Assembly (NCBI GenBank): GCA_963782055.1
Contig: CAWAIF010000003.1
Span: 2,656,001-2,720,000 of the forward strand
Origin: an uncultured delta proteobacterium
Lineage (GTDB): Bacteria > Myxococcota_A > Polyangia > Polyangiales > Polyangiaceae
Length of the DNA: 64,000 nt
Direction of reading: 5' to 3'
The notes under the pieces are model-generated. The model saw only the letters and a program-made list of their open reading frames with translations. It was not told the DNA's origin and ran no database searches. A program made the translations under genes and the position numbers. Of the stretch, positions 1-64,000 are shown piece after piece (position 1 is the stretch's first letter; each line of letters begins with the position of its first letter).

Positions 1-579
1 CAGGGAGAAGCCGAGCTTCTCGGCCTTCGCCCGCACCGCGGGCTTCTCCAGGATGGGTACGCCGTCCGCGTCCTGCGGAGGCGTCCTCGCCACCACGTGT
101 CCGTTCGCCGTGCGCAGGAAGGTGCACGCGTTGCGACAGCGCAGGAGCGTCGAGCCGTCGTCGGATACCGCCACCGCCACCACGCTCTGCGCCGTGTGCA
201 TGCCCGCCCAGGCGCCGGTCGTGTCGTCGCAGCCGTCGGCCGGGAAGGGCTTCGCGGGTGGCGGCGTGCCGTCGATCCACGCCGGGCACGTCGCGTAACC
301 CGATCGGTCCGCCGGGCCGACGGTCGAGGGGCGCGACCACGCGGGCGATGGACGGAAGCGGGGCGCGATGGCGGCGCGGCACGCATCGATCCAGGCTGGC
401 GTCGGGCTCGCCGTGCCCGCGTCCGCCTCCACGCGCGCCAGGGCCGCCGCGTCGCTCCCGCCAGGCGTCGGCGGCGCGGTCGCGGCCGCCTCCGGTGCGC
501 TCGCGCGCGCCTGCGGGTGCGTGTGGTCGCACGCCGCCAGCACGGTCGGGATCATGGCGAGGAGGATGGGGCGCGTCAT
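1..579 (-). CDS. Putative lipoprotein, 3' end outside the window
   Basis: Not in the ORF track. Manual translation from ATG at 579 gives MTRPILLAMIPTVLAAC (lipobox LAAC) and stays open to base 1. Confidence 0.65.
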   Translation of the reverse strand, partial: MTRPILLAMIPTVLAACDHTHPQARASAPEAAATAPPTPGGSDAAALARVEADAGTASPTPAWIDACRAAIAPRFRPSPAWSRPSTVGPADRSGYATCPAWIDGTPPPAKPFPADGCDDTTGAWAGMHTAQSVVAVAVSDDGSTLLRCRNACTFLRTANGHVVARTPPQDADGVPILEKPAVRAKAEKLGFSL

Positions 580-629
580 CTCGTCCAGAACGCTCCGGCC
601 AGGCTACAGGATTCCGCCGCCAAGGGCTG

Positions 630-1478
630 CGCTGGCAGGTCGTGTAGTACTGGATCTCCGGGGTGAAGCGCCGGCCGCTCGGGTCGCTCGGGCAGACGTG
701 CACGTGGTAGCGGCCGGCCGCGAGCACCGTGCCGTCCTTGTCCTTCACGTCGCCGACGTGGCCGCCCTGCGCGTGGAGCGCGCCCGCCGGCGCGCTCCCG
801 TCCAGCTCGGTGCAGCCGAGCACCGGCGTCCCGTCGCACATGATGCCGAACAGCTCCGGCTGCCCGTCGCCGAGGGTCGACGACGTGTCCAGCCCCGCGG
901 CGACGAGCACCTCCATCGGCCCAGGCGACGCCGAGTGGTAGTGATAGATGCCGTTGTTGGTGGGGTGCGCGTCGTAGTCGTCGAAGGTGTACTTCTCCAG
1001 CTCGATGTCGTCCCATCGGAAACTCCTCCGGCCGCGTGCCCACCATGCCGTCCACCATCGAGCCGTCGATGGTGAGGTTGCGCGAGACCGGCGCGAGCGG
1101 GATGGTGACGCTGATCTTCTGCTCGGTGAGCGTGTTGGGGTTGGCGTGGTACTGCGCCCCGCGGCTCGTGTCGAAGGATGCGTGGTTCGGATCGCTCGCG
1201 GGGTAGTAGCTGGACTTGTGAGGAGGCAGGTCCTTCGTCGCGATGGTCACCGACGTGCCGTCGGTGGTGACCGTCACGCACCGGAAGTAACGCTTGAAGA
1301 GCTCCGGCGCGTCGGGGGAGACGCTGGTCTCGCAGCTGGTCAGCGTGAGCCCGGCCGCGGCCGCGTCGCCGCCCGCGTCGGAGGCGCCGCCGCCGTCGTC
1401 GCCGGGGGTGGACCCGGTGGTCGATCCCACGCACGCGGACGGGGCGAGGATCACCGGTGCAAGGCCCCGGCGCCCCAC
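630..1478 (-). pseudogene. YHYH-family protein, disrupted by a frameshift/deletion at about 1012
   Basis: The 5' frame reads TKDLPPHKSSYY...EEFPMG. A second frame resumes DDIELEKYTFDDYDAHPTNNGIYHYHS...GRYHVHVC...PEIQYYTTC, which contains the YHYH motif. That second frame has no stop before the window edge. Ends are approximate. Confidence 0.7.
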
Positions 1479-1625
1479 GTCGTGTGGAGCAAGTCGGCTG
1501 GAGGTCTGTACGACTGCCGGGTCCTCGGGGCGGACGGCGTGGAGTGGAAGGGGCGGTCTCCTTTCCCGATCGCCGCGCACTGAGTTGCGGCGATCACTCG
1601 CCCGGAGCGCGATGGCCACCGTGCG

Positions 1626-3617
1626 TCAACGCGCGGGCCCGAGCGGCGCCTCCCAGCTCGGGATGGGGACGCCGTGCGTGAGCTTCTCCCGCCACTCCCG
1701 GTCGGTGTAGCGCTGGTAGCCCGCCGTCGTGATCTCGGCGTAGGTGGAGACGAAGCCGTAGTAGGTGTGCGCGTGCGCGCCGCCGTCGTGGGCGATGGTG
1801 ACCGCCATCATCCGGGGCCTGGCCGTCGCGACGTGCAGCACCTTCCCCACCGGGTTGCCCTCCTCGTCGGTGGGCTGCGTGTGCACGTCGGCGATGACCG
1901 GCTCGAACGCGAGGGCGCTGCGCTTGTCGTAGTAGAGGTCGGCGTACCAGCCGCCGGGATCCAGGATGACGGTGCAGACGGCGTTGCGTCCGGTCACCGA
2001 GACCATGTGGTTGAAGAACTCGCCGTCCTCCCTGGTGAGCGGCTCGTTGTTGCGCTCGCGCTCGGCGATGCGGGCGAGGTGAGCGCCCACGTCGGCCACG
2101 TGGCCGAAGTACGCCGCGAGCGACTTCTTCGTCGCGGGGCGGATGGGCAGCGAGCCGGCGAGGGCGGCGCCCCGCTTGCCGAGCGCGGCGTACGCGGTCC
2201 AGAAGGCGGGGTAGGGGTCGACGTAGCCGTCGGGGTAGTCGCATCCGGCCTCGCCGGTGACCGACTGCTTCGCGTAGAGCAGGTTGTCGTGGCGGAGCTC
2301 CGCCCACGAGGCGAGCTGTGTGTTGAGCATCCGCCGCGCCCACACGTCCGAGCGGAACGGCGCAGGGAGGGAGGCGTCGCGCACGGGGTCGGGGCTGAGC
2401 TCGCGGAGGGCGAAGAGCCAGCCGTGGTAGAGGCTCCCCGTGGCGAGCGTCGCGCGCTCGGCGTCCACGCGCGCGTCTCCCGCGGCGAGCGCGGCCGTGT
2501 ACTCGGCGCCGTACCTGTGCTTCTCCGGGGCGAGCAGCGCGTCGGCGGCGGGGTTGCGGAAGACCACCTGCCCCACGTCCAGCGGGCTGGGCATCATGCG
2601 CTTGGTCTTGAGCACGCCGTAGCTCAGATCGCCGAGCGTCTCCGCGTCCGCGACGTAGCGCTGCCCCAGCATGACGTAGGCGACGTCGGTCCGCTCCGGC
2701 GGCGCGAGCTGGGTGTGCACGCGCTGGGTCGCCGCGGAGAGGAACGCGCCGACAACCTGCGTGTCGGTGGCGGTCTTCGCGTCGATCCCGGCGGTGGCCT
2801 TCTCGTAGCCCGCCTCCCCCATGGAGTCCGCCGGGCCGACGAGGACGCCGAGGGTCGTGTCCAGCACGCGCCACGCGTCGTGTGCGGCGGACGACCGCGC
2901 GAAGAGGTCGCGCAGCAGCTCGGTCGCGGCGAGGGCGCGCCGGGAGACCTTCCACGTCCCGTCCTCGCCGCGCGTCGCGATGCGGATCTCCGCGCGCGAG
3001 ACGAAGGACATGGCGCGGAAGTACTGCTGCAGCGCCCGCGAGGTGTAGTGCCCCCGCGGCTTGAGCATGGAGTAGTCGAAGTGCACCTGCTCGCCGGCGA
3101 GCGGGAGCGCCCCCTCGCCCTTGGCGGCGGTCGCGAGGTCCACGACCGCGCCGACGTCCTTGGCCGAGGCGCCGGCGAGGGGCGGAGCCGCCTTGCCGTC
3201 CAGCAGGGAGAGCGCCACCGCGAGGTAGGCGTCGACGTCGGCGCGCGCGGTCGGGTCGGCGGACGCGGCCGGCAGGCCATCCCGCAGGCCGGTGAGCATC
3301 TGCCGGAACTTCCCGATCAGCGCCTCGGTCTCCAGGTTCATCAGGATGGTGTCGTACGAGTGGTGCCACGCGTAGAGCATCGCGTCGGCGGTGACGTAGA
3401 CGCGCTTGTGACTCCGGAAGACGCTGTCGTAGCCGAGGTGGAAGCTCCCGGCTTGCGTGTCGGACAGCACCACCGACTGCCGCGCCAGCACCCCCTGCTC
3501 CGCGCCGGTGACGGAGACCGAGGGCGCCGCCCGTGCGGACACCGCGTCGAGGCGGGAGGCACCGCACGCGCCGAGGAGAAGCGTGGCGGCACCGAGGAGG
3601 GCGAGGCGGCGGCTCAT
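1626..3617 (-). CDS. DUF3160-family lipoprotein
   Basis: Signal/lipobox MSRRLALLGAATLLLGAC. Motifs VTADAMLYAWH, FDYSMLKPRGHYT, LASWAELRHDNLLYAKQS and VIADVHT match this family. Confidence 0.8.
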   Translation of the reverse strand: MSRRLALLGAATLLLGACGASRLDAVSARAAPSVSVTGAEQGVLARQSVVLSDTQAGSFHLGYDSVFRSHKRVYVTADAMLYAWHHSYDTILMNLETEALIGKFRQMLTGLRDGLPAASADPTARADVDAYLAVALSLLDGKAAPPLAGASAKDVGAVVDLATAAKGEGALPLAGEQVHFDYSMLKPRGHYTSRALQQYFRAMSFVSRAEIRIATRGEDGTWKVSRRALAATELLRDLFARSSAAHDAWRVLDTTLGVLVGPADSMGEAGYEKATAGIDAKTATDTQVVGAFLSAATQRVHTQLAPPERTDVAYVMLGQRYVADAETLGDLSYGVLKTKRMMPSPLDVGQVVFRNPAADALLAPEKHRYGAEYTAALAAGDARVDAERATLATGSLYHGWLFALRELSPDPVRDASLPAPFRSDVWARRMLNTQLASWAELRHDNLLYAKQSVTGEAGCDYPDGYVDPYPAFWTAYAALGKRGAALAGSLPIRPATKKSLAAYFGHVADVGAHLARIAERERNNEPLTREDGEFFNHMVSVTGRNAVCTVILDPGGWYADLYYDKRSALAFEPVIADVHTQPTDEEGNPVGKVLHVATARPRMMAVTIAHDGGAHAHTYYGFVSTYAEITTAGYQRYTDREWREKLTHGVPIPSWEAPLGPAR

Positions 3618-4313
3618 GGCGCCGCCGAAGCGAAAGTCGTGCCGGCCGGAAGGACAGGGAAAAGCCGCCGCGGGGTGCCACGCCGTGAGCGGCGGTTCAC
3701 ACGCGCGCGCGTCCGGGTTCACGGCGGGCGCGGTTCACTCGCACTCCACCGAACCGCCGAAGGCGAGCCCCGCCGGATTCCGGCGTAGGTGCAGTTGCCG
3801 GCACGCTGGCCCGTGAATCGTGCTGGACCAACATCGGCCGATGATCCCCATGGCTCCGACGACATGGCCGTTCACCTTCACCTCGGCGGCGTCATCGGGG
3901 AGACCCTTCCGACGCGTATACTTGCCAGTTGGCTCCTGACGCCAGAGATGCCCCGCAGTCGTCTGTCCGTGGATGCCGCTCGGTGCCGCCGTCTCGTGAA
4001 CGCGAGGGAGGGAGACGAGAGCGCGGGCATTTCTCCTCCGCGTGGCAGAACCCTGCGTACGGTGGTCCGCAGGATTTTTGCCATGCGTCGGGTCCCGCGT
4101 CCAACGCGAGTCATCAGCCGACCTGCCACGCCAGACGCCGGTCGCCCGTGCGGGCTGGGTGCACCCTGGCGCACCCGGCTCGTCCGGTCGCGCCCTGCCG
4201 CTGAGCTGCCGACCCGAGGGCGGGCCCGGCCTGTTTCCGGGCCACTTCGCGCCAAACTGCCCGCTGGCTCGGCTGGCCCACTCGGCGTAAGCTGCGCCCC
4301 CGCGAGGTGTGGC

Positions 4314-5741
4314 TTGGCGCACGCAAAGAAGACTCTCATATTCATTCCGACGTACAACGAGCGGCACAACGTCGAGCCGATGTGCGAGCAGCTCTTCGCG
4401 CTCGGGCTCGACGCCGATGTCGTCTTCATGGACGATTCGTCGCCGGACGGGACGGGCGAGATCCTCGAAGGCCTCGCGGGTCGCCACGACCGACTGTCAG
4501 TCATCCACCGTCCGGCCAAGAGTGGCATCGGCAGCGCGCACGTCGCGGGCATCGCGTACGCGTATGACCACGGTTACCAGCGGCTGGTCACGCTGGACGC
4601 AGACTTCACCCACTCGCCCGAAGCCATCCCCACCTTCCTGGCGCGCGCGGAGGAGTCGGACGCCGTCGTCGGGTCGCGGTATCTCCTCCCCAACAGCCTG
4701 CCGGACTGGACGCGCTTCCGCAAGTCGCTCACCACGCTGGGCCACGCGATGACGAAGAACGTTCTCGGTATCCCGCACGACGCGACGGGCGCGTTCCGCG
4801 TGTACAACCTGGAGACGATTCCACGTTCACTCTTCGATCTGGTGCGGTCGCAGGGCTACGCGTTCTTCTTCGAGAGCCTGTTCGTCCTCCACAACAACGG
4901 CTTCTCCATCGCGGAGGTGCCGCTCGCCTTGCCCGCGCGCACGTACGGCAGCTCCAAGATGAGTGGCGTCGAAGTGGCGCGGAGCATGAAGACGCTGGCC
5001 TCGCTCTGGCTGACGAAGCTGACGGCGCCGTCGCGGTTCCGGCTCGGCCGCGCTCCCGACATCGACTCCGAGCTCGTCGACGTCCAGAACTGGAACGAGT
5101 ACTGGGACAAGAAGGAACGCGCGACGACCGCGACCTACGACGTCATTGCGACCGTCTACCGCAACACCATCATCAAGCGACGCCTGGAGGAGACGATTGA
5201 GCGGGAGTTCACCCAGGGCTCCCGGCTGCTTCACGCGGGGTGTGGCAGCGGACAGGTCGACGTCGCGCTGCACGACCATGCGAACATCATCGCGGTCGAC
5301 ATCTCGGAGTCGGCTCTCCGCACGTACCTGCGCGAGAACCCGCAAGCGCACGTGCGCCACGCGAGCATCTTCGAGCTGCCGTTCGAGGAGAGCAGCTTCG
5401 ACGGGGCCTACAACCTCGGCGTCGTCGAGCACTTCACGCACGAGGAGCTCGCTCGCGCGTTCGGCGAGATCCGGCGGGTGCTCAAGCCCGGCGGCAAGGT
5501 GGTCGTCTTCTGGCCTCACGCGCAGGCGACGAGCGTCAAGGTGCTCGGCCTCGCGCACTGGATCCTCAACGACGTGCTCGACAAGGACGTCCGGCTGCAC
5601 CCGCCCGAGCCGTCGCTCGTGCACTCCCAGCGGGAGGCGTCGAAGCTGCTCGCCGCGGGTGGCCTGGAGCTCGTGTCGTACGACTTCGGGCCGAAGGACT
5701 TCTTCGTGCAGGCGGTCGTCGTGGCGCGGCGTCCGGACTGA
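4314..5741 (+). CDS. GT2 polyprenyl-phosphate glycosyltransferase (DPM1-like) fused to a class I SAM methyltransferase
   Basis: IPTYNE, MDDSSPDGT, TLDADFTH and DATGAFRVY, followed by LHAGCGSG, ASIFELPF and RVLKPGG. The TTG start is preceded by GAGGTG. Confidence 0.85.
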   Translation: MAHAKKTLIFIPTYNERHNVEPMCEQLFALGLDADVVFMDDSSPDGTGEILEGLAGRHDRLSVIHRPAKSGIGSAHVAGIAYAYDHGYQRLVTLDADFTHSPEAIPTFLARAEESDAVVGSRYLLPNSLPDWTRFRKSLTTLGHAMTKNVLGIPHDATGAFRVYNLETIPRSLFDLVRSQGYAFFFESLFVLHNNGFSIAEVPLALPARTYGSSKMSGVEVARSMKTLASLWLTKLTAPSRFRLGRAPDIDSELVDVQNWNEYWDKKERATTATYDVIATVYRNTIIKRRLEETIEREFTQGSRLLHAGCGSGQVDVALHDHANIIAVDISESALRTYLRENPQAHVRHASIFELPFEESSFDGAYNLGVVEHFTHEELARAFGEIRRVLKPGGKVVVFWPHAQATSVKVLGLAHWILNDVLDKDVRLHPPEPSLVHSQREASKLLAAGGLELVSYDFGPKDFFVQAVVVARRPD

Positions 5742-7319
5742 TCAATCCGGACGCAGATAGATGCGCGGCTTCACCTCGCGGTAGTGGAACTCCTTGAGAA
5801 AGGGATCCCAGAGCGCGGCTCGGAACCGCCGCTTGCGCCCGTCGCCGGATGGGCTCGAGTCCAGAATGATCAACTTCGGCCGGCTGCGGAGCAGCTCGGC
5901 TCGAACGCCGCTGAGCTTCTGCTCGTCCGTCGCGCCGCTGTAGAAGCCGAGTACTTCGTCGTCCGTCGTCGACTCGCGCATGCCATTGATCCGGTCGACT
6001 TGCATGTACAAGCTCGGCCCTCCCGTGGTGACGATGTAGTCGCGTGGCGTGGTGTACCGCCTCACCGCCTCGAACACGCCGGGGATGGGCTCGTGCGCGT
6101 CGAAGTACTGCGTCTTCCGGGTGCCGTACGCGTCCCGCTCCTTGTCGAAGCGAACCCAGTCGTGCAGGAGTACGCCGCCGAGCATCGCCATGCAGACGAA
6201 CACGCGCGCCGCGCGGCTCATCGCGCGAAAGTGCGGCGTGAAGCAGTCGAGGCCCACGACGAGCGCGAAGAACAGGCCGCTCATCGTCATCGTGTAGTAG
6301 TGGCGCCACTGGCAATTGCTCGCGGTCACCGCCCACAGCGCCGCAGCCAGACCGATGAGCACCGTGACGAACAGCAGGCGGGAGCGCTTGAAGATGAAGA
6401 CGACGGAGGCCGCAGCGAACGGCGCCAGAAAGCCCAGGTTCGTCGAGTTCGCGAAGGACTCGCGCGCCTTTCGCCACTGCATGTGGAGGTCGTTCAGGGG
6501 CACCGTGGGGTGAAAGCGTCCGAGCACGACGCAATACGACTCCTTCGTGTCGCGGTAAAAGTGGAAGTATCGGTGCAATACGTCGAGGTACGCGCCCATG
6601 GCGCCGCTCGGGACCATGTAGATGCAGAGCAGGGCGACCACGACGAGTCCGCCGCCGATCGTCCGCGACGCGTAGCGGCGCGCGCGCGCGCCGAGCGTCC
6701 CAGGCTCGTCGCCCAGCAAGAAGAGGCTGATCCACGACATCCCCACGCAGGGCAAGAAGGGCTCCTTGGAGAGGATCGAGCAGGCGAAGAACGCACCGCC
6801 GAGGTACTGGAGCTGCCTGTAGAAGCGGGTGCGAGCAAGGAGACACGCGATGGCGAAGAGGTAGTACGTGAGCCCGATCGACTCCGTGTCCGACAGCGCC
6901 ACGTCGTGAAAACTCGGGTTCACCCAGATCTGGATGAAGGCGAGCGTGAGGGCGAGCGCGAGCCACCGGTCGATTCGACGCGACAGCATCGCCAGCTGCA
7001 GCGCGAGGAGCGAACCGAGCGGAAAGTACGCGAAGAACTTCCGGTATTCGAAGTGCTGAAAGCCGTAGAGCTTCAAGGCCAGCGCGTGCGTGATGAAGAT
7101 CATCGGCGGCTTGAACTCGAGGAAGTCGCGGTAGGGCGCGAAGCCCTTGGTGATCATCCAGCCGCACCAGACGAAGTAGCTCTCGTCGTATTCCAGCCCG
7201 TTGTGCAGGAACTGATCGTTGAAGATCGCGAAGAAGTACGCGGTGGCGCGCAGGGTGAGCAGGGTCAGAAAGATGGCGAGCAAGCGGCGCTGCCACGCAG
7301 CCAGGCGCGGGCGAGTCAC
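5742..7319 (-). CDS. Multi-TM GT-C-type (ArnT/PMT-like) glycosyltransferase
   Basis: N-terminal TM, then YDESYF...G..PYRDFLEFKPP, many hydrophobic helices and SKEP. The start overlaps the upstream stop (GTGA). Confidence 0.7.
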   Translation of the reverse strand: MTRPRLAAWQRRLLAIFLTLLTLRATAYFFAIFNDQFLHNGLEYDESYFVWCGWMITKGFAPYRDFLEFKPPMIFITHALALKLYGFQHFEYRKFFAYFPLGSLLALQLAMLSRRIDRWLALALTLAFIQIWVNPSFHDVALSDTESIGLTYYLFAIACLLARTRFYRQLQYLGGAFFACSILSKEPFLPCVGMSWISLFLLGDEPGTLGARARRYASRTIGGGLVVVALLCIYMVPSGAMGAYLDVLHRYFHFYRDTKESYCVVLGRFHPTVPLNDLHMQWRKARESFANSTNLGFLAPFAAASVVFIFKRSRLLFVTVLIGLAAALWAVTASNCQWRHYYTMTMSGLFFALVVGLDCFTPHFRAMSRAARVFVCMAMLGGVLLHDWVRFDKERDAYGTRKTQYFDAHEPIPGVFEAVRRYTTPRDYIVTTGGPSLYMQVDRINGMRESTTDDEVLGFYSGATDEQKLSGVRAELLRSRPKLIILDSSPSGDGRKRRFRAALWDPFLKEFHYREVKPRIYLRPD

Positions 7320-8302
7320 GGAAACACCTCGATCTCGCTGAGCGCGAGATAGTGGGTCGCGCGGACGCGGACGTACCGCGTGGTGCGCCGGTCGCACGGG
7401 ACACGGCAGGGAGGATCGATCCACCAGCTCCCGAAGTGCTTCTCGCAGCGACCGACCTCCCAGAACGTCTTGCCGTCCCACGAGAAGTCGACGGCGTAGG
7501 GCAGGCCGTCGTCGAACCCGCCGTCGTCACGGTTGTAAAGTCGCACTTCGCGAATGTCGTACTGGCGTCCAAGGTCGATGAGCGCCCAGGGCGTCGAGTC
7601 CCACCTCGTGTAGACGACGTCGGGCTTCGGCGAACCCGGCGGCGTGTCCGCGGACCGGACGCCGTCGACCAGCATCGACGGCGGCGCGCTCTGATCGGCG
7701 ATGCTGCTCATCCTGACGGGCTTGCCGCGCGCGAGGTTCTTTCGCGCAAACATGCGACTGCCGGCGGCGAACAGGCCGCAGGCGATGAGCGCTCCGACGA
7801 GCGCGATCCTGAGCCACCGCGAACGTACCACGCGCGCAGGAGTGCGACCGTCGAGGTGCGCGCGAAGCGCACGGGCGACATCCTCGAGGGCGCGCGCCGA
7901 CTCGACCAGCTCCGCGCCCGGCACCGTCTGCAGAGCGAGCGGTTCCCCGATCGCCAGCAATCGAAGGGCGGCGCTGCAGGTCGCAGCGGGGACGGCAATC
8001 TCCTCGCAGACGCGACGCAGCTCCTCCGCGGGAGGCTCTGCGCCGCGCCCCGGAGCGGCCGCCTCGAGCAGCAGCAAGGTGGTGTCACGCAACACGGTGG
8101 ACATGACCAGCGCGACCTCGGGCTCGGAGACGTCCCCGAGGAGATCGAGTCGCTCGTCCGCGAGCTGCAGGCGTTCCTCGACGCGACGCGCGTACTCGGG
8201 ATCGAGCTCGCGCGCTCGCGCTCGCCTCTCTGCATCCCTCTGGAAGAGCCACTCGGTCGCGACGACCTTCACGCGCTGCCACAGGTTCACGTCACGTCTC
8301 AC
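7316..8302 (-). CDS. Membrane-anchored discoidin (F5/8 type C) domain protein
   Basis: Helical N-terminus, one TM, then NLARGKPV..SS, PWALIDLG, VRLYNR, RYVRV and LALSEIEVF. Confidence 0.75.
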   Translation of the reverse strand: MRRDVNLWQRVKVVATEWLFQRDAERRARARELDPEYARRVEERLQLADERLDLLGDVSEPEVALVMSTVLRDTTLLLLEAAAPGRGAEPPAEELRRVCEEIAVPAATCSAALRLLAIGEPLALQTVPGAELVESARALEDVARALRAHLDGRTPARVVRSRWLRIALVGALIACGLFAAGSRMFARKNLARGKPVRMSSIADQSAPPSMLVDGVRSADTPPGSPKPDVVYTRWDSTPWALIDLGRQYDIREVRLYNRDDGGFDDGLPYAVDFSWDGKTFWEVGRCEKHFGSWWIDPPCRVPCDRRTTRYVRVRATHYLALSEIEVFP

Positions 8303-9182
8303 CGAGCATGAGCGTTGCTACCATCTTTTCGAACGTCAATGTCGGCGCCCAACCCGTCCGCGCGCGTAGCTTCGTGGCGTCACCCACGAGCGGCAGGGAC
8401 TTCGTCTTGACGAGGCTCGGATCCTCGACGACCCGCGCGCGCCAGTCGAGACCCACGCACGCGAAGGCATTGGCGACGAAGTCCTGCACGGTGTGGGGGG
8501 TTCCGGTGGCGACAATGTAATCGTCGGGAACTGGCTCTGCAAGAATGCGAACCATCGCGGCGACGTAGTCCGGCGCCCAGCCCCAGTCGACGACGGCCGA
8601 CAGGTCGCCGACCGTGAGCGTGAACTCGGGATCGTGCGCCGCCCGCTTCGCGCCGCGAACGATGCGCTGCGAGACGAACTGGGGGCCGCGGAGCCGCGAC
8701 TCGTGGTTGTAGAGGATACCCACGGAAACGTGCAGGCCGCGGTCGCGGTAGAGCGCGGCCACGTGCGCGCCGGCGAGCTTGGTGATCCCGTACGGGCTGC
8801 GAGGCTCGAACGGGGTCGTCTCGGACTGCGGCGTCTCCGACGGGCGGCCGAACATGTGGGACGAGCCGGCGTAGAACGCGCGGCAAGCGGGTGCGTGCTG
8901 GCGAAGCGCGTCGAGCACGTTCACCCACGAGGTCACGTGCGTGTCCGTGCACGCGCGCAGCTCGATCGCGTCGTCGGGTGCGCCCTCCGCCGAGTGGTGG
9001 TGGGCCGCGAGGTAGTAGAGCTCGTCCGGTGCGACGCGGTCGACCCACGAAGCCGCCGCGGCGGGGTCCCCGAGATCGACGTCGCCGACGTCCACGCCGA
9101 CGACCTCGGTATCCGCCGGGAGGTGCTCGACCAAGAGGCGCCCATCCTGGCCGGCGCAGCCGATCACGGCCGCGCGCTTCAT
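8292..9182 (-). CDS. Gmd-like NAD-dependent epimerase/dehydratase, possibly a GDP-4-keto-6-deoxyhexose reductase
   Basis: GCAGQDG, PRSPYGITK (YxxxK), LYNHES and DWGWAPDYV. Shorter and more divergent than the neighbouring gmd. Confidence 0.75.
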   Translation of the reverse strand: MKRAAVIGCAGQDGRLLVEHLPADTEVVGVDVGDVDLGDPAAAASWVDRVAPDELYYLAAHHHSAEGAPDDAIELRACTDTHVTSWVNVLDALRQHAPACRAFYAGSSHMFGRPSETPQSETTPFEPRSPYGITKLAGAHVAALYRDRGLHVSVGILYNHESRLRGPQFVSQRIVRGAKRAAHDPEFTLTVGDLSAVVDWGWAPDYVAAMVRILAEPVPDDYIVATGTPHTVQDFVANAFACVGLDWRARVVEDPSLVKTKSLPLVGDATKLRARTGWAPTLTFEKMVATLMLGET

Positions 9183-10420
9183 GCCGGGACGATCTCGAGA
9201 CGGGGCAAGGGGAAGATCATCTTACCGCCTCGCTCGAGGAAGCTCGCGTGGGCGCGGAGCAGGGTGCTGCGGAAGTGCCAGGGGAGCACCAGGAGATAGT
9301 CGGGCTCGCGCGCGAGCGCGTCAGCCTCGGAGACGATCGGGATGTTGGTGCCGGGTGTCACGCGGCCGAACTTCTCCGGGTTCACCTCGGCGATGCACGC
9401 GAGGTCGCGCACGCCGACGCCGCAGTACTGCAGCAAGACGTTGCCCTTCGTCGAGGCACCGAGGCCGAGCACTCGCTTGCCCTCGTCACGGAGGCGGCCC
9501 AGGAGCGCGCGGACGTCGTCCCGATGGCGTATGACGGCGGCGGCGAAGCTCTCGTACGGGGCGAGGGTGCCCAGCGCTCGCCTCGTCTCCTCGGCGGCGA
9601 GCTCGGCGACCCGAGGGGACGCCGGTGCGCCGCGGCCCTTTCGCGCCGTGATGGCGAACGAGCCGCCGTTGACGTCGTTGAGCTCGACATCGACGATGCG
9701 AAAACCGACACGCTCGGCCATCCACTGGATCTGCGCGAGCGCGTAGTACTCGAGGTGCTCGTGACAGATCGTGTCGTACGACAGCGCGTCCATCATGGAC
9801 GGGAGGTAACTCTGCTCGAAGTGCCAGATGCCGTCGTCGGCGAGCGCGTCGAACACCTGGCGCATGAAGTCCAGTGGCCGCTCGAGGTCGTAGAACATCG
9901 CGATCGACGTGATGATCTTCGCGCGCGCCCCGCCGCTCGCCTCGAGGAAGCGCGCCGACGAGAAGAAGTCGGCCACGACCGTCACGTGCTGCGGGTAATA
10001 CTCGAGGAACTTCGCCGCGGTAGGGTCGATCCCGATGAGCTTCGCGGTGGTCGGATAAGACGAGAGCGTCGTGCCGTCGTTGCTTCCGATGTCGAGCACC
10101 ACCTCGCCCGGCGCGAGGGACGCCAGCGCGACGAGCTTCGCGACCTTGGCGCGCAGGTGGTCGACCATCGAGCGATTGAGGCCCGAGCGGTATCCGTAGT
10201 TCGCCCCGTACATGAGCGACGGCTCGCAGGTGTCTCGGAGCTGAACCAGGCCACAGGCGTTTTGGCCTGCGCACTTCACCAGATCGAGCGGCGCGATCTC
10301 GACGTCGGGGGCCTGTGGGGTGGGGAAGACGCCGGTGAGCGCCTGCTGCCCCAGGTCGAGCACGGTGACGAGGTCAGCCCCGCCGCAGATGCGGCATTCG
10401 GTGATCGTGCGATGGCTCAT
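9179..10420 (-). CDS. NDP-hexose C-methyltransferase (Zn-binding N-terminus, class I SAM)
   Basis: CRICG...LVKC...[43 protein letters not shown] and LPWHF. ATGA overlap with gmd. Confidence 0.85.
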
Positions 10421-11409
10421 GCGGGGCGCTGGCGGGAGAGGGCATCCATGTCGGCGTCGACCATGAGCCTCGCGAGCTCCTCGAACCTCACCGTCGGTTT
10501 CCACCCGAAGGCCGCGTGGGCCTTGCGGGCGTCGCCGAGGAGCAGGTCGACCTCGGTCGGCCGGAAGTAGCTCGGGTCGATCACGACGTGCTTCTTGTAG
10601 TCCAGGCCGGCGTGCGCGAACGCGACCTCGCAGAACTCGCGGACGGTGTGGGTCTCGCCGGTGGCGATGACGTAGTCGTCCGCCTTGTCGCACTGCAACA
10701 TCTGCCACATCGCGACGACGTAGTCCTTCGCGTAGCCCCAGTCGCGCTTTGCGTCGAGGTTGCCCAGCGCGATCTCCTTCTGCAGCCCCAGCTTGATCGC
10801 GGCGATCCCCCGCGTGATCTTGCGCGTGACGAAGCTCTCGCCCCGGCGCGGAGACTCGTGGTTGAAGAGAATGCCGTTACAGACGAACATCCCGTACGCT
10901 TCTCGGTAGTTCACGGCGATCGTGTGCGCATAGACCTTCGCCGCCGCGTAAGGCGACCGCGGGTGGAAGGGCGTCGTCTCCGACTGGGGCGATACTGCGG
11001 CGGAGCCGAACATCTCCGACGAGCCTGCCTGATAGAAGCGCGTCACCAGGTCCGTCTCGCGGATACCCTCGAGCAGACGCAGCGCGCCCAGCCCGGCCGT
11101 CTCGGCGGTGTACTCGGGGATCTCGAAGCTCACCTTGACGTGGCTCTGCGCGCCGAGGTTGTAGATCTCGTCGGGCCTGACCGCCCGGAGCGTCCGGTTG
11201 ACCGAGGACGCGTCGGTGAGATCGCCGTAGTGCAGGTGGCGGCGCTGGGAGGAACCGCCGGCGTTGAAGATGTGATCGATGCGGCTTCGGTTCAACGAGC
11301 TCGAGCGACGTACGAGGCCGTGGACTTCGTAGCCCTTTTCGAGGAGCAGCTCGGCGAGGTATGAGCCGTCTTGACCGGTGATGCCGGTGATCAGCGCGCG
11401 CTTCGACAT
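10417..11409 (-). CDS. gmd: GDP-mannose 4,6-dehydratase
   Basis: [53 protein letters not shown] and [10 protein letters not shown]. Confidence 0.95.
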
Positions 11410-11698
11410 GACTTGGGTGCCAGGAGCCCGTGGCTCGCGGGGATTCCAGACGACGTCGCGCGAGAGGTGAGGCGCGCCCCGGCGCGCACGTCCATCTCGG
11501 TGTCGGTCGTCGGCTCGAAGGACATGTCGCCCCAGCTCCTGAAGGTCGCCATCGGTGGCCCTCCTGAGAATCCGCTCCTTCTAGCACGTTTCTCGGTCGC
11601 GCGAGTACCACGGCGATGACCGTCACGAGGCCCCCTCGGTCGTCGACCTGCAGAGCCGCGCCGACGGCGAGTGAGGTCGGCGGGGTCGCGGTGGAAGG

Positions 11699-12310
11699 TC
11701 AGCGCGGGTCGCGCCACATGAGCCACACCGGCGGCGCGTCCTCGGCCATGCGAAACTCCTCGGTCAGGGCGAAGCCGTGGCGCTCGTAGAGGCGCGCGTT
11801 CGTCTCGGTCGAGGCCTCCAGGTAAGCGGCTGCGCCGTCGGCGTCGCAGCAATCCAGCACGCCGCGGAGCAGCGCCGAGCCGATGCCGCGACCTTGCTTC
11901 TCGGGATCCACGCCTATCGCGAAGAGGTACCAGTGCGCCCGGGAGGGGTGCCTCTCCTGGACGCGCTGCCCGGCGCGCGCCCGGGCGAGCGCGCGCGTCG
12001 CCCCGACGGCGCCGAGCAGCGCCGGACCCATCGCGAGCATGCGCATCGCGCCGGTGTTCCACTTGCCCGGCGGCGTCCAGAGCGCGACGCCGTCCTCGCC
12101 GGCGAGCCACGCCTCGCGGTGCGGAAGGACCGCGTGCCGGAAGAAGGTGCCGAACGCCTGCCCCAGGCGGTCGTGGCGGAGCATGTAGTTGGCGACCGGG
12201 TCGCGATCGAAGGCGCGGGCGAGCACGCGCACGACCGTGGCGTGGTCATGCGCCTCGGCGCGTCGGAGGGGAGGGGGCGTCATGCGGTCATCCTGGGTCA
12301 CGGAGGTCAC
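11699..12310 (-). CDS. GNAT N-acetyltransferase
   Basis: HWYLFAIGVDPEKQGRGIGSALL and AYLEASTETNARLYERHGF. The start is GTG 12310 (overlapping the epmA stop) or ATG 12283. Confidence 0.85.
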   Translation of the reverse strand: MTSVTQDDRMTPPPLRRAEAHDHATVVRVLARAFDRDPVANYMLRHDRLGQAFGTFFRHAVLPHREAWLAGEDGVALWTPPGKWNTGAMRMLAMGPALLGAVGATRALARARAGQRVQERHPSRAHWYLFAIGVDPEKQGRGIGSALLRGVLDCCDADGAAAYLEASTETNARLYERHGFALTEEFRMAEDAPPVWLMWRDPR

Positions 12311-13203
12311 AGCTCCTCGACGGTGAAGGCGATCACCTCGCCGATGTTCCTGGTCCCCGCGACCAGGGCGCACAGCCGGTCCACGCCGAGCGCGTTGCCG
12401 CCGCTCGGGGGCATGCGCCCCACCGCCGCCAGCAGCTTCTCGTCCACCGGATACACCGGCAGGCCGCGCTCCTTCCGCGCCGCCTGGTCGCGCTCGAAGC
12501 GCGCGCGCTGCTCCACCGCGTCGGTCAGCTCGCCGAAGCCGTTGCACAGCTCGAGACCCGCGACGTACAGCTCGAAGCGCTCGGCCACGCGTGGGTCGTC
12601 CGGTTTGTTGCGCGCGAGCGACGCCATCGGCGCCGGGTACTCCGTCAAAAACACCGCGTGCGGCAGCGCGGTGAGCGCCGGCTCCACCTTCTCCACCAGC
12701 AGCCGGAAGAAGCGGTCCTCGTCGCGCTCCGCCATCGCGAGCGTCTCCTCGGCGCTCACCCCGGCGAAGCGCTCGAACGCCTCGCGGACGGTCAGCCGCG
12801 CGAAGGGCGGCCGCGCGTCCACCTCGACGCCCTCGATCACGAACCGCCCGCCCGAGACCGCGGCGACGAGCTGCTCGGTGTCGCGCATCACGTCCGCTAC
12901 CCCCGCGTTCCCGCGATACCACTCCAGCATGGTGAACTCGGGGTTGTGCTGCGCGCCGAGCTCGCCGCGCCGGAAGCACCGGCACACCTGGTAGATGCGC
13001 TCGTGCCCGCCCGCGAGCAGCCGCTTCATCTGGTACTCGGGCGAGGTGATGAGCCACCCGTCCCCGGCGGCGAAGGCGTCCAGGTGCAGGTCCATCCCCG
13101 GCGAGGGCACGATCGCCGGCGTCTCGACCTCCAGAAAGCCGCGCGCCTCGAAGAAGCGACGGATGGCGCGCAGCACGCCGGCGCGCAGCGCGAGCTGCTT
13201 CAT
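12307..13203 (-). CDS. epmA: EF-P lysine aminoacylase (GenX/PoxA)
   Basis: LysRS-like catalytic domain with no anticodon domain: FLEVETP, TSPEYQMKRLL, HNPEFTMLEWYR, AERFELY..GLELCNGFGELTD and ALGVDRL. Confidence 0.92.
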   Translation of the reverse strand: MKQLALRAGVLRAIRRFFEARGFLEVETPAIVPSPGMDLHLDAFAAGDGWLITSPEYQMKRLLAGGHERIYQVCRCFRRGELGAQHNPEFTMLEWYRGNAGVADVMRDTEQLVAAVSGGRFVIEGVEVDARPPFARLTVREAFERFAGVSAEETLAMAERDEDRFFRLLVEKVEPALTALPHAVFLTEYPAPMASLARNKPDDPRVAERFELYVAGLELCNGFGELTDAVEQRARFERDQAARKERGLPVYPVDEKLLAAVGRMPPSGGNALGVDRLCALVAGTRNIGEVIAFTVEEL

Positions 13204-13901
13204 CGCGGGGAGAGGCCGCCGAGCAGCAGGTCGGCGACCTGGCCCGCCGCGCGCGAGAGGCCGCCCTTCTCGGCCTTGCCGAGCGCCCAGGTGAGCGCGA
13301 TGCCGTCCAGCGCCCCGAACAGGACGCGCGCCACCAGGTGCGGCGACGCGTCCTTCCGGAACTCCCCGGCGGCCTGCCCCGCCTCCACGACCTTCGCGAT
13401 GACGTCCAGGTACGACTGGAACTTGGGCGCCGCGTACTCCTTCAGCAGCTGCGTCGACTGCCGCAGGATCACCGTCATCACCTCCGCGAGCTCGCGCTCG
13501 CCCTCCAGCAGGCCGAGCTGCAGCTCGACGACGCGCCGCAGGCGTGCGCGGGCGTCGGGCAGCTTGGGCAGCTCCTCGCGCGTGTAGGAGAGCAGGCGCT
13601 CCACCCGGTCCTCGAAGAGGGAGACGAGGAGGTCCTCCTTCGATGCAAAGTACAAGTAGATCGTGCCGTCGGCGACGCCGGCCGCGCGCGCCACGTCGGA
13701 CACGCGGGTCGCGTAGAAGCCGTTCTTGGCGAACACCTTCACGGCCGCGCCCAGGATGCGCTCGCGCTTGTCGCCGCGGGCCGCCGGGGCGCGCGCGGGC
13801 CCCCCGCGATCGGTCGGCGCCGGCCGGGCCGAGCGGCCACTCCGCGGCGCAGAAGCGCGGGATTTCCGCCTCGGTTTCGGACTGAGTGAGGATTCACTCA
13901 T
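13200..13901 (-). CDS. TetR-family regulator, Bacillus FadR (YsiA)-like
   Basis: HTH segment VARAAGVADGTIYLYFASKEDLL and a C-domain with ELAEVMTVILRQS. ATGA overlap with epmA. Confidence 0.85.
   Translation of the reverse strand: MSESSLSPKPRRKSRASAPRSGRSARPAPTDRGGPARAPAARGDKRERILGAAVKVFAKNGFYATRVSDVARAAGVADGTIYLYFASKEDLLVSLFEDRVERLLSYTREELPKLPDARARLRRVVELQLGLLEGERELAEVMTVILRQSTQLLKEYAAPKFQSYLDVIAKVVEAGQAAGEFRKDASPHLVARVLFGALDGIALTWALGKAEKGGLSRAAGQVADLLLGGLSPR
13883..13900. promoter_or_regulatory. Palindromic operator TGAGTGA-N4-TCACTCA overlapping the TetR start
   Basis: Perfect 7-bp inverted repeat, similar to the B. subtilis FadR box TGAATGA-N4-TCATTCA. Confidence 0.65.
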
Positions 13902-13952
13902 TACGGCAGCCAGTAGCAAAGGGTGCCGGGGGAGACAAGGGGCGCCCCCGGG

Positions 13953-16900
13953 TCAGCGCAGGCGCGCGACCTTCCCCGCCGCCCCCCACCGCGCGTACGC
14001 CTCCCGCGCGGCGTCTCGCTCCGACCGCTTCGCGGCCCCGGCCGGGTGACACTCCGCGGCGAGCTCGTGCGCCAGCGCGATGTCGCTGATCCAGTCGGCC
14101 TCGCCCGCCAGCGTCACCGCCTCCGCGAAGTGCGCCAGCGCGCCCTCCCGGTCGCCCTCGATGCGGCGGAGCGCGCCCCGGACCAGACTCACGCGGTGCG
14201 CGAAGTTCACCGGCGCGTGGGCCGAGAGGTCGCGCAGCGCCTTCAGGCTCGCCTCCAGCCTGGGCCGCAGGGCCTGGCGCTCCGCCTCGCTCAGCTCGTC
14301 CCAGGCGCCGCTCGCGGCGAGCACCGCGAACTGGTGCATGATCGGCACGTGCCAGACCGAGGGCGCGGCGTCGAGGTAGTCGCGCGCGGTCTCGAAGCAC
14401 GCGGAGGCCTCCCGCGCGCGGCCGAAGTGATACCGCGCCAGGCCCATCACCACACGCAGCACGTAGATGCCGCTGCGCGAGCCCTCCTGCTCCGCCTGCG
14501 CCAGCAGGCTCGCCTCGTCGAAGCCGGCGTCGTCGAGGCGCGACGGGTCGGCCATCTGCCCGGTGAGGCACCGCAGCAGCTGCTCGAAGGGCGCGTGGAC
14601 GTGCAAGGCGTTGACCTGCCCGAGCGCGCGCATCTGCTCGCCGAGCTGCGTCGCCTCGGCGAGGAGCGGTGCGAGCGGGCGTCCGGCGTACATCGCGTTG
14701 TGGACGTAGCCGTGCGCCGCGTACGAGGCGTACTCCAGGTCCCCCGTGCGACGGCCGATGTCGAACACCTCCCGGAGCGGCGCGAGGATCGTGTGCAGCG
14801 GGACCATCCACGGGCACACCAGGTTGTAGACCACGTGGCGCGTGGCGGCCTCCAGGCTGCGATCCTCCCAGCGGTCGACGAGCTTGACGGCGAGCTGACC
14901 CCACTCGTGGCTGACCGGGTACATCCCCAGGGTGTTGAGCACGATCCCCAGCAGCGCGATGGCGTACGGGGTCGCCGGGGCCAGCCCGCGCTCCACCGAG
15001 GTGGTCACCAGGTTGGCCGCGAGGACGGGCAGCAGCATCGGCCTGCCGAAGTAGGCGGCGGGGCTGACGCGCACCTGCACGCGCATCGCGGCGACGACCT
15101 GGGGGTCGTCGACGTCGGGCATCGCGGCGAGGCCGGCGGGGCCCACTCGCGTCAGGCTCTTTAGCGCGGCGGTGAAGGCGGCACCGACCTCCGCCTCGCC
15201 CGGGTCCTTCGGCAGTCGCACGCCGAGCAGCTCCAGCACCTCGCTCGCCGTGTTCACCGCCGACGCGTAGTCGTGGCGGCCGATGAAGGCGTCGATCTCC
15301 ACCTCCCACGCCACGAGCTGGTCCATCACCGTGCGGCCGTGCGCCTTGACCTCGGCGATGTGCGGCGCGAGCGCGTCCCACTCCGCGCAGAGGTACGCCG
15401 TCTCCGCCGCGCCTGCGTGGAGGCCGAGGGCCAGGGCGTACTCGTCGCGCCACGCGTTCTGCGGGTCGGGCAAGAGCGCGATGCCCCGCTCGAAGCACGT
15501 GAAGGCGAGCGGGAACGCCGCCCCCCCCCGCGCGGCTCCGCCGGCCTGCAGGTGGAGCTTCGCCGCCGCGAGGCGCTCCGCCGGGTCGGTGATCAGGGAG
15601 GCGGCCGCGCCCAGGTGGCGGACCGTGTCGAACACCCAGGCGCCCGCCGGCTCGCCGTCCGATGCGGCGTGGCGCGCGGTGAGCGCACGCGCGAGGGCGA
15701 GGTGATGCGCGCGGCGCGCGCCCGTGTCCAGCGACGCGAGGACCGACTCGCGGATGCGGTCGTGGTAGGTGGCGACGCGATCGTCGGCGCCCGGACCCGT
15801 CGAGCCCAGCAAGGACGCGCTCCGCAGGGAGAGCAGCGCGGGGAGCGCCTCGGGATCCAGGCCCGCGGCGGCGAAGGCGACCGACTGGGCCACCGGGCTG
15901 TCGGCGACGGCCACGACCTCCAGCAGCGCGCGCTGATCGCGGGGCAGCGCCCGCAGGCGCGTGGCGATCGCGCCCTCGAGCGACATCTCGGCGCTCCGGG
16001 GCGTGTCGTGCGTCGCGAACCGGGCGAGCTCCTCGATGAAGAAGGGGACGCCCGCGGCCTCCTCGGCGAGGTCGCGCACGCGCGAGGGGCTCGCCGCCTC
16101 CCCGAGCGCCGCCAGCGTGGCGCGCGCCAGCGCCTCGGCGTCTTCGTGCGGGAGCGCCAGCGCGGGGAGGTCGACGAGCGCGCCGTGCGCGTCCAGCTCA
16201 CGCGCGAACGCCAGGTAGCCCGCCAGCGCGTCGTTGCGCAGCGCCTCCTCCGGCCGGAAGCTCGCCACGAGCAGGAGCGGCATCTCGCGCGGCTCCCGCA
16301 CCAGCGACTCCAGCAGTCCCGCGCTGTCTGCGTCCGCCCACTGCAGATCGTCGATCGCCAGCACGATGCTTCGACGCCGCACGCGGGCGAGCGACTCCAG
16401 CAGCTCGCGCAGCGCCGTCCACGCGCGCCGCCGCAGCTTCATCGCGTCGCGCGCGGGGGCGTGGGCCGCGCGCGCGGCGATCGCCGGGACGACCGAGAGG
16501 GCAGGGAAGACGTTCATCAGCTCGCCGGTCCACGCCGGGAGCAGCGCGTCCACGTCCAGCCGCGCGGCGCCCTCGCTGCGCTGCGCCTCCAGCAGCCTCT
16601 CGGCGAGCTGATCGACGATGCCGTCGAAGGCCTTGTACGGCACGCTCTCGCGCTCGTAGCACCGGCCGGAGAAGACCTCCGCCTGGTGCATGTCGCGTAC
16701 GCCACCGACGAAGCTCCGCACCACCGCCGACTTCCCGATGCCCGACGCGCCGCGCACGTGCGCCACCGTCAGGCGTCCCTCCCGCGTCCGCTCGAAGGCG
16801 CGCGCCAGCGTCGCGAGCTCCTGAGTGCGGCCGACGAAGACCGACCGCGGCGCGCGGCCCGTCGCGCCCAGCCCGCCGCCCGCGCCCTTGGTCAGGATCG

Positions 16901-17882
16901 CGAGCACCTCCCGCCCTTCGGGACGGAGCTCCGGCTCCGGGCGGAGCAGCCACGCGCAGAGCTCGCTCAGGTCCGCCGGGAGGCCGGGCAGCAGCAGGCG
17001 CGGCGCCGGGGGCGTCTGCAGCGTCTTCTGGATGTACAGCTCCACGTGGCTCGAGGCGCCGGCGAAGGGCAGTCGTCCGGTCAGGATCTCGTAGAGCATC
17101 ACCCCGAGCGCGTACCAGTCGGAGGCCGGGCCCACCTCGCCGCCGGTCATCTGCTCGGGGGACATGTACGTCGGGGTGCCGCTGAGCGCCGACGAGCGCG
17201 TCTCTTCCCCGACGCGCCGCGCCAGCCCGAAGTCCACCACCACCACGTCGCCCTCGCCACGCACCAGCACGTTGCTCGGCTTGACGTCGCCGTGCCAGAG
17301 GCCCGCGTCATGGAGGGCGAGCACACCCCGGGCGAGCGCGCCGAACGCCTCGCGCACCGTCTCGATGGGTCGCGTCGGCGGTGCGACGCTGCCAGAGTCG
17401 AGGAGGTGCGGCGGCGTGGCCTCGTCGAGCGCCGGGTCGTGCTCGCGCATCGTCGGCATCTCGTGCCGCAGCGTGAGCCGTATGCCGCGCACATCCAGAT
17501 CCTGCCCGCGCGCCCACCGCCGGAAGTCGATCCCCTCGATCCGTTCCATGGCGAAGAACCACAGGCCGTCCTCGCAGCCCAGCTCGTAGACCGGGGCGAG
17601 GTTGGGGTGCGACAGGTCCGCGACCGTCCGGAACTCGCGCTTCAGCCGCACGCCGGCCGCCGCGTCGGCCACCAGGATCGTCTTGAGGGCGACCCGCGCG
17701 TCGCGCTCCCGGTCGATGGCGTCGTGGACGGTCCCCATCCCGCCCCCGCCAAGGCGCCCCACCACCTCGTAGCGTCCGAGCGTGACCGGGTGCTCCGGGG
17801 TGGCCGCGAGGAGCTTCGCGAGGAGCGCCTCGGCGGCGATGCTGCTCGCGTCGTCGTCGCCTTGCTCTGCGGCGGTCGCCAT
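13953..17882 (-). CDS. Ser/Thr kinase - STAND (AAA_16-like) ATPase - TPR-like helical protein
   Basis: GGGGMG, VALK, HGDVKPSN and DFG; Walker A GASGIGKS; Walker B LAIDDLQWAD. RBS GGAGAGGA. Confidence 0.9.
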   Translation of the reverse strand: MATAAEQGDDDASSIAAEALLAKLLAATPEHPVTLGRYEVVGRLGGGGMGTVHDAIDRERDARVALKTILVADAAAGVRLKREFRTVADLSHPNLAPVYELGCEDGLWFFAMERIEGIDFRRWARGQDLDVRGIRLTLRHEMPTMREHDPALDEATPPHLLDSGSVAPPTRPIETVREAFGALARGVLALHDAGLWHGDVKPSNVLVRGEGDVVVVDFGLARRVGEETRSSALSGTPTYMSPEQMTGGEVGPASDWYALGVMLYEILTGRLPFAGASSHVELYIQKTLQTPPAPRLLLPGLPADLSELCAWLLRPEPELRPEGREVLAILTKGAGGGLGATGRAPRSVFVGRTQELATLARAFERTREGRLTVAHVRGASGIGKSAVVRSFVGGVRDMHQAEVFSGRCYERESVPYKAFDGIVDQLAERLLEAQRSEGAARLDVDALLPAWTGELMNVFPALSVVPAIAARAAHAPARDAMKLRRRAWTALRELLESLARVRRRSIVLAIDDLQWADADSAGLLESLVREPREMPLLLVASFRPEEALRNDALAGYLAFARELDAHGALVDLPALALPHEDAEALARATLAALGEAASPSRVRDLAEEAAGVPFFIEELARFATHDTPRSAEMSLEGAIATRLRALPRDQRALLEVVAVADSPVAQSVAFAAAGLDPEALPALLSLRSASLLGSTGPGADDRVATYHDRIRESVLASLDTGARRAHHLALARALTARHAASDGEPAGAWVFDTVRHLGAAASLITDPAERLAAAKLHLQAGGAARGGAAFPLAFTCFERGIALLPDPQNAWRDEYALALGLHAGAAETAYLCAEWDALAPHIAEVKAHGRTVMDQLVAWEVEIDAFIGRHDYASAVNTASEVLELLGVRLPKDPGEAEVGAAFTAALKSLTRVGPAGLAAMPDVDDPQVVAAMRVQVRVSPAAYFGRPMLLPVLAANLVTTSVERGLAPATPYAIALLGIVLNTLGMYPVSHEWGQLAVKLVDRWEDRSLEAATRHVVYNLVCPWMVPLHTILAPLREVFDIGRRTGDLEYASYAAHGYVHNAMYAGRPLAPLLAEATQLGEQMRALGQVNALHVHAPFEQLLRCLTGQMADPSRLDDAGFDEASLLAQAEQEGSRSGIYVLRVVMGLARYHFGRAREASACFETARDYLDAAPSVWHVPIMHQFAVLAASGAWDELSEAERQALRPRLEASLKALRDLSAHAPVNFAHRVSLVRGALRRIEGDREGALAHFAEAVTLAGEADWISDIALAHELAAECHPAGAAKRSERDAAREAYARWGAAGKVARLR

Positions 17883-18026
17883 TCCTCTCCCGGCCTCGGA
17901 CCTTCCCTGAAGAGACCCATTGTCGCACGGCGAGGGCGCGCGGTGGGGCGCGTCGTCGGGGGCCTGGAGAGCCGGTGTCGTACGGCGCCCCCGCGGGGGT
18001 CGGGCCTCTGGTACGCTTCCCGGGCC

Positions 18027-18443
18027 ATGCCGCGCGCGATCGCCGTCCTCCCGCTCTTCGCCGCGCTCCTCGCGGGGCCCGCGGCCCAGGCTCGACCGAC
18101 GCCGCCGCCGGATCACAAGCCTGCCGTCATCCCGCCGGCCAAGCGCCAGGAGGCGGCGATCGCCGCGCGCGTCCGCACCGTCCTGCAGGCCTTCCGCGGC
18201 AAGCCGGATGACGCCAGCACCTGGGCTCAGGCGCGGGCCGCCGTCGGCAACACCCTCTTGGAGCTGTGGCGCTCCGGCGTGCTCAAGGGCAACAAGGCCA
18301 GCCTGGCGTACACCGTCGCGTGCGGGGGAGGCGCGACGATGACGCAGAACGACATCAACCTGAAGCGCCTGGTCGTGGTCTACGGCGTGGCGCTGCAGAA
18401 GCCGGCGGAGTTCTCGTACACCGTGGTGAGCCTGGTCCTGTAG
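18027..18443 (+). CDS. Secreted protein consisting of a phage/eCIS tail-sheath C-terminal domain
   Basis: Sec-type signal MPRAIAVLPLFAALLAGPAAQA and a Pro linker, then KPDDASTW...LWRSGVLKG...AYTVACG.GATMTQNDI...LVVVYGVALQKPAEF. TACGCT lies 9 nt upstream. Confidence 0.75.
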   Translation: MPRAIAVLPLFAALLAGPAAQARPTPPPDHKPAVIPPAKRQEAAIAARVRTVLQAFRGKPDDASTWAQARAAVGNTLLELWRSGVLKGNKASLAYTVACGGGATMTQNDINLKRLVVVYGVALQKPAEFSYTVVSLVL

Positions 18444-18452
18444 GGAGGGGCC

Positions 18453-18716
18453 CTACCTCGCCAGCATGAACATCCGCTCGGCGAAGACCGCGACCTGATG
18501 ACCCATCCACGGTCCGGCCACCACCAGCGCCACGACCACCGCCAGGATGCGGGGCAGGTGCGAGATCGTCGGGTCCTGGATCTGCGAGGCCGCCTGGAAC
18601 GCCGCCACCACCAGCCCGACCAGCGCCGCCACGCCGACGGCGGGCAGGGACACCGCGAGCGAGAGGATGAGCGCCTCCTGCCCGTGCTGCACCAGCGCGG
18701 CCGCGTGCGGGGCCAT
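18453..18716 (-). CDS. sctS: Type III export apparatus subunit SctS/EscS/FliQ family
   Basis: 87 aa, hydrophobic, with SLPAVGVAALVGLVVAAFQAASQIQDPTISHLPRI...GPWM. Confidence 0.85.
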   Translation of the reverse strand: MAPHAAALVQHGQEALILSLAVSLPAVGVAALVGLVVAAFQAASQIQDPTISHLPRILAVVVALVVAGPWMGHQVAVFAERMFMLAR

Positions 18717-18718
18717 CG

Positions 18719-19159
18719 TCACTCCGAGGCCGCGTCGGACGCCGCGTCGCCACCGCCGGCGTCGCTCGCCGCGTCGCCCGTCGTCGCGTCGCCGCTGCCG
18801 GCGTCGGAGGCCGCGTCCCCGCCGCCGCTGTCGCTCGATGTCGCGTCGGGCACGCCGGTGTCGGGCAAGCTGGCGTCGCTGCCGGGGGAGAGCGGGTTGA
18901 GCTTGCAGATGTCGGTCGTCGCCTGCGAGCGGTCCGGCGGGCAGCAGATGTCGGCGCTGCTGTTGTTGACGCCCGCCTCGGTCACGATGGTGATCTGACC
19001 GCCGGGCGTGCAGATGAGGCCGTTGTCGCAGTCGTCGTTGTTGTTGTTGGTCTCGCAGCGCTCGCCCTCTCCGTGGGTGGCGCACGACGCCGTCGGCACG
19101 ATGACCACGAAGCCGACGGCGGCGATCGCAAGGAAAAATAGGCGCGAGGGCTTCCGCAT
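18719..19159 (-). CDS. Cys-rich putative lipoprotein with an Asp/Ala/Gly-rich tail
   Basis: MRKPSRLFFLAIAAVGFVVIVPTASC, then GERC...DDCDNGLIC...ICCPP...C, and a tail with GDAASDA x3. Confidence 0.7.
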   Translation of the reverse strand: MRKPSRLFFLAIAAVGFVVIVPTASCATHGEGERCETNNNNDDCDNGLICTPGGQITIVTEAGVNNSSADICCPPDRSQATTDICKLNPLSPGSDASLPDTGVPDATSSDSGGGDAASDAGSGDATTGDAASDAGGGDAASDAASE

Positions 19160-19279
19160 CGGCGGCAAAGCTCCCACGAAGCGCCGCGCGTGGCTAGGGG
19201 GAAAGTTGCCGGCCCCGGCTGGATCTCGCCGGCGCGTGCCGCTACAGTGCCGCCCCCGTCCACAAGAGGAGTCCCGACG

Positions 19280-20044
19280 ATGAAGCTCTCGGATCTGAAG
19301 ATCGTGGTCACCGGCGCGGCCGGTGGCATGGGCCGTCACTTCGCGCTGCGCCTCGCCGAGGCTGGCGCCCACGTCGCCATCGGCGACGTCAACGAGGCCG
19401 GGCTGACCGAGACCGCCGGCATGGCCAAGGGCCCCGGCAAGGTGCACGCCCGCAAGCTGAACGTCGCCGACGAGGCGGAGGTGGGCGCGTTCGTCGCGTG
19501 GGCGCACGAGGCCATGGGCGGCCTCAACGGCCTCATCAACAACGCCGGCATCCTGCGCGACGGCCTGCTCGTGAAGAAGGACCGCGAGACCGGCCAGATC
19601 AAGCGACTCACCAAGGAGCAGTGGGACGCGGTCATCGCCGTCAACCTCACCGGCGCCGTGCTCATGGTGCGCGAGGTGGTCGCCAAGATGGTGGAGACGG
19701 GGCAGAAGCCGGGCGTCGTCGTCAACATGTCCAGCGTCGCGCGGCATGGCAACCGGGGCCAGTCCAACTACACCGCGGCGAAGGCCGCCCTCGCCGCCGA
19801 CACCGTGACGTGGTGCCGGGAGTTCGCGCCCTTCGGCATCCGCGTCGGCGCGGTCGCGCCCGGCATGGTGGAGACGCCCATGACGCAGGGGATGAACCAG
19901 AAGGCGCGCGACGCGCTGGTCACCGCCATCCCGGTCGGTCGCATCGGCTTGCCGGAGGACCTCTGGCTGGCCGTGCGCTTCGTCCTGGAGTGCGACTACT
20001 TCAACGGCCGCACGATCGACGTCGACGGCGGCCTGAGCATGTGA
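19280..20044 (+). CDS. SDR family oxidoreductase (FabG-like)
   Basis: TGAAGGMG, INNAGILRD, NYTAAK and VDGG. RBS GAGGAG. Confidence 0.9.
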   Translation: MKLSDLKIVVTGAAGGMGRHFALRLAEAGAHVAIGDVNEAGLTETAGMAKGPGKVHARKLNVADEAEVGAFVAWAHEAMGGLNGLINNAGILRDGLLVKKDRETGQIKRLTKEQWDAVIAVNLTGAVLMVREVVAKMVETGQKPGVVVNMSSVARHGNRGQSNYTAAKAALAADTVTWCREFAPFGIRVGAVAPGMVETPMTQGMNQKARDALVTAIPVGRIGLPEDLWLAVRFVLECDYFNGRTIDVDGGLSM

Positions 20045-20055
20045 CGCCTCACCAG

Positions 20056-21183
20056 CTACTTGGGGGCCTTCATGACGAAGCCGTCGTTCAGGTTGCTGCT
20101 GTTGCCGTAGTCCGTCCAGTAGACGAAGGCGCTGTCGACAGCGACGAACTTGGGGACGTTCTGCTTGGTCGCGAAGTCGGTGGGCGTGCACTGGGCGAGT
20201 GAGCACTTGCGCACGATGCCGTCGGAGAGCTGGAAGTTGCCGCTGGCGACCCAGTACAGGTCGGTGGTGTCGGAGGTGATGCCGAAGGGATAGTGCTCCT
20301 GCAGCGCGACGGGGGACGTGCCGGCGTCGAAACCGGAGGTCTCCACGTAGGAGACCTTCCCCGGGTCGGCGAGGTTGGTCCAGTACAGCTTGCTCCCGGC
20401 CAGCGTCAGCCCGTAGGCGGGGGCCGGCGCGCCGGGCGCGGTGACGGTGACCGGTGTCCCGCCGCCGACGGGCACGCGCACGACCTCTCCGGTGTCGAGC
20501 GCGACGTAGACGTTGCCGCCCGTGACGACGAGGCCCTCGGCGTCGTCGGAGAAATCCGCCAGGTGCTGCGGCGTGCCGCTCGAGGCCGTCTTGTCGATCC
20601 GGTACAGATCGCCGGGGCCGTACTCGGTGAAGTAGACGTAGTTGCCGTCGACCGCGACGTAGTTGGGGGTCCCGGTGCCGTAGCCGCAGAGGGCGGTGGG
20701 CGCGTTCTGGCAGCCAGCCTTGTCGCAGCGGAAGATGGTGTCGACGGAGTTCCAGTAGAGGTAGGTGCCGTCCTGGGTGATGGAGCGCGGCCCGTAGCCC
20801 GCGGAGTTGTTGCCGTCGGCCATGGGGATGGCGCCGGAGCCGTCGACCTTGCTCGCGCGCATGACGCGGCTGGTGAGCGACTCGGTCCAGTAGACGTAGG
20901 TGTCGTCGACGATGATGTCCCACGGGCGGATGCCGGAGGCCAGCACGACGGGACCGCCGCCGCCGTCGCCGCCGTCCGACGCGGTGGCGTCGTCGCCGGT
21001 GTCGGGTGTGGCATCGCCGGTCGAGCCGGAGTCGCCCGCGTCGCCGCCGTCGGTCTGCGAGGTGGAGCCGTCGCCGCCGATGGTGTCGTCGACGGTGGGC
21101 TCCTGCAGGCCGAGGAGGCCGGAGCAGGCGAACAGGCCAGCCGAACCGGCGAGGGCGGCGAGGAGGAAGAGGGAGCGGCGCAT
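20056..21183 (-). CDS. Lipoprotein with a YWTD-like beta-propeller
   Basis: Lipobox LFAC and a DGG/DAG linker, then repeats YVYWTE, YLYWNS, YVYFTE, LYWTN, LYWVA and FVYWTD. Confidence 0.8.
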   Translation of the reverse strand: MRRSLFLLAALAGSAGLFACSGLLGLQEPTVDDTIGGDGSTSQTDGGDAGDSGSTGDATPDTGDDATASDGGDGGGGPVVLASGIRPWDIIVDDTYVYWTESLTSRVMRASKVDGSGAIPMADGNNSAGYGPRSITQDGTYLYWNSVDTIFRCDKAGCQNAPTALCGYGTGTPNYVAVDGNYVYFTEYGPGDLYRIDKTASSGTPQHLADFSDDAEGLVVTGGNVYVALDTGEVVRVPVGGGTPVTVTAPGAPAPAYGLTLAGSKLYWTNLADPGKVSYVETSGFDAGTSPVALQEHYPFGITSDTTDLYWVASGNFQLSDGIVRKCSLAQCTPTDFATKQNVPKFVAVDSAFVYWTDYGNSSNLNDGFVMKAPK

Positions 21184-22151
21184 CAGAAGGCACCTCCGAG
21201 GGTCACGCCGAGCGGGCCGCCCGCCGAGCCGGGCCGGACGTTCAGCGAGGCGGCCTCTCTGGTGTGGGCCTTCGGCGCGAGGAAGAAGACCACCGCGCCG
21301 CCGGCGACGAGCGCGGCGCCGGCGATGATGGCGACCGTCGAGATGGTGCCGGCCGTCATCGCGTCGTCCACCAGGGCCTTGCCCGCGGTGTTGCAGCGCG
21401 AGAAGTCGGGCAGGCAGAGGCTCGGGTCGCTCGCCTGGTTCTTCTTGTCGATGGCCACCGCGCCGAAGACGCCGCCGACGACCAGGCCCACCAGGCCCGC
21501 GCCGGCGATGGCCGCGCCCGCGATGCGCTGCCCGGTGCCGCTGCTTCCCCTCGCGGCGCCGCCCGGGCTCGCCTGCTCACCCGGGACCTCGGCCAGCGCG
21601 GGGATGGTGACCGACTCCTTCGCGCCGCCCGCGGTGACGTTGACGTCGGTGTGGAAGCTCTCGCGGCCCGGGGCGCCCGCGTCGATGACGTGCCGCCCCG
21701 GATCGACCGGGATGGCGACGTTGTAGCTGCCGGCCTCCAGCACCGCGCCATCGCGCTTGATCTGCAGACCATCCACCGGATCCTTCACCACGACGGTGAG
21801 CCGGCTGAGGGTGGGCTCGAGCTCCTTGGCCTTCGCCCGCGCCTTCTCCGCCCAGTCGGGGTGGCGATCCTGCGAGGCGGTGGCCGCGTCGGTGTAGGTC
21901 ACCCACGCGCTCGCCGTCTGGCCGTTGTGCTCGTAGCACGCGGCGAGGTTGAGGAGGGTGCCCGCGCCGGGGTCCAGCTTCTGGCTGCTCTCCAGCTTGG
22001 GACAGGCGGCGGCGAAGTCGCCCTTGTCCATGAGCTGGCGGCCCTCCTCGAAGAGCGTCTGCGCGGCCGCCTTGTTGTCGGCGCCGCCGGCGTGGGCGAG
22101 GGCGGGAGCCAGGAGCAAGGCGCAAGCGAGTGCGAGGTGGCGAGCTCTCAT
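21183..22151 (-). CDS. Secreted TPR + PEGA-like protein with a Gly-rich hydrophobic C-terminus
   Basis: Signal ending AHA, AAQTLFEEG...ACPKLESS..LDP..GTLLNLA, PVDPGRHVI, two hydrophobic segments, and the C-terminus LGVTLGGAF. Confidence 0.8.
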   Translation of the reverse strand: MRARHLALACALLLAPALAHAGGADNKAAAQTLFEEGRQLMDKGDFAAACPKLESSQKLDPGAGTLLNLAACYEHNGQTASAWVTYTDAATASQDRHPDWAEKARAKAKELEPTLSRLTVVVKDPVDGLQIKRDGAVLEAGSYNVAIPVDPGRHVIDAGAPGRESFHTDVNVTAGGAKESVTIPALAEVPGEQASPGGAARGSSGTGQRIAGAAIAGAGLVGLVVGGVFGAVAIDKKNQASDPSLCLPDFSRCNTAGKALVDDAMTAGTISTVAIIAGAALVAGGAVVFFLAPKAHTREAASLNVRPGSAGGPLGVTLGGAF

Positions 22152-22195
22152 CGGAGGCAGGAGGATACAAGAAGCGGCCGGGCCGCGCCCCGACT

Positions 22196-23722
22196 TCAGT
22201 TGCGCGTGCTGGGCAGCAGATCGCCGCCGCCCGTCGCGGTCGTCGTGGCGGAGGGGACCGGCGCAGTCCTCGCGCCGGCGTCGGGTTTCGCGGCCACGCG
22301 GGGCTTGGCGCCGGCGGTCTCGTGATGGGGGGGGTGGTGTAGCCCGAGCTCCGGCGGGGGCGGGTGATCCGGCCCGTTCACCAGCGGCGGCGTATCGGGA
22401 TCCCGCGTGCTCGGCGTGGGCACGACGAGCGGCGGGGGCGCAGGGGTCGTCGCCGGCGGCGCCGGGACGGTGGACTGCGTCGGTGCGGGGGGAGGGGGGG
22501 CCGTGGGGCTCCCGGTCGCCGTTTTCCCGTGGAAGGCGAAGAAGCCACCGGCCGCGGCGCCCATGGCGACCAGCACCCCGGCCACGAAGGGCCACGCGGC
22601 GCGGCGGCGTGTCGACGGAGCCGCCTCGGCGACCTGCGTCTTGTCCCACGCGACGTCGGTGCTGTTGCCCGCCACGCGCAGCGACGGGCGGTCCGGCGGG
22701 GGAGGGACGTCGCTCAGGATGGTCTTCTCGTTGCCGGTGATCTTGCCGGGGTCCGTGGCGCCGCCTGTCGTGCTCAGCCGCGGGCCGCTGCCGGTCGTCG
22801 CGAGCACCGCGCCGGACACGCTCGCCGCGGCGACCGCCGAGGCGAAGGGGACGAGGGCGTCCACCAGATCGGCCACGGTGGCGAAGCGATCCTCGCGCGA
22901 CTTCTCGAGGCACTTGAGGATCACCGCCTCCAGCGCGCGCGGCAGGTCCGGCCGCAGCTGGGAGGGTGGGCGCGGGGCGTCGGCGATCACCATCGCGGTG
23001 AGCTGCGTGACCGACTCGGCGGGGAAGGGGACGCGGCCGGTGAGGAGCTCGTAGAGGATGGCCCCGAGGGCCCAGATGTCGGTGCGCGCGTCCACGTCGC
23101 GCGCGGAGCGGAGCTGCTCGGGCGACATGTAGTTGGGCGAGCCCATCACCTGCGTGGTGCTGGTGAGGGACATGTCCCCCGCCTCGTCCATCATCTTGGA
23201 GATGCCGAAGTCCAGCACCTTCACGACCTGCTTGCCCCCGAGCTTCTCGGTGAGAAACAGGTTCTTCGGCTTGAGGTCGCGGTGGACGATGCCGAGGGAG
23301 TGCGCCTCGGCGACCGCCTCGCACGCCTGCATCACGAAGTCGACGGCGAGCTGAACGGGCAGCGGGCCCTGGCGCTCGAGGTGGTGATCGAGGTCGTTGC
23401 CCTCCAGGAACTCCATGACCATGTACGGCGCGCCGTCGTCCAGCTTGCCTACGTCGGTCACCTTGGCCACGTGGTCGCTCTTGAGGCGGACCGCCGCGCG
23501 GGCCTCTCGCTCGAAGCGGGCCACGTGCTCGGGGTGGGCCGTCGCCGGCCGGAACATGAACTTCAGCGCGACGAGCTGGCCGAGCTGCAGGTGCGTGGCC
23601 GCGACCACCACGCCCATGCCGCCCACGCCGAGCACGCGCTCCACGCGGAACTTGCCGCCGAGCACCTCGCCCGGCTGGACGGGATCCTGACTGTCCGGGG
23701 TGGCCTCGTCACCAGAGCGCAT
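22196..23722 (-). CDS. Membrane Ser/Thr protein kinase
   Basis: GVGGMG, VALK, HRDLKPKN, DFG and SPEQ; one TM and a Pro-rich tail. Confidence 0.92.
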   Translation of the reverse strand: MRSGDEATPDSQDPVQPGEVLGGKFRVERVLGVGGMGVVVAATHLQLGQLVALKFMFRPATAHPEHVARFEREARAAVRLKSDHVAKVTDVGKLDDGAPYMVMEFLEGNDLDHHLERQGPLPVQLAVDFVMQACEAVAEAHSLGIVHRDLKPKNLFLTEKLGGKQVVKVLDFGISKMMDEAGDMSLTSTTQVMGSPNYMSPEQLRSARDVDARTDIWALGAILYELLTGRVPFPAESVTQLTAMVIADAPRPPSQLRPDLPRALEAVILKCLEKSREDRFATVADLVDALVPFASAVAAASVSGAVLATTGSGPRLSTTGGATDPGKITGNEKTILSDVPPPPDRPSLRVAGNSTDVAWDKTQVAEAAPSTRRRAAWPFVAGVLVAMGAAAGGFFAFHGKTATGSPTAPPPPAPTQSTVPAPPATTPAPPPLVVPTPSTRDPDTPPLVNGPDHPPPPELGLHHPPHHETAGAKPRVAAKPDAGARTAPVPSATTTATGGGDLLPSTRN

Positions 23723-23810
23723 GGTTGCCGCCGCAGAACATTAGCAGAGCCTCGCCCATTGGACGAACGCCGGCCCGCAACAATCCAATCCTCGTCCCTG
23801 GCCGATCCGC

Positions 23811-24137
23811 TCAGGCGGCGGAGACGCCGGCGGCCCGCAGCTCCTTGGCCAGCTCGCCGGACTGGTGCATCTCGGTGACGATGTCGCACCCGCCCAGGAA
23901 CTTCCCCTTCACGTAGAGCTGGGGGATCGTCGGCCAGTTGGAGAACTCCTTGATTCCCTGGCGGATCTCCGGGTCGGAGAGGACGTTCACCGTCTCGAAG
24001 GGGACGCCCTCCCGCTTGAGCACCTCCACCACCGCGTTGGAGAAGCCGCACTGCGGAAAGCTCTTGGTGCCCTTCATGAAGAGGACCACGTCGCTCTTCT
24101 GGACGAGCTCCTGGATGCGCTGCTTGACGTCGCTCAT
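23811..24137 (-). CDS. grxD: Monothiol glutaredoxin Grx4
   Basis: LFMKG...[15 protein letters not shown] and GGCDI. Confidence 0.95.
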
Positions 24138-24144
24138 GATGTCC

Positions 24145-24378
24145 TCAACCTTCCTTGGCGCGCGTGGTGAGCGCGAGGGCGTGGATGTCCTTCTGCATGT
24201 GGGGCCCCAGGGCGCCGTAGACGAGCTGGTGCTGCTCGATGCGGCTCTTGCCGCGAAACTGCGGCGCCACCACCGTGGCCTGGAAGTGATCGGCCGTGCC
24301 GGTGAGGTCCTGCACGTCGACCTCCGCCCCGGGCAGCGCCTGGAGCAGGATCTCGCGGATGCGGCGGGTCTCCATCAT
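24145..24378 (-). CDS. bolA: BolA/IbaG family protein
   Basis: DHFQATVV...[15 protein letters not shown]...IHALAL; adjacent to grxD. Confidence 0.92.
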
Positions 24379-24385
24379 GGAAGGG

Positions 24386-24416
24386 AATGTATTGAGGCGC
24401 GACGCCGCGCTGTCAA
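24386..24416 (-). promoter_or_regulatory. Putative sigma70-type promoter for bolA-grxD
   Basis: Minus strand TTGACA-N19-TACATT, 7 nt before the ATG. The spacer is longer than optimal. Confidence 0.5.
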
Positions 24417-25327
24417 GCCGCGCGCATGAGGCGCAGGAGCAGGGCCTTCTGGACGTGCAGGCGGTTCTCGGCCTGATCCCAGACGCGTGAGCGGGCGCCC
24501 TCGAAGGTCTCCTCGTCGATCTCCTCGCCGCGGTGGGCGGGCAGGCAGTGCAGCACGATGGCGTCCCGGGCGGCGGCGGCGAGCAGGGCTGTCGTCACCG
24601 TCCAGCCCTCGAAGGCGAGCTTGCGCCTGGCGACCTCTTCCTCCTGACCCATGCTCGTCCAGACGTCGGTGTTGACGACGTGCGCGCCCTTGACCGCGTC
24701 GAGCGCGCGCGTGGTGAAGCTCGCGTACCCCGCCTTCTCCGCGCGCTCCTTCTCCTGCCTCGGGGGGAAGTAGCCCTCCGGCGACGCCAAGGCGAGGTGG
24801 AAGCCGAAGAGCTCGGCCGCCTCGAGGAAGGAGCGCGCCATGTTGCTCGAGCCGTCCCCGACCCAGGCGACGCGCATGCCCTTGATGGATCGCCCGAGCT
24901 GCTCCTCGATGGTGAAGACGTCGCAGAGGACCTGCACGGGGTGGCCATCATCGGTGAGGGCGTTGAGGACCGGGACGCTGGCGTACTGCGCCATCTCTTC
25001 GAGGCGCGCGGTGGCGCTGGTGCGGAAGACGATGGCGTCGCAGTAGCGGGAGAGCACGCGTGCGGTGTCCTTCATCGGCTCGCCGCGGGCGAGCTGGCTG
25101 CCCTGCGTGGTGAGCACCACCGGGTGGCCGCCGAGCTGCGCGACGCCCACCTCGAAGGAGACGCGGGTGCGCGTGGAGGCCTTCTCCATCACGATCGCGA
25201 CGGCGCGGCCGGCGAGGGCGTGGAGGCGCATGCCGCGCGGCTCCGCCTTGAGCGCCCCGGCGAGGGCGAGGGTCTCGCGCGCGACGTCGTGGGAGAGATC
25301 GGAGAGGCGGAGGAAGTCGCGGTTCAT
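24413..25327 (-). CDS. argF: Ornithine carbamoyltransferase
   Basis: KASTRTRVSFE, HPVQ, DVWTSMG, HCLP and QAENR. Confidence 0.95.
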   Translation of the reverse strand: MNRDFLRLSDLSHDVARETLALAGALKAEPRGMRLHALAGRAVAIVMEKASTRTRVSFEVGVAQLGGHPVVLTTQGSQLARGEPMKDTARVLSRYCDAIVFRTSATARLEEMAQYASVPVLNALTDDGHPVQVLCDVFTIEEQLGRSIKGMRVAWVGDGSSNMARSFLEAAELFGFHLALASPEGYFPPRQEKERAEKAGYASFTTRALDAVKGAHVVNTDVWTSMGQEEEVARRKLAFEGWTVTTALLAAAARDAIVLHCLPAHRGEEIDEETFEGARSRVWDQAENRLHVQKALLLRLMRAA

Positions 25328-25351
25328 GGCGGGAGTCTTATCATGCCCCTG

Positions 25352-25801
25352 CTACTGGCACTTCACCGTGCCCTGGCACGCCGCGTAGGCCGTCTTGCAG
25401 CCGGGCGTGCCCAGACACGTCTGTAGCGCGGACGACTCTGCCTGGCAGTGCGCCAGGACGCAGCTCGTGTCGGAGGACGCGCACGGCGCGGGGCCGGCCT
25501 CGGTCGCGGTCGTCGCGTCGGTGATGCACTGGGTGTACGCCGGGTACTCGACGGGGCAGCAGCTCGTCGCGGCGTCGTCGATGCATGTGGTGCACGCGGG
25601 CGTGTAGCAGGCGGTCTCGCAACCGGAGTCGCCGTTGCACGCGCACATGCAGTCGTGAACCGTCTCGCCGCACTTCCCGTAGTCGGGCGTCGCCGCGTCG
25701 CCTCCGTCATCGGTCGCCGCGTCGCTCGTCCCGGCGTCGATGCCGGACGCCGACGTGCCGCCGCACGCGGCGAGGAGGCAGAGGATCCCGAGGGCGCGCA
25801 T
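25352..25801 (-). CDS. Cys-rich lipoprotein
   Basis: MRALGILCLLAAC, a DAG linker and repeated CxxC/CxxxC/CC motifs. Confidence 0.75.
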   Translation of the reverse strand: MRALGILCLLAACGGTSASGIDAGTSDAATDDGGDAATPDYGKCGETVHDCMCACNGDSGCETACYTPACTTCIDDAATSCCPVEYPAYTQCITDATTATEAGPAPCASSDTSCVLAHCQAESSALQTCLGTPGCKTAYAACQGTVKCQ

Positions 25802-25990
25802 CCCTCGAGGCTAGCGGATTCTCGTCTCCTGCGGGGATCCTCCCCTCGATTTCGACCCGACGCGACGGGCGCGATGTGGGCCTTGTTCGCGGGCCATGGT
25901 TTGGTGAGTATCTCCGCCATGTCGAGCGTGCTCGCGGTCGTGTCCAAGGCGGTGTTCGAGGAGTCTCGAACGAGAATCGGAGGGATCCAC

Positions 25991-26346
25991 GTGACTGGCC
26001 GGTGTGTACTGGTGTTCCTCGCCCTCCTGGGGCCGCGGCCTGCGACGAGCTGGCGAATCGGAACCCGTGCGCGGGTGAGTGTCGGGCACGGGGGGCGTGC
26101 ACGAAGCGGGTCGAGGGCGGCGCGACGTACTGCGACACCACGTCCAACGAGGCCTGCCTCCGATCGGACGGTTGCCGGGAGAACGGCGACTGCTCCCTCA
26201 ACTCGGACCTCGGCCGCTGCGAACCGGCGAGCGTGGAGGATTGTCGGCGCTCGGTGGAGTGCAAGACACCCAAGCGGTGCTCGCTGAAGGAGGCCCACGG
26301 CAATGACATGCTGGGGGTCCACCTGCCGGCGTCGTGCGTCGAGTAG
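25991..26346 (+). pseudogene. Cys-repeat lipoprotein with an apparent 1-nt deletion in a G-run
   Basis: GGAGGGA RBS and GTG start give VTGRCVLVFLALLG. Adding one G at 26029-26032 joins this to AAAC-DELANRNPCAGEC...CVE-stop. Confidence 0.55.
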
Positions 26347-26360
26347 CGCGACGCGGCGAC

Positions 26361-26762
26361 TCAGGAGAAGTCGGTGGCCGGGAGCCCGACGCCGGGGCCG
26401 AAGACGGCGATGTTTTGACGCCCGTTGGGGTCCACGCGCAGCTCCAGCGTGGCGCCCGGGAGGACGAGAGGGCGCAGGTTGGCGGGGATGAAGAGCGAGC
26501 ACGAGCACTCGTAAGGAGGCTTGCCGGGGATCTCCACGTCGATCGACACGGTCCGCACCTCGTAGTAGCCGCGCGTCGCGTCGCCTCGCGCGCTCCGCTG
26601 CGATCCCACCTTGAGCAGGATCCCCCGGGCGGGAACGCCGTTCTGGAGGAGGGCGTAGCAATCCTGGGGCCCCGACAGCCACGACGACGCGCCCGGCGCG
26701 CGGGGCTTGCGGAAGAGGAAGTACAGGACGATCGCCGCGAGGGCGGCCAGGACGAGCTTCAT
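26361..26762 (-). CDS. Small N-terminally membrane-anchored beta-rich hypothetical protein
   Basis: MKLVLAALAAIVLYFLFRK, LLQNGVPARGILLKV and LPGATLELRVDP; 2 nt downstream of the last YbjQ gene. Confidence 0.75.
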   Translation of the reverse strand: MKLVLAALAAIVLYFLFRKPRAPGASSWLSGPQDCYALLQNGVPARGILLKVGSQRSARGDATRGYYEVRTVSIDVEIPGKPPYECSCSLFIPANLRPLVLPGATLELRVDPNGRQNIAVFGPGVGLPATDFS

Positions 26763-26764
26763 CT

Positions 26765-28222
26765 TCAGTCTCCTCCGGCCGCCTCAGCGGCCTCGGCGGC
26801 GACCTCCTGGGCGAACGTCGTCTGCTCGTCCAGCTCGGTCGCGAGCTCCTCGGCCTCCTCGGCCGCGATCTTGATGTCGTCCATGGCCTCCTCGCCCACG
26901 CTCTGCGCGTCGCGTCTCCGCCCGACCGGGAGCATCGACAGCACGAGAGGCGGCATGTCTTTCTCTCTTCCCTGCGGACCGGCGACGCGCCGGACGCCGG
27001 TCCCGAACCAGCTCACCTCGACGTCCAGATCGTTCAGCTCGCAGCCGGCGAACCCGCAGGAGACCTCGTGGATGTTCACCGTGAGGTCGCTCCCGATGAC
27101 GTACTCGGCAGAGGCGGCGTGCGCCTGCCGGAGGAGCTTGTCGGCGGCGATGGTGCGGGCTTGCTCGATGGCGTGCTTGGCCTGGGGGATCACCATCGGC
27201 GTGAGCCCGGCGTACTCGAAGGTGCACGCGAGCTGGACTGTCCCCGAGCCCTCGACCACGCAGTCGTAGTGGGTGACCTTGCCGCCGGCCACGACCTCGA
27301 TCCGGAAGGGCGTGCGGTTGTGGCCGCCCCGGACCGAGTACTGCTTCACGTTGACCCGGTAGTGGCCGCGCGGAGCCGACCCGTGCGCCCAGTACACGTT
27401 CTCGATGGGCGTGCTGCTGCCTCCGCTCACGTTCATGTCGACGTCCAGCTCGCCTCCGCACTGCGACTTCTTGTGCGAGAAGGAGATCTCCTCGCCGGAG
27501 GGAGGGACCACGTGCAGGTCGAGATCGTTGGTGTTGTTCCACAGGAGCGAGATGCGGAGCTCGCCGGTCGCGCCGCCCTCTCGCTGCAGGCGCTGGCTGA
27601 ACTCGGGATCAAGGTCGGTCGGGTTGAGGACGTGCCAGACGTGATAGCGGCAGAACTCGAACAGAAAGCCGCACGGCTGGAAGCCGTCCTGGTGCAGCGC
27701 CCAGACGTCCTGACCGGACAGATCGGTGAGGATGGGCTTGCCCGGCGGGTGGGCCATCCACGGCGCCTTGACCGCGGTGCCGATGACGGTGAACTCCAGC
27801 ACCTCGCCGCCGTTGTCGCCTCCCTTGCCCCGCGAGCCCATGGTGATCATGCGGTCGCGGATGTGCACGCCCACGACCGCGTCCGCCTCGACCAGCGCCG
27901 CCTCCTGCTGGAGGCGATCGAGCGCGAGGTGCCGCGAGCGACGGTGCGCGTCGCTGATGGCGGTGACCTCCTTCGTCTCGCCCCTGTAGCTGGAGATCTC
28001 GCCGACGTGGAACACGCTGCTCCCCATCACCTGGGCGATCGGCTCGCAGCCCGCGCCGCGCGCGAGAAGAAACTCGCTGACCGAGAGATCGCTCGTGAAG
28101 AGGCGGCGGTGCGCGCCTCTCTCCTCCGCCAGTCGCTCCTCGGCGCGCAGCGGGATGCCGCCCGCGGCGACCCGCTGGAGGCTCTTCTTGACTTCGATGG
28201 GCGGGCGCGTGCGGGAGCTCAT
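26765..28222 (-). CDS. Tandem YbjQ/UPF0145-domain protein with an inserted YfaP/DUF2135-like domain
   Basis: FTSDLSVSEF...ADAVVGV...EFTVIGTAV and TDLSGQDVW; the insert reads ELRISLLWNNTNDLDLHVVPPSGE...GGELDVD...ENVYW...G.YRVNV. Confidence 0.8.
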   Translation of the reverse strand: MSSRTRPPIEVKKSLQRVAAGGIPLRAEERLAEERGAHRRLFTSDLSVSEFLLARGAGCEPIAQVMGSSVFHVGEISSYRGETKEVTAISDAHRRSRHLALDRLQQEAALVEADAVVGVHIRDRMITMGSRGKGGDNGGEVLEFTVIGTAVKAPWMAHPPGKPILTDLSGQDVWALHQDGFQPCGFLFEFCRYHVWHVLNPTDLDPEFSQRLQREGGATGELRISLLWNNTNDLDLHVVPPSGEEISFSHKKSQCGGELDVDMNVSGGSSTPIENVYWAHGSAPRGHYRVNVKQYSVRGGHNRTPFRIEVVAGGKVTHYDCVVEGSGTVQLACTFEYAGLTPMVIPQAKHAIEQARTIAADKLLRQAHAASAEYVIGSDLTVNIHEVSCGFAGCELNDLDVEVSWFGTGVRRVAGPQGREKDMPPLVLSMLPVGRRRDAQSVGEEAMDDIKIAAEEAEELATELDEQTTFAQEVAAEAAEAAGGD

Positions 28223-28244
28223 GGGATCTCGAATCCTCGAAGGG

Positions 28245-29054
28245 TTAGCGGTCCAGAGGGACGACGAGGCGGGGCTTGGGCATCATCATCCCGCGGCGCG
28301 GATCGTCGGGGGCGAGGGGCGCGATGGCCGTGCCGAGCGCGGTGAACTCGACGATCGGCGGGCCCGCGGGCCCCTGCTCGCCGTAGGTGGCCTCGCGCAC
28401 GGTCATGCCGACGATCCCCTCGGGGGCGTCCGGGCTGCCCTCCGGCCACGCCTTGAACAGATCGTGCTGCAGCCGGTCCATGGCGAGCTCGCGCGCGTCG
28501 AAGAAGGCCTGCGTGTAAGGCGTGATCTCGGTGTCCTGGCCGCGGAAGGCCCGCAGGGCGCGCGGGTCGAGGCCGTAGACGCAGTTGCCCATCGCCACGG
28601 TCACCGGCCGGTAGCCGGCCGCGAGCAGGGTCGCGAAGTCGGCGGCGCTGAGGTCGCTGTCGAAGGGGGAGCCGTCGCTGCGATGCAGCGCGGGGGCGGT
28701 CTTGATCGCCTCGGGGCAGTGATCGCGATCGAAGAGGACGGCGGTGCCCAGCACCGTGCACTCGACCACCTGGCGCCCGCCCCGCCAGAGGTGGTGCGAC
28801 ACCTCCATGCGGACCTGGACCACCCCGTCGGCGTGGAGCGCGTGGGCCTGCTCGCGAAGGTCGGCGATGGCGAGGTGCCGGGCTTCGCGCATGGCATAGC
28901 TGAGCTGCTGGATCTCGCCGGTCGAGACGACCCAGTCGTAGGGGGTGCCGGCGCTGAAGACCGCCGAGCCGATGACCAGGCCGCAGGGGTGGAACCCGAC
29001 GCGCGCCAGGGTGACGAACTCGGTGGCCGAGAGGTCGCTGAGGGCGGGGGTCAT
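28245..29054 (-). CDS. Tandem YbjQ/UPF0145-domain protein
   Basis: SDLSATEF, ADGVVQV, GTAV, FDSDLSAADF, MGNCVY, DARELAM and EFTALGTAI. Confidence 0.8.
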   Translation of the reverse strand: MTPALSDLSATEFVTLARVGFHPCGLVIGSAVFSAGTPYDWVVSTGEIQQLSYAMREARHLAIADLREQAHALHADGVVQVRMEVSHHLWRGGRQVVECTVLGTAVLFDRDHCPEAIKTAPALHRSDGSPFDSDLSAADFATLLAAGYRPVTVAMGNCVYGLDPRALRAFRGQDTEITPYTQAFFDARELAMDRLQHDLFKAWPEGSPDAPEGIVGMTVREATYGEQGPAGPPIVEFTALGTAIAPLAPDDPRRGMMMPKPRLVVPLDR

Positions 29055-30160
29055 TCTTCGCCTCCGGCCGCGGGCGCGGGCGCGTCGTTCGCCGAGAGGA
29101 TGAGCGTCGGCGTGTCGAGCTCGGGTGGCGCGCCGGTGGGGATGACGGCGGTGCCCACCACGAAGAGCTCGAGGACCTCGCCCACCTTCAGCGCGGCGTT
29201 GCCGACGTTCCAGGGATTGGTCTGCCAGGAGTGCTGGTGCTCCGACACGGTGACCCCGACGATGCCCTTGGCCCCGAGCGCCTCCGCCTCGTCCTGCAGT
29301 CGCTCGATCGCGAGCTCGCGGGCGTCGTAGAGCGCGTGGGTGTAGTCGGAGAGCTCGCGGCTGTTGGAGTCCTGCACTCGGTTCAGGGTCCGGGCCGGGA
29401 TGTAATAGACGCAGTTGCCCATCACCAGTCCGACGGGGCGGTATCCGGAGCGGATGAGCAGCCAGAAGTCCTGGCCGGAGAGGTCCGACTGGAACGGCTT
29501 GCCCGCGGCGTTGCGGTAGGGCTCGCCGCCTCGGTGGCGCACCGCGGTGCCGATGGCGATGAACTCGGCGCAGCTCGGGCCGAGCGTGTAGCCCGGCTGG
29601 CTGGTCTGCGACCACGGAGGCGGCGGGACCAGCGCCCATCCGGACCGCCGGCACCACGCGTCCCACTGCGTCGTGGCCAGCTCGGCCCAGGCGGAGAACC
29701 AGCCGGCGGGCGGCACCGACGCCGGCCGGATGAAGCCCGCCTCCTTCGACCAGCGCGACCAGACGCGATACTGCTCCCACTGGATCCGCCGCGGGTCCAT
29801 CGAGAGCTTCATGGTGAGCCGCATGCCGATGACGCCGTCGGCGCCGAGGGCGTCGGCCTCCTCCTCCATGCGGTTCATCGCGAGCTCGCGCGCGTCGTAG
29901 AGGGCCTTGGTGGTGTTGACGAGCTCGCAGCCGGGCTCGTGGGCGTCGACGCCGGGCAACGCGCGGCCCACCTGGAAGATGGAGGAGCCCATCACCAGCC
30001 CGACCGGATCGAAGCCCGCCTCGCGAACCAGGACGAACTCGTTGACCGACAGATCGCTCGTGAAGAGCTTGCGCGCGCGCATGCTCGCGATCCGCTCGCG
30101 CGCGTGGACGGGGAGATCCTGCGCGATCGGCGGCGGCGGAGCGTCGTTCACGGGTGCCAC
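29051..30160 (-). CDS. Tandem YbjQ/UPF0145-domain protein with a Trp-rich insert
   Basis: FTSDLSVNEF, ARELAM.RM.EEA.ALGADGVIG, EFIAIGTAV, FQSDLSGQDFW and MGNCVY. Confidence 0.8.
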   Translation of the reverse strand: MAPVNDAPPPPIAQDLPVHARERIASMRARKLFTSDLSVNEFVLVREAGFDPVGLVMGSSIFQVGRALPGVDAHEPGCELVNTTKALYDARELAMNRMEEEADALGADGVIGMRLTMKLSMDPRRIQWEQYRVWSRWSKEAGFIRPASVPPAGWFSAWAELATTQWDAWCRRSGWALVPPPPWSQTSQPGYTLGPSCAEFIAIGTAVRHRGGEPYRNAAGKPFQSDLSGQDFWLLIRSGYRPVGLVMGNCVYYIPARTLNRVQDSNSRELSDYTHALYDARELAIERLQDEAEALGAKGIVGVTVSEHQHSWQTNPWNVGNAALKVGEVLELFVVGTAVIPTGAPPELDTPTLILSANDAPAPAAGGEE

Positions 30161-30161
30161 C

Positions 30162-30977
30162 TCAATCGCCCACGGTGAGCATGAGGTCCGGCTTGGCGAT
30201 GTGGTGATCCTCGCGAATGGGCACCACCGCGGTGCCCACCGCGCTGAACTCGATCACGCCCGGGCCCCAGGAGTGGTTGTTCTCGTCGACCACCACGCCG
30301 ACGATCCCGGCGGCGTCGAGCGCCTCGCCCTCGACCTGCATGCGCTCCATGGCGAGCTCCCGGGCGTCGTAGAGCGCCTGGGTCGGGCCGGTCAGCTCCT
30401 TGTTGTCGTCGGAGCTCCCCGACTGCGACTGGCCCACGTTGTAGACGCAGTTGCCCATGACGAGGCCGAGGGGGCGATAGCCCGCGTTGAGCAAGGTCCA
30501 GAAATCCTGGCCGGAGAGATCACTCGTGAAGGGGCGGTTTTCTGCACCACGAAAGCCGCCGTCCAGGCTCTTGACCGCCGTGCCGATCGCGAGAAACTCG
30601 ATGACGTTGTTGCTCCACGTGTGGAGGTTGAAGTCCAGCCGGACCGCCACCACACCGTCGGCGCCGAGGGCGTCGGCTTCCTCCTCCAGGCGGGTCATCG
30701 CCAGCTCCCGCGCGCTGTACATGGCCTGCGTGAGGGTGGCGAGCTCCTCGTTGACCGTGGTGCGGATCGCCTGCGCCCCGATCTGGTAGATGCTGCTGCC
30801 CATCACCAGGCCGAGCGGCTGGAAGCGCGCCTCCTTGACCAGGAGAAACTCGTTGACCGAGAGATCACTGGTGAAGAAGTGACGCTTGCGCATGCCCGCG
30901 AGCCGGTCGCGCGCGTGCTCGGGAAGATCGTCGAGCTTGAGCCGCTGGTGGGCCTGAGGTTCGTTCGCGTTCGCCAT
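30162..30977 (-). CDS. Tandem YbjQ/UPF0145-domain protein
   Basis: FTSDLSVNEF, ARELAMTRLEEEADALGADGVVAV, EFLAIGTAV, FTSDLSGQDFW and EFSAVGTAV. Confidence 0.85.
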   Translation of the reverse strand: MANANEPQAHQRLKLDDLPEHARDRLAGMRKRHFFTSDLSVNEFLLVKEARFQPLGLVMGSSIYQIGAQAIRTTVNEELATLTQAMYSARELAMTRLEEEADALGADGVVAVRLDFNLHTWSNNVIEFLAIGTAVKSLDGGFRGAENRPFTSDLSGQDFWTLLNAGYRPLGLVMGNCVYNVGQSQSGSSDDNKELTGPTQALYDARELAMERMQVEGEALDAAGIVGVVVDENNHSWGPGVIEFSAVGTAVVPIREDHHIAKPDLMLTVGD

Positions 30978-31090
30978 GGTCCCTCGATCTTGGTGACTGT
31001 GACGGAGAGCATAGGGGAAATTCCTGTGCCCTCTGCCGGGGAAAGTTGCCACGGACGCGAGCCGCGGGGATTGACGTATCCTGGTGGGCC

Positions 31091-31369
31091 ATGGGGCTCT
31101 CGGTGGTCGGGCTGGGCGGGGAGAAGTATCGGGTGACGGTGGAGGAGCGCGGGTCGTCCACGGTGCACGAGGTGACCGTCACGCCCGCCGACGTGGCGCG
31201 TTACGCGCCGGGCGCGACGGCGGAGTCGTTGCTCGAGCGCTCCTTCGAGTTCTTGCTGGAGCGCGAGCCGAAGGAGTCCATCCTGCGGCGCTTCGCGCTG
31301 CCGGTGATCGCGCAGTACTTCCCGGAGTACCCGGGGGAGATCTGCGAGCGGGTGGCCGCGCCGCGGTAG
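31091..31369 (+). CDS. Small conserved-looking hypothetical protein
   Basis: YRVTV...HEVTV...LLERSFEFLLEREPKESILRRF.LPVI.QYFPEY. TATCCT lies 8 nt upstream. Confidence 0.7.
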   Translation: MGLSVVGLGGEKYRVTVEERGSSTVHEVTVTPADVARYAPGATAESLLERSFEFLLEREPKESILRRFALPVIAQYFPEYPGEICERVAAPR

Positions 31370-31424
31370 GCACTTGGGAGGAGCGCCGCGCCCCCGACGC
31401 GGCGGGCGCAGGAGACGGCTGCGC

Positions 31425-32876
31425 TCAGAGCGGCTCCTGCTCGAGCGTCCTGGCGATGGCGTCGAGGGTGGGCACCGAGGCGGCGCGGGCCGCGAGCGAC
31501 TGCACCTTCTCGGTGAGCGCGGCGACCTGACGCGCGACCGACCTCGGCCCCGTGCCGCCCTCGCTCTCCTTGGCGGCGATGGCGCGGGCAGGATCGAGGA
31601 CGCCGAGCGCGGCGGCGTCGAGCGTGGGGTGGACCTGCTTCGCCACGTCCGCGCCCAGCGCGGCGAGATCGACGCCCGCCTCGCCCGCGCGTCGCACCAG
31701 CTCGCCCACCGCCTTGTACGCCTCGCGGAAGGCGACACCGCGTCGCACCAGCTCCTCGGCGAGGTCCGTCGCCTGCGTGAAGCCGGGCGCGAGGGCCGCG
31801 CGGCCGCGCTCGCCATCGAAGGTCACGTGGGGGAGGGCGAGGGTGACGGCGCCCACGGCACCGCGCGCGCGCGTCGCCGCGGCGAGGAGCGGGCCGCGGT
31901 CCTCCTGCTGATCGCGGTTGTAGCCGCTCGCCAGGCCCTTCACGAGGGCGAGCATCGCCGCGACGTCGCCCACCGCCACGCCGGCCTTGCCGCGCACCAG
32001 CTCGAAGATGTCCGGGTTCTTCTTCTGGGGCATCATGCTGGAGCCGGCGGAGACGGCGCCGTCCAGGCGGACCAGGCAAAACTCGCTCGTGGAGAAATCG
32101 ACGACATCGGCGGCGAGCTTGCCGCACGCGCCGAGCACGCGGGCACAGGCCCACACGTGGTCGAGGGCGAAGTCGCGATCGCCGACGGTGTCCAGGGCGT
32201 TGGTGGTGACGGAGGCGAAGCCGAGCAGACGGGCGACGAGGCGCCGGTCGATGGGCAGGGAGGACCCGGAGCACGCGCCGCTGCCGAGGGGACAGACGTC
32301 CGCGGAGTCGAGCGCGAAGGCGACGGCGTCGCCGGCGCGGAGGAGCCCCGTCGTCCAGGCGCAGAGCAGGAACGCCGCGCTCACCGGCTGCGCGCGCTGG
32401 CGGTGCGTGTACGCGGGCAGCAGCGTGCCGGTCGCGCCGGCGGCGCGCGTGAGGAGCTGGCGCGCGAGGGTGAGCACGTCCTCCAGCAGCCGCGCCGCAC
32501 GGTCGCGCGCGAAGAGTCGCAGGTCGAGCGCCACCTGATCGTTGCGCGAGCGCGCGGCGTGGAGGCGCTGCGCGACGGGACCGAGGCGCTGCCCGAGCGC
32601 GGCCTCCACGGCCATGTGCACGTCCTCCTCGTGGGGCAGGGCGAGGTCCTCCCCGCGCGCGGCGGTGGCGGACATGGCGAGCAGCTCCTTGCGGAGGGTG
32701 CGTGCGTCGTCGAGCGAGAGGACGCCGACCTTGCCCAGCATGGTCGCGTGCGCGGCGCTGCCGAGCAGGTCCTCGCGGGCGAAGGCGAGATCGTCGGCGA
32801 AGGAGCTCGACCAGCGGACGAGCTCGGGGAGCATGCCGTCGGCGCCGGTGGCCCCGGTGCGGGCGATGGAGGACAT
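31425..32876 (-). CDS. argH: Argininosuccinate lyase
   Basis: EDVHMAVE, HAARSRNDQV, YTHRQRAQP, GSSMMPQKKNPD and YNRDQQED. Confidence 0.95.
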   Translation of the reverse strand: MSSIARTGATGADGMLPELVRWSSSFADDLAFAREDLLGSAAHATMLGKVGVLSLDDARTLRKELLAMSATAARGEDLALPHEEDVHMAVEAALGQRLGPVAQRLHAARSRNDQVALDLRLFARDRAARLLEDVLTLARQLLTRAAGATGTLLPAYTHRQRAQPVSAAFLLCAWTTGLLRAGDAVAFALDSADVCPLGSGACSGSSLPIDRRLVARLLGFASVTTNALDTVGDRDFALDHVWACARVLGACGKLAADVVDFSTSEFCLVRLDGAVSAGSSMMPQKKNPDIFELVRGKAGVAVGDVAAMLALVKGLASGYNRDQQEDRGPLLAAATRARGAVGAVTLALPHVTFDGERGRAALAPGFTQATDLAEELVRRGVAFREAYKAVGELVRRAGEAGVDLAALGADVAKQVHPTLDAAALGVLDPARAIAAKESEGGTGPRSVARQVAALTEKVQSLAARAASVPTLDAIARTLEQEPL

Positions 32877-32924
32877 GGGGCGATTTCTAGCATGTCCCGA
32901 CGACCTCGCGTCGGGGCTGGCGCG

Positions 32925-33815
32925 TCAGGGGCCGCAGGTCGTCTTGCGCCTCGCCTCGAAGCCGGCGAGCAGCCGCGCCGTGGTCGCGTCCGCGCCGGAC
33001 GCCAGCTCGCGCTCGGCCTCGCCCGCCGCGGTGCAGAGGAGGTCGTCTCCGCGCTGCAGGAACGTGTCGTACAGGGCGACGAGATCCTGCGCCTTCGCGG
33101 CGGCGACGTACGCGTCGCCGAGCGCCACGACCATGGATTGGGTGTTGGCCGCGTCGGTGGCCAAGAAGAAGTTCCACGCCTTCTTCGGATCGCCGACCCT
33201 GGAGTACGCGAGCACCAGCTCGCCGCGCGCGGCCCCGGCCACGCGCGAGGCGGCAGCCTGCGCCGGCTCGGTGACCGCGGTCGCCGCCTTGCGCTGCGCG
33301 CCGAGCGCCTTCGGATCGTCGCCCTGCCGCGCGGCGACCAGACCCAGCTCGTACCAGGCGAAGGCGTGCGCCATGTTCGCGGTGGGCGGGAAGGTGACGG
33401 CCTCGCGATAGGCCTTCTCCGCCAGCGCCAGCATGCTCCGGTCCTTGGTGGAGGCGTCCAGGAACATGTCGCCGAAGGCCACGTAAGCGCACGGCACGAA
33501 GCGCGACGCCGGATGATCCTTCACCAGCTCGAAGTACGCCTTGCGCGCGCCGGCCAGGTCTCCCAACGACTGGAGCGCGTGGCCCCGGCGGAGCAGGACG
33601 GCGTCGGGGCCGTCGGACTCGGCGGCCGCGCTCAGGATGGCTTCCCACGCGGCGGCGCGCGGGGAGACGCTCCTCGGTGCGGCTCTCGACCCCTCGCGCA
33701 CGGCCTGCGGGGACGTCGCGGAGGGCAGGACGACGACGGTCGGCGTGGTGGTGGTCGTCGCGGTGGCGGACCCGCATGCGCAGCCGAGGGGCAGGAGGAA
33801 AATCCAGGGTCTCAT
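32925..33815 (-). CDS. TPR-repeat putative lipoprotein
   Basis: MRPWIFLLPLGCAC, a Thr-rich linker and TPR-like helices (ARKAYFELVKDHPASRF..AYVAFGD; AWYELG). Confidence 0.7.
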   Translation of the reverse strand: MRPWIFLLPLGCACGSATATTTTTPTVVVLPSATSPQAVREGSRAAPRSVSPRAAAWEAILSAAAESDGPDAVLLRRGHALQSLGDLAGARKAYFELVKDHPASRFVPCAYVAFGDMFLDASTKDRSMLALAEKAYREAVTFPPTANMAHAFAWYELGLVAARQGDDPKALGAQRKAATAVTEPAQAAASRVAGAARGELVLAYSRVGDPKKAWNFFLATDAANTQSMVVALGDAYVAAAKAQDLVALYDTFLQRGDDLLCTAAGEAERELASGADATTARLLAGFEARRKTTCGP

Positions 33816-34042
33816 GGTGGTTCGGTCAGCGCGTCACGCCCCAGGTTCCCGCGGACCGCCCGACGGGCGGGAAGGACCGCCCGGTCAGGGCGTAGGCTCG
33901 GGTGTACTGGACCGTGCGGCGCGGCGTCGCGTACTGGAGCACCCCGCACGGCGTGGAGTCGGTGAGGCTCGCACCGGAGGCGCGCTGATCGGGGGTGCCA
34001 TGCTCGACGACGGACCAGCGTGATTGGCGTACGCTCGCTCGC

Positions 34043-34453
34043 ATGCCGAAGGGAAGCTGCGTGTGCGGGGCGGTCGCCTTCGAGGTGAAGCCGCCCTACC
34101 GGTTCTTCCAGTACTGTCACTGCAGCCGGTGCCGGAAGCGCTCGGGATCCATCCACGCCGCGAACCTCGCCGTGCCGGCGGAGCAGCTCGTCTTCTTGCG
34201 CGGCGAGGAGCACGCTCGCCGCTTCGAGGCGCCCGACGCGAAGAACTGGTCCAACAGCTTCTGCGACGTGTGCGGGTCCGGGCTGCCGTGGAGGACGCGG
34301 AACGGCAAGGCGTACCTCGTCCCGGCCGGGACGCTGGACGACGATCCTGTGGAGCGCCCGACGCGCAACGTCTGGGTCGGCTCGCGCGCCGTCTGGGAGA
34401 CGCCGGCCTCCAGCCTCCCGGACTTCGAGGCGGACCCGCCCCGCCCGGCGTGA
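34043..34453 (+). CDS. GFA/CENP-V family protein
   Basis: GSCVCGAV, CHCSRCRK and FCDVCGS. Confidence 0.9.
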   Translation: MPKGSCVCGAVAFEVKPPYRFFQYCHCSRCRKRSGSIHAANLAVPAEQLVFLRGEEHARRFEAPDAKNWSNSFCDVCGSGLPWRTRNGKAYLVPAGTLDDDPVERPTRNVWVGSRAVWETPASSLPDFEADPPRPA

Positions 34454-34554
34454 GGTGACGACTTCGGCGAGGTGACGGACCGTTGCCGACGAGGAGCCGC
34501 GGAGCTGCTCGCGTGCGCCGCACCCCTGGGCTACCTTCGCCCGCGGAGGATCCC

Positions 34555-37500
34555 ATGAAGGATGTGCGCGCGATCGTCGGCTTCGTCGTGCTTGGCGTGG
34601 TGCTGGTGATCTTCGCGATCCTCTCGCCGAAGATCGTCCCGCCGCAGAGCCCGGTGAGCTCGCTCCCCACGGTGCCCGCCGGGACGGCCGCGCCGCCGAG
34701 CGCACCGCCGCCGGGGCAGCCGCTGCACGGGCCGCTCCTGCTGCGCGAGCCGTCGCTGTCCAGGACGGACATCGCCTTCGCGTTCGGTGGAGAGATCTGG
34801 ACGGTGCCGCGCGCGGGCGGGACGGCGCGCCGGATCGTCTCGGGGCAGCTTCGCAACGGGCGCCCCATCTTCTCGCCGGACGGATCGCAGATCGCCTTCA
34901 CCGGGACCTTCGACGGCAACACCGACGTGTACGTGGTCTCGACGACCGGCGGGGAGCTCACGCGGCTCACCTACAACCCGGCGTCCGACGTCGCCGTGGG
35001 CTTCACGCCGGACGGCAAGAAGGTGCTCTTTTACTCGATGCGGGCGACGCCCCGCGATCTTCCGAAGCTCTTCACCATCCCGCTCGGCGGCGGGCTCGCC
35101 GAGCAGCTCCCGCTGCCCTCCGGCGTGTCGGCGACGTTCTCCCCCGACGGCACGCACCTCGCGTACGTGCCATTCCCGCAGTGGGAGCCGGGCTGGAAGA
35201 AGTACCGCGGCGGGCAGGCGACGCCCATCTGGATCGCCGACCTGGCGGACTCGCACGTGGTGAAGGTGCCGCGCGCCGGGGAGAACCAGCGCTGGCCGAT
35301 GTGGCAGGGAGACGCGGTGTACTTCGTCTCCGACAAGGACGGGCCGTACTCGCTCTACGCGACGGACGCCAAGGGCGCGCCCGCGCGGCTGCTGTACCGC
35401 GACCCGAACGGCTGGGACGTGCGCAGCGCGGCGGTCGGGCCGGGCGCCATCGTCTTCGAGACGCTCGGCGCGCTGCATTTGTACGACCTCGCGACGAACA
35501 AGGAGCACGAGGTGAAGGTGGCGATCGCCGACGAGCTGCCGCAGGTGCGGCCGCACTTCGAGACGGTGAACCACTCGGCGGTGCTGCACGCGGCGATCTC
35601 CCCGACGGGCAAGCGAGTGCTCTTCGAGGCTCACGGCGAGATCCTGGCGGTTCCGAAGAAGAAGGGGGACACGCGCAACCTGACGCGCAGCCCCGGCGTC
35701 GCCGACCGTGATCCGTCGTGGTCGCCGGACGGCAAGTGGGTGGCGTGGCTGTCGGATGCCTCCGGCGAGTACGCGCTGTACTTTCGGTCGCCCGACGGGC
35801 TGGGGGAGACGCACGTGGTGGACCTGGGCTCGCCGCCGTCGTTCTTCTACGGGCCGCGCTGGTCGCCGGACAGCAAGAAGATCGCGCTGACGGACAAGCG
35901 GCTGAACCTGTGGCTCGTGGACCTGGCGCACCCCACGCTGCAGAAGGTGGACACGCTGCGCTACGAGGGCGCGGACTTCGACGAGGCGTGGTCGCCGGAC
36001 TCGCGGTGGCTGACGTACGTGAAGGAGCTGCAGAATCACTACCACGCGGTCTTCGTGTACTCGCTGGAGGACAAGAAGGTGACGCAGGTGACGGACGGTC
36101 GCAGTGACGCGTCGTCGCCGGAGTTCGATCGCGACGGCAAGCTGCTCTACTTCATCGCGAGCACCGACGTGGGCCTCGCGGAGAACGGGAGCGAGATGAC
36201 GTCGATGGGTCGCCCGGTGACGAGCAGCGTCTACGCGGCCGTGCTGCAGAAGGACGAGCCGTCGCCGGTCGCGCCGGAGAGCGACGAGGAGGGGGACGCC
36301 GGCGCGCCGGGGAAGGGGAAGGAGGGCGCGGAGAAGAAGAAGAAGGGGAAGGAGCCCTCCGAGGTGAAGATCGACTTCGAGGGGCTGGACCAGCGCATCG
36401 TGGCGCTCCCGATCGAGCGCGCCAACTACGTGGACCTGCAGGCGGCGGACGAGGGTGCTCTGTTCGTGGCGTCGGCGCCGACGGCGCTCGCGGACGAGGA
36501 CTACGTGGAGGACCGGGGGGACCACGGGCCGCCGCTCCACGTCGAGCGCTACGACGCGAAGAAGCGCAAGGCGGAGACGTTCCTGGACAAGGTGGATGGC
36601 CCGGGGGAGACGCTCTCAACGTTCCAGGTCTCGGCGGACGGGAAGCACGTCCTCTACGAGCACGGCGGCCACTGGTTCGTCGCCGGAGCGGACAAGGCGC
36701 CGAAGGGGAAGGACGGCGCCATCGCGCTGGGGGGCGTGAAGGTGTGGGTCGACCCGCGCGCCGAGTGGAAGCAGATGTACCACGAGATCTGGCGCATCGA
36801 GCGTGACTTCCTCTACGACCCGCACGCGCACGGGCTCGACCTGGACAAGGCGGAGAAGACGTACGCGCCGTTCTTGGACGGCATCGCGAGCCGCGGGGAC
36901 CTCAACGCCCTCTTCGAGGAGATGCTCTCCAACCTGGTGCTGGGGCACGTCTGGGCGCGCGGCGGCGAGTACCCGCGGGAGGATCACGTGAGCGTCGGCC
37001 TGCTCGGGGCGGACTATCGCGTCGTCGACGGCCGCTACCAGTTCGCCCGCATCCTGCGCGGGGAGAACTGGAACCCCAGGCTCCACGCGCCGCTCACGCA
37101 GCCGGGGATCGACGTGCAGGAGGGCGACTTCCTGCTCGCCGTGAACGGCCAGGACCTGCGGGGGGACGACGACGTCGACCGCCTCTTCCAGGGGCGCGCC
37201 GGCAAGCAGACGGTCATCTCGGTGGGGCCGACGGCCGACGGCCGCGGGGCCCACGACGTCACGGTCGTGCCCGTGGCGTCGGAGGGCGCGCTTCGCCTGC
37301 GCACCTGGATGGAGGACAACCACAAGAAGGTGGACGAGCTCTCCGGCGGGCGCGTCGGGTACGTCTACATCCCCGACACCCACGGCGCCGGGCTGTCCAA
37401 CTTCAACCGCTACTACTTCTCCGAGGTGGGCAAGGACGCCGTGGTGCTCGACGAGCGCTTCAATCACGGCGGCTACATCGCCGACTACATCGTCAACGTG

Positions 37501-37974
37501 CTCGGCTGGAAGGCGCAGATGGGCGCGGCGACGCGCGAGGGCGAGGACGTGGAGCTGCCGGAGCTCGCCATCTTCGGCCCGAAGGTGATGATCGCCAACC
37601 AGATGTCCGGCTCGGGCGGCGACGCCCTCCCGTGGCTCTTCAAGAAGGCGAAGCTCGGGCCGCTCGTCGGCGTGCGCACGTGGGGTGGGCTGGTCGGTAT
37701 CGGGGGCTACCCGCAGCTCATCGACGGCGGCCGGGTGACCGCACCGCGCTGGGCGCTCTACGGGACGCAGGGCGCGTGGGAGGTCGAAAATCACGGCATC
37801 GCGCCGGACGTCGAGGTGGAGCAGGACCCCGCGCTCGTGCGACAGGGCCACGACCCCCAGCTCGAGCGGGCCGTGCAGATCGCGCTGGACGAGCTGAAGA
37901 AGAACCCGCCGAAGAAGCTGGTCCGGCCGCCCTATCCCAACTACGGCGACCGACTCCCGCACGGACCGCCCTGA
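34555..37974 (+). CDS. Tricorn-like S41 protease with PD40 propellers and PDZ, N-terminal membrane anchor/signal
   Basis: Repeated (W/F)SPDG, W.QMY.E.WR..RDF.YD, DERFNHGG, SGSGGD, G.RTWGG and ENHGIAPD. RBS GGAGG. Confidence 0.92.
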   Translation: MKDVRAIVGFVVLGVVLVIFAILSPKIVPPQSPVSSLPTVPAGTAAPPSAPPPGQPLHGPLLLREPSLSRTDIAFAFGGEIWTVPRAGGTARRIVSGQLRNGRPIFSPDGSQIAFTGTFDGNTDVYVVSTTGGELTRLTYNPASDVAVGFTPDGKKVLFYSMRATPRDLPKLFTIPLGGGLAEQLPLPSGVSATFSPDGTHLAYVPFPQWEPGWKKYRGGQATPIWIADLADSHVVKVPRAGENQRWPMWQGDAVYFVSDKDGPYSLYATDAKGAPARLLYRDPNGWDVRSAAVGPGAIVFETLGALHLYDLATNKEHEVKVAIADELPQVRPHFETVNHSAVLHAAISPTGKRVLFEAHGEILAVPKKKGDTRNLTRSPGVADRDPSWSPDGKWVAWLSDASGEYALYFRSPDGLGETHVVDLGSPPSFFYGPRWSPDSKKIALTDKRLNLWLVDLAHPTLQKVDTLRYEGADFDEAWSPDSRWLTYVKELQNHYHAVFVYSLEDKKVTQVTDGRSDASSPEFDRDGKLLYFIASTDVGLAENGSEMTSMGRPVTSSVYAAVLQKDEPSPVAPESDEEGDAGAPGKGKEGAEKKKKGKEPSEVKIDFEGLDQRIVALPIERANYVDLQAADEGALFVASAPTALADEDYVEDRGDHGPPLHVERYDAKKRKAETFLDKVDGPGETLSTFQVSADGKHVLYEHGGHWFVAGADKAPKGKDGAIALGGVKVWVDPRAEWKQMYHEIWRIERDFLYDPHAHGLDLDKAEKTYAPFLDGIASRGDLNALFEEMLSNLVLGHVWARGGEYPREDHVSVGLLGADYRVVDGRYQFARILRGENWNPRLHAPLTQPGIDVQEGDFLLAVNGQDLRGDDDVDRLFQGRAGKQTVISVGPTADGRGAHDVTVVPVASEGALRLRTWMEDNHKKVDELSGGRVGYVYIPDTHGAGLSNFNRYYFSEVGKDAVVLDERFNHGGYIADYIVNVLGWKAQMGAATREGEDVELPELAIFGPKVMIANQMSGSGGDALPWLFKKAKLGPLVGVRTWGGLVGIGGYPQLIDGGRVTAPRWALYGTQGAWEVENHGIAPDVEVEQDPALVRQGHDPQLERAVQIALDELKKNPPKKLVRPPYPNYGDRLPHGPP

Positions 37975-37992
37975 CGGGCGCCCGACGGGACC

Positions 37993-38319
37993 TCAGCGGG
38001 CCAGGAGCTCGAGCAGCTTCTCTCGCGTGGTGGCGCCCAGGTGCAAGGCGGTCTTCTCGCCGTTCCGGAAGACCATCACCGTCGGCACCGCCTTGACGCC
38101 GTAGCGCCGGGCGGTGAGCGGCGAGGCGTCGGTGTCGACGGTGACGACCTTCACGCGCCCCGCGCTCTCGCTCGCCAGCCGCTTCACGATCGGTTCCAGG
38201 GCGCGGCACGGCGGACACCACCGCGCGCCGAAGTCCACCAGCACCGGGACGTCCGCCGCGAGCACCTCTGCCTCGAAGCTGCCGTCATCCACCTCGATCA
38301 CCTTCGCGCTCGCCGTCAT
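37993..38319 (-). CDS. Thioredoxin
   Basis: VLVDFGARWCPPCR and YGVKAVPT. Confidence 0.9.
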   Translation of the reverse strand: MTASAKVIEVDDGSFEAEVLAADVPVLVDFGARWCPPCRALEPIVKRLASESAGRVKVVTVDTDASPLTARRYGVKAVPTVMVFRNGEKTALHLGATTREKLLELLAR

Positions 38320-38404
38320 GTTCGGCCTCCTGAACCATGAAGGTCCTGGGGACGCTGCTTCTTACGCGTGTAAGATCCGGCCATCGTGGCACCTATCCCG
38401 AGAG

Positions 38405-38941
38405 ATGACCGCCGATCCCGATGACGCCCTGGACGCCCTCGCCCGCCTCGTGCACGAGCGGCGCGTGGAGCTGGCGGGGCTCGCGCGGCGGGAGGGCCTG
38501 GGCCCGGAGGACGCCCTGGATTGCGTGCACGACGCCTTCTGCACGTTCCTGCAGCTCGCGCTGCGCGGCGAGCTGGCCGAGACGGCGGAGCACCCGCGGC
38601 TCGTGGCGGGCATGGTCGTCAACGCCGCGCGCAACCGCCGTCGCCGTCACCACCTCTCGCGCCCGCACCACGCCATCGACGCGCTCGATGCCGGCGACGG
38701 CGCGCCTTCCGTCGAGGCGCTCGTCGTTCACGCGGAGCAGTGTGTGAGGCTGCGCGGGTGTGTCGACCGCCTGTGCAAGACGCAGCGCACGGTCGTGATG
38801 ATGCGGCTGCTCGAGGAGCGGCCCGGCGAGGACGTGGCGACCGCGCTCGGCATCACGCGCGGCTACGTGGACGTGCTCCTGCACCGCGCCAGGGCGTCGC
38901 TTCGCGTCTGCATGACGGAGGACGACAGCGGCGCGCCGTAG
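38405..38941 (+). CDS. ECF sigma factor (Cys-rich)
   Basis: Region 2-like DALDCVHDAF...NAARNRRRR and region 4-like QRTVVMMR...VATALGI...V.VLLHRAR.SLR. Confidence 0.85.
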   Translation: MTADPDDALDALARLVHERRVELAGLARREGLGPEDALDCVHDAFCTFLQLALRGELAETAEHPRLVAGMVVNAARNRRRRHHLSRPHHAIDALDAGDGAPSVEALVVHAEQCVRLRGCVDRLCKTQRTVVMMRLLEERPGEDVATALGITRGYVDVLLHRARASLRVCMTEDDSGAP

Positions 38942-38966
38942 CCGGCGAGACCGGGCGAGCCGGCGA

Positions 38967-42797
<3,831 letters not shown>

Positions 42798-43021
42798 TCC
42801 AGCCGATGCTACACGCAGGGGGGCCGCACGAGCTCGATTCGTCCGCGCCTCGGCCCCCCGCCGTCAGGAGCGCGCGCATCTCCAGCTTGACCTGGCGGGC
42901 ACTTGCGGCGGTCTGCGCTGGGGCGGCTGGTACCTGGAGGTCTCGGCGTACGCGGCCTGTACGACCCAGGCGCTCCGCTTGTTGCAGGATGTCGATGTGC
43001 GTCTGTGCTAATGGGCGCCGC

Positions 43022-44335
43022 ATGTCGCGCATCCATCGCACGCTACCGTCCGCCGGCACCCGCATCGGTCTCGCCTACTCCGGCGGCCTGGACACCCGCA
43101 CCGCCGTCGCATGGCTCTCCCGGCAGGGACTGGAGGTCTACGCCTACACCGCCGACCTGGCGCAGCCGGACGAGAAGAGCCCGGCGGACATCCCGCCCAC
43201 GGCGATCGCCCACGGCGCGAAGAAGGCGCGGCTGGTGGACTGCCGTGAGGCGATGGCGCGCGAGGGGGTGACGGCCCTCCAGTGCGGCGCCTTCCACCTG
43301 ATGACCGCGGGTCGCAAGTACTTCAACACCACGCCGCTCGGTCGCGCCGTCACCGCCACCGCCATCGTCCGCGCGATGCGCGAGGACGGCGTGCACGTCT
43401 TCTCCGACGGCAGCACCCACAAGGGCAACGACATCCAGCGCTTCTACCGGTACGGCGTGCTCGTCGACCCCGAGCTGGCCATCTACAAGCCGTGGCTGGA
43501 CACGCGCTTCGTCACCGAGTTCGGCGGCCGCACCGAGATGAGCCAGTACCTGGACGAGATCGGCATGCCCTACCGGATGGGCACCGAGAAGGCGTACAGC
43601 ACCGACTCCAACCTCCTGGGCGCGACGCACGAGGCGAAGGATCTGGAGCGGCTGGACGTCGGCATGCACATCGTCGAGCCGATCATGGGCGTGCCGCACT
43701 GGAAGCCGGAGGTTCGCATCGACGCCGAGCTGGTGACGGTCGAGCTGGAGCGCGGCGTCCCCGTCGCCATCAACGGCAAGCGCTTCGGTTCGCTCTGCGA
43801 CATGATGCTCGCCGCCAACGAGACGGGCGGCCGCCACGGCCTGGGCACGAGCGATCAGATCGAGAACCGCGTCATCGACGCCAAGAGCCGCGGCATCTAC
43901 GAGGCGCCCGGCATGGCGCTCCTGCACATCGCGTACGAGCGGCTGCTCTCCGCCGTGCACGATGAGAACACCACCGACCTGTACTTCTCCCTCGGCCGCC
44001 GGCTGGGGCGCCTGCTCTACGAGGGGCGCTGGTTCGACCCCGCGGCGTCGCTCCTCAAGGAGGCGCTGGTGCGGTGGGTCGCGACGCCGCTGACCGGGAA
44101 GGTGGTGCTCGAGCTGCGGCGCGGCGACGACTACACCCTCGTCGCGACGGAGGCGGCGCACGCCTCCTACGCACCGGACAAGCTGTCGATGGAGCGCTCT
44201 CAGACGGCGTTCTCGCCGGAGGACCGCATCGGCGCGCTGGAGGTGCAGGGCATCCAGGTGCAGGACAACCGGGACCTGCTGCGGGCGCTCGCCGCGGCGG
44301 GCGTCGTGGCGCCGGGGCTTGGAACCATCGACTGA
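43022..44335 (+). CDS. argG: Argininosuccinate synthase (E. coli-like type 2)
   Basis: AYSGGLDT, YFNTTPLGRAV, DGSTHKGNDIQRF, AYSTDSNLLGATHEAKDLE and AKSRGIYEAPG. Confidence 0.95.
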   Translation: MSRIHRTLPSAGTRIGLAYSGGLDTRTAVAWLSRQGLEVYAYTADLAQPDEKSPADIPPTAIAHGAKKARLVDCREAMAREGVTALQCGAFHLMTAGRKYFNTTPLGRAVTATAIVRAMREDGVHVFSDGSTHKGNDIQRFYRYGVLVDPELAIYKPWLDTRFVTEFGGRTEMSQYLDEIGMPYRMGTEKAYSTDSNLLGATHEAKDLERLDVGMHIVEPIMGVPHWKPEVRIDAELVTVELERGVPVAINGKRFGSLCDMMLAANETGGRHGLGTSDQIENRVIDAKSRGIYEAPGMALLHIAYERLLSAVHDENTTDLYFSLGRRLGRLLYEGRWFDPAASLLKEALVRWVATPLTGKVVLELRRGDDYTLVATEAAHASYAPDKLSMERSQTAFSPEDRIGALEVQGIQVQDNRDLLRALAAAGVVAPGLGTID

Positions 44336-44358
44336 CATTTCTTGTCGTGGTGGGGGCC

Positions 44359-44949
44359 TCAGCGGCCGGAGAGCGCGTACGCGTCGTCCATCCCGCGCTG
44401 GCGCTGGTCCCGTCGGGCCCGAGCGCGGCGTGCGTGCTCCTCGGTTCGCAGGACCCAGAAGCCGTACTCCGTGAGCCTGTCCAGGGTAGCCTCGTCGCCG
44501 AAGCCGACGCGAATGCGCATGCAGAGCGCCCGGAGGTGCCTGCGGGCGCTCGCGCACCGGCGTGCGTCAGGCCAGCGGCGCTCACCCGGAGCGAGCGCGC
44601 CGTCGAGCGCGAGGCCGACGTGCCCGACGAGCACCAGCCCGAAGAAGGCGCGGCGCACGCGGCGGCGGCCCTCCTGCGTGAGCGCGACGATGCACTCGCG
44701 CCCGTCGCGACGCCGCGTGACCAGCCCCAGCTCCTCGAGTGACCGCATCATGCGGCTGATCGTGGACCGCGCCACGCCCAGCCCGCGTCGGAGGTTACTC
44801 TGCAGGTGCACGGCGCGCGTGCCGAGGCGGTAGAGCGCATCCAGCAGGTCGTACCGTGCCGCCGTGAGCCCCATCGCCGCCAGCGCCCGCCGCGTCAGCT
44901 TGAGCGTCGCGTAGTAAGCCCGCTTGATCGTGAAAAACACAGGGTCCAT
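44359..44949 (-). CDS. MarR-like winged-helix protein
   Basis: GLTAARYDLL, LGVARSTISRMMRSLEELGLV.R...DGR...V.LT.EGR. Confidence 0.75.
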   Translation of the reverse strand: MDPVFFTIKRAYYATLKLTRRALAAMGLTAARYDLLDALYRLGTRAVHLQSNLRRGLGVARSTISRMMRSLEELGLVTRRRDGRECIVALTQEGRRRVRRAFFGLVLVGHVGLALDGALAPGERRWPDARRCASARRHLRALCMRIRVGFGDEATLDRLTEYGFWVLRTEEHARRARARRDQRQRGMDDAYALSGR

Positions 44950-45049
44950 CCGCACCCCCAACGCACACCGCATGCCACCCCCCCCTCCCCACAGAATCCA
45001 GGGGAAACGTCCAAGTGGGAGCACGCTTGCACTCCGACGTTTGGTGTCC

Positions 45050-45120
45050 GGGGACAGGGAGGGGGGACAGGGGGACAGGGGGACGAGGGAGGGGCGGACG
45101 GGGGCAGACAGGGGGAGGGG
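45050..45120 (+). repeat. Purine/G-run tract with GGGGGACA repeats
   Basis: GGGGGACA-GGGGGACA-GGGGGAC at 45062-45084, within many G3-G6 runs. Confidence 0.7.
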
Positions 45121-45127
45121 CCGCTGA

Positions 45128-45173
45128 GCGCGGCGGGGACGATTCGCGCTGGGCGCGGCGGGGACGACTCGCG
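45128..45173 (+). repeat. 21-bp direct repeat, period 25
   Basis: GCGCGGCGGGGACGATTCGCG (45128-45148) and GCGCGGCGGGGACGACTCGCG (45153-45173). Confidence 0.75.
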
Positions 45174-45224
45174 GCGGCGCGGCGCGTCGACGAACGCGCG
45201 CGCGGGGCGTAGCCTTGGGAGCCG

Positions 45225-47372
45225 ATGTCAGCCGCGGTCCGCGAGAAGCTGTTCACGTGCAACCTGTGCGAGGCGATGTGCGGGGTGCGCGTGGCGATGG
45301 ACGGGGAGCGGGTGACGGGCATCCGGGGCGACGCGGCGGACGTCTTCTCCCGCGGGCACATCTGCCCGAAGGCCAACGCCCTCCGCGAGCTGCTCGAGGA
45401 CCCGGACCGCCTGCGCCACCCGGTGCGGCGCACCTCGTCGGGGTGGGAGCGCATCGGTTGGGACGACGCGCTCGACCTCGCGGTGCGCGGGGTGCGCGAC
45501 GTGCGGCGGCGGCACGGGCGGGACGCGGTTGCCTTCTACTTCGGCAACCCGACGGTCCACAGCCACCGGGCGTCGTTCGGGACGCAGGCGCTCGCCGCCG
45601 CGCTTGGCACCAAGAACCGCTTCGACGCCAACTCGCAGGACTCCAACCCGCGCCTCTTCGCCTGCATGCTGGTGTACGGGGACGCGCTGAGCATCCCCGT
45701 GGCGGACGTGGATCGCACCGAGCACATGCTGCTCTTCGGCGCCAATCCGGCGGCGTCCAACGGCAGCATGATGGCGCTCGGGGACGTGCGGGCGCGCATG
45801 CAGGGCATCCGCGCGCGCGGCGGGAAGGTGGTGCTCTTCGACCCGCGCCGTACCGAGACGGCGGCGTGGAGCACCGCGCATCACTTCGTGCGTCCGGGTG
45901 GAGACGCGGCGCTCCTCTTCGCCATGCTCGACGTCGTCTTCCGCGAGGCGCGCCTGGACCTCCCCGCGCTGCGCAGCCGGGCGAGCGGCGTGGACGCTCT
46001 GCGCGCCCTCGCCGCGCGCTTCCCGCCCGAGCGCGTCGCCGCGGCGGTCGGCGTACGGGCGGAGACCATCCGCGCCGTGGCCCTGGAATTCGCCGCGGCC
46101 GACCGCGCGTGCGCCTACGGCCGCATCGGCACCTGCCAGAACCTCTTCGGGCCCGTCGCGTCGTGGCTCATCGAGGCGCTCAACGTCGTGACCGGCCACC
46201 TCGACCGCGAGGGCTGCATGATGTTCCCCACCGGGCCCATCGACATCGGGCCGCTCGGGCGCGCGCTGGTGGGCAATCACTGGGGGCGGTGGCGCTCCCG
46301 CGTGCGCGGGCTGCCCGAGTTCCTGGGCGCGCTGCCCTCCGCGGTGATGGCGGAGGAGATGGAGACGCCCGGCGACGGGCAGATCCGCGCGTTCGTCTGC
46401 TTCGCCGGCAACCCGGTGCTCTCCACCCCCAACGGCGAGCGCCTCGGCCGCGCGCTCGCCGGCCTGGAGCACGTCGTCGCGGTGGACCTGTTCCTCAACG
46501 AGACCTCGCGCCACGCGCACCTCGTGCTCCCTCCGCGCCACGTCTTCGAGACCGGCAACTTCGACCTCGTGCTCTCGCGCTTCACCGTGCGCAACGTCGC
46601 CAAGTACAGCCCGCCCATCCTCCGCACCGACGACGACACGCGCGACGACTGGGACATCATGGGCTCCCTCGCGCTCGGGATCGCCGGCCCGGCCGGGCGC
46701 GTCGCGCGTCGTCTCTGGCGCCGCGCCTCCGCCTCGCTGCCCGAGCGGGCCATCGACGCGCTCCTGCGCACCGGCCCCTACGGGCTGAGCCTCGCCCGCC
46801 TGCGCGAGGCCGAGCACGGCATCGACCTCGGACCCCTCGTCCCCTCGCGCGGCGCGCACCTCCGTACGCCCGACGGCCGCGTGCGCCTCGCGCCGGACGC
46901 GCTCGTCGCCGACGTCGACCGCCTGGACCGGTGGGTGGACGACGCGCGCGACGCCGGGCTGGTGCTCATCGGGCGACGCCACCTGCGCAGCAACAACTCG
47001 TGGCTCCACAACGCGCGCTCGCTGGTCAAGGGTCCGGACCGATCCATGCTGATGATGCACCCCGACGACGCGAAGCGCCTCGGCCTGGCCGACGGCGCGC
47101 GGGTCCGCGTCCGGAGCAGGGTGGGGGAGGTGGAGGTCGTCCTCGCGGTGACGGACGACATGATGCCCGGCGTCGTGTCGCTCCCGCACGGCTTCGGTCA
47201 CGCCGCCGCCCGCGCCACACTGCGCGTGGCGGGCGCGCTCCCCGGCCCGAACGCCAACGCGCTGACCGACGAGCTCCTCGTCGAGCCGGTCATCGGCACC
47301 TCCGTCCTGAACGGCGTGCCCGTCGTCGTCGAGCAGGCGAAGGCAGCCGGGGAGGTCCATGCACCGGCGTAA
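45225..47372 (+). CDS. Molybdopterin-dependent oxidoreductase with an N-terminal 4Fe-4S motif
   Basis: TCNLCEAMCG...GHICPK, GANPAASNGS, RRHLRSNNSW, MHPDDA and PGVVSLPHGFGH. No Tat motif is apparent. Confidence 0.9.
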   Translation: MSAAVREKLFTCNLCEAMCGVRVAMDGERVTGIRGDAADVFSRGHICPKANALRELLEDPDRLRHPVRRTSSGWERIGWDDALDLAVRGVRDVRRRHGRDAVAFYFGNPTVHSHRASFGTQALAAALGTKNRFDANSQDSNPRLFACMLVYGDALSIPVADVDRTEHMLLFGANPAASNGSMMALGDVRARMQGIRARGGKVVLFDPRRTETAAWSTAHHFVRPGGDAALLFAMLDVVFREARLDLPALRSRASGVDALRALAARFPPERVAAAVGVRAETIRAVALEFAAADRACAYGRIGTCQNLFGPVASWLIEALNVVTGHLDREGCMMFPTGPIDIGPLGRALVGNHWGRWRSRVRGLPEFLGALPSAVMAEEMETPGDGQIRAFVCFAGNPVLSTPNGERLGRALAGLEHVVAVDLFLNETSRHAHLVLPPRHVFETGNFDLVLSRFTVRNVAKYSPPILRTDDDTRDDWDIMGSLALGIAGPAGRVARRLWRRASASLPERAIDALLRTGPYGLSLARLREAEHGIDLGPLVPSRGAHLRTPDGRVRLAPDALVADVDRLDRWVDDARDAGLVLIGRRHLRSNNSWLHNARSLVKGPDRSMLMMHPDDAKRLGLADGARVRVRSRVGEVEVVLAVTDDMMPGVVSLPHGFGHAAARATLRVAGALPGPNANALTDELLVEPVIGTSVLNGVPVVVEQAKAAGEVHAPA

Positions 47373-50106
47373 CCCGGCGGCGTGGGCCGTCGCGCTGCTC
47401 GCCGTCCTCGCCGCTGCGTGGCCGGAGTGCTCCTCCGAGCCGCCGCCGCCCGCACCGCGCCCCCTCACGGCCGACGAGATCGCCCTGCGCAACGAGCTGG
47501 GCATCCCCCTCGACGCGCAGACCGTCGTCGTCTTCCAGCAGGCCGCCCACCTGGACATCGACTGGCAGAAGACCTTCGACGACTACTACACGTCCTACGT
47601 CGACGACATCTTCACCCGCGCGCGCAAGATCCTCGATACCCAGCCGCGCGCCTTCTACACCGTGACGGAGATGGCGTACCTGCAGCACCACGTCGAGACG
47701 CACCCGGACGAGCTCGCGCCGCTGCAGGCCGCCGCCGCGCGCGGGGCGCTGCACATCGTGGGCGGCGGCATGACCAGCCCCGACACCGTCCTGCCCGAGA
47801 CCGAGCTCCTCGCCCGCGACTTCCTCTACGGCATCCAGTTCGCCGAGGACACCATCGGCGCGCACCCGACCGCCGCCTACCTCCCCGACTCCTTCGGCCA
47901 CGCCGCGACGGCGCCGGACATCCTCGCCGCCGCCGGCTACGACAGCGTCGCCTTCTCGCGCATCGACGGCGCGCCCACCCTCTTCCAGTGGCTCTTCCAC
48001 GCCGACAGCGAGCCCACCCCCGGATCCACCGCCGAGACGCTGAAGAAGCTGGGCAGCGCCGACTTCGTCTGGCAGGGCACCGGCGGCGCCAAGGTGCTCG
48101 CGCACTTCATGTCCGGCCCGGCGCTCTACTGCGAGGGCGACAACATCGACTACCAGGAGAAGCTCCAGACGCCCGGCGGGCACCTCGGCGCCTTCGCCGG
48201 CGACGACACCTCCTACACCGACGGGCAGATCGACGGCTACGTCGCCACAGCCAGGCCGTGGGCCAGGACGCCGTACATCTTCATCCCCGTCGGCTGCGAC
48301 TTCGAGCCGCCGAAGGAGCGCCTCGTCGAGTACCTGGACGGCTACGATCAGCGCCGCTACCCGACGACGCACGTGTGGGCGGTGGCCGCGCCCTTCGACG
48401 ACTACGCCCGCTTCGTCCGCGCCTACGAGGACCTGCTCCCGGAGGTGGACGGCACCCTCACGCCCTACTTCACCGGCTTCTACGGCACCCGCCCGGCGGT
48501 CAAGCGCGCCACGCGCGACGCCGCGCGCCCCTTCTTCGAGGCGGAGACCTTCGCGACGGCGCTCGGCGACGAGGGCCGGACGCTGGTCGCAGCCCAGGCG
48601 CCCGCGCTGCGCAAGCTGACCCGCGCCGATCACCACGACTTCATCACCGGGACCTCCAACGACGAGGTCGTGACCACCGAGCAGATGCCCCTCCTCGCCG
48701 AGGCGCAGGCCGCCGGGCAAGCCTCGCTCGAGCAGGTGGTGGCCGCGCTGGCGAAGCGCATCCCGCTCGAGCCGCAGGGCGTGGGACGCGCGCTCGCCCT
48801 CAACGCCTCGTCCGCGCTCCGAAGCGGGGTGGCGCACCTCACCGTCCCCATCAGCGCCGGCGCGACGCCCGACCTGCACGCGATCGCGGCCGGCGAGCCC
48901 GTGCCGATGGAGCTCGCGCGCACGCCCGGTCCAAAGGACACCACCGCCACCTTCCGCCTGGCGCTCGCCGCCGTGCGGCCCTTCTCCTGGCGCACCGTCA
49001 CCCTGCTGCCGGGCGCCGTCGCGCCGCAGCGGCAGGTCACGCTGGAGACGCTGGACGCGAGCGACGCGCCGGCGAGCGGGCAGGCTGTGTCCCACGTGAT
49101 CCTGAAGAACGCGCACGTGCACGCCGAGTGGCGCAAGGACGGGAGCGGCAGGTTCTCGCTCACCTCCCTCCTGGTCGACGGGGCGCAGGCCATCGCCGGC
49201 AGCTCGGTGCTGTTCCACGACTACACCGACACCGGCGGCCTCTGGCGGCTGGGCAACGAGATGCTGGGCTGCGAGCTCACGGCCAAGGTCGGCGACTCCG
49301 GCGCGCCCGACACCCTCGAGGTGCTGGACGACGGCGCCCTCGAGGTGCGCGTGGCCTTTCACACCGGCGCCGTCACCCGCGAGGCCTCGCTCGGGGCCGG
49401 CGACACCGGCCTCGACATCGCGGTGACCACCAACGCGGCGGAGGGCACCACGCGCACCGTCGGCTTCTCCCTCGCCGTCCCTCCCGACGCCAAGCTGCAG
49501 ACCTCCCTCGCCGGCGGCTACGCCGAGCGCCCGCTCGAGGCGCTCTACTCGCCGACCTTCTGGCCCGCCGTCGCGTGGGTGCGCGCGGGGGACTGGGCCA
49601 TCGCGCTGCGGCAGTCGACCGGCGTGCGCATGAGCACGCCCGGCGAGCTGGAGCTGATGGCGGCGCGCGACGCGCGCGGGGAGAAGTGCGAGGTGGAGGG
49701 CGGCACGGGCAGCGATCCCGACCTGCACCGCATCGAGTGGCGCATCGAGCACGCGCCGTCGCCGGCGGACGCGGCGCGGGCGGCGCAGGCGTTCGACAGG
49801 CCGCTGACGCTGGCGATGGTGGACGCGAGCCAGGCGCAGACGACCGACCTGCCGGAGGAGCGCTCCTTGCTTCAGGTGGACGGCGACGGCATCGTGACCG
49901 CGCTGAAGCCCGCCGAGCGCGGGAGCGGGCTCATCGTGCGCGCGGTCCTGCTGCCGGGGCCGGTGGTGGTGCGCGGGCTCGCCGGGAAGAAGGTGACCGC
50001 GGTGGATCTGGCGGAGCGTGATCTGCGGTCGATGGGGACCGCGGGCGACGGCCTGGTGCTGGACGCCGGGGAGCTCGGGAGCATCGCCAGCGTGCGCGTG
50101 GAGTGA
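47359..50106 (+). CDS. Secreted GH38 alpha-mannosidase-like glycoside hydrolase
   Basis: AHLDIDWQ (Zn ligands), YLPDSFGH (nucleophile region), YFTGFY and HHDFITGTS; N-terminal signal. Confidence 0.82.
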   Translation: MHRRNPAAWAVALLAVLAAAWPECSSEPPPPAPRPLTADEIALRNELGIPLDAQTVVVFQQAAHLDIDWQKTFDDYYTSYVDDIFTRARKILDTQPRAFYTVTEMAYLQHHVETHPDELAPLQAAAARGALHIVGGGMTSPDTVLPETELLARDFLYGIQFAEDTIGAHPTAAYLPDSFGHAATAPDILAAAGYDSVAFSRIDGAPTLFQWLFHADSEPTPGSTAETLKKLGSADFVWQGTGGAKVLAHFMSGPALYCEGDNIDYQEKLQTPGGHLGAFAGDDTSYTDGQIDGYVATARPWARTPYIFIPVGCDFEPPKERLVEYLDGYDQRRYPTTHVWAVAAPFDDYARFVRAYEDLLPEVDGTLTPYFTGFYGTRPAVKRATRDAARPFFEAETFATALGDEGRTLVAAQAPALRKLTRADHHDFITGTSNDEVVTTEQMPLLAEAQAAGQASLEQVVAALAKRIPLEPQGVGRALALNASSALRSGVAHLTVPISAGATPDLHAIAAGEPVPMELARTPGPKDTTATFRLALAAVRPFSWRTVTLLPGAVAPQRQVTLETLDASDAPASGQAVSHVILKNAHVHAEWRKDGSGRFSLTSLLVDGAQAIAGSSVLFHDYTDTGGLWRLGNEMLGCELTAKVGDSGAPDTLEVLDDGALEVRVAFHTGAVTREASLGAGDTGLDIAVTTNAAEGTTRTVGFSLAVPPDAKLQTSLAGGYAERPLEALYSPTFWPAVAWVRAGDWAIALRQSTGVRMSTPGELELMAARDARGEKCEVEGGTGSDPDLHRIEWRIEHAPSPADAARAAQAFDRPLTLAMVDASQAQTTDLPEERSLLQVDGDGIVTALKPAERGSGLIVRAVLLPGPVVVRGLAGKKVTAVDLAERDLRSMGTAGDGLVLDAGELGSIASVRVE

Positions 50107-50113
50107 CGCCGCG

Positions 50114-53100
50114 TCACGGCGCGAGCACCGACGCGATCGCCTCCGGCTCGACGATCGCCTGCCCGCTCATCCACTCCCGCGCTCGCGTGACCATCGCGCG
50201 GCCCTCGTCCCCGCCGATCAGCTTGCCCAGCCGCAGCCGCGCCACCGCGGCGTGGAGCGCCATGTCGCACGCGTCGGCGTCGCGCGCCGCCTGATCGAAG
50301 GAGGCGACCGCGCGCTGCGGCTCGCCGCGCGCGTGGGCCACGCACCCCCGGAGCAGCGCCGCGATGGCGAGCGCCCACGGCGCGCCGGTGCGCGCCACGT
50401 CGTTGGCGTGGCGGGTGGCGTCGTCGAGGAGCTCCCGGCGCCGCGTGCTCTGCCGCCGCGCGTACGCCACCGCCGCGCGCGCGCGGATGTCGTCCAGGAT
50501 GACGCGCTCGTTCTGGATGCGCATCAGCCCCCCGCGGTCCAGGCCGGGCCACGCCTCCGCGACGCGGTGGTAGGCGCGCTCCGCGTCGCCGTCGTAGAGG
50601 TCCGCCTGCGCGCGCGCCTGCACCTCCTGCGACTGCAGCAGCTTGTGCGTCCCCGCCGGCGCGTCGCGCGTCGCCTCGTCGATGTGGCGCCGTGCTGCCG
50701 CCGGGTCCCCTCCCGCCAGCCAGACGAAGTTGAGCAGGCCGGTCTGCAGGTTGCGCGTCGTGAACAGGTCCCCGCGCGCCTCGGCGTCGCCCAGCCGCTC
50801 CGGCACCTCCTCGCGCAGGCGGGCGATGCCGCCGAGCCACGAGAGCGCGCGCAGGGAGAAGAGCGTGGAGGTGGCGAGCTCCCAGGTTGCCCCGACGCAC
50901 GAGTCGCGGACCACCCGCGCCGCCTCCTCGCACCGCCGCCGCGCGCCCAGCCAGTAGCCGGAGAGGTAGAGGGCGAGCCCCTCGGAGGCGAGCACCAGCG
51001 CGTCGATGCGTGGATCGCCCACGCGCCGCGCCACCGTCCGCGCGCGGTCGAGCAGCTCCTCCCACCGCTCGCGCGCGTCGTCGCCCGCCGCGGCGACGTA
51101 GGCGGCCTCCACCGCCAGCGCCCGCGCGATGCGCCGTGGCTCGCCCGCGGACAGGGCGTGGAGCAGGCCGCGCGTCTGGAACTCGGCGCCGCGCAGGGTG
51201 TCCACCAGGCCCAGACCCAGACCGACGGTCCAGCACACGTCGATCCGCTGCAGATCGCGTCGAGGCACGTCCTCCTCGCGCCGCTCCTTGAAGCCCAGCC
51301 CGAAGACGCGCAGCTGCGTGCGCCGCAGCGCGAGCGAGGCCTGGGCGAGGGTGCGCGACGCCGGGATCTCCAGGCCCACCGCTGTGAGCACGTCGCGCAG
51401 GGCGGCGAGGCCGCTCTCGGTGTGGCCGCTCATCAGGAGCTGGTGGGCGGCGCGCCGGCGCAGCTCGATGGCCTCGTCCGGCGCGGAGGCCGCGTCCGCC
51501 GCCGCGAGGAAGGCGTCCGCAGCCTCCGCGCCCCGGCCGGAGGCGGAGAGCGCTTCGGCGAGGCGCAGCGTGCGGCCGCCCGCGTCGGCGTCGTCCGGCG
51601 CGAGCTCCAGCGCCCACTCGTACAGGCGCGCGGCGCGGTCGAAGGCGAGGGATGCGAGCGCCTGATCGGCCGCCTCTGCCGCGTAGCGCCCCGCCTTGTC
51701 CAGCGCGCCCGCCCCTCGCCAGTGCTCGGCGAGCGACTCGAAGTCGGCGAGGTCCGACTCCTCCAGCGCGAGGGCGATGGTCTCGTGCAGGGCGGGCGCC
51801 TCCTCGTCCAGGTGGGCGCGCACCGCCTGGCGAACGCGGTCGTGGTAGGTCTCCAGCAGCACCGCGTCGCGGCGCTGGGTGGTGCGCACCAGGTGCTCGG
51901 CGCGCAGGGCGCCCACGTCCTTGTCCAGCTCGGCGGCGTCGGTGAAGCCGGCGGCCCGGGCGGCCGCGTCGCGCGGCAGCGGGCCTCGGGCGAGCGAGAG
52001 CACCGACAGCAGCTTGCGGGCGCGCGGCGCCTTCGCGGCGATGCGCTCCCACAGCGCGTCGTCCAGGCGCAGGCGAGACGGCGGGCGCGAGACCACCGCC
52101 GCGTGGCGCACCAGCTCGTCGATGAAGAGGGGGTGGCCGCCGCCCTCCTGCGCGATGGCGGCGGCGGAGCTCTCCGGGGGGCGCGACGCGTCGGAGAAGG
52201 CGCGCCGGATGAGGCGCTCCGCCAGCTCGCGCGCGGCCTCCGCGCCGAGCGGCTCCAGGTGCAGCGTGCGGACGTCGCCCGGCATGGCTCCCGACCCCAC
52301 GTTGAGCCGGCTCTGCGGGAGCGAGGGTGCCGGCCCCGCCGGGGGCGCCGCGTGCGCGGTGGTTCGCACCGTGGCGAGCAGGAGAATCGCGGGCGCGCCG
52401 GGCGGGCGCATGATCTCGCGCAGGCAGAGCAGGCTGTCGGCGTCGGCCCACTGCAGATCGTCGATGACGACGACGACGCGCGACCGCCGCGCCAGCCGCA
52501 CGAACAGCTCGCGCAGGGCGGCGAAGACGCGCGCGCGGCGCTCGGTGGGGTCGAGGGCGGCGAGCTGGGGCTGCGCCGCCTGGGAGATGGCGCGCACCCG
52601 CGCCAGCACCGGGAAGACGTCGGCGAGCAGCCCGGGCTGCGCGGGAAGCACCGCCTCGATGTCCGCCGCGGGCATGCGCTCCAGCGCGCGGCTGAGCGCG
52701 TCGATGACACCGTCGATCGCCTTGTACGGAACCGACTCGCGCTCGTAGCACCGGCCCGTGAGCACCAGCGGCGCCGGCCCGTCCTGCCGCGCGAGCGCGT
52801 CGGCGAAGTGGCGCACGAGCACGGTCTTGCCCAGGCCGGACTCGCCGTCGACGTAGACCGTCACCCCCGCGCCCCTCGCCGTCGCCTCGTACGCGCGCCC
52901 GAGCTCGGCCATCTCCAGCTCGCGCCCGACGAAATCGGCGTCCTGCGGCGAGGAGGTGGGCACCAGCGAGACGCGCCCCGCGCCGCCCAGCCGCTCCAGC
53001 ACCTGCGCGCCGGTGGGCCGCGCCGCCGGGTCGATCGCGAGCAGGTCCATGCAGAGCGCCTCCAGGTCCGCCGGCACGCCCTGGGCCACCTCGCTCGGCG

Positions 53101-53893
53101 CCGGCGGCAGCGCCCTCTGCTTGGTGGAGAGCACCTCGAAGGCGCTCCCGTGGAAGGGGAGCTGCCCGGTGAGCGCCTCGTAGAGCATCGTACCGACGCC
53201 GTACCAGTCCGCCTCCGGGCCGACCGGCGAGGCCTGCGCCTGCTCCGGCGCCATGTACGGGACCGTCCCGGCGATCCCCTGCCCGGAGGTGTGCGGGCTG
53301 ACGTTGGCGTCGATGACCAGCCCGAAGTCCACCAGCACCACGCGCCCCGCGGCGGAGACGAGGACGTTGGTGGGCTTGATGTCGCGGTGCACCTTCCCCG
53401 CCGCGTGCAGCGCGTACAGGCCGCGCGCGAGCTGCGCCAGCGCCCCCCGCAGTCGCTCCTCGCTCAGGGTGCCGGCGCCGTGCGCGCCCGCGCCGACCAT
53501 CGAGTCACGCGGGTCGGAGGCGGCGGGGAGGGTCTCGGCGCCCTGCACCTGGCTCGGGGTGTCGGCGATGCTCTCGCTCACCACGCCCGGTCGCACGTGG
53601 GAGAGGAAGTCGGTCCCCACGACCAGCTCCATCGTGAAAAACCACTGCCCCTGCTCCTCGATCAGCTCTCCGAGAGAGATGAGGTTGTCGTGCTGGATGT
53701 CCGCGAGCGCGCGAAACTCCGACTTGAAGAGCAGCAGCGACGAGGGCTCGATCGCCCGCAGCGTCTTGAGCGCCACGCGCGCGCCGCGCCGGGCGTCGTG
53801 CGCCTCGTACACCACGCCCATCCCGCCGCCGCCGATGCGACGCACCACGCGGAAGCGCGACGTCCCCTCGAACTCCGGCGTGCTCTCGGCCAC
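50114..53893 (-). CDS. Ser/Thr kinase - STAND ATPase - helical repeat protein
   Basis: GGGGMG, VALK, HRDIKPTN and DFG; GESGLGKT; VVIDDLQWAD; YHDRVR. Confidence 0.9.
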   Translation of the reverse strand: MAESTPEFEGTSRFRVVRRIGGGGMGVVYEAHDARRGARVALKTLRAIEPSSLLLFKSEFRALADIQHDNLISLGELIEEQGQWFFTMELVVGTDFLSHVRPGVVSESIADTPSQVQGAETLPAASDPRDSMVGAGAHGAGTLSEERLRGALAQLARGLYALHAAGKVHRDIKPTNVLVSAAGRVVLVDFGLVIDANVSPHTSGQGIAGTVPYMAPEQAQASPVGPEADWYGVGTMLYEALTGQLPFHGSAFEVLSTKQRALPPAPSEVAQGVPADLEALCMDLLAIDPAARPTGAQVLERLGGAGRVSLVPTSSPQDADFVGRELEMAELGRAYEATARGAGVTVYVDGESGLGKTVLVRHFADALARQDGPAPLVLTGRCYERESVPYKAIDGVIDALSRALERMPAADIEAVLPAQPGLLADVFPVLARVRAISQAAQPQLAALDPTERRARVFAALRELFVRLARRSRVVVVIDDLQWADADSLLCLREIMRPPGAPAILLLATVRTTAHAAPPAGPAPSLPQSRLNVGSGAMPGDVRTLHLEPLGAEAARELAERLIRRAFSDASRPPESSAAAIAQEGGGHPLFIDELVRHAAVVSRPPSRLRLDDALWERIAAKAPRARKLLSVLSLARGPLPRDAAARAAGFTDAAELDKDVGALRAEHLVRTTQRRDAVLLETYHDRVRQAVRAHLDEEAPALHETIALALEESDLADFESLAEHWRGAGALDKAGRYAAEAADQALASLAFDRAARLYEWALELAPDDADAGGRTLRLAEALSASGRGAEAADAFLAAADAASAPDEAIELRRRAAHQLLMSGHTESGLAALRDVLTAVGLEIPASRTLAQASLALRRTQLRVFGLGFKERREEDVPRRDLQRIDVCWTVGLGLGLVDTLRGAEFQTRGLLHALSAGEPRRIARALAVEAAYVAAAGDDARERWEELLDRARTVARRVGDPRIDALVLASEGLALYLSGYWLGARRRCEEAARVVRDSCVGATWELATSTLFSLRALSWLGGIARLREEVPERLGDAEARGDLFTTRNLQTGLLNFVWLAGGDPAAARRHIDEATRDAPAGTHKLLQSQEVQARAQADLYDGDAERAYHRVAEAWPGLDRGGLMRIQNERVILDDIRARAAVAYARRQSTRRRELLDDATRHANDVARTGAPWALAIAALLRGCVAHARGEPQRAVASFDQAARDADACDMALHAAVARLRLGKLIGGDEGRAMVTRAREWMSGQAIVEPEAIASVLAP

Positions 53894-53950
53894 GAGCCGC
53901 AGGGTAGCGCGGGCCTCACCCCCCGTCCCCCTTCTCCCTGGGACGCTCTG

Positions 53951-54670
53951 CTACAGGGGGCAGTAGCCGGAGCAGGTGGTCTTGATGCAGCTGAAGATGG
54001 CCAGGCTCGCGTCGTCGTACCCGCCGTCGGCGCCGGCGTTGACGACGTCGGAGCAGTCGGGGGCGCCCACGCAGTCGCCGGCGTCCTTCGCGCAGTTGCC
54101 GATCTCGGTGCGCGGAACCTGCCCGTTGCGGCACGCGGGCACCAGCACGTCCCTGCAATCGTTCACGATGCACTGGCCGCATTGCGTCGCGGTGGAGATC
54201 TTGACGCTCTTGCCGCTGCACCCGGAGTAGGTGATGTCACAGAACTGACACACGCTCTCGCAGGCGCCGCCGACGAGCACCCGGATGTTGCTGGCGTAGG
54301 CGGCCTCGTCGTCGGCGTTGGAGATGGACGCGTCGGACTTGGGGAAGAAGGTGTCGCAGTCGAAGTTGTTGACGCTCGGGTCGGTGGCGCAGCTCTCCAT
54401 GTCGGTGAGGACGTAGGAGTTGGGGTTCTTGCCGCAGAGGTTGTCCGCCATCGTCCCGGCGTTGTCCTCCATGCACTTGCCGCACGCCCCGAGGTTGGTG
54501 AGGATGTCGCGGCAGCCGTTGTTGGTCACCTGCCCGTCGGTGTCGCCCCCATCCGCGCCGTTACCCAGGCCGTTGACCTGCGAGAAGACGTAGAGGCTGC
54601 ACGCGAGCGGGCCGGTGACGGCCATCGACGCCACCGCGAGGCCGAGGATCACGCGAAGGGGGCGCGCCAT
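53951..54670 (-). CDS. Cys-rich putative lipoprotein
   Basis: MARPLRVILGLAVASMAVTGPLAC, with CGKCMEDN, CGQCIVNDC and SCIKTTCSGYC. The start overlaps the upstream stop by 1 nt. Confidence 0.75.
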   Translation of the reverse strand: MARPLRVILGLAVASMAVTGPLACSLYVFSQVNGLGNGADGGDTDGQVTNNGCRDILTNLGACGKCMEDNAGTMADNLCGKNPNSYVLTDMESCATDPSVNNFDCDTFFPKSDASISNADDEAAYASNIRVLVGGACESVCQFCDITYSGCSGKSVKISTATQCGQCIVNDCRDVLVPACRNGQVPRTEIGNCAKDAGDCVGAPDCSDVVNAGADGGYDDASLAIFSCIKTTCSGYCPL

Positions 54671-55668
54671 CAGAAGGTCCCCCCCGCCGAGAGCATCCCG
54701 CCGCCGGGAAGGGGCGCGAGCCCCACCTGCGTGTTCTTGGTCACGTGGACCTTGGGGACGACCAGCCAGCCGACGAAGGAGACGATGCCCACCCCGAGCA
54801 GGATGTCGGTCGCCACGCCGAAGCCGACCGCCGCGCTCTTGCTGCCGGCGCCCTTCGACGTGCAGGTGCCGCCCGTGCACTCCTTCTGCGCGTCCTGGAC
54901 GAAGGCGAAGGCGAAGATGCCGGTGAGCGCCGCGCCGCCGAGCGATGCCAGGCTCACCACGCTCAGTCCCTTGCGGAGCCCGACGTTGGCCGGCTCGGTG
55001 TGGTCGACGACGTCGGGGGTCGCGCTGCCGTCGTCGGTCGTCGCGGTGGCCGCGGACGATCCCGAGGGCACGCGCATCGTCACCTGCCGCTGCTCACCCA
55101 CGCCGAGGTCCACCACCCGCTGCGCGCGCGGATCGCCGTCCACCAGCAGCTGGATGACGTGCCGTCCCGGGTTCACGCGGCGGGGCACCGAGAGCGCCGC
55201 CCGCTTGACCAGCTCCCCGTCCACCGAGACCTGCCCCTCGCCTTGCAGCCGGATGACGAGCTGGGGGATCTTCTGCTCCAGCTCGTCGGCGAGCTGCTGC
55301 GACTGCTCGCGCGCCTTGCGCGCCTCCGCGGACTCGTGCCGGCGCACCGGGAGCGCCACCGCCGCGACGAAGGCAGCCCGCGCCTCCACCAGATCGTTCA
55401 TCGACTGGTAGGTCTTGCCCAGCTCGAAGCCGATGCGCGGGGTGGGCACCAGCGAGTAGGCGGCCTTGAACTTCACGACCGCGGCCTTGGGGTCGTGGCT
55501 CTTGTCGCGCAGGTCGAGGCCCTGCAGGAAGGCGGCGCGGGCGCTCTCCACGTCGGCTGCAGAGGGCTGGCTCTGCGCCAGCGCGGGCGCCGGGCGTCCG
55601 GCCACCAGGGCGAGGGCGAGGGCGCCGAGGGCGAGAGCCCTGCGGGCGGAGCGTGCCGAGCGAGCCAT
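54670..55668 (-). CDS. Secreted TPR + PEGA-like protein with a Gly-rich hydrophobic C-terminus
   Basis: Signal ending ALA, ARAAFLQG...FKAAYSLVPTP, RVNPGRHVI, two hydrophobic segments flanking CTGGTC, and the C-terminus MLSAGGTF. Confidence 0.8.
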   Translation of the reverse strand: MARSARSARRALALGALALALVAGRPAPALAQSQPSAADVESARAAFLQGLDLRDKSHDPKAAVVKFKAAYSLVPTPRIGFELGKTYQSMNDLVEARAAFVAAVALPVRRHESAEARKAREQSQQLADELEQKIPQLVIRLQGEGQVSVDGELVKRAALSVPRRVNPGRHVIQLLVDGDPRAQRVVDLGVGEQRQVTMRVPSGSSAATATTDDGSATPDVVDHTEPANVGLRKGLSVVSLASLGGAALTGIFAFAFVQDAQKECTGGTCTSKGAGSKSAAVGFGVATDILLGVGIVSFVGWLVVPKVHVTKNTQVGLAPLPGGGMLSAGGTF

Positions 55669-55701
55669 CGTGGGCCCCCGTATACCGCAAGAGGTCATCG
55701 T

Positions 55702-57207
55702 TCAAAAGATGTCGGGCTTGGGCTTCGGCGGGGGCGTCGCGGTGTGAACCGGGGGCGTGGTGTGCACCGGCGGCGGAGGCTCGGTCTGCGTGGCCGTGGC
55801 GGTAGGCCGCGGGGCGGTCCCGGTGGCCGTCGCGGTGGCCGTGGTCGTGCCCGTCATGGTCGGGGCGTGCTTCGGCCCCGGATGCGTGGACGTCGCCGTG
55901 GTGGGGGCGCCGTGCAGGGGCGCGAGCGATGCCGTCGGCTGGACAATCGCGGTGGCGGTGGTCGTCACCACGGCCGCGGCGGTCGTCTCGGGAGCCTGCG
56001 AGGCTCCCGCCGCGGCGGCGTGGGAGCCCATGCGCAGCAGGGCGATGCCCACCGCCGCGCCGGCGACGATGGCGAGCGCGCCCACCACGGCGACCAGCGC
56101 CACGCGCGCGCCGCTGCCGCCCGCGGCGCCGCGGGTCCGACCCCAGCTCGACTGCGTGGAGCCCTGCGCCGGGTACGCGGCCACCTGCATCGGGGTTCCG
56201 TACTGGGGCGGGGTGCCGTACGGCGCGGGCGTGACATACGCCGGTCCGACCGCCGTGGCGCCGTACGCCGGCGTGGGCGCGGCGGGCGCGCCGAGCAGGC
56301 GCGAGACGCGCTCCGCCGAGGTGCGCGACTGCGCCGCGGCGAAGGGCGCGAGGGCGACGGCCAGCTCGGCGACGTTGCCGAAGCGGCGCGTCCGGTCCTT
56401 CTCCAGACACCGCAGGACGATGGACTCCACCGCGGGCGGCACGTCCGGCCGCATCCCGCGGAGCGAGGGCGGAGGCTCCTGCAGGATGCGCGCGCACAGC
56501 TCGGTCATCGTCTCCCCGGTGAAGGGGGAGGCGGCGGCCAGGAGCTGGTAGAGCACGATCCCCAGCGCCCACACGTCGGCGCGCGCGTCGACGTCGCGCG
56601 TGGAGACCATCTGCTCCGGCGCCATGTAGAGCGGCGATCCCATGACGGCGGAGGTGCGCGTCATCGCCGCCTCGGTCATCACCCCGCCGGGCGTGACCTT
56701 CGAGATGCCGAAATCCAGGACCTTGACCAGCGGCGAGCCGTCGGCGCGGCGGGTGAGGAAGAGGTTGGACGGCTTCAGGTCGCGGTGGACGATCCCCAGC
56801 GAGTGCGCCTCGCCGATGGCCTCGATCGCCTGGAGCAGGTAGTCGAGCGCCTCGTCGACGGGCAGGGGCCCGCGCGCCTTGAGCACGTCCCCCAGGTCCT
56901 GCCCCTCCAGGTACTCCATGACCATGTAGGGCGCGCCATCCTCCAGCGTGCCGACGTCGGTCACGCGGGCGACGTGCTCGCTCTTGATCTTCACCGCGGC
57001 GCGCGCCTCGCGGGCGAAGCGCGCCACCGTGTCGGCGTTGGACAGCGCCTCCGGCAGCAGGAGCTTGATGGCGACGCGCTCGTCCAGCTGGACGTGCAGC
57101 GCCGAGACGACCAGACCCATCCCCCCCGCGCCGATGACGCGCTCGACGCGGTACTTGCCCGCGAGCACCTGCCCCACGCGCAGCGGCGCCGCCCCCGGCT
57201 GGTTCAC
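55702..57207 (-). CDS. Membrane Ser/Thr protein kinase
   Basis: GAGGMG, VAIK, HRDLKPSN, DFG and APEQ; one TM and a Thr/Pro-rich tail. Confidence 0.92.
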   Translation of the reverse strand: MNQPGAAPLRVGQVLAGKYRVERVIGAGGMGLVVSALHVQLDERVAIKLLLPEALSNADTVARFAREARAAVKIKSEHVARVTDVGTLEDGAPYMVMEYLEGQDLGDVLKARGPLPVDEALDYLLQAIEAIGEAHSLGIVHRDLKPSNLFLTRRADGSPLVKVLDFGISKVTPGGVMTEAAMTRTSAVMGSPLYMAPEQMVSTRDVDARADVWALGIVLYQLLAAASPFTGETMTELCARILQEPPPSLRGMRPDVPPAVESIVLRCLEKDRTRRFGNVAELAVALAPFAAAQSRTSAERVSRLLGAPAAPTPAYGATAVGPAYVTPAPYGTPPQYGTPMQVAAYPAQGSTQSSWGRTRGAAGGSGARVALVAVVGALAIVAGAAVGIALLRMGSHAAAAGASQAPETTAAAVVTTTATAIVQPTASLAPLHGAPTTATSTHPGPKHAPTMTGTTTATATATGTAPRPTATATQTEPPPPVHTTPPVHTATPPPKPKPDIF

Positions 57208-57232
57208 GGGACAGGTCCTTTCGTGTTCGGGC

Positions 57233-59572
57233 TCATGGCATCTGCGGCTGGGTGATCGTCGTCTTGCCCTCGCTGACGGTGACCACCACCGTCTTCTCCA
57301 CGTGGAGGGAAGATACGCGCACCTTGAGCCGGTGCTTCCCCACGGGGACCGACCGAAGGACGATGGGCGTGCTGCCCAAATCGTGCGACCCGTCGAGCAC
57401 CTGGTCGCAGGGGTGCGGGCGGCAGATGATGGTCAGCAGGCCCGTCTTGCCGCTCGTCGCCACCGGTGCCGGCTTCGGCTTCGGCCTGGGCTTCGGCTTG
57501 ACGGTGTGGTGCACCACGCGGGGGTGCGTGAGGTCCAGCTTGGGAATGGTGCGGATGGTGGCGTGCGCCGTGGGAGGCGGCGGCGCGACGGACGCCGTCG
57601 CCGACGCGGTGTCCGGTGAGGCGGTGGACGCGGTGGTCGGGAGCGGAGCGGCCGTGGTCTCGGCCGGGGGCGCGATCTCCGTCGCCGCCGGCGCGCCGGC
57701 CGACGCGCTCGCCGACGCCGCCTCCGGGGCGGCGGACTTCCTGTGCTGCGCCACCACCATGAGCACGAAGAAGAGCAGGACGCCTCCGCCCACACCGAGC
57801 ACGGCCATCCCGAGCACCGACGACTTGCGGCGCCGCCCGGTGGCCTGCGACGTGCTCGCCGGCTGCGGGAAGCCGCCTGCCTGGTCCGGTGACATCGGCG
57901 GATAGCCGGAGTACGGGCCCGCCCCGAAGGGAGAGGGGACCGGCGGGAAGCTGTCGGGCGCGCTCGGGAAGGAGCTTCGAGGCATCCGCGCCGCTGGCTG
58001 CGCGTCTGGAGGCGTGTAGGTCACGTGCGGGCGGGGCGCGACGAAGATGGCGCTCTCGGTCACCGTCTGGTCCCGCTCGCGGGAGAGCGGCGTGAAGAAG
58101 AGGGGACCGCTCTGACCGTGGCCTGTCAGCGTCGGCACCTCGTCGCTGGCGCTCACCGGACGCTGCGCGGTCAGGGTCGGGATCTCGTCGGAGCGCGGCG
58201 GCAGCGGCAGGCCGAGCATCGGCGCGGGGGGCGCGGGCAGGCCGAGCATCGGGGTGGGGGGCGCGGGCACGCCGAGCACCGGGGTGGGCGCCATGACGAG
58301 CCCCGGGCCGGGCGCGGCGAGGGTGACCGTGTCGGTGTGCTCCGGCGGTAAGTCCCGGAGCGTGGGCGCGCCGGGTGGCAGCACCGGAGCGGACGGCGCC
58401 ATCACGGCCGGGCGCTCGGCTGTGGTGCGGTCCTCCTCCTCCTCCCTCTGCACGGCGAAGCTGGGGGGCGCGACGCGCGTCTCCTCCTCCTCCTCCTCGT
58501 CCTCCTCCGGGCGGGGCGCGAGGTTGGGCAGCGCGCGCAGCGAGCCGGACCGTCGGAACACCTCGGTCACGTCGGAGGCGGCCTGCAGGTCCTCCTCCCG
58601 CTCGGCGTAGCAGTCCGCGAAGAGGGTCCGCATGTAGCGCCCCACGTCGTCGACCTGCACCATGATGCCGTGCTGGACGAGCAGCGACTCCAGCTCGCGC
58701 GAGAGCTCCCGCGCCGTCGCGAAGCGCTGCTCCACGCGCCGCGCGAGCGCCTTGCGGATGATGCGGTCCAGCTCGGTGGGCACCTCCGAGACCATCTCCG
58801 CGAGCGGCGGCACCATGCCCGCCTCGATCATCGCGCGCGTCTGATCGTCGGTGTCGCGAGCGAAGAGGCTGCGGCCGGTCACCAGCTCCCAGAGCAGCAC
58901 GCCCAGCGCGAAGACGTCGGCACGGGCGTCGACCGACTCCCCCCAGAGCTGCTCCGGCGCGGCGTACGGGATCTTGCGAGGGTCCAGCACGCCGTGAGCG
59001 CGCGGCTCGAAGGCGCCCTTGATCTTGGCCTTGCCCTCGTAGGTGACCACCACGCTGTGCGGCGCGAGATCGCCGTGCAGAAGGCCGAGGGGCGAGCCGT
59101 CGGGCGCGCGCAGGCCATGCAGGGCGTGCAGCCCCTCCGCCGCGCCGGCGATGATGCGCGCGGCGATGTCCCACGCCGCCGGGGTGTCGGCGAGCTGCAG
59201 CCGCTCGATGATCTCCTGCACCCGCTCGCCGTGCAGGTACTCCATCGCCAGCCACGGCACGCCGTCTTCCTTGCCCACGTCGAAGAGGGCCGCGACGTTG
59301 GGGTGAAGGAGCTTGGCGCCCTCGCGGGCGCGCTCGAAGAAGCCGTCGACGTAGGCGTCGTCTGCCAGGTGGCTGCGGTCCATGCAGCGGATGGCGGCCC
59401 ACCGCTGGAAGCCCTGCGGCCCCTCCAGCCGAGCGAGGTAGATGGGCCCGACGGCGTTGCGCCCCAGCTCGTCCAGCACGTGGTAGCGGCCGAGGAGGCG
59501 GGGCTCGCGGACCCGGGCCCGCGAGCCGGCGCTCGTTGGACGCTTTCCGGGGCTTCGAGAAGACACCGCCAC
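57233..59572 (-). CDS. Membrane pseudokinase with a C-terminal PEGA-like domain
   Basis: Kinase fold with degenerate motifs: GRNAVG, AAIR, HGDLAPHS and no DFG. APEQ and DVFALG are retained. TM, then LGSTPI...VPVGKHRL. Confidence 0.8.
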   Translation of the reverse strand: MAVSSRSPGKRPTSAGSRARVREPRLLGRYHVLDELGRNAVGPIYLARLEGPQGFQRWAAIRCMDRSHLADDAYVDGFFERAREGAKLLHPNVAALFDVGKEDGVPWLAMEYLHGERVQEIIERLQLADTPAAWDIAARIIAGAAEGLHALHGLRAPDGSPLGLLHGDLAPHSVVVTYEGKAKIKGAFEPRAHGVLDPRKIPYAAPEQLWGESVDARADVFALGVLLWELVTGRSLFARDTDDQTRAMIEAGMVPPLAEMVSEVPTELDRIIRKALARRVEQRFATARELSRELESLLVQHGIMVQVDDVGRYMRTLFADCYAEREEDLQAASDVTEVFRRSGSLRALPNLAPRPEEDEEEEEETRVAPPSFAVQREEEEDRTTAERPAVMAPSAPVLPPGAPTLRDLPPEHTDTVTLAAPGPGLVMAPTPVLGVPAPPTPMLGLPAPPAPMLGLPLPPRSDEIPTLTAQRPVSASDEVPTLTGHGQSGPLFFTPLSRERDQTVTESAIFVAPRPHVTYTPPDAQPAARMPRSSFPSAPDSFPPVPSPFGAGPYSGYPPMSPDQAGGFPQPASTSQATGRRRKSSVLGMAVLGVGGGVLLFFVLMVVAQHRKSAAPEAASASASAGAPAATEIAPPAETTAAPLPTTASTASPDTASATASVAPPPPTAHATIRTIPKLDLTHPRVVHHTVKPKPRPKPKPAPVATSGKTGLLTIICRPHPCDQVLDGSHDLGSTPIVLRSVPVGKHRLKVRVSSLHVEKTVVVTVSEGKTTITQPQMP
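58201..58290 (-). repeat. Intragenic 30-bp tandem repeat x3 (PTPMLGLPAP-like)
   Basis: GGCAG/C-GCCGAGCAT/CC-GG recurs at a 30-nt period. Confidence 0.75.
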
Positions 59573-59628
59573 GGCATGAATCCTACACCACGGAGGGATT
59601 TCGCGCCCCCCCGAGGCGCCGCTCCCCG

Positions 59629-61713
59629 CTAGTCCGCCCGGATCAGGGTGCCCACGCCGGTGTCGGTGAAGAGCTCGGCGATCACCGAGTGCGGCACGCG
59701 CCCGTCGATGATGTGGACGCTCTTCACGCCGCCATCGATGGCGCGCAGCCCCGCCTTCACCTTGCTCGCCAGGTTGGCCTCGAACTCGCCCGCCGCCAGC
59801 CGGCGCCGCGCCTCGGAGGCGGTGACCTCGCTCACCAGCTCGCCGCTCTCCAGCAGGCCGGGCACGTCGGTCATGTAGATGAGCTTGTCCGCCTTCACCG
59901 CGACCGCCACCTCCGCGGCGACGGCGTCGGCGTCCACGTGGTAGCCCTCGCCGTCCTCGCCCAGACCGACGGGCGAGATCACCGGCACGTACTTGGAGAG
60001 CACCATCTCCAGCAGCTCCACGTTGACCTGCGTGACGTCGCCCTGCAGGCCGTTGTTGTCTCCCGGAGTCTTGCGCGCGCGGATGAGTCCGGCGTCCTTG
60101 CCGCTCAGGCCGACCGCCGCCGAGCTCGTCTGGTTCAGCAGGGAGACCAGCTCGGTGTTGATCTTGCCGGTGAGCACCATCTCGACGACCTTCAGGTCGC
60201 TCGCGTCGTGCACGTGCACCTCGCCGGGCACGTCGGAGGGGCGGCCGCCGAGGCGCTCCATCGTCCTTGTGATCTCCCGCCCGCCGCCGTGCACGACGAT
60301 CGGGCAGAGACCCGCCGAGCGCAGCAGGTTGACGTCCCCGGCGAAGCTCGCCTTGAGCGAGTCCTTCACCATCGCCCCGCCGCCGTACTTGAGCACCGCG
60401 CGCTTGCCGGAGAAGCGGGCGATGTAGCTGAGCGCCTCCACCAGCAGCGCGCGCTTGAAGCCGGGGCTGTAGTTGGTGAGGCGGTCGTCCTTCTTGACCG
60501 TGCCCTCGTCGTCGGCGGTGATGAGCGAGGTGTAGTCGGCGTTGATCTTGACGTAGTCGTAGGAGAGGTCGCACCCCCACGCGACGGAGGAGGCCTCCCC
60601 CTCGACGAGGTGCACGTCGATCTCGACGCGCACCTCGCGCATGCGCTTGCGGAGGGCCTGCGCGTCGTGTGCCGCGGGCGCGGCCTTCTCGTAGACGACG
60701 ATGCCCTGGATGGAGACCGCGGCGCACGTGGGGTCGATGGCGTAGCCCTGCGACCCGGCGCGAGCGCCCACCGTGGCGAGCACGCGCCCCCAGTTGGGGT
60801 CGGCCCCGAAGAGCGCGGCCTTCACCAGGCTGGACCCGGCGATGCTCCGGGCCAGATCGCGCGCGATGTCCCGGGACGGCGCGCCCGCCACGCGCACCTC
60901 CACCATCTTGGTGGCGCCCTCGCCGTCCTCGGCGATGGACCGGGCCAGCTCGACGCAGAGCGAGGTGAGGGCGTCGCGGAAGGGTGCATAATGCACCGAC
61001 CTCGCGTCGATGCGCGCGCAGCGCGACTCGCCGTTGGCGAGGGCGAAGACGGCGTCGTTGGTGCTCATGTCCCCGTCGACGATGAGGTTGTTGAAGCTCT
61101 CCCCCATGGCGTGCAGGAGCGCCGCCTGGAGCGTCTCGCGATCGATGACGGCGTCGGTGGTGATGAAGGCCAGCATCGTCGCCATCTGGGGGGCGATCAT
61201 CCCGGAGCCCTTGGCGATGGCCGCGACGCGCACCTCCACGCCATCCACGTCCACGGTGCGGCGCGCGATCTTGGGGCGCGTGTCGGTGGTCATGATGGCC
61301 TCCGCCGCGCCCTCCAGCGCGGGGGTGAGGCCGGCGACCAGGTGCGGGGCGGCCGCCGCCAGCTTCTTCACCGGGAGGCGCACGCCGATGACGCCGGTGG
61401 AAGCGGACAGCACGCTCTCGGCGCCGACGCCGAGCGCGCCGGCGAACGCCGCATGGATGGCCTGGACGTCGCGATCGCCCTCCACACCGGTGAGGGCGTT
61501 GGCGTTGCCGCTGTTGACCACCACCGCGCGCACGCCGCTCGCCGGCAGGCGCGAGGCGGCGTCGACCACCGGGGCCGCGCGCGCCTTGTTCACGGTGAAG
61601 CAGCCGGCCGCCTCGCACGGCGTGTCGCTGACGATCAGGGCCATGTCCTTGCGCGCGGCCTTGATGCCGGCGTTGACGCCCGCGAACCGGAAACCTCGAG
61701 GCACGAAGATCAT
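59629..61713 (-). CDS. argJ: ArgJ (ornithine acetyltransferase) - ArgB (acetylglutamate kinase) fusion
   Basis: NSGNANA, STGVIG, KGSGMIAPQMATML, DGDMSTND, DGEGATK and YVKINADY, then VLKYGGGAM, VHGGG, DADAVA and ELFTDTGVGT in one 694-aa frame. Confidence 0.92.
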   Translation of the reverse strand: MIFVPRGFRFAGVNAGIKAARKDMALIVSDTPCEAAGCFTVNKARAAPVVDAASRLPASGVRAVVVNSGNANALTGVEGDRDVQAIHAAFAGALGVGAESVLSASTGVIGVRLPVKKLAAAAPHLVAGLTPALEGAAEAIMTTDTRPKIARRTVDVDGVEVRVAAIAKGSGMIAPQMATMLAFITTDAVIDRETLQAALLHAMGESFNNLIVDGDMSTNDAVFALANGESRCARIDARSVHYAPFRDALTSLCVELARSIAEDGEGATKMVEVRVAGAPSRDIARDLARSIAGSSLVKAALFGADPNWGRVLATVGARAGSQGYAIDPTCAAVSIQGIVVYEKAAPAAHDAQALRKRMREVRVEIDVHLVEGEASSVAWGCDLSYDYVKINADYTSLITADDEGTVKKDDRLTNYSPGFKRALLVEALSYIARFSGKRAVLKYGGGAMVKDSLKASFAGDVNLLRSAGLCPIVVHGGGREITRTMERLGGRPSDVPGEVHVHDASDLKVVEMVLTGKINTELVSLLNQTSSAAVGLSGKDAGLIRARKTPGDNNGLQGDVTQVNVELLEMVLSKYVPVISPVGLGEDGEGYHVDADAVAAEVAVAVKADKLIYMTDVPGLLESGELVSEVTASEARRRLAAGEFEANLASKVKAGLRAIDGGVKSVHIIDGRVPHSVIAELFTDTGVGTLIRAD

Positions 61714-61726
61714 GCGGATGGCCTCA

Positions 61727-62761
61727 TCACGGCGCGAAGCGTACCAGGCCGTCCAGCCCGAGCGTCTCCGGAAGTCCGTGCGCCAGGTTGAGGTTCTGCA
61801 TGGCCTGGCCGGCCGCGCCCTTCACCAGGTTGTCCAGGGCGCACGCGGCGATGACGACGTCCCCGTCGGCCGTGGCTCCCACCGCCGCCACGTTGGTGCC
61901 CGCCACCGAGTGCACCGAGGCGCGGTCGGGGGCGACCACGCGCACGAAGGGCTTGCCCTCGTACGCGGCGCGCAGGGCGTCCTGGACCGACTGCGCGGAC
62001 GCGCCGCCGGCCGGCCGCATGTAGGCGGTGACCAGGAGCCCGCGGTTGATCGGGACGAGGTGCGGGGTGAACGTCACCCGCACCGGCGCCCCGGCGGCGC
62101 GCGAGACGCCACGGGCGATCTCCGGGGCGTGCTGGTGGCCGAGCACCTTGTACGCGCGCACGTCCTCGTTCACCTCGACGAAGGAGTAGGCCTCCTGGGA
62201 CCGGCGGCCCGCGCCGCTCACGCCCGACTTGCCGTCCACGATGACGTGCGCCGTCTGCGCGAGGCCCGCCCGCAGCAGGGGGGCGACGGCGAGCTGCGCG
62301 GCGGTGGCGTAGCAGCCGGGGTTCGCGACGATGCCGCTCGCCTTGGGCGGCGGGCCGAAGAGCTCGGGCAGGCCGTAGTGCGCGCCGGCGAGGTGGTTGG
62401 GCGCCGGGTGCTCGAAGCCATAGAAGCGCGGGTAGTCGGCGGGGTCGGGGAGGCGGAAGGCGCCGGAGAGATCGATGACCAGCTTGCCGGCGTCGGCGAG
62501 GGCGGGGGCGAGGCCGGCGGACACCTCGGCCGAGGTGGCGAGCACCACCGCGTCCACCTTCGCCGCGAGGCTGGCCGCCTCCACGTTGGGTGCGTAGGCG
62601 ATGTCGTGCTCGGCGCGGATGCCGAGGGACTCGCCCACGCTCTGCCCGGCGAGGCGATCGGACGTCGCGAAGATCAGGCGCGCGCGGGGGTGCCCGGCGA
62701 CGAGGCGCGCGCAGACGGACCCGGAGTAGCCGGATGCGCCGACGATGCCGACCTTGATCAT
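61727..62761 (-). CDS. argC: N-acetyl-gamma-glutamyl-phosphate reductase
   Basis: GASGYSG, IDLSGAFR, ANPGCYATA, SGVSGAGR and DNLVKGAAGQAMQN. Confidence 0.95.
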   Translation of the reverse strand: MIKVGIVGASGYSGSVCARLVAGHPRARLIFATSDRLAGQSVGESLGIRAEHDIAYAPNVEAASLAAKVDAVVLATSAEVSAGLAPALADAGKLVIDLSGAFRLPDPADYPRFYGFEHPAPNHLAGAHYGLPELFGPPPKASGIVANPGCYATAAQLAVAPLLRAGLAQTAHVIVDGKSGVSGAGRRSQEAYSFVEVNEDVRAYKVLGHQHAPEIARGVSRAAGAPVRVTFTPHLVPINRGLLVTAYMRPAGGASAQSVQDALRAAYEGKPFVRVVAPDRASVHSVAGTNVAAVGATADGDVVIAACALDNLVKGAAGQAMQNLNLAHGLPETLGLDGLVRFAP

Positions 62762-62784
62762 GGCCGGGCCTATAGCATGAACGC

Positions 62785-63171
62785 TCAGATCCTCCCGAAG
62801 AACGCCTTCGTGCGCGGCTTCAGCCACACGAGCATCAGCGGGAGGGCCACCGGCAAGCAGCATGTGCTGGTCAGGCCGAAGATGATGAGCACCAGGTGGT
62901 AGACCCACGCCCACGGCTTCTTCGGCAGGAAGGGCGCGGCGGCGTAGACGCCGCCGAAGACCAGGCCCATCGCCGTGAGCAGGACGCCCGTGATGACGTC
63001 CTCGTCCTTGACCCCGGCGGACGCCATGAACAGCCCCAGGCCCGCGCAGCCCAGGTACATCAGCGTCATGAGCACGGTGTAGGCGACGTACCAGCCCCAC
63101 ACTGGTGGCCGGTCTCCCTCCAAGGTGATGGGCGGGCCCGGCGGCTGGTAGCGAGCGTACGGATCGTACAT
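62785..63171 (-). CDS. Small multi-TM membrane protein
   Basis: MYDPY..Pro-rich N-terminus and three to four hydrophobic segments. TATCCT lies 6 nt upstream. Confidence 0.7.
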   Translation of the reverse strand: MYDPYARYQPPGPPITLEGDRPPVWGWYVAYTVLMTLMYLGCAGLGLFMASAGVKDEDVITGVLLTAMGLVFGGVYAAAPFLPKKPWAWVYHLVLIIFGLTSTCCLPVALPLMLVWLKPRTKAFFGRI

Positions 63172-63274
63172 GCCTGGAGGATACGCGTGCGAGGGCGCGA
63201 TGCCCCCTCGTTTCCGCGCCGGCGCGGGTGGCAGAGGCCCCCTCGTCGAGCCAACCGTGTAGGATGAGTGGCCG

Positions 63275-64000
63275 ATGGCCGACAAGCCCAGGGCCCTCAA
63301 GACCATCCAGAACACCGTGCCGCCTCAGCCGGCCAAGGGCTCGCACGCCGTGCTCTCGGTGCAGTCGGGGCCGGACGCCGGCCGCGTGCTCGCGCTCTCC
63401 CCGAAGACGCCGAGCACCATCGGCCGCGCGGAGGAGTGCACCTTCGCCTTCGAGGACGCGCGCCTGTCGCGCGAGCACGTGCGCATCGTCCGGGTGAACG
63501 GGGAGTGGATGCTCATCGAGGCGGGGTCCACCAACGGGACGTTCGTCGACGGCGCGAAGGTGGAGAAGTTCGCGCGGCTGGGCGACGGCTCGCGCCTCGT
63601 GCTGGGCGGAAGCCTCACCCTCCGCTTCGCGCTGGTGACCGAGGAGGAAGCCGCCGCGCTGGCGCGCGTCTACGAGGCGGCGATGCACGACGGCCTGACC
63701 GGCGTGCTCAACCGCAAGGCGCTCGAGGAGCGCCTGAGCGCGGAGATCGCCTTCGCGCAGCGACACGGCGCCGAGCTCTCCGTCGCGCTGGTGGACATCG
63801 ATCACTTCAAGGCCGTGAACGACGCGCACGGCCACCTCGTCGGCGACTGGGTGCTCTGCGCCGTGGCGGCGGAGCTCGGCCGCACCCTGCGCGCCGAGGA
63901 CGTCCTCGGTCGCTACGGCGGCGAGGAGTTCCTCGTCGTGGCGCGCGGGATCCCGGTGGGGGAGGCGGCGGTGATGGCGGAGCGGCTGCGCGCGGGCATC
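63275..64000 (+). CDS. FHA-GGDEF diguanylate cyclase, 3' truncated by the window
   Basis: Not in the ORF track. Manual translation gives IGR...LSREH...GSTNGTFV (FHA), then DGLTGVLNR, DIDHFKAVNDAHGH, RAED (I-site) and GGEEF. Confidence 0.9.
   Translation, partial: MADKPRALKTIQNTVPPQPAKGSHAVLSVQSGPDAGRVLALSPKTPSTIGRAEECTFAFEDARLSREHVRIVRVNGEWMLIEAGSTNGTFVDGAKVEKFARLGDGSRLVLGGSLTLRFALVTEEEAAALARVYEAAMHDGLTGVLNRKALEERLSAEIAFAQRHGAELSVALVDIDHFKAVNDAHGHLVGDWVLCAVAAELGRTLRAEDVLGRYGGEEFLVVARGIPVGEAAVMAERLRAGI

Follow-up and report, generated by a model that had tools for sequence, protein, structure and literature searches.

A predicted exported mini-sheath gene in a member of the Polyangiaceae and its possible partnership with exported tube-fold proteins

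The sheaths of contractile injection systems are assembled in the cytoplasm, and that of an incoming tail is already interlocked on arrival; to our knowledge, sheath proteins are known only as parts of injection machines assembled in this way. The C-terminal domain of the sheath bears the strand-exchange handshake as well as the attachment helix, through which the sheath contacts the tube, with charge complementarity (PMC8894135; bioRxiv 10.1101/2025.04.20.649488). In the eCIS sheaths Afp2/3/4, Pvc2/3/4, Alg2 and Anabaena All3325 (PF17482, Phage_sheath_1C) this domain is part of a protein of 350-700 aa. The handshake fold also occurs as a stand-alone domain in the gp25/Pvc9/Alg9/TssE initiators (PF04965), of which gp25 is cytoplasmic and baseplate-bound and Alg9 has been described to imitate the sheath handshake (PMC8894135), and in the E. 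coli anti-adaptor IraD, a cytoplasmic, solitary protein of the gp25 fold that has been domesticated for a task unrelated to tails, the inhibition of RssB (PMC6546054). Small bacterial or prophage genes such as Tai and Tab act against phage tails, at the level of tail assembly in infected cells (PMC11364771; PMC10884400), and nothing was seen that ties them to a sheath fold or to export. No description of a sheath domain with a signal peptide was found in the literature searched, mostly articles from outside subscription journals.

The window analysed here is a stretch of 64,000 nucleotides of a Polyangiaceae genome (G000; 7.58 Mb, 71.6% GC, 97% complete) that carries P0001, a 138-aa ORF which the preliminary description had presented as an orphan secreted sheath C-terminal domain. 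Its features, in coordinates of the window, are the following.

13204..18452, no strand assigned: lineage-specific block of about 5.2 kb (a presumably TetR-like gene, a kinase-AAA gene and the mini-sheath gene), missing at this site in five of five congeners
13953..17882, minus strand: Ser/Thr kinase-AAA_16 gene, divergent, in the same lineage-specific block
18009..18017, plus strand: -10-like element of the extended type, spotted by eye, 9 nt 5' of the ATG
18027..18443, plus strand: predicted exported mini-sheath gene P0001, 138 aa (ORF, PDB match, codon pattern, structure model)
18027..18092, plus strand: residues 1-22, predicted by a heuristic to be a Sec/SPI signal peptide with AQA at its end
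18093..18134, plus strand: Pro-rich linker, residues 23-36, devoid of regular secondary structure in the model
18135..18401, plus strand: sheath C-terminal handshake core, residues 37-125, which comprises a beta-hairpin and two long helices and has other residues in place of the E..S and VFE of full sheaths
18402..18440, plus strand: C-terminal arm (PAEF and a beta-strand), residues 126-138, which, to judge by the aligned ranges, would fold back onto the protein's own sheet when modelled as a monomer
18453..18716, minus strand: fliQ/sctS-like gene, convergent, in the conserved flank, separated by 9 nt from the stop of the mini-sheath gene

The ORF at 18027-18443 is the tail end of a shadow frame, 15273-18443 (1056 aa), from which it had been picked out, and it is confirmed as an intact gene. 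The GC content by codon position is host-like, 0.71/0.52/0.95, close to that of the neighbouring genes (0.78/0.51/0.96 and 0.69/0.45/0.97), whereas a 28-codon 5' extension present in a database gene call (P0003) shows values of 0.75/0.75/0.89, unlike those neighbours. The closest homolog, P0004, encoded in a 1484-bp contig, is also 138 aa long, uses the equivalent ATG as its start and is 61% identical to P0001 over the full length, leader included. A promoter scan found no consensus promoter near the gene, nor were a terminator consensus or insertion repeats found around it. No RNA dataset containing the P0001 sequence was listed; a DNA contig of 168 bp, perhaps from the source sample, has the same sequence as 18290-18457.

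The leader contains a single Arg and a hydrophobic window of 2.77 at residue 5, with AQA at residues 20-22. The signal peptide and Pro linker described earlier are borne out, export being predicted by a heuristic. The eCIS sheaths are export-free cytoplasmic proteins, whereas P0001 has, by this heuristic, a signal peptide. An origin of the leader as a leftover of the final hairpin in domain II of a sheath, an idea prompted by BLAST extensions, was rejected, P0001 scoring below 61% of 1408 background leaders.

The assignment of the rest of the protein to the C-terminal domain of phage and Afp/PVC-like eCIS sheaths held at the levels of both sequence and fold. All the motifs quoted in support of it (P-D-xx-TW, LWRxGxLxG, AYxVxCGxGxTMTxxDI and GVAxxKPAEF) are present. 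The 15 PDB sequences matched by P0001 are all sheaths, the top one being Afp3 (E=1.9e-15), and a PHROG tail sheath family is matched with E=2.5e-10; the Pfam score against PF17482 (18.2 bits) lies under the cut-off of 26.9, and a genome-wide PF17482 search of G000 missed P0001. An AlphaFold2 model built from a 20-row alignment (pLDDT 87) gave the PVC, Afp and AlgoCIS sheaths as top Foldseek matches, and superimposed on sheaths with a Z of 12.7 and an rmsd of 1.6 Å over 91 residues, at 30-38% identity to the eCIS sheaths. The gp25-type folds scored Z values of 7.4 to 8.1, near the background warning level of the tool (2ia7, 8.1; 6gj1, 7.4), with merely 11-12% identity, and IraD (6od1) a Z of 7.4. 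Unlike IraD, which is gp25-derived and far more diverged, P0001 derives from the sheath itself, and unlike gp25 it is predicted to be exported.

The C-terminal arm, including the PAEF common to eCIS sheaths, is not shortened, with 9 residues following PAEF (9-12 being typical). The alignments of the model to assembled sheaths mostly end near residue 125, whereas those to free gp25, IraD, TssE and one crystallised sheath reach residues 137-138, which suggests a folded-back C-terminal strand in the monomer model. With a domain of about 100 aa, P0001 lacks the other parts of an eCIS sheath: the subtilisin-like domain II (PF04984) is absent from P0001 and from G000 in family searches, the E..S and VFE motifs are missing, and the N-terminal arm motif PG[VI][YF][VI]xE (of the PGVYxEE type, seen also among the homolog matches) was found neither in P0001 nor in any of the six frames of G000. 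A separate plug protein carrying the missing arm was accordingly rejected. Neither P0001 nor G000 gave a sequence match to PF04965. P0001 is built from the core domain of a sheath and is not functionally an eCIS sheath; it has a predicted signal peptide, and neither an operon nor a baseplate or spike gene accompanies it in the genome.

The preliminary description had reported no other tail genes in the 64 kb, which stands and can be extended to the whole genome with one exception. Family searches of G000 gave no match to PF04984, PF04865, PF04965, PF05954 or PF05638; nine custom profiles for gp25, spike, baseplate and cap gave only generic LysM matches; the ORFs from ten regions of eCIS loci of relatives matched P0001 only, besides generic ATPase and housekeeping genes; and a search with 110 full-length sheaths matched solely the P0001 ORF. 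The exception is P0172 (G000:C3:5168763-5169641; L005:1312-2190), a gp19-type protein of 292 aa encoded by the only tube-like gene in the genome, 2.5 Mb from P0001, which matches PF06841 with 32.3 bits (cut-off 28.2), has a signal-like leader according to the heuristic and has no tail genes around it. Its homolog search returned only itself and its PDB sequence search nothing, a second tube domain suspected by eye in its second half was not detected, and its single-sequence fold had a pLDDT of 35.

The fliQ/sctS-like gene directly abuts the gene at 12307-13203, which we take to be epmA-like, in five of five congeners, and in G000 the 5.2-kb block lies between them. P0001 was found in none of six congeners, and neither P0001 nor P0172 was found with these queries in 40 relatives, except for full-length sheaths in two. 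The block contains no phage genes, the scores of the neighbours are under defence-family cut-offs, and no anchor, usher or chaperone gene adjoins P0001. The solitary fliQ/sctS-like gene, kept in five of five congeners, sits after a gene for a Cys-rich exported-type protein. The idea that the divergent kinase-AAA gene acts as a sensor was considered and found unsupported; in the part of the literature consulted, the tail sheath is named merely as a possible future STAND target (PMC13581612).

Proteins with the architecture of P0001 exist elsewhere. Homolog representatives with E values up to 0.001 numbered 2783, and the combination of signal peptide and mini-sheath was present in 16 of the best 150 metagenomic matches, a count that includes four judged by eye and is favoured by the query's own leader, the matches of known contig size all coming from contigs of less than 2 kb. 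By filter, among the same best 150 of 2783, a signal-like core was detected in 11 of 31 rows classed as short (a protein of 405 aa is wrongly placed among the 31) and in 4 of 119 classed as full, a mini of 159 aa among them. Intact, solitary, mid-contig genes for predicted exported minis of 146, 149 and 157 aa were also identified in three (G1511, G1552 and G1613) of 301 genomes of one Bacteroidota family. Short-frame candidates taken from 301 genomes in the wider class showed none, nor did the loci classified from scans of metagenome, GTDB and viral contigs. None was seen either in the Myxococcota-side and Acidobacteriota loci examined (30, 30 and 23 loci plus fetched regions; 150 of 392 matches), which does not amount to absence, since GC-rich frames can mask short genes (the frame in G000 is itself 1092 aa long) and few loci were classified. 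Annotated phages gave no match to P0001. ESM Atlas holds PF17482 clusters of 121-148 aa that are unnamed or labelled sheath. The sheath fold, a heuristically predicted export and intact homologues, the three points on which the preliminary description had made its proposal depend, were all found.

Other unusual sheath genes were encountered. Signal-less stand-alone C-terminal domains of about 110 aa are encoded at L210:6951-7274 (G983), where PAEF is lost, and L208:8449-8856 (G1003); minimal sheaths in which the N-terminal arm is fused straight to the C-terminal domain are those at L021:1384-1809 (G237), P0139 and P0115, the last also bearing a signal-like leader; and Sec-like or twin-arginine-like leaders occur on the full-length sheaths P0012, P0029, P0043, P0051 and P0068, the latter a protein of 1080 aa with beta-propeller repeats.

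In a tree of 95 rows and 95 columns (for which 45 full-length rows were sampled at random and three fragments excluded), the label "exported mini" required 5 changes, versus 12.3 when shuffled (0 of 500), and a single clade of exported minis is compatible with the data (p-AU 0.75), the free search being incomplete and long branches possibly attracting one another. The exported minis also differ in common from full sheaths, although kin among them are not independent and the retention of PAEF, the alignment anchor, is circular. E46, S48, V57, F58 and E59 are kept in 4, 2, 1, 1 and 4 of 17 exported minis, versus 50, 50, 44, 51 and 51 of 56 full sheaths. W66 is found in 17/17 minis and R/K70 in 16/17; K/R90 is found in 16/17 versus 36/56 full sheaths, R/K114 in 17/17 versus 37/56, and the median charge is +3 (n=17) versus -1 (n=56). 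The three Bacteroidota minis are likewise basic and devoid of E..S and VFE, but they have diverged further: the conserved Trp is missing from two of them, and PAEF from that of G1613.

In G1552, a signal-peptide Hcp gene (P0173; L306:6753-7265) is convergent with the mini-sheath gene at a distance of 98 bp; it matches PF05638 with 32.2 bits (cut-off 23.5), is the sole such match in that genome and is not accompanied by any gp19-type tube there. Close relatives of this Hcp (E below 1e-20) were found in three of three mini-sheath Bacteroidota genomes and in none of 27 other Bacteroidota genomes, two of which have distant, weaker signal-peptide Hcp genes. The G1613 relative is intact, has a leader and lies on a different contig from the mini-sheath, while that of G1511, 6.2 kb from an intact mini-sheath, is disrupted, with a frame break as well as a stop. 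With four mini-sheath genomes in total, of which the three Bacteroidota ones are kin with the genes amid many secreted-protein genes, the co-occurrence may reflect shared islands. No Hcp was found in G000, and P0172 and P0173 do not align (E=0.14), so that no single partner family is fixed. Two of the four mini-sheath genomes (G1511 and G1613) also keep full eCIS-type sheath-tube loci. The signal-peptide Hcp-type genes of Bacteroidota at L324:1498-2058, L325:1498-2046 and L326:1456-2046 have, like that of G1552, no T6SS locus within the 1.5 kb flanks seen, and a secreted protein encoded 4 kb from the G1511 mini-sheath (L305:11491-13650) gave ricin-type lectin and thiol-activated cytolysin matches.

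A parallel in the cytoplasm is provided by signal-less solitary sheaths. In Acidobacteriota with a sheath but no adjoining tube gene, a tube was found elsewhere in 10 of 14 genomes; after four were dropped (one that had a full locus and three because of short or cut contigs), a solitary sheath with a distant tube remained in six of ten, versus a tube in one of 19 sheath-negative controls, for which the Fisher p=0.003 is an overstatement. gp25 is absent in five of those six genomes and present in seven of seven eCIS controls. Bacteroidota, partly close kin, show a like pattern; G237 has its signal-less mini-sheath without a tube. Solitary eCIS-type sheath genes of 380-460 aa in housekeeping contexts were observed in Bacteroidota, Acidobacteriota, a Bathyarchaeota genome and Bauldia (L212:8155-9366, L088:5107-6246, L095:5110-6261, L235, L236, L239, L243-L246 and L250), often with a solitary tube elsewhere. 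VgrG-like matches in G1003, G749 and G947 were rejected as scattered eCIS spikes, their neighbours reading as T6SS-type loci.

Similar genes in unrelated bacteria, some near export-signal tube genes, make tail parts seem to be reused outside the cytoplasm. The reading that we tentatively prefer, possible rather than probable, is that P0001 is exported and, without contracting, partners rings of exported tube proteins; its export, tube binding and any assembly are all inferred. The handshake domain of a sheath would have been domesticated, exported by Sec and cut after AQA; the mature protein, in the periplasm or at the surface, could bind through its retained helices to the outside of rings or tubes of exported tube-fold proteins (in G000, P0172) and act as a clamp, cap or thin coat on them, its C-terminal strand being folded back or swapped with a neighbour. 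It cannot contract, since domain II and the N-terminal arm are missing, as is any baseplate. The fold, the signal peptide predicted for the sole tube-like gene of G000, the G1552 pair at 98 bp, the Hcp distribution (3/3 versus 0/27), the basic charge and the Acidobacteriota parallel are in favour of this reading; against it are the 2.5 Mb between the G000 pair, the broken Hcp near an intact mini in G1511, the Hcp genes in 2/27 mini-less genomes, the failure of P0172 and P0173 to align, the possibility of shared islands and the loss of PAEF or the Trp in Bacteroidota minis.

It could also be the case, although we consider it unlikely, that P0001 has been repurposed in the manner of IraD, as a small, self-complemented basic module for an unrelated envelope partner or a polyanion, unlinked to tails. 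The precedent itself, the alignment of the C-terminal strand with free gp25-type proteins rather than with most assembled sheaths, and the loss of the assembly-type motifs E..S and VFE in 13-16 of 17 exported minis would fit, but the linkage of mini-sheaths to signal-peptide tube genes would not, and P0001 is far closer to eCIS sheaths than IraD is to gp25, with 15% identity (PMC6546054).

The preliminary description had offered two roles, a decoy or poison for contractile tails and reuse in the envelope. The former is possible but decidedly unlikely: the exported domain would block delivery by a myophage, tailocin, eCIS or T6SS by binding the bare tube after contraction, or free sheath ends, but incoming sheaths are already interlocked, G1511 and G1613 retain sheath-tube loci of their own, and the neighbours encode secreted enzymes and regulators, not recognised defence genes. 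The patchy occurrence in a lineage-specific block, as for defence genes, and the basic surface of the exported minis speak for a decoy, as does the existence of anti-tail defences such as Tai, which however targets tail assembly within infected cells, where an exported protein would be absent (PMC11364771). No direct support for a decoy was found, and the evidence leans towards envelope reuse, probably with exported tube-fold proteins.

Envelope reuse could alternatively take the form, improbable in our judgement, of a self-assembling fibre without a tube, in which subunits are chained by C-terminal strand donation as in donor-strand pili. The full-length arm and the strand-exchanging nature of handshakes (PMC8894135; bioRxiv 2025.04.20.649488) are consistent with a fibre, but there is no N-terminal arm, the model of the monomer appears to complement itself and no anchor, usher or chaperone gene adjoins P0001. 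More improbable still is a functionless, neutrally shortened eCIS sheath gene with a chance hydrophobic leader, for although solitary sheath genes span every degree of shortening, with a split gene and signal-less minis among them, the host-like codon pattern, the conservation in P0004 up to the leader, the clustering on the tree and a motif shift common to exported minis and unseen in signal-bearing full sheaths are all contrary to it.

The partnership of P0001 with exported tubes may be an instance of something wider. It is conceivable, though rather doubtful, that many bacteria make a baseplate-free, Sec-exported assembly in which signal-peptide gp19 or Hcp rings or tubes in the envelope are clamped or coated by a mini-sheath. 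A published metagenome survey drops candidates without baseplate, tube or initiator genes (PMC12210884), so that solitary mini-sheath genes would be missed. If the partnership is real, a non-contractile envelope structure would have arisen from contractile machines, with scattered genes that cluster-based CIS surveys discard. The recurrence of an exported sheath core, the part that contacts the tube and exchanges strands, implies a job outside the cytoplasm, and the G1552 gene pair would matter whether it turned out to point to a new envelope assembly or to a first decoy for contractile weapons.
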